From an uncultured cyanobacterium (GTDB taxonomy: Bacteria; Cyanobacteriota; Cyanobacteriia; Cyanobacteriales; CAWCAG01), in the NCBI GenBank assembly GCA_963803805.1, contig CAWDOD010000002.1, positions 288,001-352,000 of the forward strand: DNA of 64,000 bases, written 5' to 3'. The position numbers were made by a program, and so were the translations under genes. Below, in pieces: positions 1-64,000 of this stretch. The notes below the pieces were generated by a model. That model searched no databases. It had not been told where the DNA came from and saw only the letters and a program-made list of their open reading frames with translations. Numbering within the stretch: position 1 is the stretch's first letter; each line of letters opens with the position of its first letter.

Positions 1-345
1 TTCGGGATACTCAGTAATTAGCATCTCTCCTCTGTCCCTAAAGCGAGGAGGTTGCCCTACGCCAACGTGGACATCAGAATAGCCTTTGTCATAGGCCATA
101 TTGACTATATCTGCTAAGCTTGGCTGTCCAGAAGGGCGTTGCTGTTTTCCTGAAGTACTTTGAGCTTTGGGAGTAGCTGGTACTTGTTGCCTAGTAGCTG
201 AGCTAACGACAGTTTTCGTCTGGGCAACAGAGGCTGAAGAACTTTTAGGCGCTTCACCTCTAGGAGGAGTTTGCCTCGGAGGTGGTGCAGGGGGCATCCG
301 GGGAGGAGGAGGAGGAGAAATAGGGGGGCGCTGGGATTCTGTCAT
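1..345 (-). CDS. pilT: PilT/PilU-family type IV pilus retraction ATPase, 5' part (PilT2-like, Pro-rich N-terminus); runs off the window
   Basis: Manual translation from ATG at 345: MTESQRPPISPPPPP...SLADIVNMAYDKGYSDVHVGVGQPPRFRDRGEM, which matches the PilT N-terminal SDxHxxxGxPPxxR motif. Confidence 0.85.
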   Translation of the reverse strand, partial: MTESQRPPISPPPPPRMPPAPPPRQTPPRGEAPKSSSASVAQTKTVVSSATRQQVPATPKAQSTSGKQQRPSGQPSLADIVNMAYDKGYSDVHVGVGQPPRFRDRGEMLITEYPE

Positions 346-706
346 AGGTAAACTGCTACTAGTTTTGACTATAGATTAATTGAAATTCAGGAAATCCTTT
401 GTATCTATTATTCCCTAAATTTCCTTTTGCTTAATCATTACTTATTCAAGCAAAAATAAGTCCTAAGAGTGAGTGAAAAATTGTTTTTCTTTCTTGGGAC
501 AGAAAATATTTTTTAATAGAACTATCACTTGAGAAATAACCTAGCTAAAGCACTTGCTCCCAATGTAAATTTTTTTTTCTATTTACTCATCTTATTAGAA
601 AGTTTATATATACTTATTTCTACATAGCTTGACTCAATCAAATTAAATAATTTTTCGAGAAATTCCCTTTACTTTTTGTTACATAAAACCTTTAGGAGGT
701 AAGAAC

Positions 707-1081
707 ATGGAACTAACTCAAGAACATAGTTTAGGAAAAACTTATTTTGCCACTCTTGTTAAAAGCTTCTTGCTGTGGAGCTTTACTTTAACGGTTTGCT
801 TATTAGTAGTAGGTTTTCCTTTAATCGTCTTAATGATGACTGTAGGCGCTCTCTTATCGATTGTTTTACAATCAGTGTTGCCTGTAAGCGCAGTTTTACT
901 AGTAGCAGGTAGCCTACTAGGTTTTAATATTCTAGCTATTGTTACAGGAGCCGGAGTTCTTACCGTCAAAGGAGTTCATCCCCAGGAAGTTAGTTGGTTA
1001 AACTGGTTACATGGAAAAGATGGGGCTTTAGACTCCCCGATTTACCCCTCATGCCCTTTAACTTGCAATTTAATTCATTAG
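707..1081 (+). CDS. Small cyanobacterial membrane protein, unknown function
   Basis: Strong SD (AGGAGGT), several hydrophobic helices, followed by a terminator. Confidence 0.75.
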   Translation: MELTQEHSLGKTYFATLVKSFLLWSFTLTVCLLVVGFPLIVLMMTVGALLSIVLQSVLPVSAVLLVAGSLLGFNILAIVTGAGVLTVKGVHPQEVSWLNWLHGKDGALDSPIYPSCPLTCNLIH

Positions 1082-1124
1082 AACTGAGTTAGTTCAAAAG
1101 TTGTTTTGAAGATAAGGTTTGTGT

Positions 1125-1148
1125 AACCCGGTAAGTACCGGGTTTTTT
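1125..1148 (+). terminator. Rho-independent terminator
   Basis: aacccggt-aagt-accgggtt followed by a T run. Confidence 0.75.
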
Positions 1149-1203
1149 CGTATATAGGAAGTGAAGTATTGTTAAACTTCTTTAAGTGAAACATACTCTA
1201 GCT

Positions 1204-2328
1204 ATGAAAAAATCAGCCTCTTCTTCAATTTGCATCACCATAGGAACTCGTCCAGAAGCTATTAAATTAGCTCCTGTGGTGCAAGAATTTCTTAGTTCCT
1301 CTGTTTTACAAACTCAAGTAGTTCTCACTGGACAGCATCGCGAGATGGTAGACCAAGTTATGCAGCTATTTGAGTTAAGCGCCAACTGGGACTTAAATAT
1401 TATGCGACCTAAGCAAACCTTAACCGATATTACTTGTCGCAGCTTACAGGGCCTAGAAGCTCTATTTAAAGAAATTAAGCCTCAATTGGTGTTAGTTCAG
1501 GGTGACACAACTACAGCCTTTGCTGCGGCTTTAGGGGCATTTTATCAACAAATTCCTATTGGTCATGTTGAGGCAGGTTTACGTACAGATAATCTTTATA
1601 ACCCCTATCCAGAAGAAGCTAACCGCCGCTTGATCTCCCAGTTAAGCCAGCTACACTTTGCCCCAACTCCCAAAGCAGTAGAAAATTTATTTAAGTCTGG
1701 AGTGACAGGGGAGATTCATCAAACAGGAAATACAGTTATTGATGCTTTGCTAAAAGTAGCTAACAATAAGCCAAACTGTGACATTCCTGGTTTAGAATGG
1801 GAACAATATCGCCTTCTTTTGGCTACAGTACATCGGCGGGAAAACTGGGGCGAACCTTTAGAAGATATCCTTAAGGGTTTTCTATTGATTCTCGAAGAAT
1901 TCCCTGATACTGCTTTGTTGTTACCATTGCATCGCAATCCAACAGTAAGGAAACCAATTAAAGCGGCATTAGGGGAACACCCTCGCGTTTTTTTAACTGA
2001 ACCTTTAGATTATGCTCAGTTAGTAGGAGCAATTCAACGTTGTTATTTGCTCTTAACTGATTCGGGGGGATTGCAGGAAGAAGCCCCTAGTTTAGGCAAA
2101 CCGGTATTAGTTTTGCGAGAAACTACAGAGCGTCCTGAAGCAGTTGAAGCAGGTACAGCCGAATTGGTGGGAACTACAGCTAATAATATTTTGGCAACAG
2201 CTAGTAAGTTATTGCGAGATAAAGTTGCTTATCAAAAAATGGCTGGAGCGATTAATCCTTTCGGAGATGGTCATGCTTCAGCAAGAATTGTCAAAATTGT
2301 TGAAAAGTATTTGGGTTTTAGTAATTAA
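1204..2328 (+). CDS. wecB: UDP-N-acetylglucosamine 2-epimerase (non-hydrolysing)
   Basis: GTRPEAIK, GQHREM, HVEAGLR, TDSGGLQEEAP motifs. Confidence 0.95.
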   Translation: MKKSASSSICITIGTRPEAIKLAPVVQEFLSSSVLQTQVVLTGQHREMVDQVMQLFELSANWDLNIMRPKQTLTDITCRSLQGLEALFKEIKPQLVLVQGDTTTAFAAALGAFYQQIPIGHVEAGLRTDNLYNPYPEEANRRLISQLSQLHFAPTPKAVENLFKSGVTGEIHQTGNTVIDALLKVANNKPNCDIPGLEWEQYRLLLATVHRRENWGEPLEDILKGFLLILEEFPDTALLLPLHRNPTVRKPIKAALGEHPRVFLTEPLDYAQLVGAIQRCYLLLTDSGGLQEEAPSLGKPVLVLRETTERPEAVEAGTAELVGTTANNILATASKLLRDKVAYQKMAGAINPFGDGHASARIVKIVEKYLGFSN

Positions 2329-2334
2329 CAAGTT

Positions 2335-2395
2335 GTAAGGGCGAGTTCTAGTAAATTTACGAGATTATTAAAAATACTAATAGACCCGCCTTTAC
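2335..2395. repeat. REP/MITE-like palindromic element; related copy at 20487-20550
   Basis: gtaagggcgag...cccgcctttac ends; reverse complement aligns by eye with gtaagggcgggttgatgagtattttt...ccgcccctac at 20487. Confidence 0.55.
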
Positions 2396-2417
2396 TAAAA
2401 TTTCTAATTATTTAACA

Positions 2418-2978
2418 ATGAATCAAGAATGGCTAGAAATTGGTAAAATCGTCGCTCCTCAAGGCTTAAAAGGAGAAATGCGAGTTGTTAGTAGCTCTGA
2501 CTTTCCTGAACGTTTTGAGGAACCAGGGGAACGTTGGTTGAAAGATAGTCAAGGTAATCCTCCTCAAAAAGTCGAACTTGTCAAAGGACGCTTGCTACCA
2601 GGAAAAAAACTTTATGTAATTCAATTAGCTGAAGTTAAAGGGCGCGATCGCGCAGAAGCCTTGCGAGGTTATAAATTATTAATAGCTAAAAGTAGTGACA
2701 GTCTCCCTGTTTTAGCAGAGGATGAGTATCACGTCGGTGATTTAGTAGATTTAGAAGTTTACAATCAGAAAACTAGCAAAGTGATTGGTATAGTTGTGGA
2801 TGTTTTTACCGCAGGAAATGACTTATTAGAAGTCCAACTGACTCAAAAAGCTGCACCTTCTAGCTCAACAAGAGTTTTTATTCCTTTTGTTAAAGAAATT
2901 GTTCCCATAGTTGATTTAAAAGCTGGTCGCCTGGAAATTAATCCCCCTGACGGATTGTTAGAAATTAATTCAAATTGA
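2418..2978 (+). CDS. rimM: Ribosome maturation factor RimM
   Basis: IGKIVAPQGLKGE, EYHVGDL, GNDLLEV, IPFVKEIVP. Confidence 0.95.
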   Translation: MNQEWLEIGKIVAPQGLKGEMRVVSSSDFPERFEEPGERWLKDSQGNPPQKVELVKGRLLPGKKLYVIQLAEVKGRDRAEALRGYKLLIAKSSDSLPVLAEDEYHVGDLVDLEVYNQKTSKVIGIVVDVFTAGNDLLEVQLTQKAAPSSSTRVFIPFVKEIVPIVDLKAGRLEINPPDGLLEINSN

Positions 2979-3190
2979 ACTCAAACCTCTACTCCCTACT
3001 AGCTACTCACTCTTTTACGGCGTATCTCCGACACAACTAAAGAAAAATTGTCTTAAGTGTGATATCATGCTCAAACACAATGCTTAAGGTTGAAGAGTCA
3101 ATGAATCTAATAAGCATTATTCAGAGTGAACTAAGGGCTTAACCACGCATCTTCTAGTTACTGGAATTTAGACTATAGGTACTAGATTCG

Positions 3191-3224
3191 GGTAGGCAAA
3201 ATCTGTTCTTAGATTTTGCCTACC
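3191..3224. terminator. 14-bp perfect inverted repeat between convergent rimM and the CIS operon; probable terminator
   Basis: ggtaggcaaaatct-gttctt-agattttgcctacc. Confidence 0.6.
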
Positions 3225-3287
3225 TTACAGTAAAAATTGTTAGACCTCAAAAGGCGATCGCTCAAGTTGAAGAGATTATAGTTACTC

Positions 3288-3434
3288 TTAAGAAAGCTTG
3301 CCAATCTCTACAACCCAGCGTCGGCGCTCAGAATGTTCCAGAAGTAAGATATCCTCTAAAGACCAGTGGAAATGCAAAGCAATAAAGGCTACCTCTTGGT
3401 ACAACTCATCCAAGGGGTAGCCAAGGATTCCCCC
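3288..3434 (-). CDS. DUF6760-like ORF (CIS-associated) in the -1 frame of the upstream chaperone; probably the C-terminal part of a frameshift fusion
   Basis: Manual translation GGILGYPLDELYQEVAFIALHFHWSLEDILLLEHSERRRWVVEIGKLS*; no ATG/GTG/TTG in this frame between the upstream in-frame stop (~3540) and the YP motif; not in the ORF track. Confidence 0.85.
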   Translation of the reverse strand, partial: GGILGYPLDELYQEVAFIALHFHWSLEDILLLEHSERRRWVVEIGKLS

Positions 3435-3453
3435 GACGGATCTATTACCTCCT
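3387..3453 (-). promoter_or_regulatory. Candidate -1 programmed ribosomal frameshift signal (SD + shift site + 3' stem-loop)
   Basis: mRNA: AGGAGGU (3453-3447), 12 nt, G GGG GAA (3434-3428), 5 nt, GGCUACC-C-CUUGG/10-nt loop/CCAAG-A-GGUAGCC (3422-3387). Confidence 0.75.
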
Positions 3454-3736
3454 CTATAAGGTTGAGGCGTTGATAAAAGTCTTGTAAATAAGCAAAGTCT
3501 ACCAAGAATAGCTTTTGTAACGTTTCTGGAGTAACAGCACTAAACTGACCTAAAGAAGTGATTACCCTTGATAAAGCGATAAAAACCCGCTCTTCTTCGT
3601 AATTAGCTTCGCGGTATTTTTGGACAAAAATTTCATCTTTTCCTGTAGCAGGGCGCATTTTTCCGTGGCGATGGACAACTCCCTGCTCATCTACAAAACC
3701 TTTAGGTAGAGTGAAGGGAAATTCAGTATAGGACAT
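3389..3736 (-). CDS. CIS/phage tail assembly chaperone-like protein, paralog 2
   Basis: TEFPFTLPKGFVDEQGVVHRHGKMRPATGKDE...LQDFYQRLN; paralog of 3799-4137; follows the tube genes; ATG at 3736 (GTG at 3748 alternative). Confidence 0.8.
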   Translation of the reverse strand: MSYTEFPFTLPKGFVDEQGVVHRHGKMRPATGKDEIFVQKYREANYEEERVFIALSRVITSLGQFSAVTPETLQKLFLVDFAYLQDFYQRLNLIEEVIDPSGESLATPWMSCTKR

Positions 3737-3798
3737 ATCAATTATCACATTGAGAATTAAACATTAATCATTAATCATTTTCCTAATTAGATTAATAT

Positions 3799-4137
3799 CT
3801 ATTCCACATTTTCCTTGGCTTTAACTTCTTTGGGTTGCTCATTTTCTAACTCCAAACCATTAATTTGGCGATAGAATTTTTGTAAATAGTTGAGGTCGCA
3901 AGCAAAAAAGCCTTCGATTACTGCTGGACTTATATCATCTAAAGCACCCAAGCGGGTTATAACCCTAGCAAGAATCAACACTGTAGCATAGGCTGGATTT
4001 GATTTAACGCGGGGATCGCGCATCGGTGTAATTTCATCCATCGCCCGCGAAAGACGCATCACCCCTTTGCGGTGGAGATTTCCTTCTGTGTCAATGTAAC
4101 CTTTTGGTAAAGTAAATTCAAATTCAGTTTGCAGCAT
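3799..4137 (-). CDS. CIS/phage tail assembly chaperone-like protein, paralog 1
   Basis: TEFEFTLPKGYIDTEGNLHRKGVMRL..A.DEI...RDPRV..NPAY, typical of the small gene after tube genes in eCIS loci. Confidence 0.85.
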   Translation of the reverse strand: MLQTEFEFTLPKGYIDTEGNLHRKGVMRLSRAMDEITPMRDPRVKSNPAYATVLILARVITRLGALDDISPAVIEGFFACDLNYLQKFYRQINGLELENEQPKEVKAKENVE

Positions 4138-4216
4138 TTATAGTAATTTTTTCATCATGAGGAAGTAGAATAACAAGACAATTAGCCATTAGCAATTAGC
4201 TGTTAGCCAAATAAGG

Positions 4217-4702
4217 CTATTTAACCCTTATAAAATGATCCACAGCTAATTCTACTTCTTCAACCTCAAACTCATTGTTACCGGCTTTAACATCTCCTAT
4301 TTTGTAACCTACAGGCCAAGCACCTTGGAAACGAAATCTGGCTCTTTCAATTGCACCTTGATCATAAATTGTCAAGTCCCCATCTTTCCTTTGCTTACTC
4401 CACTCTCCCTCTTCCACGGCTTGAAACCACTTCCACATAGTTGTCGAAACCGTTAAACCTCGCTTCAGAGTAATATTCTCGCTTTTGCTGTTACCGGGAA
4501 GTTTAGTACGAACAACCTTACCGTTTTTAGCTCCACCCTTGCCCCATTTTTGGGGAGTAACTTCGCAAATCTCAATTACCTCTTGGCTACGCTTAAATCC
4601 TTGACACTCCATAAAATAAGCATCAATAGGATTTTTCGACCCATCTAATTTTAATTCCAGGTAAAAGCGGGCGCTACTAAGGATTTCAAATTGTTCTGCC
4701 AT
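4217..4702 (-). CDS. CIS tube-family protein (T4 gp19-like; possibly Afp5-like tube initiator)
   Basis: F.EC.G, KLPG, NITLKRG, WKWF, RFRFQGAWP, EEVEL motifs of gp19-like tubes. Confidence 0.9.
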   Translation of the reverse strand: MAEQFEILSSARFYLELKLDGSKNPIDAYFMECQGFKRSQEVIEICEVTPQKWGKGGAKNGKVVRTKLPGNSKSENITLKRGLTVSTTMWKWFQAVEEGEWSKQRKDGDLTIYDQGAIERARFRFQGAWPVGYKIGDVKAGNNEFEVEEVELAVDHFIRVK

Positions 4703-4773
4703 GGTGTACTCCTACAACTGAGCAAGACAGGAAGAAAGTTAAACTCTTACCATTCTTCCTGTTTGCCCTGAAC

Positions 4774-5247
4774 TTACTTAACCCGATGTAAGTTTTCGTA
4801 AACAATTTCAACAGTTTCTGTACCCAATTCCGTAGCACCTGCTTCTAACTTAGATGACTTGTAACTTGCAGGCATCGCTCCGGTAAAATTCCAACGGGCG
4901 GCTTCTTCTCCAGCTTGGTTATAGAGAATAATTGAGCCTGTTTTTCTTTCTCCTTTACTGCTTGTACCACCACCAGCAATAGGTTCAGAATGGGAGTCTT
5001 CATACCATTGCATCAATCTATTATCTTCAACAGTATCCACATACTCTATAGTTATTTTGCCATTTTCCACCCCGGTAACAGTAGCCTGCATTTGGCTTTT
5101 GCCTCCCTTAGTAACACCAAAAGCTTTGGTATCCCCAGCAGTTTGTAATTTAACTTCTATACCACTAACCTTTTTGACGATTAGATCATCTAAGCCATCT
5201 AGCTGAGCATAAAACTTAGAACAAGCAAGAATTTCACCAGCAGCCAT
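4774..5247 (-). CDS. CIS tube-family protein (gp19-like)
   Basis: RKTGSIILYNQAGEEAARWNFTGAMPASY...ETVEIVYE. Confidence 0.85.
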   Translation of the reverse strand: MAAGEILACSKFYAQLDGLDDLIVKKVSGIEVKLQTAGDTKAFGVTKGGKSQMQATVTGVENGKITIEYVDTVEDNRLMQWYEDSHSEPIAGGGTSSKGERKTGSIILYNQAGEEAARWNFTGAMPASYKSSKLEAGATELGTETVEIVYENLHRVK

Positions 5248-5298
5248 AGTTAAACTCCAAAATTTAGTTCAATAACAATAATTCAATAACTTCAGTGA

Positions 5299-5772
5299 CT
5301 ATTTCACACGATTAACTTGTTCGCAGAGTACAGTAAAAGTTTCCTTACAAAGGTCTTTACTATCTGCGGCGAAGTCATTGACTTTATAGGTTTTAATCCA
5401 GATATTGACAAGATTCCAGCGCAAAACTTCGTTATCTTCACTGTCATAACCAACAATGGAACCATTTTTACGGTTTTCACGCCACTTACCGTCGCCACCT
5501 TCGCTCTTGGGCATGGTGGCCTTCAACCAGTTATACCAATCCTGATCGCCTTCACAAAGATAAGTTTCGATGGTTACATCAGGGTTTTCTTCAAATCCTG
5601 CTGAGGTGGTTTGCCATAGAGTCTTACCATCTTTAGTAGAAGCTAGTGGTTTTTCGTGACCGGCGGTTTGTCCTGTAAAAGTTACCTCTTGGACGCTAGC
5701 AACTAGTTTATCTGTCAAGCCATCTACTTCCCAGTAAAATCGACTAGTTGGGGTTGGTCTTAATTCTGTCAT
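5299..5772 (-). CDS. CIS tube-family protein (gp19-like)
   Basis: RKNGSIVGYDSEDNEVLRWNLVNIW; directly after the sheath gene; strong SD. Confidence 0.85.
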   Translation of the reverse strand: MTELRPTPTSRFYWEVDGLTDKLVASVQEVTFTGQTAGHEKPLASTKDGKTLWQTTSAGFEENPDVTIETYLCEGDQDWYNWLKATMPKSEGGDGKWRENRKNGSIVGYDSEDNEVLRWNLVNIWIKTYKVNDFAADSKDLCKETFTVLCEQVNRVK

Positions 5773-5888
5773 TGTTTAACTCCTAAATCTGCAACAAAAT
5801 TAATAGTTTTCTTTTGCTTAGTTGGAACAGAAGAAGGGCGACTCTTGAAAATTTTTGGGTCGCTCTTCTCCATTTTAGATCCTAATGA

Positions 5889-7604
5889 TTACTGGTTGGG
5901 GGCCCATTGGCTAACGCGGAAAATGACAAATTCGGCCGGACGTACAGGACAAACACCAACTTCTACATAAAGGCGACCCATCATCATGGTTTCTGGGGTA
6001 TTGAGAGTGCCGTCACACTTGACATAAAAAGATTCGGCAGGGGAAGCACCAAATAGCGCTCCTTCGCGCCACAAACGCTCTAGGAATGTACCAACGGTAC
6101 GCTTTACCCTTTCCCAAAGATCCATATCATTAGGTTCAAAAACAACCCATTGAGTACCAATCTCAATGGACTTTTCAATGTAGCTAATCAAGCGACGTAC
6201 ACTGATATAGCGCCATTGAATATTATCAGGTTCAACCAGAGTACGAGCGCCCCAAACTTTGTAGCCTCGATTGTAGTTAGCAAAGTTACGGATACAGTTA
6301 ATCCCCATGGGGTTGAGAAGTTCTTGTTCCCGCATATTGGTTTCGTAGGCTAAACCAATGACTCCCCTGGGGGTGTCATTAGCTGGGGCTTTGAAAATAC
6401 CACGGTTTTGGTCAGTGCGACACCAAATTCCCATCATATGACCACAAGGGGGGATACTAATGGGTCTTCCTGCATTGCGAGGGTTGGGAACTTTGATCCA
6501 GGGGTAGTATAAGGCGCCAAACATAGAACGGCGGTTAAAGGCTTTTAACCACTCAGCTATGTGTTGGGGTCTTTGTTCTTCAGGCTTGACAGCTTGGTTC
6601 TCATTCTTACCCATCTTAACAGGGGGGGGATCTAACACCACCATGCGGTAAGGAGGGCCAGGGAAGGAGTTCTCGCAGAGACTAACCATCATCTCCATGA
6701 CCCCATGTACCTGATCTAAGTCCAGCAAATTGTCTTGGTAGGCCCGCATCAGGTCAGGACAGGCTATCATAGCTACTTCGTCTACTTCAAACAGCCCTTG
6801 CATCCCTTGGCGTTCGTCCCGGCTACCGGTTACATCCCTGGTTAAGCGATCAGGAGGCGCAATGTAAGGAGGGGGGGCAACTTCATAGGTTCCATTGGCA
6901 GGCCGTCGAGAGATGGCAGATTGTCCAGTGATGGAGATGTCAGCAACGCTTACATACTCAGAAGCTTCCATAACTGCAACAGCATAATCTGCTACGGCTG
7001 TTTCTACTTCTGGGTTCATGGTGAGGTTATCGTAGCGCTCTAATTCTTCGTTACCACTTCTGACTACTACATTGAAGAATTCCCCAGTATTGATTGGGGA
7101 TTCTGCGTCTTCCGGGGCATCATCGGGTAGGGGTTTAGGTGTGCTTTCTTCTACATAAACCCGGATGCGTCCATCAGCAGAAGGTAAGGCCAGTTGACTA
7201 TTTTCTCCTTCTGGCATTTTCAAATTGAATGCTAAAGAAGGTTTGCCCCCAGGAGTAAGCATTTTCGTTGCCGTTTCTTCTGGTGCTGGGGCTTCGGAAC
7301 CAGGTAATTTTGTACCGATACTTGTTACCCAACAACGTCCTCCCCCATTCAAAAACCAACCTTGGACAGCGAAAGGAAGATAGGCATCAAAATCTGTAAA
7401 ACCATCAGAACCCGGTTTAGCAAAATACTCCCTAAACTGATCGAAGTTGGTAACCATCATTGGCTTAAACAATTCTGCGTCGCCCCGGACATCTTCGGTA
7501 AAACCGATAAATCCTGCTACGCTCATACTTAACCCTTCAATCGGGCGACTGCCCCGGTCTACTTCTTCAACGTAGACCCCAGGAGCGAAATAATCCAATG
7601 CCAT
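5889..7604 (-). CDS. Contractile tail sheath protein (Afp2/3/4, Pvc2-like)
   Basis: YFAPGVYVEEV, ALYYPWI, KAPAN, LNPMGINCIR, VWGARTL, WRYISVRR, WVVFEPN, PVRPAEFVIFR. Confidence 0.97.
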   Translation of the reverse strand: MALDYFAPGVYVEEVDRGSRPIEGLSMSVAGFIGFTEDVRGDAELFKPMMVTNFDQFREYFAKPGSDGFTDFDAYLPFAVQGWFLNGGGRCWVTSIGTKLPGSEAPAPEETATKMLTPGGKPSLAFNLKMPEGENSQLALPSADGRIRVYVEESTPKPLPDDAPEDAESPINTGEFFNVVVRSGNEELERYDNLTMNPEVETAVADYAVAVMEASEYVSVADISITGQSAISRRPANGTYEVAPPPYIAPPDRLTRDVTGSRDERQGMQGLFEVDEVAMIACPDLMRAYQDNLLDLDQVHGVMEMMVSLCENSFPGPPYRMVVLDPPPVKMGKNENQAVKPEEQRPQHIAEWLKAFNRRSMFGALYYPWIKVPNPRNAGRPISIPPCGHMMGIWCRTDQNRGIFKAPANDTPRGVIGLAYETNMREQELLNPMGINCIRNFANYNRGYKVWGARTLVEPDNIQWRYISVRRLISYIEKSIEIGTQWVVFEPNDMDLWERVKRTVGTFLERLWREGALFGASPAESFYVKCDGTLNTPETMMMGRLYVEVGVCPVRPAEFVIFRVSQWAPNQ

Positions 7605-7849
7605 GATTCAGCGATCCTCCAGATGTAGAATATCTTTACCTTAAATTTATTAATCCCCTAAATCTAGTAAACAGCCGCTTTCTTGCAAATTTCTTAAACT
7701 TTTCGAGAATGTTTACCCAACTTAATAACATTTCTTGCCAGAGGGGGGATTTACTTTTTGATGTTTAGATATTGTTAATATGTAAAGCCACCTTCACTTT
7801 TAGGCTAGACATAGCATTCAGTCTAAACAAGGGATCTGGCGGTAGCCAT

Positions 7850-7940
7850 TAGACTTTGGTCTATAGCTATATTTTGAGGAATTGGCAAAAGTATTAATTT
7901 TTTCTAACTATTAAGCAATTGTGATCCTAACTTAGGTTAG
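7850..7940. promoter_or_regulatory. Two related 14-bp palindromes; candidate NarL/LuxR-type operator sites in the divergent CIS promoter
   Basis: TAGACTTTGGTCTA (7850-7863) and CTAACTTAGGTTAG (7927-7940). Confidence 0.4.
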
Positions 7941-8198
7941 TTTCAAAAGTAAAAAGTAACTTAAAATATACGCTGATTAATCTTGATCCTTACACCAACA
8001 AGAGCAAGTACAGCAAAGAATTAGGAAATCAAGGTAGCATCTGGGTACAAAACTTAGTCAAATGGTGGGGCGCAATTTTCTTTTCCTCTATCGCGCTTAG
8101 GAAAAAATCAGGAAAAGTCAAGAGAAAGTTTGAAGTTAAAAAGACAAAAAACATTTTTCTTGATAACTTCTTCGCAAAAGAGTTTTAGGGGCAATTTT

Positions 8199-8894
8199 AT
8201 GATGACTACTGCAACCCAGTCAATCTCAATTTTGTTAGTGGATGACCAACCTCTATTCCGCCAGGGGCTGCGTACTTTGCTAAATTTTTATGGCGAAAGT
8301 GGTTCTTTGCAATTTAATATTGTTGGTGAAGGGGCTACGGTAGAACAAGCTGTTAAACTTACGGTGCAACAAAATCCTTCCTTGATATTATTAGATTTAG
8401 AATTAGCTCATGGTAGCGGTATTCATGCCCTGCTACGTTTAAGAGAGTTATCCTATAAAGGAAGAGTATTAGTTCTTTCTGCCCACAGGGAAGACGAATG
8501 GGTCTTTAAAGCTATGCAAGCAGGAGCAAAAGGCTATGTATTTAAGGATTACCTAGCTAGTCAACTTTGTGAAGCAATTTCTACAGTAATGAGGGATGAG
8601 GTCTATTTAGCCCCAGAGGTAGCTACCAGCTTTTTTAGAATGTTTCACTTCTATGCAGGCAATTCTTTTAAAACGGCTTCCAACCTCAACTTAACTGAAA
8701 GAGAACAAGAAGTCCTACATTGGCTAGTGCAGGGTTCTTCAAATGACCAAATTGCCCGTAAACTGCACGTTACAGTAGCTACAGTCAAAGCTCATTTAAC
8801 TTCTATTTTTGATAAATTAAGTGTAAGAAGTCGAACCCAAGCAATTATTAAAGCGTTAAAACTAGGGCTAGTAGGGGCAACTATCGTACCCTAG
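8199..8894 (+). CDS. NarL/FixJ-family response regulator (REC + LuxR HTH)
   Basis: LLVDDQPLFRQGL, LLDL, GAKGYVFK, LTEREQEVL...TVKAHLTSIFDKL.V.SRTQA. Confidence 0.93.
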   Translation: MMTTATQSISILLVDDQPLFRQGLRTLLNFYGESGSLQFNIVGEGATVEQAVKLTVQQNPSLILLDLELAHGSGIHALLRLRELSYKGRVLVLSAHREDEWVFKAMQAGAKGYVFKDYLASQLCEAISTVMRDEVYLAPEVATSFFRMFHFYAGNSFKTASNLNLTEREQEVLHWLVQGSSNDQIARKLHVTVATVKAHLTSIFDKLSVRSRTQAIIKALKLGLVGATIVP

Positions 8895-9000
8895 TGCTTT
8901 GTCCTATATTTTAAGGAAGTGATGAAGAGAATAAAACTATTCCCTATTCCTTACTCTCTGGGCGAAGGCCCTTTGCCCCCACTCCCCACTCCCTTCTAAA

Positions 9001-10299
9001 ATGAGTAATTATCTAGCAATTGCCACCGTAACTGCTGTTTTACAGAGAACCTTAATCAAGGCAATAGAAGCAGATATAGAGGGTGTAAGAGTAACTACCA
9101 ACCGTCCTGATAACCCTGGCGGTGGCATACCAGAAACCAGAGTTAATCTTTATCTTTATCAAGCCGAACTCAATGAAGTGTGGCGCAATAGTGCCAACAT
9201 GAGAGCAAACCGTAATCGTCAAGGAGAGTCTGCTAAGCAAAATCGTACCGCTTTCGATCTGCACTATATGATTAGCTTTTACGGTAACGATGCGGAATTA
9301 AAGCCCCAGCGTCTTATGGGAAGTGCAATACAAGCTCTTACAGATAAACCCATTATTACCACAGACATGATCAAAGGTGCTACTGATGATTCTAGCTTTG
9401 CTTATTTAGCGGAAAATACTCTCATTGAACAGGTAGAACAAATCAAATTTATACCCTTAGATTTATCGGTAGAGGATTTATCTAAAATTTGGTCAATATT
9501 TTTTCAAACTCCCTATACTTTATCTATTGCCTATCGTGTTACGGCAGTAGTTATTGAAGGACATAAACCTGCTCAAAAATCTTTGCCTGTTACAGACCGC
9601 AGTACTGGGGGCATAGCACCTTTTCCTAACCAGCCTATTATTGAAAGTATCGAATCAGAAGTCGGTAGATTTGAACCAATTTTAGCAAGTAGTATCTTAA
9701 CGATTAAAGGACAAAATTTGCAAGGTCAAATCACTCAGGTTTTAGTGGGGAATTTTGAAGCGACACCAACAGAGGTAAATGACACTGAAGTAAAATTTGA
9801 TCTTGGTTTCTTACCTAGCCCCGCTTTAAAAGTAGGAGTACAGAGTTTGCAAATAATTCATCGTTTTAACCCTGGTCAAGTTCCCCAAATTATTACTCCT
9901 CAAACTAAGTCTATGACTGTTGTAGAGTCTAATGTCATGCCTTTTGTAGTACGTCCTAGTATCAAAGAAATTAAGGTAGAAAATTTACAAGGTCGTCGTG
10001 ATGAATCCCGTTCTGGAGATTTAGTTATTCAAACCGATGTCTCCATTGCTAAAGAACAGCGCATACTTATATCTCTAAATGAGTGGTCAACCGATGATCC
10101 AGCAACTTATATGTTTAAAAGTCCCCACTCTCGTTCTGGAGATACTCAAACTATCACTGTGCCAATTAATCAAGTTCAAGCAGGACAATATTTAGTTCGC
10201 CTCCATGTTGATGGGGCAGAAAGTCCTTTAGAAAGAGATACAGACCCCGATAGTCCTACCTTTAATTGGTATGTTAGACCTAAAGTTTTAATTGCTTAA
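9001..10299 (+). CDS. DUF4255/Pvc16(Afp16)-like CIS cap/terminator protein with C-terminal Ig/IPT-like extension
   Basis: MSNYLAIATVT, RVNLYLYQ, DLHYMISFYG, LSKIWSIF.QTPY.LS.AY; beta-rich C-terminal half. Confidence 0.85.
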   Translation: MSNYLAIATVTAVLQRTLIKAIEADIEGVRVTTNRPDNPGGGIPETRVNLYLYQAELNEVWRNSANMRANRNRQGESAKQNRTAFDLHYMISFYGNDAELKPQRLMGSAIQALTDKPIITTDMIKGATDDSSFAYLAENTLIEQVEQIKFIPLDLSVEDLSKIWSIFFQTPYTLSIAYRVTAVVIEGHKPAQKSLPVTDRSTGGIAPFPNQPIIESIESEVGRFEPILASSILTIKGQNLQGQITQVLVGNFEATPTEVNDTEVKFDLGFLPSPALKVGVQSLQIIHRFNPGQVPQIITPQTKSMTVVESNVMPFVVRPSIKEIKVENLQGRRDESRSGDLVIQTDVSIAKEQRILISLNEWSTDDPATYMFKSPHSRSGDTQTITVPINQVQAGQYLVRLHVDGAESPLERDTDPDSPTFNWYVRPKVLIA

Positions 10300-10323
10300 T
10301 CTTAAAAATCAAGGATAAGTATA

Positions 10324-10551
10324 ATGTACCGTATTAGAATTCCTGGTTTAGGTTTTATTCACAAACAATGGCAAGATGAAGAACCGAGGTTTTGCAGTGC
10401 TAAGACTAAAGCGAAAACTTGGAAAAGCCTGAAGGGAGCAATGGATTTTGGCAATCAAAAACTCACTCCTAAAGTTAAAATGGCTTGGGAGTTATGGCAA
10501 GAAGCTGATGAAGTATTAACTCCTGTATTTCGCCCTCGATCTGGTAAATAA
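10324..10551 (+). CDS. Small basic hypothetical protein
   Basis: 75-aa ORF with SD-like AAGGA, directly after the DUF4255 gene. Confidence 0.6.
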   Translation: MYRIRIPGLGFIHKQWQDEEPRFCSAKTKAKTWKSLKGAMDFGNQKLTPKVKMAWELWQEADEVLTPVFRPRSGK

Positions 10552-10613
10552 TCACGAGACGAGGAGCAAGATTGGTGAGAGTGATTTTTGTTAATTAAAA
10601 TAAGGTAAGAAAG

Positions 10614-10841
10614 ATGGAAGATCAAGATTTAAACGAACAAAAAGATGAGCAAGAGAAGGAAGAGGAGGTTCTTAGTTTAAATAAGTTAACTGAACTAGGT
10701 AATCAAGCTATCAGTCAGGGGCTGATTTTTGGCCATGGCTATCGGGGTGGTAAATATGAAATTCTCCGCCAAGGAGAAGTTCTGTTAATGACTCCCCAAG
10801 AAGCGGAAACTTATTTACAAGAGTTAATTGACAGCATCTAA
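10614..10841 (+). CDS. Small acidic hypothetical protein
   Basis: 75-aa ORF, SD-like AAGGA, GHGYRGGKYEIL. Confidence 0.6.
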   Translation: MEDQDLNEQKDEQEKEEEVLSLNKLTELGNQAISQGLIFGHGYRGGKYEILRQGEVLLMTPQEAETYLQELIDSI

Positions 10842-10953
10842 CAAGCTGTTAGGCATTTAATTATTTTTTGATATTGACACCGGAGAATAGTATTCTGTCA
10901 ATTTCCAACTCGTTTTATTCTATAAAACAGGTAATAGCAAGCAGAGAAAAGTG

Positions 10954-11082
10954 ATGAATAGAGGAGACTTAACAGGCGAACAGTGGGATAGGTTAAAACC
11001 GCTACTCCTACCCCAAAAACCTTGAACAGGTAAGCCAAATAATGACCATAGAAGAGTGGTAAACGGGATTATGGGGAAATAG
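10954..11082 (+). pseudogene. IS5-family transposase N-terminal remnant (DUF4096-like)
   Basis: MNRGDLTGEQWDRLKPLLLPQKP*TGKPNNDHRRVVNGIM; internal TGA at 11023 and truncation. Confidence 0.75.
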
Positions 11083-11174
11083 GGAATTAGGGAAATTTAG
11101 CAACTAGCAACTAGCAATTACCAATTGTTGAACTAGAATAGTTACATAAGCTTCCAACAGATATTCTGAGGATA

Positions 11175-11549
11175 GTGGGTAATATGAAAAGATTAGGTAC
11201 AGCGATTTTATATTTGGTAGGATTAAGCTTAAGTAGTTCTACGGCAATTGCTCAAGAATTAGAACCAGATTTGCCTCCTAACTCTACAACATTAGGAAAT
11301 GAACCTGTAAGAATTGAGCCAAGTTCTTTATCTCCAACTGAGTTTCCTCCTCAACTAAATACAGTATCTTTACAAGAAGGTATTTATTATGAAACTAATC
11401 CTGTTTTAGGAGGGATTCAATACGAAGTTATTCTTGAACAAGTAACTCTCGAAGATGGAAATTGGAGTCACGGCGTGTTTCTTGATGAAAATTACCTCCA
11501 ACAAGATATACAGGATCGTAATGGAGTCTTTTTTAAGAATCAATTTTAG
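11175..11549 (+). CDS. Secreted hypothetical protein
   Basis: Signal-peptide-like N-terminus ending AIA-Q. Confidence 0.6.
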   Translation: MGNMKRLGTAILYLVGLSLSSSTAIAQELEPDLPPNSTTLGNEPVRIEPSSLSPTEFPPQLNTVSLQEGIYYETNPVLGGIQYEVILEQVTLEDGNWSHGVFLDENYLQQDIQDRNGVFFKNQF

Positions 11550-11564
11550 CTTAATGGCTAACGG

Positions 11565-13025
11565 CTAATTGCTAATAGTTTTCTTCCTGTCCTCTTTTAC
11601 CTCCTCTACTGGTAAGAAAACGCTAAAAGTAGTCTTTCCTGGTTGACTTTCTACTGAGATTTTACCTTGATGTTTATCAACAATCTTACGAACGATACTT
11701 AATCCTAAGCCACTACCTTCTCCTGGGCTTTTAGTGGTAAAGAACGGTTGAAAAATTTTCTCTTTTATTTCTGCTGGAATACCACAACCTGAATCAGTAA
11801 TTTTTACCACTATATAATTGTTTTGGGGCTGGACTTCTATACCTAACTTACCCTGATTTTTCATCCCTTGGATAGCATTGTAAATTAAATTGAGCCAAAC
11901 TTGTTTTATTTCATCGGGACAACAAAGTATTTTTGGAATAGTTTGGTAGCTTTTAGTTACCTCAATACCTTGCTTAAAACGAGTTTGTTGTAAATTCAAA
12001 ACTGCTTCTATACCTTCAGTTAAGTCAACTAGAAGTTTTGCGCTAGAATGTTCGTAATTAGCATAGGTTTTTAAAACAAACACTATTTTATTAGTTAACT
12101 CTGTTGCCTCTAAGATGGTTTTTGTATTGCGATATAAAGAGGTAATGTCATAAACAGTATTCAAAATTTGTTGGCAATTTTCTTCTTTTAAAAGGGGCAA
12201 AGTGAATTTCCACTCTTCATAAACACCTACACTAATTAAGATATTAGCTTTTAAGCTAGCATCCCTAATATTATGTGCTTTGAGTTGCTGAGTTAAAGAC
12301 TTCTTTAAACTGCGTTTTTCCCTAGAAGATAAGGAAAAAATATGGTTTTGTTGAGTCGCGATTTTTAATAAACTTAGAACTAGGACATGATATTGGGGAG
12401 GAAGTTCTTGGAAGAAGTCTGGTAATTGACTCAAGGTTTCTCTAAAAAAATAGAGGCTGTTTCCTGCTGAAGAACGAATTGCCGCTAGGGGGCTATTCAT
12501 TTCATGGGCAACTCCTGCTACTAATTGAGTTAAATGGCTTTCGCTTTCTTTTAACTGTTTAATTAGTTTAGCTTGTTGGCAATTTAATTGTTGTAATTGG
12601 GCATTCTGCTTTTCAAGTTGTTGAGATTGTAAATAGCTCTTGACTGCTTCTTTAATAGTCAAATTCAGGTCTTCAATTTGCCAAGGCTTAGCAATATAAC
12701 GATACAGTTGAGCTGAATTTATAGCATTAGTCACCCCTTCTATTTTTGCTTGGCCAGTGAGCATTATTTTGAGGGTTTGAGGTGAAACTTGATGAATTTT
12801 TTTTAAAACTTCATCCCCTTTTAAACCTGGCATAATATAGTCGGAGATTACTAGAGCAATTTCACAATTTTCTTCTAATAGTTCAGCCACTAAATCTAAT
12901 GCTTCTAACCCACCAATAGCAGTTTCAATTTCAAAATCATCTTCTAGTTCTTTTGATAGTTGTCTCCTTAAACTATCGAGAACAGTTTCTTCATCATCAA
13001 CGCACATAATAATAGGTTTATTCAT
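11565..13025 (-). CDS. Hybrid response regulator/histidine kinase (REC-HisKA-HATPase)
   Basis: CVDDE, ISDYIMP, AGVAHEMNSP, NLIYNA, DSGCGI, FFTTK, GSGLGL. Confidence 0.92.
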   Translation of the reverse strand: MNKPIIMCVDDEETVLDSLRRQLSKELEDDFEIETAIGGLEALDLVAELLEENCEIALVISDYIMPGLKGDEVLKKIHQVSPQTLKIMLTGQAKIEGVTNAINSAQLYRYIAKPWQIEDLNLTIKEAVKSYLQSQQLEKQNAQLQQLNCQQAKLIKQLKESESHLTQLVAGVAHEMNSPLAAIRSSAGNSLYFFRETLSQLPDFFQELPPQYHVLVLSLLKIATQQNHIFSLSSREKRSLKKSLTQQLKAHNIRDASLKANILISVGVYEEWKFTLPLLKEENCQQILNTVYDITSLYRNTKTILEATELTNKIVFVLKTYANYEHSSAKLLVDLTEGIEAVLNLQQTRFKQGIEVTKSYQTIPKILCCPDEIKQVWLNLIYNAIQGMKNQGKLGIEVQPQNNYIVVKITDSGCGIPAEIKEKIFQPFFTTKSPGEGSGLGLSIVRKIVDKHQGKISVESQPGKTTFSVFLPVEEVKEDRKKTISN

Positions 13026-13417
13026 AATTGTTCTAATCCTGATTTAATACATTTAATTAGTTCTGCTTCACTCCAGGGCTTGTTTAAATAAGCATGAATA
13101 TGACCTTCTGTTTTAGCACGTTCAATAGCTTCTGGGTCAGCTTGTCCTGTTAATAGTATTTTGACTACTTGGGGGAACTTATCATGTACTGCTACCAAAA
13201 ATTCATCTCCTTTCATTCCTGGCATTAACCAATCAGAAACTATGACAATAATATTACTTCCTTCTGCTTGTAATTCTTCAATGATTTCTAAAGCTTCTTC
13301 AGCACTTTCTGAGGTTTCGTAAACATAGCGCTCACCGAATGCTCCTTGCAATTGTCGAAGGAGGCTGTTTAGGATAATTACTTCGTCGTCGATACATATA
13401 ATAGCTAGTTCTGACAT
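13022..13417 (-). CDS. Single-domain response regulator
   Basis: CIDDE, VSDWLMPGMKG, LTGQ, KPW. Confidence 0.92.
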   Translation of the reverse strand: MSELAIICIDDEVIILNSLLRQLQGAFGERYVYETSESAEEALEIIEELQAEGSNIIVIVSDWLMPGMKGDEFLVAVHDKFPQVVKILLTGQADPEAIERAKTEGHIHAYLNKPWSEAELIKCIKSGLEQL

Positions 13418-13454
13418 GATTGGATAAGGGGTAATGAAAAGTTATTTTATGGGG

Positions 13455-16400
13455 TTAAACTGGTAGGGAAACTGTGAAAGTGGTTTTTCCTGGTATAGAG
13501 GTAAAATCAATTTCTCCTTGATGCTTTTTAACAATCTTTTTAACAATATCTAAACCTAAACCACTTCCTTCTCCTGGAGGTTTTGTGGTGAAGAAAGGTT
13601 GGAATATTTTGCTTTGTATTTCTGTCGGTATGCCTTCACCACTATCTGTAATACTTACTTTAATTTGCTCCTCTTCTTGCCAAGCAGTAATGGTTAAAGT
13701 GCCTTTGTTACTCATTGCTTGAAAAGCATTATGAATTAAATTTGTCCAAACTTGATTGAGTTCATCAAAATAGCATTGAATTGGTGATATATGTTGATAA
13801 TCACAAACTAATTTTACCCCTTGTTTAAAATGATTTTGATACAAGGTTAAAACGGCATTAATGCCGTCAAGAATATTAATTGTTCTCTTCTCTCCACTTT
13901 GGTCATAATGGGCATAGGTTTTTAAAGCAAAAACTACTTTTGCTGCTCGATCAGAAGCTAAGTTAATATCTCTAGTACTTTGTTGTAAACGAGCAAACTG
14001 CCGCACAATCTTCAAAAAACCTTCACTGTCTGATTCTTTTAACACAGGGAAAAATGGTTCTATATTTGCATAAATTCCTAAATCAATAAATAAATTAGCT
14101 AAGTTACTCGCTTTGGCAATTTTCTCAGCTTCTAAAACACTGGTTACAGCCTTTCTTAACTTCCTCCTTTCCCTACCGGAAACCATCAGGGTATTTTCCT
14201 GAGAAAGTTGCAATAGAGTCAAAAAAGTTGCTTGTTGTTGCTCAGAAAGACTTTGGAAAAATTCTGGAAGTTGGGTTAATTGTTGCGCTAGAAAATCGCC
14301 AATATACTGCACCGAAGAACGAATAGCCCCCAAGGGAGTATTAATTTCGTGGGCAACACCAGCCACAAGCTGCCCCAAGGCTGCCATTTTCTCAGCTTGG
14401 ATTAATTCATCTTGGGTGGCTTCTAGTTCCCTTAAAGTTGTAGAAAGTTTTGCGGTGCGTTCAGCAACTTTTTGTTCTAGGTTGTTATAAAGTCGGGCAT
14501 TATCAATAGCGATGGCAGCTTCTCCTGAGAGGAGTTGTAATATCTGCAATCTCTCGGAGGTGAAGGCTCCTGTGGTAAGATTATTTTCTAAGTAAAGGAT
14601 GCCACTAAGTTTGCCTTGGTTAATTAAAGGGGTACAAAGGATCGATTTTGGTTGCTGGTTTTTGATGTAGGGATCATTGCTGAATTGAGCTTGTGCTATG
14701 GCATTGTCTAAAACCACATCTTTATGAGTGTGCCACACATAGTTGACAATGCTTCGTGCCAGGTTGGGATTATGTTTTAGGGAAATAGATTCAAGGATGC
14801 TTGCTTGTTGTTGATCAATTCTCTTGGCAGCTTCGATGAATAATCTGCCCTTAGTTTCCAAGATTAAATAACCGGTTTGCGCCCCAGCATTGGTAATCAG
14901 AATAACCATTAATTTTTCAAGCAACTTCGGTAAGACAATTTCCCCAGAAATAGCTTGAGAAGCCTGGAGGACAGCCCCTAAATCCAGTTGGCTTGTGAGA
15001 GTTTTGCTGGTAGTTGTGATGTTAGTATTGCTGATGTGACTGAGGGCAGGAGGTTTAGTTTGCAGTTGAGGATATTGTGTTTGCAAAGCTTGAACTTTTG
15101 CTGTTGCTCCCCATTTTAGATAGCAGTGGTAAGCTTCTTTGAGGTAATCTAGGGCTAGTCGAGGTTTGCCCCAATCAAAGTAGAATTTAGCTGCCAATTC
15201 ATTAGCCAGGGCTTCTTCATTAAGATACTGATTTTCTTTAGCTTGGGCAATAGCAAGGTCATAATAATCTATGGCTGCTGACTTATCCCCTACAACGTGA
15301 TACCTTTGGGCTTCTACCAAGGAAAATTTGTGCAAGAAGTTGCTAGGACAGCGATTCGCCCATTGCTCCATCTTCTCTTGGTTCACCTTAACTTGCCACA
15401 ATAACTCTTCTGATTGTGGTTGTGCTAATTGAATCAAAGCATCGTAGAAGTAAAATAAGGGAATACTGAGGGTTGCTGTCACTCCATCTAAATACTGCTT
15501 TGCTTTAGTGATGTTCTCTGCTGCCTGTTGATACTCCTCAAAAAGATAATGTAGGAAAGCTTTGTTAAAATACAAATAATAAAGAGCAGTTTTATCATTA
15601 GCTTCCTGGTGCAAGGGTAACATCTTAACTTCATCATAAGCTTCTCCCTGTAAAAGACAAGGCTGTTGGGATTGTCCCCGTAAATTCAAAACTACCTGGT
15701 AATAAACTTGGTGATAATTTAAGGCTGTTTCTTGTTTAAGTTGGGCGATCGCCTCACTATACTTAGCCATACCTGTTGCCAATGTCCCCAATTCCTCTCC
15801 TAAGAAAAATTTGTGCAGCCAGTACACCGCCGCACAATAAGCACCATATTCTACATCCCCCGTTTCCCAAGCACTCTTGTATGCCTCTTGTAAAGGTTGT
15901 AAGGTATTGCTAAGGGGTTCTCGCCAATGACAAAGAAAGCTATAAACTATTTGCATAGTTCTAGTTTTTACTTTTCTGGCATTGTCGCGTTCCAACAATC
16001 CTAAAGCAAGTTGCCCAAATTGATACCCCAATTCAAAATCTTCTTTAATGCCGCATAAAATTAGTCCGTAGGTAGCATAGGCGAAAGCAGACACCGCAGC
16101 ATTACCATACTTAATTGACAAGCTAACCTGGCGACAAACAATTAAGGGAAACATAGCCGGAACTGCTTGAAATGCCGCAGAAAAAACATTACCGAGAATT
16201 TTTATCGCTACTAGCTTTGCGGGATCTTTCATCTCCGGCAATTGCAGTAATTCCAAAGGTTGCTTACCTTGCAAGTCCACTTCTGCAAAAGCTTGTTGCA
16301 AGTCAGCTTCACCTGGTTGTTGAGGAAACTCAACTCCCAACTGCTTCAGAAAAACCAGGGCGGTTTGCCATGCTTCTAGCTGTTTGTTTTGCGCCATGGC

Positions 16401-18959
16401 AGCTTGTAGTTGTACTTGCTGCACTTTGACTTTATCTGCTAATTTCCTAGCTTGTTGCTGAACAACTTGGCATAAAGTGACTTGCTGTTGCCAGTCTCCC
16501 TTTAAATAAGCGGCTTCTGCCCCTAAAGAATGCAAAGACAAGGTTAAATCATAGTGGGTTTGCCAACTTTGGGATGGTAAAAGTGCCAACCCATTGTGGA
16601 AATACTCAAAAGCAGCTTCGTAGGCTGTTGCAGATCCTGCTTTCTGCCCAGCTAGTAAATTCAGCTTCGCAATATCATGCCGTTCCTTTGCTTCTATTGC
16701 CAAGGTAGCACCAAGGTTGAGGTGATCGACAATCTCAAACAATCTTTCTGTATTTGTATTTTGCCACAACTGCCGACCAATTTTCAAATGCACAGCTTGT
16801 TTTTCAGCTTCATTAATTAAAGCATAAGCTGCTTGTTGAATGCGATCATGGGCAAACTTATAAGCTTGTTGCCCTACGGGATAAACCAAGTCTGCTTGAA
16901 GCGCAACTGCTAATTCTTCTCTAACTTGCAATGCTTGCTGATCACAGATCATTACTAAAGTTTCTAAGTCAAAATGCGCTCCCACACAAGCTGCCAAACA
17001 CAAGACTTGTTGACTAGATTGCCGCAACTTCTGTATCTTGGCAATGGTTAACTCTACTACATTATCAGTGATGTTTTTTCCTTCAATCTCAGCCAGATTC
17101 CATTGCCAACCTGCCCTAACAGTTTCGTTGTCATCCAAAGAAGATGCAGAATAGGAAAACGTGATTAATTCTTCTTCATAAAGGGTTTTGAGAAACTCCC
17201 TAACAAAAAAAGGATTGCCTGCGGTTTTACGCAGTATCAACTCTGCCAAGGGTTGCACAAAAGACATCTTGCCTTGCAGGGTAGCCGCAACTAATTGCTG
17301 AATTTGCCCTAAATTCAAAGGAGTTAAGTTAATTTGCTCAACAATACCCCCTTGCTTACTAATATTTTCTAGGGTTAGCATCAAAGGATGAGTAGGACTA
17401 ACTTCATTGTCACGATAAGCACCAATTAAAAGTAGCCCACTTACCTTGTCAGCCATCATAATTTGCATCAGCTTCAAACTTGCTGCATCAGCCCATTGCA
17501 AATCATCAAGGAAGATTATTAAAGGCTGTTGCCAAGAACAAAAAGCTTGAATGAATTTACTAAAAACAAAATTGAAGCGATTTTGAGACTTTGTAGCCCC
17601 TAACTTAGTGACAGCAGGCTGGGAACCAATAATTAGTTCAACTTCTGGTATCACCTCAATAATAACCCTTCCCAAACTTCCCAAAGCCTGTAAAAGCTTG
17701 GTACGCCATTGCTGAAGCTGTTCTTTACTTTGACTCAAAAGCTGTTCTACCAATACCCGCAAAGCAGCAACAACGGCTGAATAGGGGACGTTGCGTTGAA
17801 ACTGCTCAAACTTACCAGAGATAAAGTGATGTTGCTGCAAGGCAAGGGAATTGCGAAACTGCTTAATTAAAGAAGATTTACCAATACCGGAGTAGCCTGC
17901 AACCAGAAGAAGTTCTGAATTATAAGGGGATGAGGGTGTAGAGTGATCAGGGGGTAGGAGATTTTTGTCACTACGATTTTCTGGGCTTAGGGTAACTCTT
18001 TCAAAGGCTGCTAATAACTGGGCAACCTCCGTTTCTCTACCATAAATCTTGTCCGGAATCATGAAGCGATTGGTAATATCCCTTTCACCTAATCTAAAAG
18101 CCTCAACTGTCCCCCTTTCCTGCCATTGCTGGCAACATTTTTGCAGATCATACCTCAACCCCAAAGCACTCTGATAGCGCTCCTCCGGATTTTTGGCCAT
18201 CAACTTCATCACAATATCTGCAACCACCTGGGGAACCTGTTCTTTACTGTTCCCTAATGCCCTTGGCATTTTAGCCAGATGACAATGTACCAACTCCATG
18301 GCATCTTGGGTTTCAAAAGGCAACCTTCCTGTCAATAGTTCGTAAAAAGTTACTCCAAGGGAATAAAAATCAGTGCGATAATCTAAAGCTGAATTTGTTC
18401 TACCCGTTTGTTCTGGAGATATATAAGCTAAAGTTCCCTCAAGAACATTGGGATCGCGGGATAGGGGATTTTCTCGGCTAAAAGTTGTAGAAATACCAAA
18501 ATCAATAATCTTAACCTGCCCCGTTTCTGGGTTAAGAAGGATATTACTAGGATTTATATCTTTATGAATGATATTACTGTGGTGAATTCCCCCCAAAATC
18601 TGGGTTATTTCTATAGCTAGGGGAAAAAACTCTCCTAAAGGTAAAGGATATTCCTTGGGTTGTTTCAGAGATTGACCACCAAAATCTTCCAAAACCAGCA
18701 CCAGAGTTCCCTGATGGTATTCTTGGCTATAAGCAGCGATCGCCCCAGGAATTTTTAGCTTACGAATAATTTCGTACTCCTTTTGGTAGCGATTCAATTC
18801 CTGGGGGTTGGGATATTCTTGCTTGAGGACTTTCAGGATGACACAAAGATCGTCTTTTTCGCGAATGCCACGAAAAATAAGGGAATTGCCACTGTCATAG
18901 AGTTGTTCAGTTAAGCAATAACCAGCAAGTTTTAACATGATTTTTTGTTGGTTTAGCAA
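13455..18959 (-). CDS. Trifunctional Ser/Thr kinase - AAA ATPase - GAF - histidine kinase sensor
   Basis: HKDINPSN/DFG kinase motifs, Walker A GYSGIGKS, Walker B IIFLDDLQW, GAF (LYLENN), AGVAHEINTP and HATPase boxes. Confidence 0.93.
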   Translation of the reverse strand: MLNQQKIMLKLAGYCLTEQLYDSGNSLIFRGIREKDDLCVILKVLKQEYPNPQELNRYQKEYEIIRKLKIPGAIAAYSQEYHQGTLVLVLEDFGGQSLKQPKEYPLPLGEFFPLAIEITQILGGIHHSNIIHKDINPSNILLNPETGQVKIIDFGISTTFSRENPLSRDPNVLEGTLAYISPEQTGRTNSALDYRTDFYSLGVTFYELLTGRLPFETQDAMELVHCHLAKMPRALGNSKEQVPQVVADIVMKLMAKNPEERYQSALGLRYDLQKCCQQWQERGTVEAFRLGERDITNRFMIPDKIYGRETEVAQLLAAFERVTLSPENRSDKNLLPPDHSTPSSPYNSELLLVAGYSGIGKSSLIKQFRNSLALQQHHFISGKFEQFQRNVPYSAVVAALRVLVEQLLSQSKEQLQQWRTKLLQALGSLGRVIIEVIPEVELIIGSQPAVTKLGATKSQNRFNFVFSKFIQAFCSWQQPLIIFLDDLQWADAASLKLMQIMMADKVSGLLLIGAYRDNEVSPTHPLMLTLENISKQGGIVEQINLTPLNLGQIQQLVAATLQGKMSFVQPLAELILRKTAGNPFFVREFLKTLYEEELITFSYSASSLDDNETVRAGWQWNLAEIEGKNITDNVVELTIAKIQKLRQSSQQVLCLAACVGAHFDLETLVMICDQQALQVREELAVALQADLVYPVGQQAYKFAHDRIQQAAYALINEAEKQAVHLKIGRQLWQNTNTERLFEIVDHLNLGATLAIEAKERHDIAKLNLLAGQKAGSATAYEAAFEYFHNGLALLPSQSWQTHYDLTLSLHSLGAEAAYLKGDWQQQVTLCQVVQQQARKLADKVKVQQVQLQAAMAQNKQLEAWQTALVFLKQLGVEFPQQPGEADLQQAFAEVDLQGKQPLELLQLPEMKDPAKLVAIKILGNVFSAAFQAVPAMFPLIVCRQVSLSIKYGNAAVSAFAYATYGLILCGIKEDFELGYQFGQLALGLLERDNARKVKTRTMQIVYSFLCHWREPLSNTLQPLQEAYKSAWETGDVEYGAYCAAVYWLHKFFLGEELGTLATGMAKYSEAIAQLKQETALNYHQVYYQVVLNLRGQSQQPCLLQGEAYDEVKMLPLHQEANDKTALYYLYFNKAFLHYLFEEYQQAAENITKAKQYLDGVTATLSIPLFYFYDALIQLAQPQSEELLWQVKVNQEKMEQWANRCPSNFLHKFSLVEAQRYHVVGDKSAAIDYYDLAIAQAKENQYLNEEALANELAAKFYFDWGKPRLALDYLKEAYHCYLKWGATAKVQALQTQYPQLQTKPPALSHISNTNITTTSKTLTSQLDLGAVLQASQAISGEIVLPKLLEKLMVILITNAGAQTGYLILETKGRLFIEAAKRIDQQQASILESISLKHNPNLARSIVNYVWHTHKDVVLDNAIAQAQFSNDPYIKNQQPKSILCTPLINQGKLSGILYLENNLTTGAFTSERLQILQLLSGEAAIAIDNARLYNNLEQKVAERTAKLSTTLRELEATQDELIQAEKMAALGQLVAGVAHEINTPLGAIRSSVQYIGDFLAQQLTQLPEFFQSLSEQQQATFLTLLQLSQENTLMVSGRERRKLRKAVTSVLEAEKIAKASNLANLFIDLGIYANIEPFFPVLKESDSEGFLKIVRQFARLQQSTRDINLASDRAAKVVFALKTYAHYDQSGEKRTINILDGINAVLTLYQNHFKQGVKLVCDYQHISPIQCYFDELNQVWTNLIHNAFQAMSNKGTLTITAWQEEEQIKVSITDSGEGIPTEIQSKIFQPFFTTKPPGEGSGLGLDIVKKIVKKHQGEIDFTSIPGKTTFTVSLPV

Positions 18960-19258
18960 TTTTCTTGAGAGAACTCTGATGCAACCTTAAAAAGCTTTCT
19001 TTTCTGCTAGTTTTTACTAAGCATAATCGATCAAAACTTGATTTTGTGATCTTATATTAACTTTTCTATAAATATTTTTACTTAATTATTTGTCCCGCCT
19101 TAACATTGCTTAATTCTTATTCCTGTGTTGCTGATATCAACTACAAAGATAAATCCTGTAAAAAAACACAACACATTTTCTTTTGCTAAGCTCTCAATAT
19201 GAGACAATTATATGCTTGCTAATTTAATTTTTAAGTTGCAACTGAAGAGTCAAATATA

Positions 19259-20434
19259 ATGCTAAATCCCAACTTAGAAGAAATCGAACTCAGTAAAGAT
19301 GAATACGAACGCTATTCTCGCCATATTATTCTGCCCGAAGTTGGCTTAGAAGGACAAAAACGTCTCAAATCAGCTAGCGTCCTTTGTATTGGTACGGGAG
19401 GATTAGGTTCACCGTTATTACTATATTTAGCTGCTGCTGGTATTGGTAACATCGGTATTGTGGACTTTGATGTTGTTGACAGTTCCAACTTACAAAGACA
19501 GGTTATTCACGGTACATCCTGGGTGGGTAAACCAAAAATAGAGTCTGCGAAGAATCGTATTTTAGAAATTAATCCCTACTGCCAGGTAGATTTATACAAT
19601 ACTCTGCTTAGTTCTGCTAATGCTTTAGATATTGTAGCTAAATATGATGTTGTGGTAGATGGCACTGACAACTTTCCCACCCGCTATTTAGTTAATGATG
19701 CTTGTGTCTTGCTAAACAAACCTAATGTCTACGGTTCCATTTTCCGTTTTGAAGGACAAGCTAGCGTCTTCAACTATCAAGATGGCCCCAACTACCGAGA
19801 CTTATTCCCCGAACCTCCACCACCGGGAATGGTTCCTTCCTGTGCTGAAGGTGGTGTTTTAGGGGTACTATGCGGCATCATTGGTTCTATCCAAGCCACA
19901 GAAACGATCAAAATCATCTTAGGTACAGGGAATACCCTTAGTGGCAGATTGTTGTTATACAATGCCCTAGAGATGAAGTTTAGAGAACTAAAACTACGTC
20001 CTAACCCAGAACGTCCGGTAATTGAAAAATTAATTGATTACCAAGAGTTCTGCGGTATTCCCCAAGCCAAAGCAGAAGAAGAGAAACAAAAAACAGCTAT
20101 GGATGAGATGACAGTACAGGAGTTGAAAGAACTCCTCGACAGTGACAAAGATGATTACTTACTCATTGATGTACGCAACCCCAATGAGTACGAAATTGCC
20201 CAAATTCCTGGTGCGGTGTTAATTCCTCTGCCGGAAATTGAAGAGGGCATAGGTATTGAGAAGGTACAGGAAATGCTTAATGGCCATCGCCTCATTGCCC
20301 ATTGTAAAATGGGAGGACGTTCTGCTAGGGCATTAGCTATTCTTAACCAAACCGTAGGTTTAGAAGGTACTAATGTTGTGGGGGGCATCAGGGCTTGGAG
20401 TCAGGAAATTGATCCTTCTGTTCCAGAATACTAA
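19259..20434 (+). CDS. moeB: Molybdopterin-synthase adenylyltransferase MoeB with rhodanese domain
   Basis: RYSRH, GTGGLGS, SNLQRQ, DGTDNF, C-terminal HCKMGGRS. Confidence 0.93.
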   Translation: MLNPNLEEIELSKDEYERYSRHIILPEVGLEGQKRLKSASVLCIGTGGLGSPLLLYLAAAGIGNIGIVDFDVVDSSNLQRQVIHGTSWVGKPKIESAKNRILEINPYCQVDLYNTLLSSANALDIVAKYDVVVDGTDNFPTRYLVNDACVLLNKPNVYGSIFRFEGQASVFNYQDGPNYRDLFPEPPPPGMVPSCAEGGVLGVLCGIIGSIQATETIKIILGTGNTLSGRLLLYNALEMKFRELKLRPNPERPVIEKLIDYQEFCGIPQAKAEEEKQKTAMDEMTVQELKELLDSDKDDYLLIDVRNPNEYEIAQIPGAVLIPLPEIEEGIGIEKVQEMLNGHRLIAHCKMGGRSARALAILNQTVGLEGTNVVGGIRAWSQEIDPSVPEY

Positions 20435-20486
20435 ATTATTGCTAACGGCTAACAGCTAATGGCTAATGGGTAAAACAATCAATTGA

Positions 20487-20550
20487 GTAAGGGCGGGTTG
20501 ATGAGTATTTTTGAGCAATTCCTAAGATTGATCTCGAATCCGCCCCTACA
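20487..20550. repeat. REP/MITE-like palindromic element with adjacent heptamer repeats (gctaacg/gctaatg at 20441-20469)
   Basis: gtaagggcggg...ccgcccctac. Confidence 0.55.
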
Positions 20551-20583
20551 CACCCTAACCCCCCTACACCCCTAAATTTCTAA

Positions 20584-21117
20584 ATGACTAACATCCGTTC
20601 AAAACTCCCTACCTTCCTCCAGCGTACCGTTAGTTTCACCGCAGCTACCTCTTTGCCTATAGTAGGAGTAGCTGCACTTTCTGCCCCTAGCTATAGTCTG
20701 GAAGCAGATAGTTGGAATCCTTGGCAAGTTTGTGCTATAGAATTAATCAACAGTAATATTTCCCACGAACAAGCTGCCGCAGCTTGTAGTTCAGCAATTG
20801 AACCAAAGGATTTATCCTTTTGTACCATTAAGATTAATTCCCTCACTCCGGTAGATAGTAACATTGCTCTTGCTGCTTGTATTCGAGTGAGAAGACCCTT
20901 AGAATTGGCTAGTTGTGTTGTTGATATCAACAAAGACACAGATAATCCTATACCTTTAGCTGTGGTGGATCACTGCCGCCGCAGTTTGTTACCCATACGC
21001 TATGCAGAGTGTGTCATTGGCTTAGATCGAGAAGTTAACTTTTCCACTAGCCAAGCTTTAGCAACTTGTATTAATGCTGAGGATTTTCCTCGCGTTTTAT
21101 ATCGTACTGGCAACTGA
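20584..21117 (+). CDS. Secreted Cys-repeat hypothetical protein
   Basis: Signal peptide plus ~4 repeats of A..AC....(R/E)P..L..C. Confidence 0.75.
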   Translation: MTNIRSKLPTFLQRTVSFTAATSLPIVGVAALSAPSYSLEADSWNPWQVCAIELINSNISHEQAAAACSSAIEPKDLSFCTIKINSLTPVDSNIALAACIRVRRPLELASCVVDINKDTDNPIPLAVVDHCRRSLLPIRYAECVIGLDREVNFSTSQALATCINAEDFPRVLYRTGN

Positions 21118-21127
21118 AATATAAATC

Positions 21128-22180
21128 ATGAAGTTTAGTGAGATTCTTAACCACATAACTACTCCTAATGAAGATAATAGCCTGGGTCAACACAAACAAC
21201 TAGACCCAGAAATTCATGCTGTTGCAGCGGTAGATGAGGCAGAATCGGGAACTATTAGTTATATAGAAGGAGCAGGATTTGCTAGGTTTATAGCTAAGAC
21301 GGCTGCAAGTGCTTTAATTTTGCCTTTGGATGTAGAACTACAACAACAAGCTAATGCTAAAGGTATTGCTTGGGTAGCCACATCCCAACCCCGACTGGCA
21401 TTTGCTAAGGCGATCGCCCTTTTTTATCAACCTTGGCAACCGAAGCCGGGAATACACCCTTCAGCAGTTATTGATCCTGGTGCAACCATTGGTAAAGATG
21501 TTTATATTGGCCCGAATGTGGTAATTTCAGCCGAGGTAACTATCGGCGATCGAGTCTCTATCTACGGCAATGTAGTTATTTATCCTCAAGTAGAAATTGG
21601 TGCTGGCACAACCCTACACGCCAACTGTACCATCCACGAACGTAGTAAAATTGGTGCTAATTGTTTTGTTAATAGTGGGGCTGTGATTGGGGCAGAAGGA
21701 TTTGGTTTCGTCCACACCCCAGAAGGGCTTTATAAAATGCCTCAGTCTGGTTATGTCGTCTTAGAAGATGGTGTCGAAGTGGCTTGCAACACAGCTATAG
21801 ATCGTCCTGCTTTAGGGGAAACTCGCATCGGCAAAAATACTAAAATTGATAACCTTGTTCAAGTAGGTCATGGTTGTCAAATTGGTTCAAACTGTGCTAT
21901 ATCAGGACAATCTGGTATGTCTGGGGGAGTCGAACTTGGTAACAGAGTCATCCTCGCAGGCCAAGTTGGGATATCCAACAAAGCAAAACTAGGTGATGGT
22001 GTGATCGCCACTGCCCAAGCAGGTATTCACAAAAATGTTGAATCAGGGCAAATCTTCTCAGGTAGCCCTGCCATTCCTCACCCAGTCTTCCTCAAAGCAG
22101 CAGCTATTTATCAGCGTTTACCGGAGATGTATAAAACATTAAAAAGCCTTAAAAAGCAGTTACCAATTGATAATCGCTAG
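21128..22180 (+). CDS. lpxD: UDP-3-O-(3-hydroxyacyl)glucosamine N-acyltransferase
   Basis: Hexapeptide repeats, GAEGFGF, IDR, TKIDNLVQVGH. Confidence 0.95.
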   Translation: MKFSEILNHITTPNEDNSLGQHKQLDPEIHAVAAVDEAESGTISYIEGAGFARFIAKTAASALILPLDVELQQQANAKGIAWVATSQPRLAFAKAIALFYQPWQPKPGIHPSAVIDPGATIGKDVYIGPNVVISAEVTIGDRVSIYGNVVIYPQVEIGAGTTLHANCTIHERSKIGANCFVNSGAVIGAEGFGFVHTPEGLYKMPQSGYVVLEDGVEVACNTAIDRPALGETRIGKNTKIDNLVQVGHGCQIGSNCAISGQSGMSGGVELGNRVILAGQVGISNKAKLGDGVIATAQAGIHKNVESGQIFSGSPAIPHPVFLKAAAIYQRLPEMYKTLKSLKKQLPIDNR

Positions 22181-22234
22181 TTAATAATAGGAAAGCGTGT
22201 ATTATTTACCTATTACAAGCTTTTCTATTACTTA

Positions 22235-22789
22235 ATGCTCAACTCTCTTTTAGGATTAGATGCTGCGCAACTTAATCTTTGGCAAATGGCACTCAGGGCT
22301 GCCTTGGTTTATGTTTTAGCCCTTGTTATGTTACGTTTAGGGGATGATCGTCGCTTCAGTGGTAAATATGCAGCTTTTGATGTAATCTTAGGTATTATTT
22401 TAGGTGCAACTTTGAGTAATGCTATCACGGGAACAGCTCCTTTTTTCCCGACCCTAGTAGCAGGAGGAGTTTTAGTTGTTGTACATTGGCTTGTGGCTGA
22501 ACTTTGTTTTCGTTTTGAAGCTTTTGATCGCGCCATCAAAGGTACTCCCCACATCGTCATTAAAGACGGCGAAACTAAACGTAAAGCTATGGCAATCACT
22601 CGCTTGAATGAGCAAGATTTAGAAGCAATTATTAGAACTCAAGGTAAACTGAGTGATCCTCACCAAGTTAAAATAGCCCGCGTCGAAAAAAGTGGTGATA
22701 TCAGCATAATTCCTGAAAAAACTCCTCCTCAAGTCATCGAATTTACTGTAGAATCTGGAATTCAGACTGTTAAAATTCAGCTTAATTAA
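22235..22789 (+). CDS. DUF421/YetF-family membrane protein
   Basis: Three TM helices, FDVILGIILG, EKSGDISII. Confidence 0.85.
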   Translation: MLNSLLGLDAAQLNLWQMALRAALVYVLALVMLRLGDDRRFSGKYAAFDVILGIILGATLSNAITGTAPFFPTLVAGGVLVVVHWLVAELCFRFEAFDRAIKGTPHIVIKDGETKRKAMAITRLNEQDLEAIIRTQGKLSDPHQVKIARVEKSGDISIIPEKTPPQVIEFTVESGIQTVKIQLN

Positions 22790-22986
22790 ATTCAGAATAA
22801 TTTTTTTGTTAAATGTTCCCTCTAAAACAGTTCTCTTTTTAAAAGATGACCTAAAATAAAAGCCTAATGGAGTAGAAATGGCCACTCTACTGCTTGGGCT
22901 TAGTGCAATCTAATTCTGTATATTTCTCCCTCACACCACTGTCTTAATGTGCTTAATTCTTCACAAGGGGAAAGGAGATCGCAAAC

Positions 22987-24363
22987 ATGAGCAACTACCC
23001 AGATTTTTCTACCTACGGCTATCAAGTCGAAGAGGAAATCAAACAAAATTGCGCCCCCGGTTGTATTTTATATCGGGCGACGGAAATAGCAACACAAAAA
23101 CCTGTATTAATTGAACAGTTTTCTCTCAGTGAAGCTAGAGGAAATTGTGAGTTAGTTGTTGAAGTATTACAGCAACTAAATTGTTCTGGAGTACCTACCT
23201 ATTTCGATTCTTTGATAACTTCTGAAGCTTTTTGTTTAATCCGCCCAGAAACAGGAATTCCTTCTTTAGCTAGCCAGAATAACTTAACTTATCAAGAAGT
23301 TAAGCAAATCGCTATAGGGGTTTTGCAAATATTAGTAAAACTGCAAAAGCAACCTCTTCCTCTCATTCATCGCCAGATTCAACCAGAAAATATTCTCTGG
23401 CAAAATTCCCAGGTTTACTTAGTTAATTTTAGTTTAGCTGTGGTAGTAAAAGAAGACTTAAAAATTAACAACATTAATCAGGGGACTTGGGGCTTTGTCC
23501 CTCCGGAACAATTTCTCCATCAGCCTTTAAATCTTGCCTCGGATCTTTATAGTTTAGGAGTAACAATTATTTGCTTATTAGCCGGCAAAAAATCCACAGA
23601 AATTGCTGATATTATTGACGATACTCGAAGCATTAATTTTGATTTTCTTGTTCCCAACTTAAATCCTCGCTTTGTTGATTGGTTAGATTGTATGGTATCT
23701 CCTAGCACCAGAGAACGTTATGAAAATGCGGCTGAAGCTTTAGCTGTTTTGCAAACTATTGACTCCATTGCTTATCAAAAAACAACTTCCCAAAAGAGAA
23801 ACAACTCATCTCTAATTCCCATGGTGGCTGCAAGTTTTGCTGCTTTAGCAGCCTTGATTCCTATTAGCATTTATAGCCAAAAAGCGATCTTTAGTAATAG
23901 CGATCAATTAGGTTTAGATAAGACTACTAACTTAATTGAACAAGAAGAGAAATCTCCTCTTCAAGGGGAACAAGCCAAAAAGCAGCTATTAGCAACAGGG
24001 AAATGTCAAGATTGTAATTTAGCTTGGACTGATTTAGGAGGGGTAAATCTAGCAGGAGTTGATTTGAAAAGAGCAAACTTAGAAGGGGCAAATTTGGTAG
24101 GTGCGAATTTAGAAGATGCTAACTTAATAGAATCTAATTTAAAGTCAGCTCATTTAGAAAATGCCAACTTAATTAATGCTAATCTTAGGGGGGCAAACTT
24201 AGAAATTGCTAGCCTTTTTAGTACTAACTTATCTGGGGCTAATCTAAGCTATGCTAACATCCAAAGAGCCAATCTGATGGGGGCTAATCTGAAGTATGCC
24301 AAACTATGGCAAGCAGATGTTCAAGGGGCAATGATGCCTAATGGAGTTAATGTTAGTTATTAA
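22987..24363 (+). CDS. Ser/Thr kinase-like protein (degenerate catalytic motifs) with TM segment and pentapeptide repeats
   Basis: IHRQIQPENIL, LVNFSLA, GTWGFVPPEQ, SDLYSLG; C-terminal A(N/D)Lxx repeats. Confidence 0.85.
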   Translation: MSNYPDFSTYGYQVEEEIKQNCAPGCILYRATEIATQKPVLIEQFSLSEARGNCELVVEVLQQLNCSGVPTYFDSLITSEAFCLIRPETGIPSLASQNNLTYQEVKQIAIGVLQILVKLQKQPLPLIHRQIQPENILWQNSQVYLVNFSLAVVVKEDLKINNINQGTWGFVPPEQFLHQPLNLASDLYSLGVTIICLLAGKKSTEIADIIDDTRSINFDFLVPNLNPRFVDWLDCMVSPSTRERYENAAEALAVLQTIDSIAYQKTTSQKRNNSSLIPMVAASFAALAALIPISIYSQKAIFSNSDQLGLDKTTNLIEQEEKSPLQGEQAKKQLLATGKCQDCNLAWTDLGGVNLAGVDLKRANLEGANLVGANLEDANLIESNLKSAHLENANLINANLRGANLEIASLFSTNLSGANLSYANIQRANLMGANLKYAKLWQADVQGAMMPNGVNVSY

Positions 24364-24368
24364 AGCCT

Positions 24369-25895
24369 ATGCTAGCTAGGGTTTGGAGTGCATCTATTGT
24401 TGGTATTAATGCTGTTCAAGTTGGTGTCGAAGTTGATGTGTCGGGAGGGCTACCTAAAACTGTAGTAGTGGGTTTGCCAGATGCGGCGGTTCAAGAATCG
24501 CGAGAAAGGGTGAAAGCAGCCTTGAAAAATGCAGATTTTGCCTTTCCGGGAGGCAACATCGTTATCAATCTTACCCCAGCAGATTTGCGTAAAGAAGGTC
24601 CTAGCTTTGACTTGCCTATTAGTGTCGGAATTTTAGCCGCTTCAGGACAGGTAAATGCCCAATTATTGGGGGATTATTTATTTTTAGGAGAAGTTTCCTT
24701 AGATGGCAGCCTCCGGGCGATCGCTGGGGTTTTACCCATTGCCGCTAGTGCCTCAGAATTTGGTATCACTGGTTTAGTTGTTCCTGTGGATAATGCCCAG
24801 GAAGCGGCGGTGGTAGCAGGAATTTCTGTATATGGATTTCAACATATCTCAGAAGTTACCGACTTTCTTAACAGGCCAAATCAATATAAACCAGTAGTCT
24901 CAAACCCGCAAGAAAAATTAGGACAATCCCAGGTTTATGAACCAGATCTAAAAGATGTGAAAGGACAAAACCATGCCCGTCGTGCCTTAGAAATTGCTGC
25001 TGCTGGAGGGCATAACCTGATTTTAGTGGGGCCACCTGGTAGTGGTAAAACCATGTTAGCCAGACGCTTACCAGGCATTCTACCGCCATTGAGTTTCCAA
25101 GAAGCCTTAGATGTGTCGCAAATCCATTCCGTAGCTGGTTTTCTCAAAGATAAAGGTTCTTTAGTTACTAAGCGTCCTTTTCGTAGTCCTCACCACTCTG
25201 CTTCTGGCCCTTCTTTAGTTGGGGGTGGAAGCTTTCCCCGTCCTGGAGAAATATCCTTGGCGCACCGTGGGGTACTATTTCTCGATGAGTTAACAGAGTT
25301 TAAACGCAATGTTTTAGAATTTTTGCGCCAACCCTTAGAAGATGGCTTTGTGGCCATTTCTCGCACTCGCCAATCCGTCGTCTTCCCTTCCCAATTCACC
25401 CTTGTAGCCAGTACTAACCCCTGTCCTTGCGGTTACTACGGCGACCCCATCCAACAATGTACCTGCTCTCCTCGCCAAAGAGAACAGTATTGGGCCAAAC
25501 TTTCTGGTCCTTTAATGGATCGCATTGATTTACAAGTATCTGTAAACCGCCTCAAACCAGAAGAAATGACTCGCCAAACCACAGGAGAACAATCAGAACC
25601 CGTTAGAATTAGAGTTCAACAAGCCCGCGATCTTGCCTCACAACGTTTCCAAACAGAAAAAATTCAGTGCAATGCAGAAATGAAAAGTCATCACCTACGT
25701 CACTTTTGTCAACTTGATGATGCCAGTCGTAACATCTTAGAAGGGGCGATTCGTAAATTAGGTCTTTCTGCCAGGGCAATGGATCGGGTATTAAAAGTAG
25801 GGCGGACTATTGCCGATTTAGCAGGGGAGGAAAATATGCAAACTGCCCACCTAGCTGAGGCAATTCAATATCGTACTCTTGATCGGGTTCAGTAA
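24369..25895 (+). CDS. comM: YifB/ComM Mg-chelatase-like AAA ATPase
   Basis: VQESRERV, GPPGSGKT, PFRSPHH, PGEISLAHRGVLFLDE, CPCG. Confidence 0.93.
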   Translation: MLARVWSASIVGINAVQVGVEVDVSGGLPKTVVVGLPDAAVQESRERVKAALKNADFAFPGGNIVINLTPADLRKEGPSFDLPISVGILAASGQVNAQLLGDYLFLGEVSLDGSLRAIAGVLPIAASASEFGITGLVVPVDNAQEAAVVAGISVYGFQHISEVTDFLNRPNQYKPVVSNPQEKLGQSQVYEPDLKDVKGQNHARRALEIAAAGGHNLILVGPPGSGKTMLARRLPGILPPLSFQEALDVSQIHSVAGFLKDKGSLVTKRPFRSPHHSASGPSLVGGGSFPRPGEISLAHRGVLFLDELTEFKRNVLEFLRQPLEDGFVAISRTRQSVVFPSQFTLVASTNPCPCGYYGDPIQQCTCSPRQREQYWAKLSGPLMDRIDLQVSVNRLKPEEMTRQTTGEQSEPVRIRVQQARDLASQRFQTEKIQCNAEMKSHHLRHFCQLDDASRNILEGAIRKLGLSARAMDRVLKVGRTIADLAGEENMQTAHLAEAIQYRTLDRVQ

Positions 25896-26032
25896 AAGTA
25901 ATTATTTAAGCAAGAAGAGTTTATCGAAACTTTATGGTTTATCCTTAATTCTTCACTGAATCTTGACCTAAAGCTTTGTAGAGAAAGCTTATACTTAACC
26001 TCATCAGGAAGAAGTCAGGGTCACTACAAATT

Positions 26033-26692
26033 ATGATAGCTACTAGTTTTTTTACCGATAAATTAATCAGCAATTCTCCTATTTTAGCCCGTCCCAGTTG
26101 TCATAAAGCCGCCAAAATCATCGCTAATTGGCAAGTTGCCACAGTCAGTTATGGGCTATTACTTAGTAATGCCAAAGCAAGAGAAGAAAAATATATTTTT
26201 GTGCAACCTAGTATTTTCAGACAGTATACAGATGGAACAGCGAATTTATTAGGTTTAGTTGTTGATGTAGATAATCCCTATAAAACGTGGAATCTTAATA
26301 TTTGGTTTCAAACTAATCAAAGAGAAACTAGCTGTTGCTGGCCAGAAAGAGAACAAAATTTCTCCTACCAAATTAATGAAAAATATCCAGTAGTCTTAAT
26401 TGGGGGAGGACATTATTTAGGAAAAATATTACATCTTTATGAAAATGGTTCTGGTTTAGAGCTTAGTTTAAACAAGAGAAAAAATAGCTCAAAAATATTA
26501 ATAAAAGGAAGTTTTGGTTGTGTTGGGCTAGAGAATAACTGTAGCATTAATATTAAAGTTCATTTAGAAAAAGTTACTCATACTGTCAATAAAAACCATC
26601 TACAAAAACCTTTACAAGTTACTCTTCCTAGGATAAACAATACTAATCTATTGAACTTTGATTCTTGCACTTGCCAGCTTATGAGTGCCTAA
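26033..26692 (+). CDS. Hypothetical protein
   Basis: 219-aa AT-rich ORF, no recognised motif. Confidence 0.45.
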   Translation: MIATSFFTDKLISNSPILARPSCHKAAKIIANWQVATVSYGLLLSNAKAREEKYIFVQPSIFRQYTDGTANLLGLVVDVDNPYKTWNLNIWFQTNQRETSCCWPEREQNFSYQINEKYPVVLIGGGHYLGKILHLYENGSGLELSLNKRKNSSKILIKGSFGCVGLENNCSINIKVHLEKVTHTVNKNHLQKPLQVTLPRINNTNLLNFDSCTCQLMSA

Positions 26693-26850
26693 TATAATTA
26701 TATTCATTAAACATTTTAGCCTCCGGCAACTTCTGTCTTAATCCCCTCGTCAAAGCTAGTTAACTGAAAAATTCTTATACCATTTTTCATAAAACATACG
26801 ACACAGCTAAAGAAAAATGGTATTAACTCTATTTTGGGGACTACAGCTTA

Positions 26851-28233
26851 ATGTTCTATCTCAAACAAAAAATCTTTGGACTTTCCTTCTTCCTTTTCTT
26901 GGTACTTACTTTAATACCTATTAAACCAGCTAGTGCCTGTAAACCAGCCCCAGGTAGCCGCCCTTCTACCCTACTTCAAAAAGCGCAAGAAACTCAGTAT
27001 GTTTTTGAGGGAGTTGTCACTGAGGTAGAGGGTAAGGCAATTGTTATTCAAGTTAACAAATATTTTAAAGGTCAAGGCCCAAAAACCGTTACCTTAACAG
27101 GATTTAATCAAACTTCTTGTGATGACATCCTCTCACAAGGAGAACACCGTCTCTTTTTTGGTGAAGATAATGGCCAAGGAAGTTGGCAAGCTATTTATGA
27201 TGGTGCTTTCGGCTCTACAAAACCTTGGTCAGAACAAATTGAATTTCAATTACAGGAGATAGATTGGCAAGCGGTATCTTCTCCGAATAATTTACCTCAG
27301 TCAGTGGCTGAAGCAGTTAATAATCAAGCTAATCAAGATTTTGGTTTTGGTAATAGTAAGATAGAAATTATCTCCGCTCAAAAGCGTACTTGGTCTAACG
27401 GTTGCTTAGGTATTTTTTTCCCGGATCTTTTTTGTACAGAAGCTTTAGTAGAAGGTTGGTTAGTTGAGGTAACTAGAGGCGATCGCCGTTTAAGATATCG
27501 TACTGATGGGACAGGGAATACAGTTTATTTAGAAAATGGCGCGGAGATTCTACCGAATTCTGTAGAAGAAGCAATTTTTAATCAGGCTTTACCCCTGTTA
27601 CCAGTCAACCTTAATAAAATTAAGCTAACTCAAGCCTTTCCTCGCATTTGGGATGGTTGTTTGGGTATTTATCCTGAAAAAAATACCCCTTGCACCAAAA
27701 TTGCTATTTCCGGTTGGCAAGTTGTGGTTGAAGAAGGAGAGAAACGTTGGGTTTTTCATAGCAATCAAGATGGTTCCCAAATTAAGATTAACCTCGCTGC
27801 GAGCTATCTTGATAACTTAAGCCCAACTCAACCTCAACCCATCTCCTCAAACAACTTACCTCAAGGGGCAATCTTCCGTACCATTTCCTCCGGAGGATTT
27901 GCTGGTACAACTACAGAAGTTACTCTTTATGCCAATGGTCGTATAGTAACCAAAAACCTTACTCCCAATAATAGAACTTTGTTACCTAAAGTTAGTCGGG
28001 TAACTAGAAAACAAGTTCAAGAGTTTCAGCAACTTCTCACTCAGCAAGACTTTTCTAGCTATAATGGTCGCAATTTTCCTCCACCAGAAGGTGCTGCGGA
28101 CTTTTTTGGTATAACTCTTCTTACTCAAGATAGTTCCGTAAGTTATACCGACATTAATACAAATGAGTTACCTGAATCTTTACAAACTGCGATCGCCGCT
28201 TGGCAAGATTTGTTAGCTACAGCCAAGGAATAA
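26851..28233 (+). CDS. Secreted multidomain protein (TIMP/NTR-like N-terminus, two W..GCLG..CT..GW repeats, C-terminal SGGFAG domain)
   Basis: Signal peptide ASA-CKP; repeats WSNGCLG..CTEALVEGW and WDGCLG..CTKIAISGW; ISSGGFAG. Confidence 0.7.
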   Translation: MFYLKQKIFGLSFFLFLVLTLIPIKPASACKPAPGSRPSTLLQKAQETQYVFEGVVTEVEGKAIVIQVNKYFKGQGPKTVTLTGFNQTSCDDILSQGEHRLFFGEDNGQGSWQAIYDGAFGSTKPWSEQIEFQLQEIDWQAVSSPNNLPQSVAEAVNNQANQDFGFGNSKIEIISAQKRTWSNGCLGIFFPDLFCTEALVEGWLVEVTRGDRRLRYRTDGTGNTVYLENGAEILPNSVEEAIFNQALPLLPVNLNKIKLTQAFPRIWDGCLGIYPEKNTPCTKIAISGWQVVVEEGEKRWVFHSNQDGSQIKINLAASYLDNLSPTQPQPISSNNLPQGAIFRTISSGGFAGTTTEVTLYANGRIVTKNLTPNNRTLLPKVSRVTRKQVQEFQQLLTQQDFSSYNGRNFPPPEGAADFFGITLLTQDSSVSYTDINTNELPESLQTAIAAWQDLLATAKE

Positions 28234-28367
28234 GTAATAAGTTGAGAAGTTTAGGTGATAGGCAATCTTAACTTGCTTAACTTGTCAAAATTGCATTACC
28301 TAACAAAGTATCTTAAAAATAACAAAAGCTGTCTTATGATGACGGGGTTTCTGACCTAATTATTTGA

Positions 28368-28772
28368 ATGAAAAAAAGAGTTACTCTCACCTTCCCACAA
28401 AGAACAGTACAGATGCCCGTCACCTATCGCTTGGCTAAAGATTTTAATGTGGCAGCTAATATTATTCGAGCGCAAGTAGCCCCCAACCAAGTAGGAAAAC
28501 TAGTAGTAGAACTATTGGGGGATATAGATGAATTGGATGCTTGTATTGAATGGATGCGAGGACAAAACATCAGCGTCTCTTTAGCTAGCCGAGAAATTTT
28601 AATCGACGAAGACAGTTGTGTAGACTGCGGTTTATGTACCGGAGTTTGTCCTACCCAAGCTCTCACCCTCCATCCTCAAACCTTTGAATTAAATTTTCAG
28701 CGATCGCGTTGTATTGTTTGTGAACAGTGTATTCCTACCTGTCCAGTACAAGCAATTTCTACAAATTTGTAA
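28368..28772 (+). CDS. NIL-domain 2x[4Fe-4S] ferredoxin
   Basis: CVDCGLCTGVCP and CIVCEQCIPTCP; N-terminal NIL domain (ANIIRAQV). Confidence 0.9.
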   Translation: MKKRVTLTFPQRTVQMPVTYRLAKDFNVAANIIRAQVAPNQVGKLVVELLGDIDELDACIEWMRGQNISVSLASREILIDEDSCVDCGLCTGVCPTQALTLHPQTFELNFQRSRCIVCEQCIPTCPVQAISTNL

Positions 28773-28777
28773 CATCG

Positions 28778-29560
28778 CTAATTGCTGTTATTTGGTTGAG
28801 AACCTTCAGTTGCTCCTTCGGGGATATTTTCGGGAACTTCGTTAGGAAATTGCTGATTTTGTCCTGGTTGGATAGGTACATTTAATCCTGGTTCCACAGG
28901 TTGGGTTGGTTGTTGTGGCTGGATTGGCTGCCTTGGTTGAGTTGGAGTATTAGGAGGAAATTCTTGTTGCCCCGGCAACCCTGGAGTCAGAGGAGGAAGA
29001 GAGTTTCCACTCCCATCTGGGAAATTATTACCAGGGGAACCTATTCCAGGTAGGGGGGCAGGTGTTAAATTAGGAGAACTTTCATCTCCTGCACTTATCG
29101 TCGCTAAAGATACGCGATCGCCCCCTTCTGCGCGAAGAATATCTAAAACTCCCATAACAGCGTTATACTGGGTTTCCCTAGAAGCTCGCAGTACAATGGA
29201 GCCATTAGGACTTTTTTTGGTGTAATCTTTGACTGCCTGTTCTAAACGCTTTTTAGTTAGAACAGGAGTTTGATTAAGATAAACTTGCCCCGTATAATCC
29301 AAGCTGACAATTAACATATCTTGCATTTGTGGCGTTCCAGTCTTCGCTTCAGGCAAATCGAGGTTAATTGCCTGTTGGCGAGACAAACCTACTGCCGCCA
29401 AAATAAAGAATGTCAAGATACAAAAAATAACATCGATTAAAGGGACAATCTCGATACGTATATCCTGAGTAGCTGCTGAATCTAACCACAGTTTCAGGGG
29501 TGGTGCTGATAAAGCTGCATCTGAGGATAAAGGTTGTTTTTGAGAAGTTTCTTCAGTCAT
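28778..29560 (-). CDS. exbD: ExbD/TolR biopolymer transporter with Pro/Gln-rich tail
   Basis: IEIVPLIDVIFCILTFFI; likely start MTEE at 29560. Confidence 0.9.
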   Translation of the reverse strand: MTEETSQKQPLSSDAALSAPPLKLWLDSAATQDIRIEIVPLIDVIFCILTFFILAAVGLSRQQAINLDLPEAKTGTPQMQDMLIVSLDYTGQVYLNQTPVLTKKRLEQAVKDYTKKSPNGSIVLRASRETQYNAVMGVLDILRAEGGDRVSLATISAGDESSPNLTPAPLPGIGSPGNNFPDGSGNSLPPLTPGLPGQQEFPPNTPTQPRQPIQPQQPTQPVEPGLNVPIQPGQNQQFPNEVPENIPEGATEGSQPNNSN

Positions 29561-29678
29561 AACACCATTTTTCTTTAATTGTGTTGGAGATACGTTGGGA
29601 AAGAGGGAGTAGAGAAAAAGCAAAAAGCTTACTCGCATTACTTTTGTACTTTTGACTACCTCATCCCCTTACTATCAA

Positions 29679-30413
29679 TCATTCTTCCTCAGCAAATTTA
29701 TCTTCAGAAGGAGGGAGATTAGGAGGTAAATTAAGGTCTTCCCTTATTTCTGGCGGAACTTCCTCTTTTTTGGGTAAGGTTACTCCATACCACTTATGAC
29801 GATAAATAACCTCTAGTTTATTACCCGCCCGACGGAAAAGTCTGACTTGGTTAAACCAGAAGCCTTGAAATAAGCGATAGAAAGCCAAACTAATAATAGC
29901 GACTATTAGTCCGGCGGCTGTGGAAATTAAAGATTCACCAATACCTAAAGTAACTCCTGATGTAGAAGATGTTCCCAAATCACTAATTTGAATGGAACTT
30001 AAGGAGTTGATTAACCCTAATACCGTACCCAACAATCCGAGTAAAGGGGATAAAGCAATTACTGCTTCAAAAATCTTTTCTCCGCGACGCATCACCGCTA
30101 GTTCATTATCTGCGGCAGCTTCAATTGCTAGATGAATAAATTCTGGTTCAGGCTTAGTTAATTGTAAAGGCGCACTTAAGAAACGTCCGATGGGATGATT
30201 TTCATATTCTTCAGCAATTTCTGCGGCCATTTCCCAGTTACGCTCTGCGGCATCTAATATCTTATTGAGGATTTGTCTTTGAGCTATTAATACTCCTCCC
30301 CAAAACCAAATGCGCTCTATGATCGTTCCCAAAGTGAGAATTGATAATAAGAGCAAAACTACTAATATCCAGATGGATATACTACTACTTTCAATAATCT
30401 GTTCAAATGTCAC
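29679..30413 (-). CDS. exbB: MotA/TolQ/ExbB proton channel protein
   Basis: [34 protein letters not shown] start. Confidence 0.9.
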
Positions 30414-30586
30414 TTTCTTTTCCCTCCGTTTCCTCACCCACACCAAAAATGGTTTTGATTATTTAGGTCATTAACAATTCTAAGGTCGGAAGTAGTAACT
30501 ATGAAGCTAAAAAACAGGATTGGGTTTCTTAATCTTCCTATTTAAGTAGAAGTCGGCAAAAAAGCGATCGCCCAACAACCACCCAA

Positions 30587-31063
30587 TTACTTAATCTGCC
30601 AATAATAAAGAGTTACTTCTTCTTCTTTGGTTTCTAAAGAAATAGTTTGGCAAGGTTCCCAGTCCCCTAGATCAAAATCGCGGGATATTATTTGCGTACC
30701 AGGTTGGAGTTGTTGCCAAAGTTGCGATCGCAAGCGCAGATTTAGATGGGGTAGCAGATAAATTATTACTACCGTAGCCTCCCGGAAGTTGCTAGTAAAT
30801 AAGTCTTGTAAACGAAACTCGACCAAGGAAGTAATGCCAGCTTGTTCAGCATTGTCTTGTCCCTTTTGAATCCTTTGAGGGTCAATATCAATACCAACAC
30901 TTTTAATACCATACTTTTGGGCTGCTGTAATCACAATACGCCCATCTCCGCTACCAAGGTCATAGAGAATATCTTGGGAGCCTAATTTTGCTAAACTAAG
31001 CATAGATTCAACGATTTGTGGCGAAGTGGGAATATAGCCAATATCTGGCTTTCTTAAGTTCAT
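30587..31063 (-). CDS. Class I SAM-dependent methyltransferase
   Basis: YIPT, YDLGSGDGRI, GIDIDP. Confidence 0.9.
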   Translation of the reverse strand: MNLRKPDIGYIPTSPQIVESMLSLAKLGSQDILYDLGSGDGRIVITAAQKYGIKSVGIDIDPQRIQKGQDNAEQAGITSLVEFRLQDLFTSNFREATVVIIYLLPHLNLRLRSQLWQQLQPGTQIISRDFDLGDWEPCQTISLETKEEEVTLYYWQIK

Positions 31064-31082
31064 ATTTAACGGTTGTGGTGAA

Positions 31083-31304
31083 ATGAAACCAATTAAAGAA
31101 ATTGATATTCTAGGGCAAGAACGTCCTCTTCCTTCTCCACTCCAGAGAAAATTACTTTATCGACAACAATTAGAGCAGGAAAAACGGCAAGGCTATGAAA
31201 GACTAACGGAATTATGCCGTTTAGGAGAATATGATGCAGCACGCCACTTAGCTAGACGCAACCCTCAATGGGGTTATCAAATACTAGAAGGACAGGTATG
31301 TTAG
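31083..31304 (+). CDS. Small hypothetical protein
   Basis: 73-aa ORF filling an intergenic gap; LCRLGEYDAA..LA..NP.WGY. Confidence 0.6.
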   Translation: MKPIKEIDILGQERPLPSPLQRKLLYRQQLEQEKRQGYERLTELCRLGEYDAARHLARRNPQWGYQILEGQVC

Positions 31305-31315
31305 TTGCCTTTAAC

Positions 31316-32203
31316 TTACGAATAGCTTACTACCATCTCAACTACCGTTTCGCAACTTTTTCCTGGCTCAAGATTAATTAAATGTTCCCCTGTATTGAGG
31401 GCATTGCGTAAAGCTGTCCAAGGTTCTAAACAAGTATATTGTTTCCCTTTGACTGTCCAAAAAACCAAAGCGCTGTAAAGGTCAGAATAATTTAAGGTGA
31501 CTTTCCAATTACTACGATTATTTTTAATTGAACCAGTATTTTTGCTCACAGGACTAAAAGCAATGTCGATTTCTTCTTGCTCAAAATTTAAGTTGCCGGT
31601 AAAGGGATGAATTTCTTTTGTATTTTGATCTTGGTATTGATTAGCTGGAATTTCTAGCACTAAATCTTTTTTGTTCGAGGTGAAGAAATAAGGATGCAGC
31701 CCACTTGAAAAAGGCATAATTTCCTCTGATTTGTTGGTGTAGCGCTGTTTGATTACTAGCTTATTACCTTGAATTTGGTAGGTAAAGGCTAGCTCAAAAT
31801 CAAAGGGATAAACTTGATGGGTTTCCTCGTTACTTTCTAAAACTAAGGTAATGGCAGCAAAATCTTCTGTAAGTTGTTCTTGAACTTCCCAAGGCAGGTT
31901 TCGGGCAAAACCATGTTGCTTGAGGATATACTGCTGATTTTGATAAATATAAATATCATCAGGAAGATTGCCGCAAATGGGAAATAAGATCGGGATTCCT
32001 CCCCGTACACTCAACTCCCGATTGGCAAAGCGCTCTTGATCCATATACAGGATATCTTGACCCTGTATGCGCCAACTAGTTACCATTCCTCCCCTTTCTG
32101 GTACTACCTCAAGACGAGATTGAGCTTCTCTGTCCCAAAGGATATAAGTTGGGTAACTCTCTTGCTTAATTGCAATCTCGAATATTTTGTCTTTGTTATC
32201 CAC
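31316..32203 (-). CDS. Aldose 1-epimerase family protein
   Basis: RGGIPILFP, QHGFAR, GLHPYF, CLEPW. Confidence 0.9.
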   Translation of the reverse strand: MDNKDKIFEIAIKQESYPTYILWDREAQSRLEVVPERGGMVTSWRIQGQDILYMDQERFANRELSVRGGIPILFPICGNLPDDIYIYQNQQYILKQHGFARNLPWEVQEQLTEDFAAITLVLESNEETHQVYPFDFELAFTYQIQGNKLVIKQRYTNKSEEIMPFSSGLHPYFFTSNKKDLVLEIPANQYQDQNTKEIHPFTGNLNFEQEEIDIAFSPVSKNTGSIKNNRSNWKVTLNYSDLYSALVFWTVKGKQYTCLEPWTALRNALNTGEHLINLEPGKSCETVVEMVVSYS

Positions 32204-32502
32204 TTTTTGCAGTTCCTCATTATTGAGCAGAACCCAATAGCAATGATTGATTATCGCTCAATAATCTTACAACTTTGAGTGCCTTTAGCTACCTTAAATT
32301 AATTTGCGAATTTCAAATTGCTAGAGATAGGGATTTCTTAAGACAATCTTTAAAACTGCCCTAGTAGTCACGATGTTTAAGGCTTAGATAAACCAATGTG
32401 ATTTACATCACAGCTTTTCACTGCTGAAATCAATACTTTGAATCAGGATATATTAGATAATTCCTAGTAGCCAAGGCTATAGTCAAATTCGCCATCAGAA
32501 CA

Positions 32503-32718
32503 ATGATTAAGTCATTAGTTAATTCAGCTTTCCAGACAGGCTGCTTGAGCGTGGCTTCTGAAAGCTTAATACGCCAACTCCAGTCTATAAAAGGTTTTGA
32601 ACTGTCAGAGTTAGAAGTTATTTCTAATCTTGAACAAGCTTTGAGTACCGGTCAAGTTGAAAGAGAAGCCAAAAGAGATAATAACGAAATTATCTCCTAT
32701 AGTATGTCAAAGCAATAA
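32503..32718 (+). CDS. Small cyanobacterial hypothetical protein
   Basis: MIKSLVNSAFQTGCLSVASE..IRQL pattern. Confidence 0.6.
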   Translation: MIKSLVNSAFQTGCLSVASESLIRQLQSIKGFELSELEVISNLEQALSTGQVEREAKRDNNEIISYSMSKQ

Positions 32719-32848
32719 TACTTGCTTACAAAAATCTACAAAGTATCATAAAAGTACATATAGCAATCTCGCTCTGGTAAAGAAAAAATCTTCTCGGTTG
32801 GGGGAAAGGGCAAAGGGGAAAAACAAGTATCTCATGTTTTGTTTTTCT

Positions 32849-33574
32849 CTAAAACATAGGTAAGACTTGGCTTAAGAAAAAGGCCAAGCCCGCACTACCT
32901 AAAGGCACAGTTAAATTGTCAATTCCTAGTTGAGAAAAAGCTTCCAAGGCAGTGGCGAAAATAGCTACACTTAAAGAAATAAACCAAGTTTGCCATAGAT
33001 TGCCTTGAACATTCCACAAAACCAGAAATACCACTAAATAACTCGCCACAGCCATAGTTAAAGAACCTTCCCAACTTTTAGTAATATCCCCAATTTGATA
33101 ACGATGTTGTCCAAACCGACGACCAATAATTGCGGCTAAACCATCTCCCCAAGCCATTACCAAAACACCAATGACAGCATAATAAGGTCGATGAATAGAC
33201 CAAAACCAAGCGACTAAAACGCCGATACTAACGGCATAGAAAAAAGTTCCTAAGCTTTTACGTCCCACGCTATTAATGCTTGGTAAAATGGGAACATAAT
33301 AAGAAACTAAAGCAATTAAACTGGCGATTCCAGAAGCAGTTATACCAACCACAGCAGGAATATCAAACAACCAAGCAAACAGAATTACGTTACCAGTACT
33401 GATATGAACTATCTTCCTAGTTAGTTCAGCATCAGCTTTGGTAGAACGATTCAGCCCTTCGGTAAATAAAACAATCGTCCCCAAATAGAAAAAAACCAAA
33501 CAAAGGGGCAACCATGCTGGTTGTAGAGAATCGAACCAAGGCAGAGAGTAAGCTATTAAATAATCAAGTGGCAT
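32849..33574 (-). CDS. Phytol/dolichol (polyprenol) kinase-family membrane protein
   Basis: [29 protein letters not shown]. Confidence 0.9.
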
Positions 33575-33580
33575 TCTTTG

Positions 33581-33814
33581 ATGAAAAAGTTATTAATCTG
33601 GCTCATTAAAGGTTATCGTACCTTCATTTCTCCGGTTATACCCCCAACTTGCCGTTTTCAGCCTAGTTGTTCCCAATACGGGTTAGAAGCAATTCAACGT
33701 TTTGGCCCTTGCCATGGAGGGTATTTAACCATTAAACGTATCCTCCGGTGTCATCCCTTTAACCCAGGGGGTTATGATCCTGTACCTGATAAATCTTATC
33801 AAGAAAGAACATGA
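33581..33814 (+). CDS. yidD: Membrane protein insertion efficiency factor
   Basis: [26 protein letters not shown]. Confidence 0.95.
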
Positions 33815-34523
33815 AGCCGTACTCCAAAATCCCTGTCAAAGAATGTTACGAACCTTTAGTCGTTATACCTTTAACAGAATTTGCGGTTGAATCTCCTCAT
33901 CCCTATGAAAAACTAGCGGCCCCTATGGAGTGGGATCGCCTTATTATCTTCGCCAAGGGGTATTAGAAGCTTTAATTTCGGCACAACGAGAGTTACAGCA
34001 GTTACTTCCCGAAGGCAAAATCAAGATTTTTGATGCTTATCGCCCTGTGGAAGTACAACAATTTATGGTGGATTATACTTTTGCTCAAGTAATAAAAGAG
34101 AGAGACTTAAAGGTAGAAACATTGTCTACTCACCAACAGCAGGAAATTTGGCAGGAAGTATATCAAATCTGGGCTATTCCTAGCTACAACTTAGCAACAC
34201 CACCACCCCATAGTACTGGGGCAGCGATTGATATTACTTTGGTTGATTGTAATGGTGAAGAACTAAACATGGGTTCAGAAATTGATGAACTTTCTGTGCG
34301 ATCGCAGGCTGATTATTATGCAAACAGCAATAATATAAAAGAACAGCAATACCATAAACATCGAGAATTATTGCATCAAAGTATGAGCAAAGCTGGATTT
34401 AAACGCCACCGAGATGAATGGTGGCACTTTTCCCTTGGGGATCAAATGTGGGCTTGGTTGTGCCAGCAAGAAAATCCTGGCGGCTCTTTTTTGGCAAAGT
34501 ATGGGAGAATGTCGGAGGGCTAG
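33811..34523 (+). CDS. D-alanyl-D-alanine dipeptidase (M15D, DdpX/VanX-like) with an apparent 1-nt frameshift near 33920
   Basis: ATGA overlap with yidD; MKPYSKIP...HPYEKL in one frame, [28 protein letters not shown] in another. Confidence 0.85.
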
Positions 34524-34582
34524 AGGTTCAAACCTTTTGGATTTCCAAACTTCCCCCTAATCACCAATTCTTACTTGCACCT

Positions 34583-34963
34583 ATGCGCGTTTATGTTCTT
34601 TTGTTCAATGCCCGTACAGAAAACGAAGGCATTCATAGTATTCAAATTGGCGGACGCAACCAAGTGTTGATGTTTGAGTCGGAAGACGATGCTACTCGTT
34701 TTGCTTTAATGTTGGAGGCACAAGATTTTCCTTTACCCACAGTTGAAGAGATTGATTCTGAGGAGGTAGAAAGTATTTGTCGTGATGCTGATTATGGTTA
34801 TAAGTTAGTAGAACAGGGAACCTTAGAACTGCCCCCAGAAAACAATTTAGAAGCGACAGATTGGAATGCTGAAGGTAAGGAAAAGCCCGAACAAAAAGAA
34901 ACCTCCCAACCAGAAATATCTGACCTTGATCGTATTCGCCAACAGCTTGAAGGATTACTGTAA
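34583..34963 (+). CDS. DUF3110 protein
   Basis: MRVYVLLFNARTENEGIH, FESEDDATRFALMLEAQDF. Confidence 0.85.
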   Translation: MRVYVLLFNARTENEGIHSIQIGGRNQVLMFESEDDATRFALMLEAQDFPLPTVEEIDSEEVESICRDADYGYKLVEQGTLELPPENNLEATDWNAEGKEKPEQKETSQPEISDLDRIRQQLEGLL

Positions 34964-35023
34964 TAGCTACAAAAATGTACCGTTTGAGATGGCAAATATA
35001 ATTGTTTTGGAAATTCCTCTTAC

Positions 35024-36838
35024 TTACTCAAAATCTTCCTCTTGCCGACTACGATAATTAAAAATCAAATTAGCCAAAGAATCACCTTGAAGGGGTTGAG
35101 AAAACAAATATCCTTGCCCATACTCACAGCCTAAAATTTGTAATGGTAATTTTTGTTCAGGAGTTTCTATACCTTCTGCAATTACCTTCAAGCCTAAACT
35201 ATGAGCAAAATCAATAATTGCCCTAACCAACTCTCGATTTTTTTGACCTTTTTCCATTTGGTAAACAAAAGAACGGTCTATTTTAAGAATATCAATAGGG
35301 AAAGTTTGTAATCTACTCAAAGAAGAATAACCTGTACCAAAATCATCAATAGATACTTGCACTCCCAGCTTTTTAATCTGACGCAACTTCGCTACAACAG
35401 AGTCAACATTAGCCACAATAGCGCTTTCTGTAACCTCGATCCGAAAATTCCGACCGGCCAAACCTTCCTCTTGTAAAATAGTTTCCACTTGCTCAACAAA
35501 ATCAGCTTGGACAAACTGCTTACCCGCCACGTTCACACTCACTGTTGCCTCTTCATCCAAGCAACCTTTCTCTAGCCACTGCTGCATTTGCCTTGCTGCT
35601 TCTCTCATTACCCAAGCGCCCAGGGGTAAAATTAAACCAGTTTCTTCAGCAATAGGAATAAATTGTTTGGGAGAAATCCAATTTTGGTTAGAGTGTTGCC
35701 ACCGAGTTAAGGCTTCAAATCCAGCAATCTTACCTGTTTTTAAAGTAATAATCGGTTGATAGCATAAACTCAACTTCGAGCGCTCTATAGCTTGTCTCAG
35801 GTTGGTTTCTAGTTTAAGACGATTGAGAATATTAAGGTACATCTTGCTATCAAAAATCGCATAACCAGCTTTACCTTTATTCTTGGCGCGATACATAGCA
35901 ATATCTGCATCCCTAAGCAAATCAGAGACATTTTCATATAATTTTCCTGTTGCTTGATTAGGACAAAAAGCAATGCCAATACTAGCACTAACAAAAAACT
36001 CTTGATCTTTTAATTGAAAGGGTCGTTTAAACTGTTTTTGAATCTTTTGGACAACGGCGATACTATCTTCAACACTAGCAATATTTTCCACAAGAATCGC
36101 AAATTCATCTCCTCCCAAACGAGCAAGGGTATCTTGGGACTTAATACAAGCTTGTAGTTGCTGACTAATGTTACGTAAAAGCTGATCTCCGGCCAAATGC
36201 CCTAAACTATCATTAACTATTTTAAAATGGTCTAGATCAATAAATAAAACTGCAAACAATTTACCCTGGCGATCACGATTATCTTCTAAAACTGTTTGCA
36301 GCTTGTGCATGAAAAGAACGCGATTGGGTAAATTCGTTAAAGGATCATATAAAGCGCGGCGAATTATTTGCTCTTCTGCTAGTTTACGGTTGAGAATTTG
36401 TTGTTGAAGTAGTTCATTTTGCTCCCTAAGTTGTCTTTGCAGTTTCTGAATACTAAGTTGGTTTTTGACACGGGCTAAAACTTCTGCGGCCTGAAAAGGT
36501 TTAGTAATATAATCTACCCCCCCAACATCAAAGGCTTTCACTTTATCATTGACATCATCTAAAGCACTAATAAAAATTATTGGTACATGGCTCATTTTTT
36601 CGTCAGCTTTGAGTTTTTCACAGACCTCATAGCCATTCATTTCTGGCATTTTGATATCCAGCAAAATCAGATCAGGAGGCTCTGCTTGAACCGAAATTAA
36701 TGCCATGCGACCATTCAATGCCTTGCGAACTTCATAACCCTGTCCTACGAGCATGGTAGATAAAAGGCGCAAATTGTTCGGCGTATCATCGACGATCAGT
36801 ATATTTTCCTTATCAGTGTTAGCGGGATTACTCTTCAT
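35024..36838 (-). CDS. REC-GGDEF-EAL c-di-GMP response regulator
   Basis: REC domain, RLGGDEF, FEAL, IDDFGTGYSSL, AEGIE. Confidence 0.93.
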   Translation of the reverse strand: MKSNPANTDKENILIVDDTPNNLRLLSTMLVGQGYEVRKALNGRMALISVQAEPPDLILLDIKMPEMNGYEVCEKLKADEKMSHVPIIFISALDDVNDKVKAFDVGGVDYITKPFQAAEVLARVKNQLSIQKLQRQLREQNELLQQQILNRKLAEEQIIRRALYDPLTNLPNRVLFMHKLQTVLEDNRDRQGKLFAVLFIDLDHFKIVNDSLGHLAGDQLLRNISQQLQACIKSQDTLARLGGDEFAILVENIASVEDSIAVVQKIQKQFKRPFQLKDQEFFVSASIGIAFCPNQATGKLYENVSDLLRDADIAMYRAKNKGKAGYAIFDSKMYLNILNRLKLETNLRQAIERSKLSLCYQPIITLKTGKIAGFEALTRWQHSNQNWISPKQFIPIAEETGLILPLGAWVMREAARQMQQWLEKGCLDEEATVSVNVAGKQFVQADFVEQVETILQEEGLAGRNFRIEVTESAIVANVDSVVAKLRQIKKLGVQVSIDDFGTGYSSLSRLQTFPIDILKIDRSFVYQMEKGQKNRELVRAIIDFAHSLGLKVIAEGIETPEQKLPLQILGCEYGQGYLFSQPLQGDSLANLIFNYRSRQEEDFE

Positions 36839-36986
36839 TCGGTTATGTAATCGGAAAGTAGATGAAAGAGAGTTATGTTGCTCGCTCTGCCTAGGTTAAG
36901 TGGCCAAGACATAATTGTAAACAAGTAGATAACCCTCCTTCTTAATACCTAGATAGCAAGAACAGAACAGGAGTTTTCAAAAATTA

Positions 36987-38579
36987 CTATTTTTTGGCAA
37001 TAAGCCAGTAGGTAACCATTTCTCCTTTCCCTTTGATTGCAACTGTACCTCGCGACTCAAACTTATATTTGTGCTTTAAGCACTCATAAGTTGCTGCTGT
37101 GACTTGGATGCGCCCTGAAATTCCTTGAGATTCCATACGAGAAGCTACATTAACCGTATCTCCCCAAAGGTCATAAATAAACTTTTTTGTACCAATTACC
37201 CCCGCTACCACTGGCCCTGTATTAATACCAACACGGACTTGGAACTTTTCTCTTTGTTTGAAGCTAAAACAATCAACAAATTTTTGGATATCCAAAGCTA
37301 GATCAGCAATAGCTTCAACATGGTTTTCTTTAGGTATGGGTAACCCGCCTGCCACCATGTAGGCATCTCCAATAGTTTTAATTTTTTCTAAGCCGTATTT
37401 TTCTGTAAGTTTATCGAAAGTGGAAAAAATTTGATTAAGTAGTTTAACTAATTCTAAAGCAGAAACTTGAGAACTCAAGGGAGTAAAATCAACCAAATCA
37501 GCAAAGAGAACTGTAGCAGATTCAAATCTATCTGCTATGTTGTCTTGATTTTGTTTCAGGCGCTCAGCAATGCTACGAGGTAATATGTTGAGCAGAAGAT
37601 TTTCAGAACGCTGTTGAGCTAGGACTAAAGCTTCTTCGGCGTGGAGGCGTTCTAATTCTGCTCCGGCGCGGGAAGCAAAAATTTGCAAAATCGAATTTTG
37701 GCCACAATCAGTAATCATCGGGGAGTCATTCATAACTGCTAAATGACCTAAAATATCTCCAGAGATATTAGTTAAAGGAATGCCGTAGAAGCTTTGGATA
37801 TTCAAATCAACTAAAAGGGAATCTTCAGGAAATAGAGCTTGTAAATTTTCTGGATAGAAACAGGTTTCTCCTTGCAATACTTTGTGACAAGGAGTTCCGG
37901 ATAGATCGTATTCAAAATTTTCTCCATATTCTCCCCCTTGCCAAAAAGCTAAGGTTTTCACCCTTGTTCTACTGGAGTTAGCAGTTTCAGTCACGAAAGC
38001 ATAGCGGACATTGAGGGCTTGAGCTAAAAAACGCACGCAAGGGCCAAAGAATTCTGAACCAGTTTTGGAAGCTGTTCCCGCAGAAATAAGTTGTAAAGCT
38101 TTGCTTTTTTCTTGGCTAAGGTGAATTTCTGTTTGGAGTAAAGAATTTTTTTCTTTAAGTTGCTGTTGTAGCTTTTGAACATTCAGTTGGTTTTGAACCC
38201 GAACTAAAACCTCCGACTCTTGAAAAGGTTTAGTAACATAATCTACGCCACCAACCTCAAAAGCTTTAACCTTATCTGCCCCATCGTCTAGGGCGCTAAC
38301 AAAAATAACCGGTATTTGAGCAGTTTTCTGATTAGCTTGTAGTTTTTGGCAAACTTCATAGCCACTCATTTCTGGCATTTTGATATCCAACAAAATGAGG
38401 TCAGGAGGTTGTTTTTGGGCAGAAAGTAAAGCCATTTGGCCATTTAGAGCTTTACGAACTTCATAACCCTGTTCTGCAAGCAAGGTAGATAACAGACGTA
38501 GATTATTCGGTATATCATCAACGATCAGAATATCTACACTAGCTACACTCAATTTACTATTCATCTGCTGCTTGCTCAA
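36987..38579 (-). CDS. REC-GAF-class III adenylate cyclase
   Basis: FADLVDFT, EKIKTIGDAYM, KFIYDLWGDTVNVASRMES. Confidence 0.93.
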   Translation of the reverse strand: MSKQQMNSKLSVASVDILIVDDIPNNLRLLSTLLAEQGYEVRKALNGQMALLSAQKQPPDLILLDIKMPEMSGYEVCQKLQANQKTAQIPVIFVSALDDGADKVKAFEVGGVDYVTKPFQESEVLVRVQNQLNVQKLQQQLKEKNSLLQTEIHLSQEKSKALQLISAGTASKTGSEFFGPCVRFLAQALNVRYAFVTETANSSRTRVKTLAFWQGGEYGENFEYDLSGTPCHKVLQGETCFYPENLQALFPEDSLLVDLNIQSFYGIPLTNISGDILGHLAVMNDSPMITDCGQNSILQIFASRAGAELERLHAEEALVLAQQRSENLLLNILPRSIAERLKQNQDNIADRFESATVLFADLVDFTPLSSQVSALELVKLLNQIFSTFDKLTEKYGLEKIKTIGDAYMVAGGLPIPKENHVEAIADLALDIQKFVDCFSFKQREKFQVRVGINTGPVVAGVIGTKKFIYDLWGDTVNVASRMESQGISGRIQVTAATYECLKHKYKFESRGTVAIKGKGEMVTYWLIAKK

Positions 38580-38702
38580 TTTAAGGGGAAGTTATGAACC
38601 CAATTTCTTGTTGATATACGCACCTAATCTCAGAATTAGCCTAACTAAATTATATTCTTACAGTTATTAGGGAAAAACAGTTTTATTTTGGCTTTTACTA
38701 AA

Positions 38703-39326
38703 TTATTCAGAACTCTGTTGTTGTTGATGCAACTTCTCTACTAAAGCCTGGATTATTATTTCTGGATCATCCGTCTCAACAGCCAATTGTTGAGCTACTG
38801 TTTGTCGCAAATCAGAATCTGCGGCTAATTTTGCGGCCAATTCATCTACTGTAAAAGTTTCAGCTTTTGTTTGTGGTTCTTTTTGCCCCGGTAAAGCATC
38901 AGGACCATCATACTCCCAGACTACACCGCTAGTTTCTCGTAGTAGCAATTGTTGCCCAATTTCTGATGCTATTGCACCAATTTCTTGGACAGAGGAAGAT
39001 TGTGCTTTTTCCCCTAGTAGAATCATTCGTCTACCTAATTCTTGGTTTTTAATCCCAGATGACAAAACTCTGGCCCCAAAGCTTTTTAACCAAGCGACCC
39101 ATTTTTCAGTACTGCTACGCCCCTGCAATTGAGCAAAAAACTCTTCGATACGTTTTTGTTGCCAACCATGAACTACCCCTTCTAAAAGTTGATTGAGCAT
39201 AAATTCATAGTCAGTATCTGTAAAAGGTTGAATATCTGACGACTGTTTTGTTATAGCATCAGCTTTTTCAACAGCAAACAAACTTTGCCACAATTGTTTG
39301 AGCCACCGCCAAATTTTACGAATCAT
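38703..39326 (-). CDS. Hypothetical protein
   Basis: 207-aa ORF; DYEFMLNQLLEGVVHGW, WEYDGPD. Confidence 0.7.
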   Translation of the reverse strand: MIRKIWRWLKQLWQSLFAVEKADAITKQSSDIQPFTDTDYEFMLNQLLEGVVHGWQQKRIEEFFAQLQGRSSTEKWVAWLKSFGARVLSSGIKNQELGRRMILLGEKAQSSSVQEIGAIASEIGQQLLLRETSGVVWEYDGPDALPGQKEPQTKAETFTVDELAAKLAADSDLRQTVAQQLAVETDDPEIIIQALVEKLHQQQQSSE

Positions 39327-39450
39327 CTCTTTTCTTACCTTGCTGCCTTGACTGTAGTGTAGTTCAAATTGACTAGCTCAATTAAGTACAAATAACCAAA
39401 TAACGGGGCAAAACTGACAAATTTGCAATTCTTATCTTTAGAGCTAAATT

Positions 39451-39522
39451 TCCCCCACAGATTCCCCAGTCTTTCCACAGGGTTTTTCAAGGTTTTCCAC
39501 AATTTACCCAGACTTTTCCACA
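39451..39522 (+). promoter_or_regulatory. Cluster of co-oriented DnaA-box-like motifs (oriC-like)
   Basis: TTTTCCACA at 39493 and 39514, CTTTCCACA at 39471, TCCCCCACA at 39451; ~21-bp spacing. Confidence 0.6.
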
Positions 39523-39872
39523 GGTATTAACGAGGGATCTAGTCTTTAAGCTTAAAGCCGGGGATTTTGTTTCTTTTACTTAGTAACAGGAGACTACCCA
39601 GTTTTCATGAAGAAAAGTAACAAAAAGACGAGCTAAACCCGCATTATTCCGTTGTCTGTTATTACTTAGATGGCGGTTTGTAACATTTCGCCACATTGAC
39701 AAACTCACAATATTCCGACGAAATAGGGTGTAAGTGAAGTTATGAATTAGAAAAATAAATTTCAAGGTCAACCCCAACTATTCTCTAAATTTTCACAGAA
39801 ACGACTAAATTTTCCCTTCTACCCTCAGTCTCTAAACTTTCCTTTCCCCTACTTTCATTTTGTGAGGTACTT

Positions 39873-40091
39873 ATGAACACAACTGTTAGCATCTTGGCCG
39901 AAATTCCTGAAGAATTACACGTCTCTTTGAGAAATTATTTAGAAACTCACCCTACCTGGGACCAAGATCGAGTTTTCGCGGCAGCCCTTTCTTTGTTTCT
40001 GCTCCAAAATAGCCCTAGCAAAACAACTCCCACTTCTCAAAACTATAGAGCTTGTGCCAGAGTTTATCTAGAAACTTTATTCCAGCAGTAA
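39873..40091 (+). CDS. DUF2811 protein
   Basis: EIPEELH..L..YLETHPTWDQDRVFAAALSLFLLQ. Confidence 0.85.
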   Translation: MNTTVSILAEIPEELHVSLRNYLETHPTWDQDRVFAAALSLFLLQNSPSKTTPTSQNYRACARVYLETLFQQ

Positions 40092-40163
40092 GGGCAAGGG
40101 GGCAACCTGCCCCTAAATACTATTTTTTGCCAAAATGATTAATGTTTAATGTTTTGATGTTTG

Positions 40164-40781
40164 ATGGCTACCGAATCTTTACAGTCTAAATTAATCATTC
40201 CTGAATTAATCGTTGGTTTGGGCAACCCAGAGCCAAAATACGACCAGACACGCCACAATATTGGTTTTGAGGTTGTTGATACCTTAAGTGAGTTTTGGAG
40301 CATTTCTTGGAAGGAGCAGCGCCGTTTCCAGGGCTTATTAGGGGAAGGATTGGCTCCCAACGGACAGAAGATTCGCTTGCTTAAACCCCTTACCTATATG
40401 AATCGTTCTGGGCAATCTGTTAGGGCTGTAATTGATTGGTTTAAAATTGCCCCGGAGAAAGTTCTGGTTGTCTATGATGATATGGATTTACCGATTGGGC
40501 GTTTACGTCTGCGATTAACCGGCTCTGCGGGGGGACACAATGGTATGAAATCTTTAATTACTCATCTTGGTACACAAAATTTCCCTCGCTTGCGGGTTGG
40601 TATCAGTAAAGCATCCCCTCAAAAAGGTACGGTTTCCCATGTTTTAGGAAAGTTTTCTCCTGAAGAGAAAAAGCTAGTTTCTGAAGTACTGAAGATGGTG
40701 GTTGAGGCGACAGAATTGAGCCTTACTGAGGGGGTAGAAAAAGCGATGAGTCTCTATAATGGACGTACAGTTTTAACTTGA
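40164..40781 (+). CDS. pth: Peptidyl-tRNA hydrolase
   Basis: LIVGLGNP, TRHNIGF, KPLTYMN.SG, GGHNG. Confidence 0.96.
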   Translation: MATESLQSKLIIPELIVGLGNPEPKYDQTRHNIGFEVVDTLSEFWSISWKEQRRFQGLLGEGLAPNGQKIRLLKPLTYMNRSGQSVRAVIDWFKIAPEKVLVVYDDMDLPIGRLRLRLTGSAGGHNGMKSLITHLGTQNFPRLRVGISKASPQKGTVSHVLGKFSPEEKKLVSEVLKMVVEATELSLTEGVEKAMSLYNGRTVLT

Positions 40782-40829
40782 GTTTTGGGCTTGATAGTAT
40801 TGTCTCAATACTTTTTAACTGAAGAAAAA

Positions 40830-41588
40830 ATGGATTTTAAAGACCATTTCTCAAAACATTCTGCTTCCTATTGCCAGTATCGCCCCAACTACCCTCCAGC
40901 TTTATTTGAATATTTAGCGTCTCTGGTTGCCAAACGAGGAAAAGCCTGGGACTGCGGCACAGGAAATGGTCAAGCTGCAGTTAGCTTAGCTCAATATTTC
41001 AACCAAGTAGTTGCCAGTGATCCAAGTGAGGAACAAATTAGTAATGCCGTTAAAAAAGAGAATATCTCCTATACAATTCAACGAGCAGAACAAACTTCTT
41101 TGGCCTCAAATTCTATAGATATTGTTACTGTAGCCCAAGCACTTCATTGGTTTAATATCCCTGATTTTTATGGTGAGGTACAGCGAGTTCTCAAAGCTCA
41201 AGGTATTCTTGCAGTTTGGGGTTATGGGTTGATGGAAATTTCTCCAGCAATAGACCAAATAGTTACCGAATATTGCTATGAAATAGTAGGGGATTTTTGG
41301 CCACCAGAGAGAAGTTTATTAGAGGAAAAATATAGCTCTATTCCTTTTCCTTTTTTAGAACTATTTCCCCCTGACTTCTTCATGGAACAAACTTGGTCAG
41401 TGAACCATTTAATAGGTTACTTAAATACTTGGTCTTCCACCAGAAACTTCATTGCTCAAAATCAGATTAATCCCCTTGAAGCAATTGAAGAGGATTTAAA
41501 GTCTGTTTGGGGTAATCCAGAAACAACTAAGTTGGTTAGATGGGCTTTACATTTAAAGGTTGGGAGATGGATGGGGAAGTTAGGTTAA
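40830..41588 (+). CDS. Class I SAM-dependent methyltransferase
   Basis: FKDHFS, RPNYP, WDCGTGNGQ, AQALHWF. Confidence 0.9.
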   Translation: MDFKDHFSKHSASYCQYRPNYPPALFEYLASLVAKRGKAWDCGTGNGQAAVSLAQYFNQVVASDPSEEQISNAVKKENISYTIQRAEQTSLASNSIDIVTVAQALHWFNIPDFYGEVQRVLKAQGILAVWGYGLMEISPAIDQIVTEYCYEIVGDFWPPERSLLEEKYSSIPFPFLELFPPDFFMEQTWSVNHLIGYLNTWSSTRNFIAQNQINPLEAIEEDLKSVWGNPETTKLVRWALHLKVGRWMGKLG

Positions 41589-41636
41589 AATGCTGTTCCC
41601 CTTTCCTTTTACAACTAGCAACTAGCCATTAGCAAA

Positions 41637-42515
41637 CTAGTTACTAAACAAGCGGTCGAAATCATCTACAAAAGAACCACCCCGTTGAGAATTAATACGT
41701 AAAGATTGGTCTTCTTCTGACCACTTAAAAGTCAAGGCAGGAGAACTATCAAACTCGCGGCTACCAACCATTTTCAACCACTCAGGAGTTTCCTCTTGGG
41801 TGAGTTTTTGTATTGCTTCAACCCTGGCAGGAACAGCAGGATGAGAGTGGCTATCTCGCAAGCTTCCTGGCAAACGGGAAAGAACTCCTAAAGCCCGAAT
41901 ACAGCCTTCTGGTTCAAAACCAGCACGGACAGAATAGCGATAGCCGTAGGCATCAGCTTCATATTCTTGGTTCCTTTTTAGTTCAGCCATTCTTTCTTCT
42001 AATTTCTCAGAATCGTCATTACTCTCATCGGGGTAATCTGGGTCAATGGCTTCGGATTCAGAGGTAGATTCAGAAATTTCTTCTAAACCTTCGTCATATT
42101 CGGCATGATAAATAGGAATATGCTGGTGGTAGTGATGAGCCATTTCATGACCGACAACGCAAGCTAGAGCAGAAACGTCCCCTTCGAGTTGGTCTAATAA
42201 ACCATTGTAGATAACTAAAAGATTAGCTTCTTGGGCGAAAGCATTGATTTCGTACTCTTCAGGGATTACTACTCGCCAATGGCTATTATCTATTTCGTTA
42301 GCTCTAGCTATACGCTCAACGATACGGTAGAGGATATAAAACTGTTCAGGAAGTTCTTCTTCAGCGAGTTTGTACACTTGAGAGTTGTTTTCTGCTGTTT
42401 CTGCTAAAGCAGGCATTGTGGTTGCACCAGGAGCAAATACTAAGGTACAAACAGAAGCTATTACAGCAGCTTTTTTAGTCCAGTTAGCTAATAAACTCAA
42501 TTGACTCATCTCCAT
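41637..42515 (-). CDS. M48-family zinc metallopeptidase, secreted
   Basis: INAFA, GHEMAH, EYEAD, SHP. Confidence 0.88.
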   Translation of the reverse strand: MEMSQLSLLANWTKKAAVIASVCTLVFAPGATTMPALAETAENNSQVYKLAEEELPEQFYILYRIVERIARANEIDNSHWRVVIPEEYEINAFAQEANLLVIYNGLLDQLEGDVSALACVVGHEMAHHYHQHIPIYHAEYDEGLEEISESTSESEAIDPDYPDESNDDSEKLEERMAELKRNQEYEADAYGYRYSVRAGFEPEGCIRALGVLSRLPGSLRDSHSHPAVPARVEAIQKLTQEETPEWLKMVGSREFDSSPALTFKWSEEDQSLRINSQRGGSFVDDFDRLFSN

Positions 42516-42957
42516 ACCTTAGAAATAAAAGTTTCCGATAATTTTGGCGCGATCGCCATGGTTGATTAAACCCACGAGGCTATTACTGATCTTCACCTTT
42601 AAGCTAGTTGATTGCGGAAATATTTGGAAATTGATCAACTTGGCAGGGTGCGGTTAGAAGTTATCTGCGATCGCGTAATCTTACTACTCCATCCTACTAA
42701 TTAAAAAAAATCAAGAACTACATCAAACATTAGCCGGGAAACTAATCTTTAGACTAACAAGCTGTTTCCCCAATCTACTAGTTAAAATAAAAGTAAGGAA
42801 ATATTTGATTTCTGTGTGTAGTAAAAACCAAGCCACGATATATCGAGTCGTTTTTTATTCAACCAAGTCAAAATTTGCTCCTTTATTATTAAGGCTACAC
42901 TTTTATTTAGTGCCGACTCGAATTCATGGTTTAAACAGTTTTCTTTAGTGGATTTTT

Positions 42958-43668
42958 ATGACAAGTTTAGTTCAATCACCCTACACCCACAAGCAAATTG
43001 TAGCGTGGCTGCGTGGTCTGCTAACAATAGCTTGGGCAGATGGAAATCTCGATCCAGAGGAACAACAGCTAATTAGTCAATTAGCAGAAGAAGGGTTAAC
43101 TTCTTCCCAAAAAGGAGATTTAGATTCGTTAGAGAAAATTAGTCCAGAGGAATTAGCTACAAATTTAGGTAAAGAACCTGAAACAGCAGAAAACTTTTTA
43201 AGAACAGCAGTAATGGTAGCTGTAGCTGATGGAGTTTATTCTCCTCCGGAAGCAGAACTATTAAAAAGTTTTAGCAAGGCTTTGGATATAGAAATAGAAG
43301 CGCTCAAATCTCTAGAATCAACTTTATATCAACCTGAAGCAGAAGATTCAGCAACATCAGGTGCTAGTACTTCTCCTTTGCAAAAACCTTCTGATTCAGA
43401 GCATTCTAATATTAAGGTTCTTCAGCCAGTAAAAGATTGGCTTGATGGGATGAAAGTTAATGACCCCAAGGTAGCTAAGTTTCTTTGTAAAATGATTCCT
43501 CCTCAATGTCCTTTGGAGCGAGATATTAATCTTTTTGGTCGTAAAGTTGCTCACATTCCAGCTATGTGTAAGCTTAATCCTCTTTACGAACAGTTAGTCG
43601 GACTACGTTTTCGTTCTTTGTCCTATTTAGCTGACGACTGCGGCGAAGATGTTAGTCCTTATTGCTGA
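42958..43668 (+). CDS. TerB-like plus Mo-dependent nitrogenase C-terminal-like domain protein
   Basis: IAWADG, VAVADG; IPPQCP.ERDI, IPAMCKLNPLYEQLVGLRFR. Confidence 0.85.
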   Translation: MTSLVQSPYTHKQIVAWLRGLLTIAWADGNLDPEEQQLISQLAEEGLTSSQKGDLDSLEKISPEELATNLGKEPETAENFLRTAVMVAVADGVYSPPEAELLKSFSKALDIEIEALKSLESTLYQPEAEDSATSGASTSPLQKPSDSEHSNIKVLQPVKDWLDGMKVNDPKVAKFLCKMIPPQCPLERDINLFGRKVAHIPAMCKLNPLYEQLVGLRFRSLSYLADDCGEDVSPYC

Positions 43669-43701
43669 AGAATAAAGTTGCTTTTAAATAAAGTTGCTTT
43701 T

Positions 43702-43736
43702 AAATAGAGATGTCATTAACAACATCTCTATTTTTT
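43702..43736 (+). terminator. Probable terminator / REP-like hairpin
   Basis: aaatagagatgt...acatctctattt followed by Ts. Confidence 0.6.
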
Positions 43737-43866
43737 GTGTTGAAGAAAATTGCTTGATGCTAAAAGAGATTTGAAAGTTTGCCAAAAGTGCATAAGTACA
43801 TTCTCTTAGAAAGTATGTATATACTATGATATGGAAAGTAAATCTAAGATATAGGGTCAAAAAAAC

Positions 43867-44046
43867 ATGGAATTTACCGCCTTAGACTTCTGGTTAATTA
43901 CTTTATTTAATACTGTTGTTTGTCTTGCATTCCCTAGACTAATTAGTTTGAATTGGCAGAATGTTTTTAGTAAGGCGGTGGAGAAGATTAGAAAGCCATA
44001 TGAACCTAAAGTAAAAGCGATGCAAGAAAGCTATACTCAAACTTAA
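43867..44046 (+). CDS. 59-aa small single-TM protein (below the ORF-track cutoff)
   Basis: MEFTALDFWLITLFNTVVCLAFPRLISLNW...SYTQT*. Confidence 0.6.
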   Translation: MEFTALDFWLITLFNTVVCLAFPRLISLNWQNVFSKAVEKIRKPYEPKVKAMQESYTQT

Positions 44047-44057
44047 TAGGTAAAAAG

Positions 44058-45152
44058 TTATTTTTTCAAAAACACCAAACCACTATATAACTGAAAAGCC
44101 GCATCCCAAGGAGTTTCTTCACGCCGAAATAATTCAATATTTGACTTAACTCGCTTCAACATTTCTGGAAATTCTAAGGCTGTTTCAGCAAAATAGGTAA
44201 AATCAGACCAGACAAGGGTGTGGGGAAGTTTTTGATTGATTAGATTCATTAAATTATTCCAACTCTTGCGTATAGTTCCTTGAGCAAGGGCTGGGCTGGT
44301 TTTACCATTAGAAGCAAAAGAAGCAAAAGAAGATCCTTGTTGAAATTCATAATGGCGATCGCTTAATCTGAAGATGGCTTGCTTTTGGGGTAAATGAAGG
44401 TCACAAAACTGAACATAATCTAAGGTTTGAGTTTTTCTTTGTAAGTTTCTTCTGGCATCGGTATCAACAACCGAATCAAATAAAGGAACCAAACCTTCTA
44501 CTCTTTTGCTTACTTCAGACCAATGGAAAGATCTGGTTTTGAGATTTCCTTGGTTATCTTTATAACAAAAGTTGGCTTCTTTTTCTAAGGATTGAAAGTA
44601 GCGAACTTGGTAAACATTGATTGTTTCAAGTGCTATTAAAGAGGTACAGAAACATTTAATGTCTGCCTTTTGTAAGCAGGAAGTATAATACTTTAATTCT
44701 CCTAAACTTCCGGTACGATAAAGCCGCCAACCTTGACTAGGTATTTGCAACCTGGCAGTATAAGCGTCCATCGCCATAATTTTCGCGAAGCTTTTAGCTG
44801 CTTCTACCTTCAAGGCAGGAATAATTGGTTCTAAAACTAGAACCCCTGGTTCTGAACCTTCTGGGGCAGCCATAGCATCAGCAATAGCTTGGTGGCGGCT
44901 TTCTTGTTCAATTTTTTGTAAGCGTCCTAAACCTTTACGGGCTTGGGTAATTATTTTCGGGTTAGTTGTTGCTTTGAGTAATTGACGATAGGTTTTCTCT
45001 GCATTAGACCAATGCTTAGTTCCTTCGTATACTAATCCTACATAAAGTTGTACCCAAGGGTTATCTGGTTGTTGTTTCCTCAAAGGAGAAAGCAATTGTG
45101 CCGCTTGGCGATAATCTTTACTTTTAATTGCTGAAGCAATTTGCTCAAACAT
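44058..45152 (-). CDS. TPR-containing cyanobacterial protein
   Basis: N-terminal TPR-like helices; WDAAFQLYSGL C-terminus. Confidence 0.75.
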   Translation of the reverse strand: MFEQIASAIKSKDYRQAAQLLSPLRKQQPDNPWVQLYVGLVYEGTKHWSNAEKTYRQLLKATTNPKIITQARKGLGRLQKIEQESRHQAIADAMAAPEGSEPGVLVLEPIIPALKVEAAKSFAKIMAMDAYTARLQIPSQGWRLYRTGSLGELKYYTSCLQKADIKCFCTSLIALETINVYQVRYFQSLEKEANFCYKDNQGNLKTRSFHWSEVSKRVEGLVPLFDSVVDTDARRNLQRKTQTLDYVQFCDLHLPQKQAIFRLSDRHYEFQQGSSFASFASNGKTSPALAQGTIRKSWNNLMNLINQKLPHTLVWSDFTYFAETALEFPEMLKRVKSNIELFRREETPWDAAFQLYSGLVFLKK

Positions 45153-45222
45153 GATTCAGTTATCAGTTATTAGTTAAATTCTAGCCTGTAATCAAATAAA
45201 AATAGTCTTAACTTATTAGTTA

Positions 45223-45975
45223 TTACTTATTACTTAAATTCCCTCCTTCATCCATCGCAGCAATTAAAGATAGTGCCACAATAGGGGCAGTGATAGCCCG
45301 GAGAACTCGCTTTCCTAGAGAGACAGTGATAAACCCAATATCAGTAGCTTTCTCAACTTCAGCCACAGTCCAACCCCCTTCTGGTCCTGTGGCTAAAATG
45401 ATAGCTTGCTTTTGCTTTCGTTCTTGAGTTTTAAGCAAATACTGCCCCAAATGAGGAACATTTTTACGGGCAACACAAATATATTTTTGGCTGTTGAAAT
45501 TATTATCTTTAACCCAAGAAAGGGTTGAATCAAAATTCATTGGTTCGGTAATTGTTGGTACAAGCTGACGTTCTGATTGTTCTGCTGCTTCTTGAGCAAT
45601 TTTACGCCAACGGTTTAGCTTATTTGTACTAGGTTGCAATAAAGTGCGATCGCTTATTATAGGAATCAAATTGGCAACTCCTAATTCTGTACAGCAACGG
45701 ATAATTTGCTCAAAACCTTTATTTTTAGGTAAGGCAACTAGTAAAGTGACGTTGAAGTTTAATTCTGTTTGAATAGCTAAAGATTCCAGAATTTCTGCTG
45801 TGTTTTCCTGTAGTTTAACTAGCCAGGATTTTCCTCGCCCGTCCATAACAATAAACTTTTCTCCTGGTTTTAAGCGTAGTACTCTTTTGAGATAATGTTG
45901 TTGTTCTGAGGTGAGAGTAATCTGGTTTTGTTGTTTTTGATTAGTATGAATGACTAATCTTTGTAATTGAGACAA
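45223..45975 (-). CDS. rsmE: 16S rRNA m3U1498 methyltransferase
   Basis: HYLKRVLRL, TELGV, EAAEQSER, GPEGG, LGKRVLRA.TA. Confidence 0.95.
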   Translation of the reverse strand: MSQLQRLVIHTNQKQQNQITLTSEQQHYLKRVLRLKPGEKFIVMDGRGKSWLVKLQENTAEILESLAIQTELNFNVTLLVALPKNKGFEQIIRCCTELGVANLIPIISDRTLLQPSTNKLNRWRKIAQEAAEQSERQLVPTITEPMNFDSTLSWVKDNNFNSQKYICVARKNVPHLGQYLLKTQERKQKQAIILATGPEGGWTVAEVEKATDIGFITVSLGKRVLRAITAPIVALSLIAAMDEGGNLSNK

Positions 45976-46006
45976 TGTTTTTTAAGTAGTAAGTTAGGAA
46001 TATTCT

Positions 46007-48247
46007 CTAGATGTCAGGGAAATTTCGTAAGCGCAAAGCATTTGTAACTACAGAAACAGAACTAAAAGCCATAGCTGCCCCGGCGATCGCTGGGTTAAGT
46101 AGCCAGCCGAAAAAAGGATAGAGAATACCGGCGGCGATGGGAATACCTAAGAGGTTATAAATATAAGCGAAAAAGAGATTTTGACGGATGTTTTTCATCG
46201 TTGCTTTACTTAATTTAATCGCTGTAACAATACCTTGTAAATCTCCAGAAATTAAGGTAATATCGCTAGCGGCTATAGCTACATCTGTTCCTGTACCAAT
46301 AGCAATACCTACATCAGCTTGACTTAAAGCTGGGGCATCATTGATACCATCTCCTACCATTGCCACAACTTTACCTTCTTGCTGTAAAGCTTCGATTTGA
46401 CTGGCTTTTTGGTGGGGTAAGACCTCAGCTATTACTCGCTGAATACCGGCTTCACCGGCGATCGCTTCTGCTGTAGGGCGGTTATCTCCTGTGAGCATGA
46501 TTACTTCTAAACCTAAGTTACGTAAGGCTTTTACTGTTGTTACGGTAGATGGTTTTAAAGTATCGGCGATGGCTAACAAACCTTCTACTTCCCCATCAAC
46601 AGCAATCCAAACTGTAGTTTTCGCTTCAGATTCCCAGGTTTGATTATAAGTTTGCAGGGATTTAGTATCTATTCCCAATTGCTTAAACCAATGTTGCGTA
46701 CCAATTTGCACTCTTTTCCCTGCTATAAAACCTTGTACTCCTTTACCCACAAGGGCAGTAAAGTTTTCTACTTCCGGTAAAGGTAGTTTGATTTCCTGAC
46801 TTTGGGCGTAACTAACAATCCCTTGGGCGAGGGGATGTTCAGAATTTGCTTCTACTGCGGCGACTAAGGCAAGGATTTGGATCTCGTTGCTTGCTTTGAC
46901 ACCTTTCACCGTGACAAAATCAGTAACGCTAGGTTGCCCTTGGGTGATCGTGCCGGTTTTATCTAAAACAATGGTTTGAATCTTCTGTGCTAGTTCTAAA
47001 CTATCTCCACCTTTAATCAAAACCCCATTTTCTGCCCCTTTGCCTGTACCTACCATGATGGAAGTAGGGGTTGCTAAACCTAAAGCACAAGGACAAGCAA
47101 TAATTAAAACACTCACCCCTGTAACTATAGCTAAAGTTAAATTCCCTACTACAATAAACCAAATAAGGAAGGTTGCGATCGCAATTATAATTACCCCCGG
47201 TACAAACCAACCTGTTACTTGATCAGCAAGATTTTGAATCGGGGCTTTGCTAGTTTGGGCATCTTGTACTAACTTGATAATTTGGGCTAAAACCGTCTCT
47301 TTTCCTACTCCCTGGGCGCGAAATTGAAAACTTCCTGTCTTGTTCAGAGTTGCCCCAATCACCTCATCGCCAGGCTGCTTTTCCACAGGCATTGCTTCTC
47401 CTGTCACCATCGCTTCATCTACTGTAGAAGTACCTGTAACCACCTCTCCATCCACAGGAATTTTTTCTCCTGGCCGTACCACTACCACATCTCCTACCAT
47501 CACTTCTTCTAGGGGAACATCTTCTATTTGCCCGTCTCGAACTACCCTTGCTGTCTTGACTTGCAGCCCCATCAACTTGCGGATTGCTACTGATGTTTGC
47601 GCTTTGGCACGGCTTTCTAACAATCGCCCTAAAAGGATTAAGGTAATAATAACTACCGCAGCTTCATAATAAACTTCTAGTGGCAGCCCCCTGTTAAGAA
47701 AGAATTTGGGTAATAAAGTAACCCATAAAGAGTAAAGATAAGCCGTACCAGTCCCCAAGGCTACCAAGGTGTTCATATCCGTACTACGACGTTGTAAAGC
47801 TTTGAATGCACCAATGAAAAAGCCTTTACCACACCAAAATAGTACAGGGGTAGTTAATGCTAACTGTAGCCAGAAATTGTGTAACCAAAAGGGAATAAAA
47901 GGCAGATGAATACCTGTCATAGCAGGCAGAGAACCAATTACTAAAATACTACTAACCACTGCCCCAAAGATAACTTTGTTAGTTAAATCTCTTTGTTTCT
48001 TTTGGTATTTAGATTCTTCTTCTTCCCCATACCCTGAGTCTATTTCCGCACCATAACCTACTTTGATTATGGCCTGCCGAATTGCTTCTAAATCTGTTTC
48101 TTGGGGATTGTATGCAACTTTACCTTGGGAAAGAGCAAAATTAACATTACAACTCTCTACTCCCTTAACTCTGGCAACTACTTTCTCGATACTAGCTGCA
48201 CAAGAAGCACAACTCATTCCTTGTAACCGAAAATTGGCTGTTTCCAT
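46007..48247 (-). CDS. Cu(I)-translocating P1B-type ATPase (PacS/CopA-like)
   Basis: [36 protein letters not shown] and MAFSS motifs. Confidence 0.95.
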
Positions 48248-48269
48248 GACTCTTTTTCTCTCTTTATCC

Positions 48270-48316
48270 CCTTAACCTACTTTGAGGTTAATGTCTCTAT
48301 TCGACTGGAGAGTCAA
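48270..48316 (-). promoter_or_regulatory. MerR-family-type promoter with long spacer and dyad operator(s)
   Basis: -35 TTGACT (48316-48311), 20-bp spacer, -10 TAACCT (48290-48285); dyad TCTCCAGTCGAATAGAGA; second dyad CCTCAA-N6-TTAAGG. Confidence 0.65.
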
Positions 48317-48728
48317 GTATTAATGATGCCGTCAGGAAACATTCAGCCGAACAATGATTAGACAAAAAGCAGTGATCGCAGTGAAATTCTCAACAATAAT
48401 TGGGTTTGAACCCCTTACAAAGAATGTTTATTTTTATGTTGACTTGGTTCTTATTTAGCAGTAATATATTTTAAGGGGAAATATATAGTTTACTTCAAAA
48501 AATTGCATCTATTTCCATTATCTAAAGTATTTTAAATTATCAAGAGAATAAATAGTAGAAATTTTAAAAAACTTAATTTTTCCCTTGACGTTAATCAAAT
48601 TAACCCAACACAGATTAAAAAACTTACCCTTCGTAGACAAAGGACGACCCAACTTTATCAGTTTGTAGGTTGCCACATCAAAGAAAAAGAAAATGGGTCG
48701 TCTCTACCGAATATTTGTTTTCTGACAA

Positions 48729-50117
48729 TTAGCGATTAGCACCAACAGGTAAATGACTATCAATTACCTGACGATACTCACTCTTTTGCTTCAATCCTTG
48801 GAGGTTAGCTAAGATTTCTTTGTCCTTGAAAAACTGGATTGTTGGTGTACCTACCACCATTGCCTTCTCAGCAATTTCTTGTTCTTCAGCAATATCAATT
48901 TCTACAAAATGGATCTTACCTTCATACTCATCTACTACCTTATCTAAAATTGGTTTCAAGGTATGACAAGGACCACAAGTAGGCGAAACATACTTCACCA
49001 TAATTAAGCGATCGCTATCGTGGAAGAGTTTCCGTAGGGCATAGCCTCCATAATGGCGAGTCTTATTCAGATCAAAAGTCTCTTCAGTATCAGCAGCAGG
49101 TTTATCGCTTTTTTCCTCAGTTTTAGGTTGTTCTGCCTCTAAATCCTGATGATACTCCTGAACTAAATTATTTGCCGACAACCATCTTTCTGCTGCCATT
49201 GCCGCCATACAACCTGTACCCGCAGCAGTAATAGCTTGGCGATATTCATGATCTTGGACATCTCCAGCCGCATAAACCCCTTCCACACTGGTTTCTACAG
49301 TACCAGCCTTAACTTTAATATAACCCACTTCATCTAAATCTAACTGTCCTTTGAACAAGGAAGTATTAGGGGTATGTCCAATGGCATAAAACAAGCCACC
49401 GACTTTTAATTTTCCTTCTTCCCCTGTCTTGGTATTGCGGGTTTTAATTCCTTCCAAGCGATTATCCGTACCAAAAACGTCCACAGGTTCAGTATGCCAA
49501 TGTACAGTAATTTTGGGATTATTCAAAACCCGATCCTGCATAGTTTTGCTAGCCCGCATCTGTTCACCTCGCACTAACATATGAACGCGATCGCCATATT
49601 TAGTTAAATAAACTGACTCTTCGGCAGCAGAATCGCCACCACCAACTACAGCCAACTCTGCCCCCCGAAAAATAGGTGTTGCACCATCACAGATAGCACA
49701 AGCAGAGATGCCATGACTCCAAAAAGTTGCTTCACTAGGTAAGCCTAAACGTTTTGCCGTTGCCCCAGTTGCGATCGCAATACTATGGGCTTTTACCTCT
49801 CTTTCTTGGGAACGAATTGTAAAAGGACGTTGCGAAAAATCTACATAAGTTACATCTTCGGTATAACATTCAGTCCCCCAACGCACCGCCTGTGCCTTCA
49901 TACGATCCATCAATTGTGGCCCCGTAATGCCTTCGGGGAAGCCAGGGAAGTTCTCAACTTCTGTCGTTGTCATCAACTGTCCCCCTGGTATACCCCCAGC
50001 TTGGTAGCCTGTGAACATCAAAGGTTTAAGGTTAGCCCTAGCAGCGTAGATAGCAGCAGTATAACCTGCGGGACCAGAACCAATAATTACTAAATTCTCA
50101 ACTTTGGGGTTTGCCAT
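48729..50117 (-). CDS. trxB: NADPH-thioredoxin reductase C (TrxB plus fused thioredoxin domain)
   Basis: GSGPAG, CAICDG, GGGDSA, C-terminal CGPC thioredoxin. Confidence 0.93.
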
Positions 50118-50580
50118 AATTTTATATACAACTCATAACGACTTCGTTTAATTTAGTATAGCAGATTTTGATACATGATTCTCTAGTGAAGAGGGGGTAA
50201 CTGGGTGACGAGGAGAAAACAATTAGCAATAATTGACTTTAGTTAAGTTAGTTAAGTCTGATGAATTGCGATCGCGCGTATTTCTTTCTCTGAAGCAAGA
50301 TTTATGTTATAATAGTCTCATCAGATAAAATTCAATTTCAACAAAAAAATATTTTGTCGGAGCGGGGTTGGGAGCTTTCTTCTAGATATATAAAGGAGGC
50401 AAGTATTTAACCTGCAAGGTTTTTCTGTAAAAACAGTTTGCATTCGTTCTCAACTGGTGAGTTGTAATCGCGATCACGCAAGAGTTCTGATGTAAGAGAA
50501 TCGCCTAATTATGTCAAGCTGTGTGTTTATCTGCTTAAAAAGGGAATAATCAGCGTCGCAGGTATAATGAAACTCCCTTT

Positions 50581-51912
50581 ATGAACGATAAAACCTCAGA
50601 AGCCCACGAAAAAATCCGCCAGCAATTTGATGATGTTGTCTATCCCAACATACCTCTAGAAAAGTCAGCTAAAAATTCTCCTGCATCCTTATATATTCAT
50701 AACTTAGTTACGCCTTACTACATCAGAAACAAAAAAGTAATTAATACAGAAGGTAAAATTATTCTTGATGCTGGCTGTGGTAGCGGTTACACCAGCTTAG
50801 TTTTAGCAGAAGCTAATCCAGGAGCAAAAATTGTTGGTATTGATCTTTCTCCTAAATCAATTGAACGTTCCCAAGAAAGATTAAAGCATCATGGTATAGA
50901 AAACTTTGAGTTTCATGTTCTTTCCATAGAAGATTTACGCCAGCTTGGTTTAAAGTTTGACTACATCAACTGCGATGAAGTTCTTTACCTATTACCAGAT
51001 CCTTTAGCTTGTTTAAAATTGCTCAAGTCAGTTCTCAAGCCTGAAGGAATCATCCGAGGCAACTTTCATAGTTCTTTACAGCGGACTAACTTCTATCGCG
51101 CTCAAGAAATGTTTAAGATGATGGGTTTGATGAATGAAAATCCTGGTGAGTTCGAAATGGGGATAGTACAACGAGATCATGAATGCTCTAAAAGATGGAG
51201 TCATATTAAAAGAGCGGACTTGGGATCACAAAAAGACAGAAGATGAAGAGTATTACTTAATGAATTACTTACTTTTGGAAGACAAGGGCTTTACTATTCC
51301 AGAGGTATTTTCTCTGTTTCGAGGTGCTGAATTAGAATTTATCAGCATGGTAAATTGGTGGCAATGGGATTTGATGAGTTTGTTTAAGGAGCCAGACAAT
51401 TTACCAGCCTTTCTTGGTATGAGCTTACCAGATACTTCGCCAGAGGAGCAGTTGGGGTTATTTGAATTGTTCCATCCTATCCATCGCTTACTAGATTTTT
51501 GGTTTTGCCATGCACAACAAGCTACAACTTCCCTACCTGTTGATGAGTGGGATGATTCTCATTGGCAAAAAGCTATAGTCCATTTCCATCCCCAACTGGT
51601 GACAGCAGCTGTTGAAGCAGGGATGAAAAGTAGCGTCGCACAATTCAGACCATTTGTCATCAATCAGCATTTGCCCATTACTGGTAGAATCTTGTTTCAT
51701 TGATAGCACAATTACTGCCTGTCTTTTACCCTTACTGCAATCAGCCCAGAGTATGGAGGCTTTAGTAGCAAGATACCGCAGGTTACGTCCTACCAATCCT
51801 TTAACTTTAGAATCCAGTTACTGAAGAGGATGCAGGGAAAATATTACGACAAGCACTAACCAAGCTAGAAATAGAAGGCTATTTGTTTCTTGAGTCTGAT
51901 ATTTCGACTTGA
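50581..51912 (+). pseudogene. SAM-dependent methyltransferase next to pilin, split by three single-base frameshifts (possibly assembly errors)
   Basis: LDAGCGSG; frames continue across ~51170, ~51695 and ~51812 (FIDSTITACLLPLL..., PVTEEDAGKIL...LESDIST*). Confidence 0.75.
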
Positions 51913-51993
51913 GATGATATCAAAGATTGGCTAAATGGGTAAGTTACATCCAGAAGAAACACAATACTGCCCGCCTTAAAGGAAAGAACATTT

Positions 51994-52578
51994 ATGAAGA
52001 GCGATTTAAAGGTTAAATATCTTCAATACCTAAACAACAAAAAAGCTGATGCAGGTTTTACCCTCATTGAGCTACTGGTTGTAATTATTATTATCGGTAT
52101 TCTTTCTGCTATTGCTTTACCTGCATTCTTAAACCAAGCCAACAAAGCTAGAGCATCAGAAGCCAAAACTAACGTTGGTTCTATTAACCGAGCGCAGCAA
52201 GCTTACATCTTGGAAAGTCCGAAATTTGTCACACTCCAAGCTAATTTTGGTGATTTAGGACTTGGTATTCAAACTCAAACAGAAAACTTTACTTATAAGA
52301 TTGCCGCAATGACAGGTGGGGTTACTGCCAAAGCTCAGCCCACGACTCCTGCTACTGATACTGCTGTTCTCAAAGGATATGTAGGTGCAACAGTCGTAGG
52401 AACTACAGCGGGGGGGGGTACTGGTGAAGCAACGACCCTAGCGCAGTTGTGTGAAACAAAAGACCCTGTAAATGCTACTAATGCTGCTGCTGCTATGGTT
52501 GATCCTACACTTGTGGGTACTCCCCCCGCAGTAACTGGGATTACTTGTAATGCAGCCAATCAAAAAGCCATTAAGTAA
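51994..52578 (+). CDS. pilA: Type IV pilin (PilA-like, pilin G/H family)
   Basis: Prepilin cleavage G|FTLIELLVV, NRAQQAY, C-terminal Cys pair. Confidence 0.9.
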   Translation: MKSDLKVKYLQYLNNKKADAGFTLIELLVVIIIIGILSAIALPAFLNQANKARASEAKTNVGSINRAQQAYILESPKFVTLQANFGDLGLGIQTQTENFTYKIAAMTGGVTAKAQPTTPATDTAVLKGYVGATVVGTTAGGGTGEATTLAQLCETKDPVNATNAAAAMVDPTLVGTPPAVTGITCNAANQKAIK

Positions 52579-52682
52579 AACACTAGTTTTCTTGATTAGT
52601 TAGTTGACTTTTTGTTATTAAGATGGCAAGACTTATGGCATTTGGTACTTAAGCTTAGTCTTATCTTTGTGAGTCAAGTTGA

Positions 52683-52714
52683 TGAGGTGGGTAAATCGAA
52701 ATTTACCCACCTCA
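52683..52714 (+). terminator. Stem-loop after pilin
   Basis: tgaggtgggtaaat-cgaa-atttacccacctca perfect 14-bp inverted repeat. Confidence 0.65.
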
Positions 52715-52755
52715 GTTTGTGGTTGTTATAAGTAAGTTTTTGAGTTGATGATTAA

Positions 52756-55017
52756 ATGAATAGGTTCAATACTTAATTAAAGGAGAATACAAGGAAATCT
52801 GCAAACTATATGAGCAAGCTATTGAAAATGAACCTGAAGTTAAACCTAACTATTGGTATTTAGGTTTACTCCTGTTATTACAAGGACAAAGAAGCTGAAG
52901 CGCAAATGACCTGGCTTTTTGCTATGTCAGAAGGAGATACAAATCAAGTTGACTTATGGACAAGAGAATTAGTAGAAATTCTTAAAAAAGAAGCAATAAG
53001 ATTTGCAGAAAAGCAAGATTATCAAACTGCTTGGTTGATTAGGCAACATATTCAAGAAATTATCCCTAATGATGTTAACAATCTTTTAAACATAATCTAT
53101 CTTTCTATAAAAGCCAAGCTATTTACAGAAGAAGAACAAGATTTACCACAATTAGTAGAATTTCTGGAAGATAAATATTATTGTAGGGGCGAGGATTTCC
53201 TTACCCCTACAGAGATTATTATTTCCCAACAAGGGCATTCTGACGAACACAATAGGGAAATAGATACAAATCTTTTCTTAACTGTATTAGAGCAATTATT
53301 AGAGCGTCATCCGCTACATACTGATACTCTTAAGTTAGCTAAATATAGTCTCTTTATACGCAGATAGTTCTAAAGACAAGTTATCAAGAAGTTAAACGTA
53401 TCTTATTTAGTCAAACATCAAAAATTGTTACTAGTTTACCTGCCTAACAAAGCAGTTAAATTTGTAGAACTATGTAACCAACTGAACCAAATGAAATACC
53501 TGTTTTAGCAAATCTTAGCTAATCTTTATCAAGATGCAGGAGAATATTTAAAAGGAGTTAAATATGCTCAGGAAATGCTGGCTGCTGCTAAGTTACTAGA
53601 AGACAAGATTGCTGCCCATTATCTTCTTGTTAGAGGTTTAATGAAAGCAGGAGGTTATTGGCAAGAGGCACAAGAAACTTATGATAGGTTTAAAGGTTTA
53701 GTAGCAGAATTAATTTCTTACAATAGTCAAATCAGAGAAGACCATTTTATTAATTTGTTTGGTACAGTTTCTTTTTCCAGTTACTTCGCTGATGAACCGC
53801 AAGAAAATCATTCTTTACGCAACCAAGTTTCTGTTTACTGCCAAACGGGAATCCAAGCTTACTACAATTCCAAAAAAGAGCTTTTTTCTTTCAACTCTCC
53901 CCAACAAAACAAGAAAAGTCTTAAAATAGGTTACTTATCTGGTTGCTTACGCAGACATTCTGTAGGCTGGATATCTCGTTGGTTATTACAACATCATGAT
54001 AAAGAGAAGTTTGCTGTTTATGCCTATTCCCTTGATGCTAAAATTGATAATGTTCAAGCTGATATTACTCAATCAGTTGACTATTTACGAGACGTATCTA
54101 AACTAAAAACTGTTAAGGAAATAGCTGAACAAATCTACAAAGATAAGATTGATATTCTCATTGATCTTGATAGCTTAACTTCTAGCGGAGTTTGTGGTGT
54201 AGTGGCACTCAAACCTGCACCTATACAAGTAACTTGGTTAGGTACTGACGCTTCTGGCATCCCCGCCATAGACTATTTCATCGCTGATTCCTACGTCTTA
54301 CCCAAATCAGCCTCAGAATATTACACAGCCAAAATCTGGCGTTTACCTAACACTTATGTTGCTGTAGATGGGTTTGAAATTGGCGTACCTACCTTACGTC
54401 GAGATGAACTTGGTATTGCAGAAGATGCAGTAATTTATCTTAGCGCCCAAACCGGTTATAAACGCCATCCTCATACCGCAAGGCTGCAAATGAAGATTAT
54501 TAAGGAAGTGCCTAATAGTTACTTCTTAATTAAAGGTTTAGCCGATGAAGACTCAATTAAAAAGTTTTTTACGCAAATTGCCATAGAAGAAGGGGTAGAA
54601 GTAGAAAGGTTAAGATTTTTACCTAAAGTTGCCTCCGAAGAAATTCACCGGGCTAACTTAGGTATTGCCGATATAGTTTTAGATACCTATCCTTATAACG
54701 GGGCAACCACAACCTTAGAAACTCTTTGGATGGGTGTACCTTTAGTAACGAGAGTAGGAGAACAATTTGCTGCCCGTAATAGCTATACAATGCTGAAGAA
54801 TGTCGGTGTGGAAGCAGGAATTGCTTGGAGTGATCAAGAGTATGTAGAGTGGGGAATTCGTTTAGGGAAAGATGCAGCTTTACGCCAAGAAGTTGCTTGG
54901 CAGCTTAGGAAATCACGACAAATTTCACCTCTTTGGAATGCTAAACAATTTACTAAGGAAATGGAGAAAGCTTATGAACAAATATGGCAGAAGTATATTA
55001 GTAACCAAACAGTTTAA
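52756..55017 (+). pseudogene. TPR plus O-GlcNAc transferase (SPINDLY/GT41), 5' part broken by several frameshifts; catalytic part 53575-55017 open
   Basis: YEQAIE.EP....YWYLGLLLLLQGQ.EAQMTW; KIGYLS..LRRHSVG, KPAPIQVTWLG, LDTYPYNGATTTLE.LWMGVP. Confidence 0.8.
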
Positions 55018-55204
55018 GCAAATGTAAAAGAGGAAAAAACCAAAATGAATACAGAAGGAGTAGGATTCTACTCTCAATTTACTAGAACAGTATCCTTCTT
55101 GGGAAAATGACTAACCTTCTCTTATGAATCTATTTATGCAATAGCTGAAAAGTAGCAACGATATAATAACTAGTGTTACCCAAACTCAAAAAAGAGAGGT
55201 CAAG

Positions 55205-55819
55205 ATGGTACAAACAGCCCCTATACCAGAAACAACAACCTTATCAATTGAGTTACCCAAGTCTATCACCTTATATGTAAATCAAGAACAGTTTACCGCC
55301 CTAGCAGCAGTTAACCGAGATGTGAGGCTGGAAAGAACTGCACAAGGAGAATTAATTGTGAATCCACCAACAGGCTGGGAAACTGGAAGACGCAATAGTA
55401 GCCTTACTGGGCAACTTGATCGCTGGCATGAAGAAAATGAAGATTTAGGGGAAGTATTTGACTCTTCAACTGCCTTTACTTTACCCAACGGTGCAATTCG
55501 TTCTCCCGATGCTTGTTGGGTTAGTCAAGAACGTTGGGATGCCCTTACTCCAGAACAAAAAGGAACTTTTGCTAATATTTGTCCCGACTTTGTAGTAGAA
55601 TTGCGTTCTAGTTCAGATACCCTCAAATCCCTACAAGAGAAAATGAGAGAGTATCTTGAGAATGGGGCAATACTTGGTTGGTTAATCGATCCAAAGCATC
55701 GCCGAGTGGAAATTTATCGATTAGGGTTAGGGGTGGAAACTCTGGAAAATCCTGCCGGGTTGTCTGGGGAAGAAATGTTACCCGGTTTTACTTTAGATTT
55801 GCGTCGGCTATGGGATTAA
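55205..55819 (+). CDS. Uma2-family (DUF820) restriction-endonuclease-fold protein, copy 1
   Basis: ERTAQGELIV, FDSST, RSPDA, PDFVVELRS, LGWLIDP. Confidence 0.92.
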   Translation: MVQTAPIPETTTLSIELPKSITLYVNQEQFTALAAVNRDVRLERTAQGELIVNPPTGWETGRRNSSLTGQLDRWHEENEDLGEVFDSSTAFTLPNGAIRSPDACWVSQERWDALTPEQKGTFANICPDFVVELRSSSDTLKSLQEKMREYLENGAILGWLIDPKHRRVEIYRLGLGVETLENPAGLSGEEMLPGFTLDLRRLWD

Positions 55820-55872
55820 GAAACTAATTAACGTTCTAGATTGATTAAATGAGATTAAAAGAAGAGGGCAAA

Positions 55873-56487
55873 ATGGTACAAACGCCTCCTAAACTCGAAA
55901 CAGAAACATTATTAATTGAGTTACCCAAGTCTATCACCTTATATGTAAATCAAGAACAGTTTACCGCCCTAACAGCAGTTAACCGAGATGTGAGGCTGGA
56001 AAGAACTGCACAAGGAGAATTAATTGTGAATCCACCAACAGGCTGGGAAACTGGAGAACGTAATTGCAGTATTTCCGCAGAGTTGTACATTGGGTGGCGT
56101 AATGCGGGGGAACCAGGTAAAGTTTTTGACTCTTCCACAGGCTTTATTTTACCAAATGGTGCAATTCGTTCTCCCGATGCTTGTTGGGTTAGTCAGGAAC
56201 GTTGGGATGCCCTTACTTCAGAACAAAAAGGAACTTTTGCTAATATTTGTCCCGACTTTGTAGTAGAATTGCGTTCTAGTTCAGATACCCTCAAATCCCT
56301 ACAAGAGAAAATGAGAGAGTATCTTGAGAATGGGGCAATACTTGGTTGGTTAATCGATCCAAAGCATCGTCGGGTAGAAATTTATCGATTAGGGTTAGGG
56401 GTGGAAACTCTGGAAAATCCTGCCGGGTTGTCTGGGGAAGAAATGTTACCCGGTTTTACTTTAGATTTGCGCCGAGTATGGGATTAA
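55873..56487 (+). CDS. Uma2-family (DUF820) protein, copy 2
   Basis: Same motifs; tandem duplicate at a 668-bp offset. Confidence 0.92.
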   Translation: MVQTPPKLETETLLIELPKSITLYVNQEQFTALTAVNRDVRLERTAQGELIVNPPTGWETGERNCSISAELYIGWRNAGEPGKVFDSSTGFILPNGAIRSPDACWVSQERWDALTSEQKGTFANICPDFVVELRSSSDTLKSLQEKMREYLENGAILGWLIDPKHRRVEIYRLGLGVETLENPAGLSGEEMLPGFTLDLRRVWD

Positions 56488-56554
56488 GAAACTAACCAGT
56501 CTCTCTCCTCGTCTTTTGCTAATACCCGACACCGAAATTAGCGCCGTACTCCCT

Positions 56555-57244
56555 ATGTCTGTTATTCTTCTCCAACAATTAGTTAAATCTGCTCTTCCGG
56601 TAATACTTTTTAGTACCTTTGTAACTGGATCTGTATTGTCGGCAACTGCTGCGATCGCCCAAATTCCCAATCTTGAAGAGAACGAAAGTACTTTACCTTT
56701 TAATAATTCTGAAAATTTAGTTATTCCTTCTGGTAGGGAAATTTTAGTTAACTACAAAGGGGCGGATAAGCTTTTAGTAACCAAGGATGAAACTATGGCT
56801 TTAACCTTGACTGTCGCCGTAGATGTTCAGGATAGTCAAGGCAAATTGGTTATTCCCAAAGGAAGTCGAATTTTGGGGCAACTTCAGCCTGTGAATAATG
56901 GTATGCAATTTTTGGCCCAGGAATTAGTTATTCAAGAAGAGCAACGCTATAGTTTAGAAGCCACTTCTGGTATTGTTACTCGCAGCGAAACTTTAGAAAA
57001 AGATAGCCAGTCTGGGGAAAAGCTGAAAAATACGGTTGTTAGCGTGGCAGTTGGGGCTTTAACAGAAGTAATAAATGGTGGTAGCCCTGAAATTCCTACA
57101 GAACTTTTGGGTGGTACTTTTATTGAAGTTATGAATGAATTACTTCTTGGTAAAAAAGAGGTAGAAATGATTGCTATTTATCCTAACAGCGACTTGCATT
57201 TAACTTTGCTTACAGATTTCTCAGCCAGACAAGATCGGAATTAG
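56555..57244 (+). CDS. Secreted hypothetical protein (VIP.GS.I.GQLQP domain)
   Basis: Signal peptide; beta-rich domain like those in cyanobacterial surface proteins. Confidence 0.65.
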   Translation: MSVILLQQLVKSALPVILFSTFVTGSVLSATAAIAQIPNLEENESTLPFNNSENLVIPSGREILVNYKGADKLLVTKDETMALTLTVAVDVQDSQGKLVIPKGSRILGQLQPVNNGMQFLAQELVIQEEQRYSLEATSGIVTRSETLEKDSQSGEKLKNTVVSVAVGALTEVINGGSPEIPTELLGGTFIEVMNELLLGKKEVEMIAIYPNSDLHLTLLTDFSARQDRN

Positions 57245-57475
57245 GTTTGATGGGGAGATAGGGAGATGGGGGAGGGTTTTACGGCTTATTTCCTAGTTGA
57301 GTAATACACAGTTTAAATGCACATCAGCTTACTAACTATGTAAATAGTTTAGCTAAGCTAAGACGCATTCATATTGCATTAATAGCGTTACCTTTATTTT
57401 TGAGCTTCTTACTTCAATTGATTACTAACTCTCCTTCATTTACTTTTGACTTTACGCTGTTCTTTTCCTAAGAAA

Positions 57476-57520
57476 AAAATCATCTAATCCCCCCATTTAT
57501 AGAAGGGATTAGATGATTTT
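57476..57520. terminator. Inverted repeat, probable terminator
   Basis: aaaatcatctaatccc...gggattagatgatttt. Confidence 0.65.
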
Positions 57521-58406
57521 AAATCTCAGCCCAAGCCCTTTCTATTAAACGCCTAGCTAAAGTTTGAGTTCCTGTATGTTCGTAGTAGTTAGTTGCCATA
57601 TCAATAAAAGCCGCTACATAATCTAACTTACTATCGGATACCTCAGCAAAGCCGCTAATTTTATCCATAACTTTGCTTTGGGTTGCACCGCTAGAAGTAA
57701 CAAAACCACTCATCCAACCCTTAACAGAGTCGAAACTTCTACCAATAAAATCAAGTTTGCTATCATTACTTTGCCCAGGAATTGAATCTTTAATACTGCT
57801 GAAAGTATCATTTTTCTCTAACTCTTTGGGGCTAAGTTTGTTTAAGGCAGCTTGGGTTTGCATGATAAAATCTGGCCCTAAAGGAATTAAACCATCTAAA
57901 CAAACCAATGCCGCCATACGCATCAAAGACTCCCCGCTATATTCCCCTAGGGAGGCTACAAAATCGCCAATACTATCTCCAGGAATGCCGTTTATTTGGC
58001 AAAAAGCCACCAATTCCACCACTAACTTAAGACTCAAATCAATAGTTTGGGCCTTATCAGCTTTGGGAGTTATTTTACTTAATAAACCCAAAAGTTTGAT
58101 CTTTTCTCCCACTTTATTAGCTAAAGCGGCTGTAGCCAAAGCTTTATCAGTTCGATCCACTGTTTGGTATAACCATAATGCCCTCTGATAACCTTGGGAC
58201 TTATCGTTGTACAACCAAACGGCGCGATCGCCTATTTGTTGAACCATATCTTCATCGGTTTCCCCAGTTATCTTGTGGATAGTATTCTCAAAACCGACGA
58301 TATTTTCCCACTTACCAGGAACAAATATATCCAATGACTTCAAAGCTTTAACGGTCAATCCCCCTTGAGGAAGATCATCAACCAACTCAAAAATAGGCTT
58401 ACTCAC
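57519..58406 (-). CDS. Cyanobacterial hypothetical protein
   Basis: 295-aa ORF with SD GGAG; TNYYEHTGTQT. Confidence 0.8.
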   Translation of the reverse strand: MSKPIFELVDDLPQGGLTVKALKSLDIFVPGKWENIVGFENTIHKITGETDEDMVQQIGDRAVWLYNDKSQGYQRALWLYQTVDRTDKALATAALANKVGEKIKLLGLLSKITPKADKAQTIDLSLKLVVELVAFCQINGIPGDSIGDFVASLGEYSGESLMRMAALVCLDGLIPLGPDFIMQTQAALNKLSPKELEKNDTFSSIKDSIPGQSNDSKLDFIGRSFDSVKGWMSGFVTSSGATQSKVMDKISGFAEVSDSKLDYVAAFIDMATNYYEHTGTQTLARRLIERAWAEI

Positions 58407-58450
58407 AATTTTCTCTCCACTTAATTACTTATTACTTAATTGCTGATTAC

Positions 58451-58978
58451 TTACTGCAACCGTGCTAACCCATTAAGATCAAACTTGCTTAACCAATCAG
58501 CGCGATCACTGGCAGTAAAAGCAGGATTTTTCGAGAGAACTTTGACTTGAAAACGGTCATCTACTAAGAGTGCAGTTCCTGTGCTACCTTGGTTTACCAT
58601 TGGATAACCAGAAATTTTATCTTTGCTCTGTTGAAATTTAACTGCTGCGGTGGGATTACTAGAAGTATCTGATACACTCAGCAAGGCTACCTCTTGACCA
58701 TTTTGTTTCAATTTAGCTTGGGCAAAACCTTTTTTCTCTTGGGTATAAACCAAGTTATAATTTCCGCCAGTTTTTGGGAAAAACTTATTGAAATCCCCTC
58801 CAGTTTGGGCATCTTTAGATACTGCTGTAGCCCCTCTTTGGGTGCTTTCCTGTTGTGCTTGGTCAAAACGTGAAGTTTCTTCGGGGGCGCAAGCAGTTGT
58901 TACTAGTAATAAAGTTACTAATAGACAAGAAGCTAGGATCTTTTTCCAGCGTGAGATAATCATTAAACTTATCCTCAT
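58451..58978 (-). CDS. Putative lipoprotein
   Basis: Lipobox-like VTTAC; SRFDQAQQES, FNKFFP. Confidence 0.75.
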   Translation of the reverse strand: MRISLMIISRWKKILASCLLVTLLLVTTACAPEETSRFDQAQQESTQRGATAVSKDAQTGGDFNKFFPKTGGNYNLVYTQEKKGFAQAKLKQNGQEVALLSVSDTSSNPTAAVKFQQSKDKISGYPMVNQGSTGTALLVDDRFQVKVLSKNPAFTASDRADWLSKFDLNGLARLQ

Positions 58979-59196
58979 TTATTGAGCCTGTGTTTACAAG
59001 TCTTACCTACTATAGAGGCACTTCTGTTATTCCTTCAGCAGGATTGTCTAGTAAAGAAGTTAATCTATACCAAGATAGTTGCAGAAATATTCCCTTTTTG
59101 CCCATAGCCAATACTTTATTTTTTATTCTTTGTTATGAAGATTAAAGATAAAGTTAAATTTTTTCAATCCCTCTTTTGTGCTTGTTTCGATTAACC

Positions 59197-60420
59197 ATGC
59201 GAATCTTAATTTACTCTTACAATTACTTCCCTGAACCTATTGGTATTGCTCCTCTGATGACGGAATTAGCGGAAGGTTTGGCAGCAAGGGGTCATGAAGT
59301 CAGGGTTGTTACGGCTATGCCTTGGTATCCTAAAAGCGAGATTTACGAGGAATATAAAGGAAAATTATATCTTACTGAAGAGCGCAATGGCGTAAAAATT
59401 CAACGTTGTTACGTTCGTTCTAGCTCTAAACGTAGTTTTGCTAATCGTGCTTTATTTGAAGCTAGCTTTGTCTTACTAAGCTTTTTTAAAGCCCTCCAAG
59501 GTTGGCGGCCTGATGTGCTTCTGTTAACCATACCTGGTTTACCTGTGGGAGTTCCTGCGGCAGCTTTAGGCTGGTTGTATCGTTGCCCAGTAGTCTTAAA
59601 CCTACAAGATATTTTACCAGATGCTGCTGTTCATGTCGGCTTACTTACCAATGAAAAACTTATTAATATTTTTACCCAGTTAGAAAAATTTGCTTACCGC
59701 ACCGCTACGAAAATAACCGTCATTTCTAATGGTTTTATTGATAATTTAACGGCAAAAAAGGTTGACAGGGAAAAAATCAAACTAATTCCTAATTGGGTCA
59801 ATGTAGATTTTATTAAACCTTTACCCAAAGAAGATAATTATTTCCGCCGGGATAATAATTTAGCAGGTAAGTTTGTTGTTCTCTATTCTGGTAATATTGC
59901 CCTCACCCAAGGTTTAGAAACTGTTATAGAGTCTGCAACTTACCTCAAACAGCTTCAGGACATTGTTATTGTTATTGTTGGGGAAGAAAAAGCCTTAGAA
60001 AGATTGCGTCAATATTGTCAAAAGTTAGGGGTAGATAATGTTTTACTCTTACCTTTTCAACCAAGGGAAAAACTACCAGAAATGCTCTCAGCAGCAGATA
60101 TTGGCTTGGTTGTACAAAAGAGTAACGTTATTTCTTTTAATATGCCCTCTAAAATCCAAGTTCTCTTAGCTAGTGGTAGGGCGATTATCGCTTCTGTACC
60201 TGCTACAGGAACTGCGGCTAAAGCTATTGAAGCTAGTGGTGGTGGGCTAATTGTTCCCCCGGAAGATCCCGAAGCCTTAGCTGGGGCGATTAAAGATTTA
60301 TATTCCGAACCAAGTAAAATTGTTTCCTTGGGGCAAAATAGCCGTCAACACGCTATCGATAACTACTCATTTACTAGCGCCTTAGACCGTTACGAAGAAC
60401 TTTTTGCTACTTTAACTTAA
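59197..60420 (+). CDS. GT4 glycosyltransferase (WcaI/WbuB-like)
   Basis: NYFPEPIG, YSGNI, MPSKI. Confidence 0.9.
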   Translation: MRILIYSYNYFPEPIGIAPLMTELAEGLAARGHEVRVVTAMPWYPKSEIYEEYKGKLYLTEERNGVKIQRCYVRSSSKRSFANRALFEASFVLLSFFKALQGWRPDVLLLTIPGLPVGVPAAALGWLYRCPVVLNLQDILPDAAVHVGLLTNEKLINIFTQLEKFAYRTATKITVISNGFIDNLTAKKVDREKIKLIPNWVNVDFIKPLPKEDNYFRRDNNLAGKFVVLYSGNIALTQGLETVIESATYLKQLQDIVIVIVGEEKALERLRQYCQKLGVDNVLLLPFQPREKLPEMLSAADIGLVVQKSNVISFNMPSKIQVLLASGRAIIASVPATGTAAKAIEASGGGLIVPPEDPEALAGAIKDLYSEPSKIVSLGQNSRQHAIDNYSFTSALDRYEELFATLT

Positions 60421-60645
60421 GAGCTAAAATAAAAGAAATATCTTAATAGAGACGTTGATATATAACGCCTCTACTTCGTTCTTGGCACAAAATTGAGAAG
60501 CTTTATTACCTGTAATACTTCATTAGTATTACAATCATGTTAAAGCTCTCATTCTTCCCCCAATCCCAACCCCCTGTAAAGTCCTATTTTTGAACGTTGA
60601 ATTCACCCTACTTAATACCATTCACATAAGGAACTAAAAAACTTA

Positions 60646-61062
60646 ATGTCAGATAACCAATACAATCTTCATCATGGGTCTACTATAACTACATCAGAAA
60701 TAACATCAACCGAAGATAGTCGAAGCTTGGCTTTAAGTATTGCTGAAGCCGCAGATGATCGCAAAGCAGAGGATATTATTCTTTTAGGAGTAGCTGATGT
60801 TTCTTATCTAAGCGATTATTTTGTCATTGTTACAGGTTTTTCCCCAGCACAATTAAGGGCAATTTCTGAATCTATTCAAGAAAGGGTAGAACAGGAGTGG
60901 CAAAGGCAGCCTATCCGTACCGAAGGCAAAGCTGAAGGAAGTTGGATTCTTCATGACTATGGCGATGTTATTGTACACATCTTTTTACCCCAAGAAAGAG
61001 AATTTTATAACCTAGAAGCATTTTGGGGTCATGCTGAACGCATTGATTATTCAACAAAGTAG
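60646..61062 (+). CDS. rsfS: Ribosome silencing factor (Iojap)
   Basis: DDRKAEDI, WILHDYGDVIVHIF, REFYNLEAFW. Confidence 0.95.
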   Translation: MSDNQYNLHHGSTITTSEITSTEDSRSLALSIAEAADDRKAEDIILLGVADVSYLSDYFVIVTGFSPAQLRAISESIQERVEQEWQRQPIRTEGKAEGSWILHDYGDVIVHIFLPQEREFYNLEAFWGHAERIDYSTK

Positions 61063-61075
61063 TAATAACTTAGTT

Positions 61076-61579
61076 ATGAGGGAATCTCCCGTTTCTGTGT
61101 CTCCTGTACCGACAGAACAGCAACCTCTCAATGAATACGAACAACTAAAAGAGGGTTGGTTTTTTAATTGGGCAACCTTAAGCCCTTGGCAGTATGGCAA
61201 GAAATTGGCTTGGGTTGGTTTCTGGGGTTGGTTATTATCGGCCCCTTTAGTTGCTGCAAGTTTTTCTCCTCGTCAATATCCTTGGCAATTTGGGCTTTGG
61301 GCTACTGGTGGAGGGCTATTTTTAGTAACCTTAATTGTCATACGGCTTTATTTAGGTTGGTCTTATGTACGGAATCGCTTAACTCAAGAAACAATCTTCT
61401 ATGAAGAATCTGGTTGGTACGACGGGCAAAAGTGGCGAAAACCTCCAGAAGTTCTTGCTCGCGATCGCCTCGTAGCTTCCTATCAAATTGAGCCTATCTT
61501 AAACCGCATCCAAATCACCTTAGCTATCCTAGCTGCCCTAGCAGGCTTGGGTAGTTTTATTTGTTTCCTTTTCACCTAA
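61076..61579 (+). CDS. ycf36: CGLD27/Ycf36-family protein
   Basis: PVPTEQQPLNEY, RLYLGWSYV, YEESGWYDGQ.W.KP. Confidence 0.88.
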   Translation: MRESPVSVSPVPTEQQPLNEYEQLKEGWFFNWATLSPWQYGKKLAWVGFWGWLLSAPLVAASFSPRQYPWQFGLWATGGGLFLVTLIVIRLYLGWSYVRNRLTQETIFYEESGWYDGQKWRKPPEVLARDRLVASYQIEPILNRIQITLAILAALAGLGSFICFLFT

Positions 61580-61638
61580 AATCTAGTTATCGTTTGACCA
61601 ACGACGGATGATTAATAACCAATGACGAACAACTAATA

Positions 61639-62592
61639 ATGACTAGGGCAAAAAGAACCAAAACTAATGCTATAGAAGTTCATTTACTTCGAGAAGGCAT
61701 TACTGAATCAATTCATCAAGTTCAAGCGGCAGTTTGTGATGATCGAGGCAGAATCTTATCGGTATCAGGTAGCTACGAAACCTCAGCTTTTATTCGTTCT
61801 GCCCTTAAGCCTTTCCAAGCCCTAGCTATTACCAGTAGCGGTATCCTCGAACGCCACGGTTTGACGGACAAAGATTTAGCAATCATTTGTAGTTCCCATC
61901 AAGGTACTGTAGAACAAACCAGACAAGTTTTCAATATTCTTTGGCGTTGTGATATTGACCCTTCAGTTTTGCAATGTCCTATCCCTCAAGGTAAGCAGAG
62001 TCCTTTAGAACACAACTGTTCCGGAAAACACGCTGCCATGTTAGCTGTTTGTCAGCAACAAAATTGGTCGCTCAATAATTATTTAAAGCCTGCCCATCCC
62101 GTACAGCAACTGATTCTTCGCAAAGTTGCAGAATTGTTAGCTATGCCAGGAGATGAATTTATTAGCGCCCGTGATGATTGTGGCGCACCTACCTATTCTA
62201 TGCAGTTAGGTCAAATGGCAGGTTTGTATGGCAAGTTAGCTTCGGGAGAGAATCTTTCTTTAGAACGGGTTGTCCGGGCTATGACCTATTATCCAACCAT
62301 GATTGCTGGGGGAGGGGCGTTTGATACAGAATTGATGGGCTTAACCGAAGGAGAACTTGTTAGTAAGTCGGGGGCTGAAGGGATTCAATGTCTTGGTCGT
62401 ATTGGTGAAGGTATGGGCTTAGCTATTAAGGTTATGGATGGGGCTAAACGGGCTAAGTATGCCACAGCGATACATTTATTGCGACAACTGGGTTGGATTA
62501 GTCCTGCGGTAGCAGAAACCCTGGCAGAGAAGTTTATTAATTTGGATGAGTATAAGCGTTTGGAGGTAATTGGAGAACTAACCATGCTTTAG
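61639..62592 (+). CDS. L-asparaginase II (Rhizobium AnsA-type)
   Basis: RSALKPFQA, SSH, NCSGKH, DDCGAP, SKSGAEG. Confidence 0.9.
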   Translation: MTRAKRTKTNAIEVHLLREGITESIHQVQAAVCDDRGRILSVSGSYETSAFIRSALKPFQALAITSSGILERHGLTDKDLAIICSSHQGTVEQTRQVFNILWRCDIDPSVLQCPIPQGKQSPLEHNCSGKHAAMLAVCQQQNWSLNNYLKPAHPVQQLILRKVAELLAMPGDEFISARDDCGAPTYSMQLGQMAGLYGKLASGENLSLERVVRAMTYYPTMIAGGGAFDTELMGLTEGELVSKSGAEGIQCLGRIGEGMGLAIKVMDGAKRAKYATAIHLLRQLGWISPAVAETLAEKFINLDEYKRLEVIGELTML

Positions 62593-62600
62593 TTTGAGAA

Positions 62601-62639
62601 AAAAAGACCCTACACTTTTTAGGAGTGTAGGGTCTTTTT
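62601..62639. terminator. Bidirectional terminator
   Basis: aaaaagaccctacact...agtgtagggtcttttt. Confidence 0.75.
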
Positions 62640-62648
62640 GTTTTTATT

Positions 62649-62725
<77 letters not shown>

Positions 62726-62776
62726 TCGCCTTAACTAGTATAGACGCAAAGTGTTCTAGTTGACAACTTTTATTTA

Positions 62777-63514
62777 TTATCTATGGTCGTACAAAGCCTC
62801 AATCTGTCTATCATCAAGCTTTGTAGCCGGAGTATCAAATAAAATAGCTCCAGCTTTTAAGCCAATAATACGTTGATAATGGCTACGGGCAAATTTGATA
62901 TCGTGAAGACTAGTGATGAGAGTTTTGGCCATTTCTTTGCTAAGGTGACGCAACAAATCCATAATTTCTTGTGAGCGCTGTTGGTCTAAACTCGAAATTG
63001 GTTCATCAGCTAAAATAATGGCGGGATTTTGAACTAAGATGCGGGCGATCGCCACTCTTTGTTGTTGTCCTCCCGAAAGTTGGTCAGTACGTTGGTACAT
63101 TTTTTCCGGTATTCCTACTTTAGTTAAAGCTTGGGTAGCTGTTTTCAACTCCAGGGGATAAATTAAGGACAAAGCAGCTTTAAAAAAAGACCAATGCCCC
63201 AAATGCCCGGCGTTAACATTATGAATAACTCGCAGATTATCTACTAAATGAAATTGCTGGTAAATAGTACCAATTTGTCTTTGGATACGCTGTCTTTGGC
63301 TAATACTTAAGCGGTTTAAGTTACACCCAAAAGCCCAAACTTCTCCTTGTGTTGGTTGCAAGGTTCCATTTAATAAAGCAATTAAAGTACTTTTTCCTGC
63401 TCCAGAAGCCCCTACTAAAGCAACTCTTTCCCCTGCTTCAATGCGTAAATTAATTTCTGTTAAACAAGGGAAATGATTAAATTCTTGAGTGACATTTTTC
63501 AGTTCTAAAGACAA
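62777..63514 (-). CDS. phnC: Phosphonate-type ABC transporter ATPase (PhnC-like)
   Basis: GASGAGKS, LSGGQQQRVAIAR, LADEP. Confidence 0.85.
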   Translation of the reverse strand: MSLELKNVTQEFNHFPCLTEINLRIEAGERVALVGASGAGKSTLIALLNGTLQPTQGEVWAFGCNLNRLSISQRQRIQRQIGTIYQQFHLVDNLRVIHNVNAGHLGHWSFFKAALSLIYPLELKTATQALTKVGIPEKMYQRTDQLSGGQQQRVAIARILVQNPAIILADEPISSLDQQRSQEIMDLLRHLSKEMAKTLITSLHDIKFARSHYQRIIGLKAGAILFDTPATKLDDRQIEALYDHR

Positions 63515-63582
63515 ATTTTTATGCTAACTGATAACTAATTATTGTTTGGCTTGCTGTTGCCGCAGACATCATTGATACATTG

Positions 63583-64000
63583 CTATTTTATTTTGCCAAT
63601 TTCTCGCCCTACTTGCTCAATATTTTGGTAATTATCATTATTGGTAGTGATGAACTTCCCTGCACTAAAAAGGTCGAGAATTTCTTTCTCTTCTGGTATT
63701 TCAGGATCTAAATCAAGGAAAGCCTCTTTGACTTTTTGGCTGAAATCTTCCCCGTATTCTTCCCTAACTTCAGGATGAATCACCCAATGATAATCATAGT
63801 AGGCGGGGGTACGCCAAATAACCTTAACTTTATTTGTATCTACTTCTCCTGCTTTAAAGCGATCTTCCCAAACTTGTTCGTTAACTGCACCAACTTGATA
63901 AGTGCCAGATTCTACTAACTTAATAGTTTTATCGTGATCTCCTGAAAAACCAACTTCTCCTTTAAAATCTTCTAGCTTTACACCGGCTTCCTTAAGAAAA
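63583..64000 (-). CDS. PhnD-like phosphate/phosphonate ABC substrate-binding protein, 3' part
   Basis: Manual translation FSGDHDKTIKLVESGTYQVGAVNEQVW...TPAYYDYHW; runs off the window. Confidence 0.8.
   Translation of the reverse strand, partial: FLKEAGVKLEDFKGEVGFSGDHDKTIKLVESGTYQVGAVNEQVWEDRFKAGEVDTNKVKVIWRTPAYYDYHWVIHPEVREEYGEDFSQKVKEAFLDLDPEIPEEKEILDLFSAGKFITTNNDNYQNIEQVGREIGKIK

Follow-up and report, generated by a model that had tools for sequence, protein, structure and literature searches.

Here we describe a contractile injection system (CIS) locus in which, judging from its sequence anatomy, a programmed −1 ribosomal frameshift very probably takes place: a slip at GGGGGAA would yield a 149-aa fusion of the tail assembly chaperone to DUF6760 alongside the 115-aa chaperone itself. 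The locus lies in the window, by which we mean the whole 64,000-nucleotide stretch of DNA that was analysed. The evidence comprises the anatomy of the locus, its conservation across phyla in frame, place and register, signs of RNA-level selection on the arms of a hairpin, and the fold of the chaperone. Both the mechanism and the GGGGGAA heptamer are already known from phage tails; a search of openly accessible papers, in their main texts, brought up no account of CIS chaperone frameshifting, in line with an earlier note on this DNA that had proposed the frameshift and knew of no such description for eCIS loci. The features of the locus are as follows.

3288..3434, minus strand: −1 frame segment for DUF6760 ('T'-like extension), from translation and PF20546; predicted fusion of 149 aa
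3387..3422, minus strand: candidate stimulatory hairpin, separated from the slip site by a 5-nt spacer, with the 0-frame TAG (3391-3389) inside it
3389..3736, minus strand: tail assembly chaperone, 0-frame product ('G'-like, 115 aa), from ORF and translation
3428..3434, minus strand: slip site G GGG GAA; 0 frame TCG GGG GAA, −1 frame GGG GGA A
3447..3453, minus strand: AGGAGGT, an internal element resembling a Shine-Dalgarno sequence, 12 nt before the slip site
3799..4137, minus strand: second tail assembly chaperone paralog, 112 aa, without extension, from similarity to the 115-aa chaperone and phrog_508
4217..5772, minus strand: three tail tube (gp19-like) genes (4217-4702, 4774-5247 and 5299-5772), from Pfam Phage_T4_gp19
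5889..7604, minus strand: tail sheath gene, first in the trunk operon, from Pfam Phage_sheath_1 and Phage_sheath_1C
9001..10299, plus strand, divergent: Pvc16_N (cap/terminator-like) protein, from Pfam Pvc16_N (E 8.8e-43)

The three tube genes match Phage_T4_gp19 at E 7.5e-30, 7.3e-21 and 4.7e-14, and in the PDB their products are related to tube proteins of CIS, Anabaena All3324 and Pvc1 among them; the sheath gene is the sole sheath match genome-wide. DUF6760 is the last element of the trunk operon, and the next gene in the window is a convergent rimM. The 112-aa paralog is 40% identical to the 115-aa chaperone (E 2e-23) and matches phrog_508 at E 7.1e-4. A search of four window proteins against NCBIfam profiles gave no matches.

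The 115-aa gene is the tail assembly chaperone of this CIS. Its open reading frame runs on the minus strand from an ATG at 3736 to the TAG at 3391-3389, and its product has the C-terminus IDPSGESLATPWMSCTKR. Matches by sequence are weak—E 3.7e-4 to phrog_508, 'tail assembly chaperone', and E 0.005, under the cut-off, to Pfam Phage_TAC_7 (PF10109)—and it is the predicted fold that clearly marks the product as a chaperone. The structure model (pLDDT 80.5, with residues 99-115 disordered) has as its best fold match a 'baseplate hub assembly protein, T4-like' (E 1.6e-5); it also matches Mu FS-gp41 (E 1e-3), and scores Z 8.0 against YqbN and Z 6.5 against the HK97 tail assembly chaperone, with the next unrelated entries below Z 4.

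The −1 frame of this gene is open for about 40 codons upstream and reads GGILGYPLDELYQEVAFIALHFHWSLEDILLLEHSERRRWVVEIGKLS before a TAA at 3290-3288 (minus strand). The peptide, which the earlier note had called DUF6760-like, matches Pfam DUF6760 (PF20546) with E 8.4e-13, aligning to positions 8-46 of the 89 in the profile and scoring 48.6 bits where the cut-off is 27; the domain is single copy in the genome (whole-genome search, 47 bits). The claim that no start codon precedes the Tyr-Pro motif in this frame also holds, the first ATG, GTG or TTG being a TTG at 3413, past the motif. The domain is modelled as three helices (pLDDT 82.5). A fold search of the model gave a best BFVD match of E 0.36, none being significant, and the best PDB match by Foldseek had E 3.9; among the weak entries are a cyanophage Gp51, at a non-significant E 2.1, and three chaperones of phage tails or tape measures, resemblances of a model that serve as a lead only. 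A complex prediction of DUF6760 with the adjacent tube protein scored 0.00, a run without controls that tells nothing for or against an interaction, and the domain appears in none of the papers in the literature searched.

All three elements that the earlier note named at the junction are present in the sequence: GGGGGAA at 3434-3428, AGGAGGT at 3453-3447 and the hairpin at 3422-3387. The majority of ribosomes would read the chaperone through to the TAG, while some would move back by one base on G GGG GAA and then translate DUF6760 in the −1 frame. In such a slip the Gly-tRNA would re-pair from GGG to GGG, and the Glu-tRNA, with a G:U pair in the middle, from GAA to GGA. The slip would be aided by the hairpin 5 nt downstream and, in the window, probably also by the AGGAGGT 12 nt upstream. 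If both tRNAs slip the junction would read ...PSGE-ILGYP, and if the P-site tRNA slips alone ...PSGG-ILGYP, so the junction peptide first put forward may need to be changed to the former, whereas the length of 149 aa stands in either case. The production of both products, and their ratio, are predictions from sequence.

Strong support for the frameshift reading comes from other genomes. We compared 80 related loci with the window (81 sources in all); the 80 are the best of 586 confirmed matches, a choice that under-samples distant relatives. DUF6760 directly follows the chaperone in 78 of the 81 sources and is absent altogether from the other three chaperone loci. It had been proposed that chaperone/DUF6760 pairs be aligned for a conserved −1 overlap, slip site, Shine-Dalgarno spacing and hairpin covariation, and the first of these is found without exception—DUF6760 lies in the −1 frame relative to the chaperone in 77 of 77 scorable loci, the 78th (L031) being left out of the score for a masked run of N inside its chaperone. 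The arrangement in the window is more than chance, because the same arrangement recurs in 77 other loci. It is found in isolates and metagenome-assembled genomes of many phyla, and the gene that comes after DUF6760 in these relatives encodes an FHA protein, a second sheath or a tube. An independent sample, anchored on PF20546 in Actinomycetota, gave 17 loci from 14 of 301 genomes; the chaperone lies upstream in the −1 arrangement in 15 of them, and 14 of those 15 carry a slip site, 11 of these being GGGGGAA. The sequence at this point in the actinobacterial loci is CTG GGG GAA TCG TGA.

Start codons in the −1 frame bear on the main alternative, that DUF6760 is a separate protein made from an independent or coupled (termination-reinitiation) start, with the G-run as its ribosome-binding site. 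Between the upstream −1 frame stop and the conserved Tyr codon, 48 of the 78 loci have no ATG, GTG or TTG at all, and in 14 more the nearest lies at least 8 codons upstream of Tyr. Twelve of these 14 distant starts sit some 17-21 codons before Tyr and, read by eye rather than scored, appear to be an xTG created by the CPxC motif of the chaperone; the remaining two are the GTG of CCC GGG GTG in Kofleriaceae. The alternative draws on the other 16 loci, where an ATG, GTG or TTG does fall within 3 codons of Tyr, and on the many actinobacterial and myxobacterial loci with a GTGA or ATGA stop/start overlap, a setting in which coupled re-initiation is possible. Plausible ATG starts occur in four loci: L026 and L095 have apparent true stop/ATG overlaps, and L088 and L092 have an ATG-bearing DUF6760 with the chaperone absent nearby. 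GGGGGA would also be able to pair with the anti-Shine-Dalgarno sequence, and gene callers do start such ORFs at an upstream ATG (P0122 and P0123). Against a general role for separate starts, the window has no canonical start before Tyr-Pro, and use of the TTG at 3413 would remove the conserved G-Y-P; where candidate starts exist, the G-run lies 0-4 nt from them, which is too close for a Shine-Dalgarno sequence, and separate initiation does not account for the −1 frame conservation of the Gly-Gly-(Ile/Val/Met) codons that precede such starts.

The slip site itself argues further against this alternative. GGGGGAR is found at offset −15, in fixed place and in the register G GGG GAR, in 55 of the 78 loci, and each of the remaining 23 has, in the register required, a canonical heptamer of the form X XXY YYZ, so that the slip site anticipated from the window is present, as itself or as a replacement, throughout the set. 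The replacements are G GGG GGG (five loci), G GGG GGA, C CCG GGG and A AAT TTT (four each), C CCT TTG and C CCT TTC (two each), and G GGA AAA and A AAC CCT (one each); an independent heptamer in either wrong register occurs in just 3 of these 23 loci. Separate initiation gives no reason for A AAT TTT, C CCT TTC/G, C CCG GGG or G GGA AAA to stand in the exact 0-frame register, and we regard it as an improbable account of the family. Each of the five run positions is G in 71-75 of 77 distinct loci. Since the −1 frame opens a mere 3 nt before the G-run in four loci, and the 0-frame stop comes directly after GAR in 23, the openings and stops across loci bound the shift to −18..−8, which is the heptamer.

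The earlier note had also held that DUF6760 is not a stand-alone gene. This stands in the window and in the majority of lineages; the exceptions are the four loci L026, L095, L088 and L092, in whose lineages the domain can apparently act unfused. A natural in-frame fusion of chaperone and DUF6760 also exists (P0006, 153 aa), with no G-run motif at its junction; it is the sole such fusion and is located on a 1306-bp metagenome contig. In a search limited by its word index, the DUF6760 proteins of similar or greater length were P0006 and two calls of 65-70 aa only.

Downstream of the slip site, folding of 3434-3380 returns exactly the hairpin 3422-3387, at −21.5 kcal/mol (z −2.33; 7 of 200 shuffles were as good). 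RNAalifold returned no consensus structure for all 78 sequences, and the named hairpin was then tested directly: the share of cells that pair is 85.9% over 75 distinct relatives; shuffles give 80.7%, with 0 of 500 as high, and slid controls 25-58%. Pairing and covariation together exceed all 500 shuffles and all slid controls, and a C-G to U-A double change is seen in 7 loci. The arms of the hairpin also code for the conserved G/S-Y-P and E-E-V-A, which by itself yields some of the pairing. Codon choice within the arms is nearly frozen, with the Val codon GTA in 62 of 63 loci (12.4 expected) and the Pro codon CCC in 58 of 62 (14.5 expected); GTA is found in none of the 15 loci with a slip site elsewhere. 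The frozen synonymous sites, together with some covariation, are what had been looked for in the hairpin, and they point to RNA-level selection on arms that also encode conserved residues. The hairpin occurs only with a GGGGGAR-type site; among loci with other slip sites a downstream hairpin is inconsistent, and only L054 stands out (z −3.1).

The upstream element is less uniform. Of 63 loci, 23 have a strong SD-like match (at or below −7 kcal/mol) in the equivalent zone, whereas three control zones yield 2, 11 and 1. The Shine-Dalgarno part of the proposed architecture is enriched among relatives, but the element stands at similar spacing in only about a third of loci, and the enrichment is confounded by the conserved Val-Glu that the same zone encodes.

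Slippage by RNA polymerase, inserting one extra G in a run of G5-G8, would give the same fusion, as one added base yields the reading frame of a −1 ribosomal slip, and a homopolymer run is indeed present at the slip site in 64 of the 78 loci. Yet the run always stands in the register G GGG GAR, which is relevant to tRNAs and not to polymerase; 14 loci carry heteropolymeric tandem-slip heptamers, on which polymerase cannot so realign by one base; and the hairpin 5 nt downstream has the geometry of a ribosomal frameshift. G5 is, moreover, short for bacterial transcriptional slippage. We consider this explanation very unlikely for the family. That a one-base indel, through assembly error or gene decay, split a single chaperone-DUF6760 ORF is hardly credible: homopolymer runs are error-prone and one relative (P0006) is a single ORF, but the same split and frame recur in 77 scorable loci and 15 of 17 further loci, the P0006 junction has no G-run, and the G5 is reproduced in a second assembly. 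This check of run length used a separate contig assembly of a public run, probably the source sample, which spans 3395-3642 with zero differences or gaps.

The ribosomal frameshift has close parallels in phages. Lambda (gpG/gpGT) and P2 (gpE/gpE+E') make tail assembly chaperone pairs by programmed −1 frameshifting, and by analogy the system described here would be the CIS form of lambda G/GT, P2 E/E+E' and Mu gp41/FS-gp41. As in the lambda, P2 and Mu pairs, a small chaperone gene lies just downstream of the tube gene(s), a startless −1 ORF overlaps its 3' end, and the 0-frame stop comes a few codons after the slip site; the product of the upstream ORF folds as a chaperone, like those of HK97 and Mu FS-gp41, itself a frameshift product. 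In contrast to these phage pairs, the pair in the window belongs to a chromosomal contractile injection system, its extension is DUF6760, a family without described function, and a second, unextended chaperone paralog lies directly upstream. The phage order of tube, chaperone pair and tape measure also differs, the window and its relatives being without an adjacent tape measure gene—a lack that weakens the likeness to the classical phage arrangement but not the mechanism. By analogy with the T part of lambda GT, DUF6760 may tie the chaperone to the growing tube.

The −1 frameshift of E. coli dnaX uses a Shine-Dalgarno sequence, A AAA AAG and a hairpin, and the window has the same three elements at similar spacings (12 nt from the SD-like element to the slip site, and 5 nt from there to the hairpin). 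The heptamer differs, the SD-like element is not universal among the CIS relatives, and the dnaX slip shortens its product whereas the CIS slip would lengthen it. Going by the title of a 2022 paper of Vladimirov, Gautam and Davidson, T4-like phages reportedly make their tail chaperones gp26 and gp51 without frameshifting; those separate short and long genes parallel the lineages with an ATG-bearing DUF6760, in contrast to the CIS family, which mostly would frameshift.

The earlier suggestion of GGGGGAA as a phage chaperone site is borne out by two papers, on actinobacteriophages (PMC10885494) and corynephage phi16 (PMC5506516). In the former, on PRFect, GGGGGAA is given as the only 'five-two' motif among about a thousand SEA-PHAGES frameshift sites; in the latter, the tail assembly genes of phi16 combine an internal Shine-Dalgarno sequence, GGGGGAA and a pseudoknot, the same three-part layout of internal SD, heptamer and downstream structure as in the window. 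GGGGGAA departs from the strict X XXY YYZ pattern, and the same logic of G:U re-pairing would apply to the phage and CIS sites. The phage genes are siphophage chaperones with no detectable sequence relation to ours—a tblastn search of 50,697 phage records with the natural fusion P0006 gave no matches—and, unlike theirs, the CIS stimulator would be a simple bulged hairpin formed from the DUF6760 codons for G/S-Y-P and E-E-V-A.

Within CIS particles, the spike plug Cis6/Afp6/Pvc6/Alg6 is likewise small and helical, and its gene lies close to those of the tube (PMC8894136 and PMC12546770). An identity of DUF6760 with the Cis6/Afp6/Pvc6 plug was set aside, as it has no support in sequence; helical domains of 48 residues are difficult to assign. 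The DUF6760 peptide had no matches at E <= 1 in the PDB, CIS particles included, and a profile of 49 DUF6760 sequences no relevant ones at E <= 10.

The frameshift reading has consequences for CIS biology and engineering. DUF6760, a domain of unknown function, gains a concrete predicted role; in many genomes its gene has been missed in annotation, or has been given a start codon that probably arises only through the overlap of the two frames. At least one large CIS clade would have kept the phage G/GT chaperone mechanism, of which the accessible parts of the CIS papers make no mention. CIS are being engineered for protein delivery, and the hidden second product would be needed for correct heterologous expression. 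At one homologous position the family also offers slip sites that nature has exchanged for one another, a series useful for the study of heptamer slipperiness.

We lean towards the view that the −1 chaperone-DUF6760 frameshift is ancestral and near-universal in a large clade of chromosomal CIS, with members in Cyanobacteria, Myxococcota, Chloroflexota, Bacillota, Actinomycetota and others. If so, CIS tubes would be assembled by G/GT-type chaperones with DUF6760 as the missing 'T', even without an adjacent tape measure, and the frameshift would rank with the most widely distributed −1 recoding events of cells rather than phages, as well as being a rare example in archaea; the heptamer and hairpin are also present in two archaeal loci, of Methanothrix (L012) and Methanoperedens (L064).

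A -1 ribosomal frameshift on the heptamer G GGG GAA, aided by a downstream hairpin, is very probably how this operon expresses its chaperone gene, with two predicted products: the chaperone alone (115 aa) and the chaperone fused to DUF6760 (149 aa). The site is built from the following features.

3736 to 3391-3389, minus strand: chaperone ORF of 115 aa, from ATG to TAG, with the C-terminal end ...IDPSGESLATPWMSCTKR
Stop at 3290-3288, minus strand: DUF6760 segment in the -1 frame, with the translation ...GGILGYPLDELYQEVAFIALHFHWSLEDILLLEHSERRRWVVEIGKLS
3453-3447, minus strand: SD-like AGGAGGT, 12 nt upstream of the slip site
3434-3428, minus strand: slip site GGGGGAA, in the register TCG GGG GAA by base-by-base reading
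3422-3387, minus strand: hairpin after a 5-nt spacer, enclosing the 0-frame stop

The earlier note had described all of these elements, and each is present where it had been placed. The -1 frame product matches Pfam DUF6760 (PF20546) in a profile search with an E-value of 8.4e-13, which exceeds the curated cut-off, and the frame is free of stops for about 40 codons upstream. As also claimed, the window's -1 frame contains no ATG, GTG or TTG before the conserved Tyr-Pro; the first is a TTG at 3413, after it. RNA folding recovered the predicted hairpin at -21.5 kcal/mol (z -2.33). Ribosomes would slip by -1 at the heptamer with assistance from this hairpin, and the junction would read ...PSGE-ILGYP if both tRNAs slip or ...PSGG-ILGYP if the P-site tRNA alone does so.

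The upstream ORF is best identified by predicted structure. Sequence profiles give weak matches only (PF10109, E 0.005; phrog_508, E 3.7e-4). Searches with an AlphaFold model—built from a 20-sequence alignment, with a pLDDT of 80.5 and residues 99-115 disordered—return a baseplate hub assembly protein of T4-like type (E 1.6e-5) and phage Mu FS-gp41 (E 1e-3); the model also aligns with YqbN of B. subtilis (Z 8.0) and with the tail assembly chaperone of HK97 (Z 6.5), against Z below 4 for unrelated rows. By these matches, the 115-aa ORF is a tail assembly chaperone. Two BFVD matches (A0A8S5QRT9 and A0A8S5QR30) come from uncultured Myoviridae sp. ctgXL3: a 270-aa 'baseplate protein' is among the top structural matches of the chaperone (E 1.3e-4), and a 74-aa protein is the top, non-significant structural match of DUF6760 (30% identity, E 0.36); this pair may be a phage counterpart of chaperone and DUF6760.

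Relatives were collected by a chaperone-alignment scan with one genome per species, and the best 80 of 586 confirmed matches were used; these span Cyanobacteria, Myxococcota, Chloroflexota, Bacillota, Actinomycetota, Acidobacteriota, Chlorobiota, Pseudomonadota, Dormibacterota and two archaea. In this sample plus the window, DUF6760 directly follows the chaperone in 78 of 81 sources, the three loci without it being Chloroflexota. The overlap that the earlier note proposed to look for is conserved: DUF6760 lies in the -1 frame in 77 of the 78 loci, and the apparent in-frame relation in the last (L031) arises because a masked run of N (about 2780-2890) breaks its chaperone gene; its local sequence is the same as elsewhere.

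A rival explanation, that DUF6760 is made by coupled or independent initiation, is real in a few lineages. Between the upstream -1 stop and the Tyr codon, 48/78 loci have no canonical start; 14/78 have one only at least 8 codons upstream of Tyr, and 16/78 within 3 codons. Two of those 14 starts are GTG codons 8 codons before Tyr, in Kofleriaceae; the other 12 lie ~17-21 codons before it and, read by eye, appear to be xTG triplets created in the -1 frame by the chaperone's CPxC codons. The called DUF6760 proteins P0122 and P0123 (MPPVQ.../MPSVQ...) have an ATG start ~20 codons upstream of Tyr, which we read as the same -1 reading of CPxC codons; database entries of this kind probably begin with a stretch that no real protein contains, and gene callers starting there may explain why Pfam holds a stand-alone family. 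A second sample, a PF20546 search of 301 Actinomycetota genomes, matched 14 genomes with 17 loci, 15 of which show the -1 arrangement with a chaperone before DUF6760; these carry CTG GGG GAA in 11 cases and GGGGGGA, GGGGGGG and CCCTTTC in one each, and in the remaining one (L095) DUF6760 starts at the ATG of an ATGA overlap. Two genomes, those with L078 and L086, carry an unpublished flag, and every conclusion stands without them. The other two Actinomycetota loci (L088, L092) have DUF6760 with an ATG and the chaperone not nearby, and L026, from the chaperone-anchored sample, has a TGATG overlap with its own ATG. A minority of lineages thus makes DUF6760 as a free protein, so the earlier claim that it is not a stand-alone gene holds for the window and most lineages but fails for these four, which are natural 'unfused T' controls. 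In the window no canonical codon would allow such initiation, and for this gene we consider it unlikely.

The slip site itself was compared across loci. Counted from the Tyr codon, 71-75 of 77 distinct loci have G at each of positions -15 to -11, 59 have A at -10, 72 a purine at -9 and 74 T at -8, with near-zero information at ordinary third positions close by. The 0-frame stop directly follows the heptamer in 23 loci and comes one codon later in 43, and four loci have a -1 frame that is open from only 3 nt before the G-run; across all G-run loci the frame can change only within -18 to -8, that is, at the heptamer. GGGGGAA or GGGGGAG occurs in 55/78 loci, and in the remaining 23, without exception, the overlap contains a canonical X XXY YYZ heptamer set in the right 0-frame register.

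G GGG GGA: 4 loci
G GGG GGG: 5 loci
C CCG GGG: 4 loci (three Kofleriaceae and L036, Proteobacteria), with the stop next
A AAT TTT: 4 loci (Lachnospiraceae)
C CCT TTG: 2 loci
C CCT TTC: 2 loci
A AAC CCT: 1 locus
G GGA AAA: 1 locus

An unrelated heptamer in either wrong register occurs in only 3 of the 23. The register-correct heptamers argue for tandem tRNA slippage, which needs this register; an SD or start codon has no need of it. Nor does a polymerase-slippage run, and production of the fusion by transcriptional slippage seems very unlikely. That the split ORF is an artefact is scarcely credible, the G5 run whose length had been flagged for checking being unchanged in a second assembly, from a public run that is probably the source sample.

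The hairpin arms encode G/S-Y-P-(x) and E-E-V-A of DUF6760, so part of the pairing comes free. Even so, the share of pairing cells over 75 distinct sequences is 85.9%; column shuffles give 80.7% (0/500 reach the observed value) and slid partners 25-58%. One pair takes the forms C-G (66 loci), U-A (7) and U-G (3). Some of the covariation that the earlier note proposed to test is present; RNAalifold returned no consensus structure for the mixed set as a whole, and no consistent hairpin was found at other slip-site classes. Where the G-run sits at -15, Val is encoded by GTA in 62 of 63 loci (12.4 expected from local codon usage) and Pro by CCC in 58/62 (14.5 expected); GTA occurs in 0 of the 15 loci with the slip site elsewhere, which indicates that heptamer and hairpin travel together at a fixed 5-nt spacing. 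A strong SD-like element occupies the AGGAGGT-equivalent zone in 23/63 loci, while three control zones yield 2, 11 and 1 of 63; because the zone overlaps conserved Val-Glu we count the element as supportive for the window only. GGGGGAA, the spacer and the GGCUACCCC/GGAGGUAGC hairpin recur in two archaeal MAG loci, L012:1044-1123 (Methanothrix) and L064:2840-2919 (Methanoperedens), which, if real, would be candidates for -1 programmed frameshifting in archaea.

Other support for the frameshift comes from proteins. The 153-aa relative P0006, on a 1.3-kb contig, is a natural in-frame chaperone-DUF6760 fusion; it has 56% and 76% identity with the two parts and no G-run at its junction. Close chaperone relatives end in ...SGE(S/F/L)LATPWMS(C/Y)TKR; judged from single-base changes, S-to-F and C-to-Y would be synonymous in the -1 frame (ATC to ATT, TTG to TTA), which suggests that selection there acts on the -1 frame. 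DUF6760 is modelled as a three-helix domain (pLDDT 82.5), and its sequence matched no PDB chain. Lambda gpGT provides an analogy for its role: DUF6760 might likewise tie the chaperone to tube subunits.

The slip mechanism and heptamer are shared with phage tails. Use of GGGGGAA for -1 slippage is documented in phage tail chaperones (PMC10885494, PMC5506516), in line with the earlier note: PRFect lists it as the sole 'five-two' motif over ~1000 SEA-PHAGES sites, with a G:U re-pairing argument (PMC10885494), and corynephage phi16 combines SD, GGGGGAA and a pseudoknot (PMC5506516). Papers on contractile injection systems (CISs) describe Cis6/Afp6/Pvc6 as a spike plug (PMC8894136, PMC12546770, PMC12210884). 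In the openly readable literature that we searched, no chaperone frameshift is described for CISs and the name 'DUF6760' does not occur. New here are the chromosomal injection-system setting (many phyla and two archaea), the DUF6760 extension and the missing annotation.

The operon runs on the minus strand from the sheath through three gp19-like tube genes, the 112-aa ORF and the 115-aa ORF to DUF6760, with these genes in and around it.

5889-7604, minus strand: tail sheath gene, at the start of the operon order
3799-4137, minus strand: second tail assembly chaperone, 112 aa without extension, directly upstream of the 115-aa ORF
Downstream of DUF6760, convergent: rimM
8130-8894, plus strand: LuxR-type response regulator, divergent, between the sheath and cap genes
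Upstream of the operon, divergent: Pvc16_N cap-like gene

The genome's single sheath gene lies inside the window, and its single gp25-like baseplate gene sits on a different contig (G000:C4:343912-344172, locus L099); the CIS is therefore split into trunk and baseplate loci, and the window operon is the trunk module. The ORFs of 112 and 115 aa are paralogs (40% identity, E 2e-23), and because the unextended 112-aa copy adjoins the frameshifted chaperone, the system may have a dedicated 'G-only' gene (112 aa) plus a 'G/GT' gene (115 aa). ORFs of 99-117 aa occupy the same place in many cyanobacterial loci. More signalling genes lie by the trunk operon at 11565-18959 on the minus strand—a hybrid histidine kinase, a receiver protein and a 1834-aa Ser/Thr kinase-AAA-GAF-histidine kinase—and the signalling genes around the operon may regulate the injection system. 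In the related loci L034:3000-5003 (Nostoc) and L023:3025-4743 (Calothrix), the next gene overlaps the DUF6760 stop or begins ~20 nt beyond it; its product has 570-670 aa and an FHA domain at the N-terminus, and the gene occupies the phage tape-measure position.
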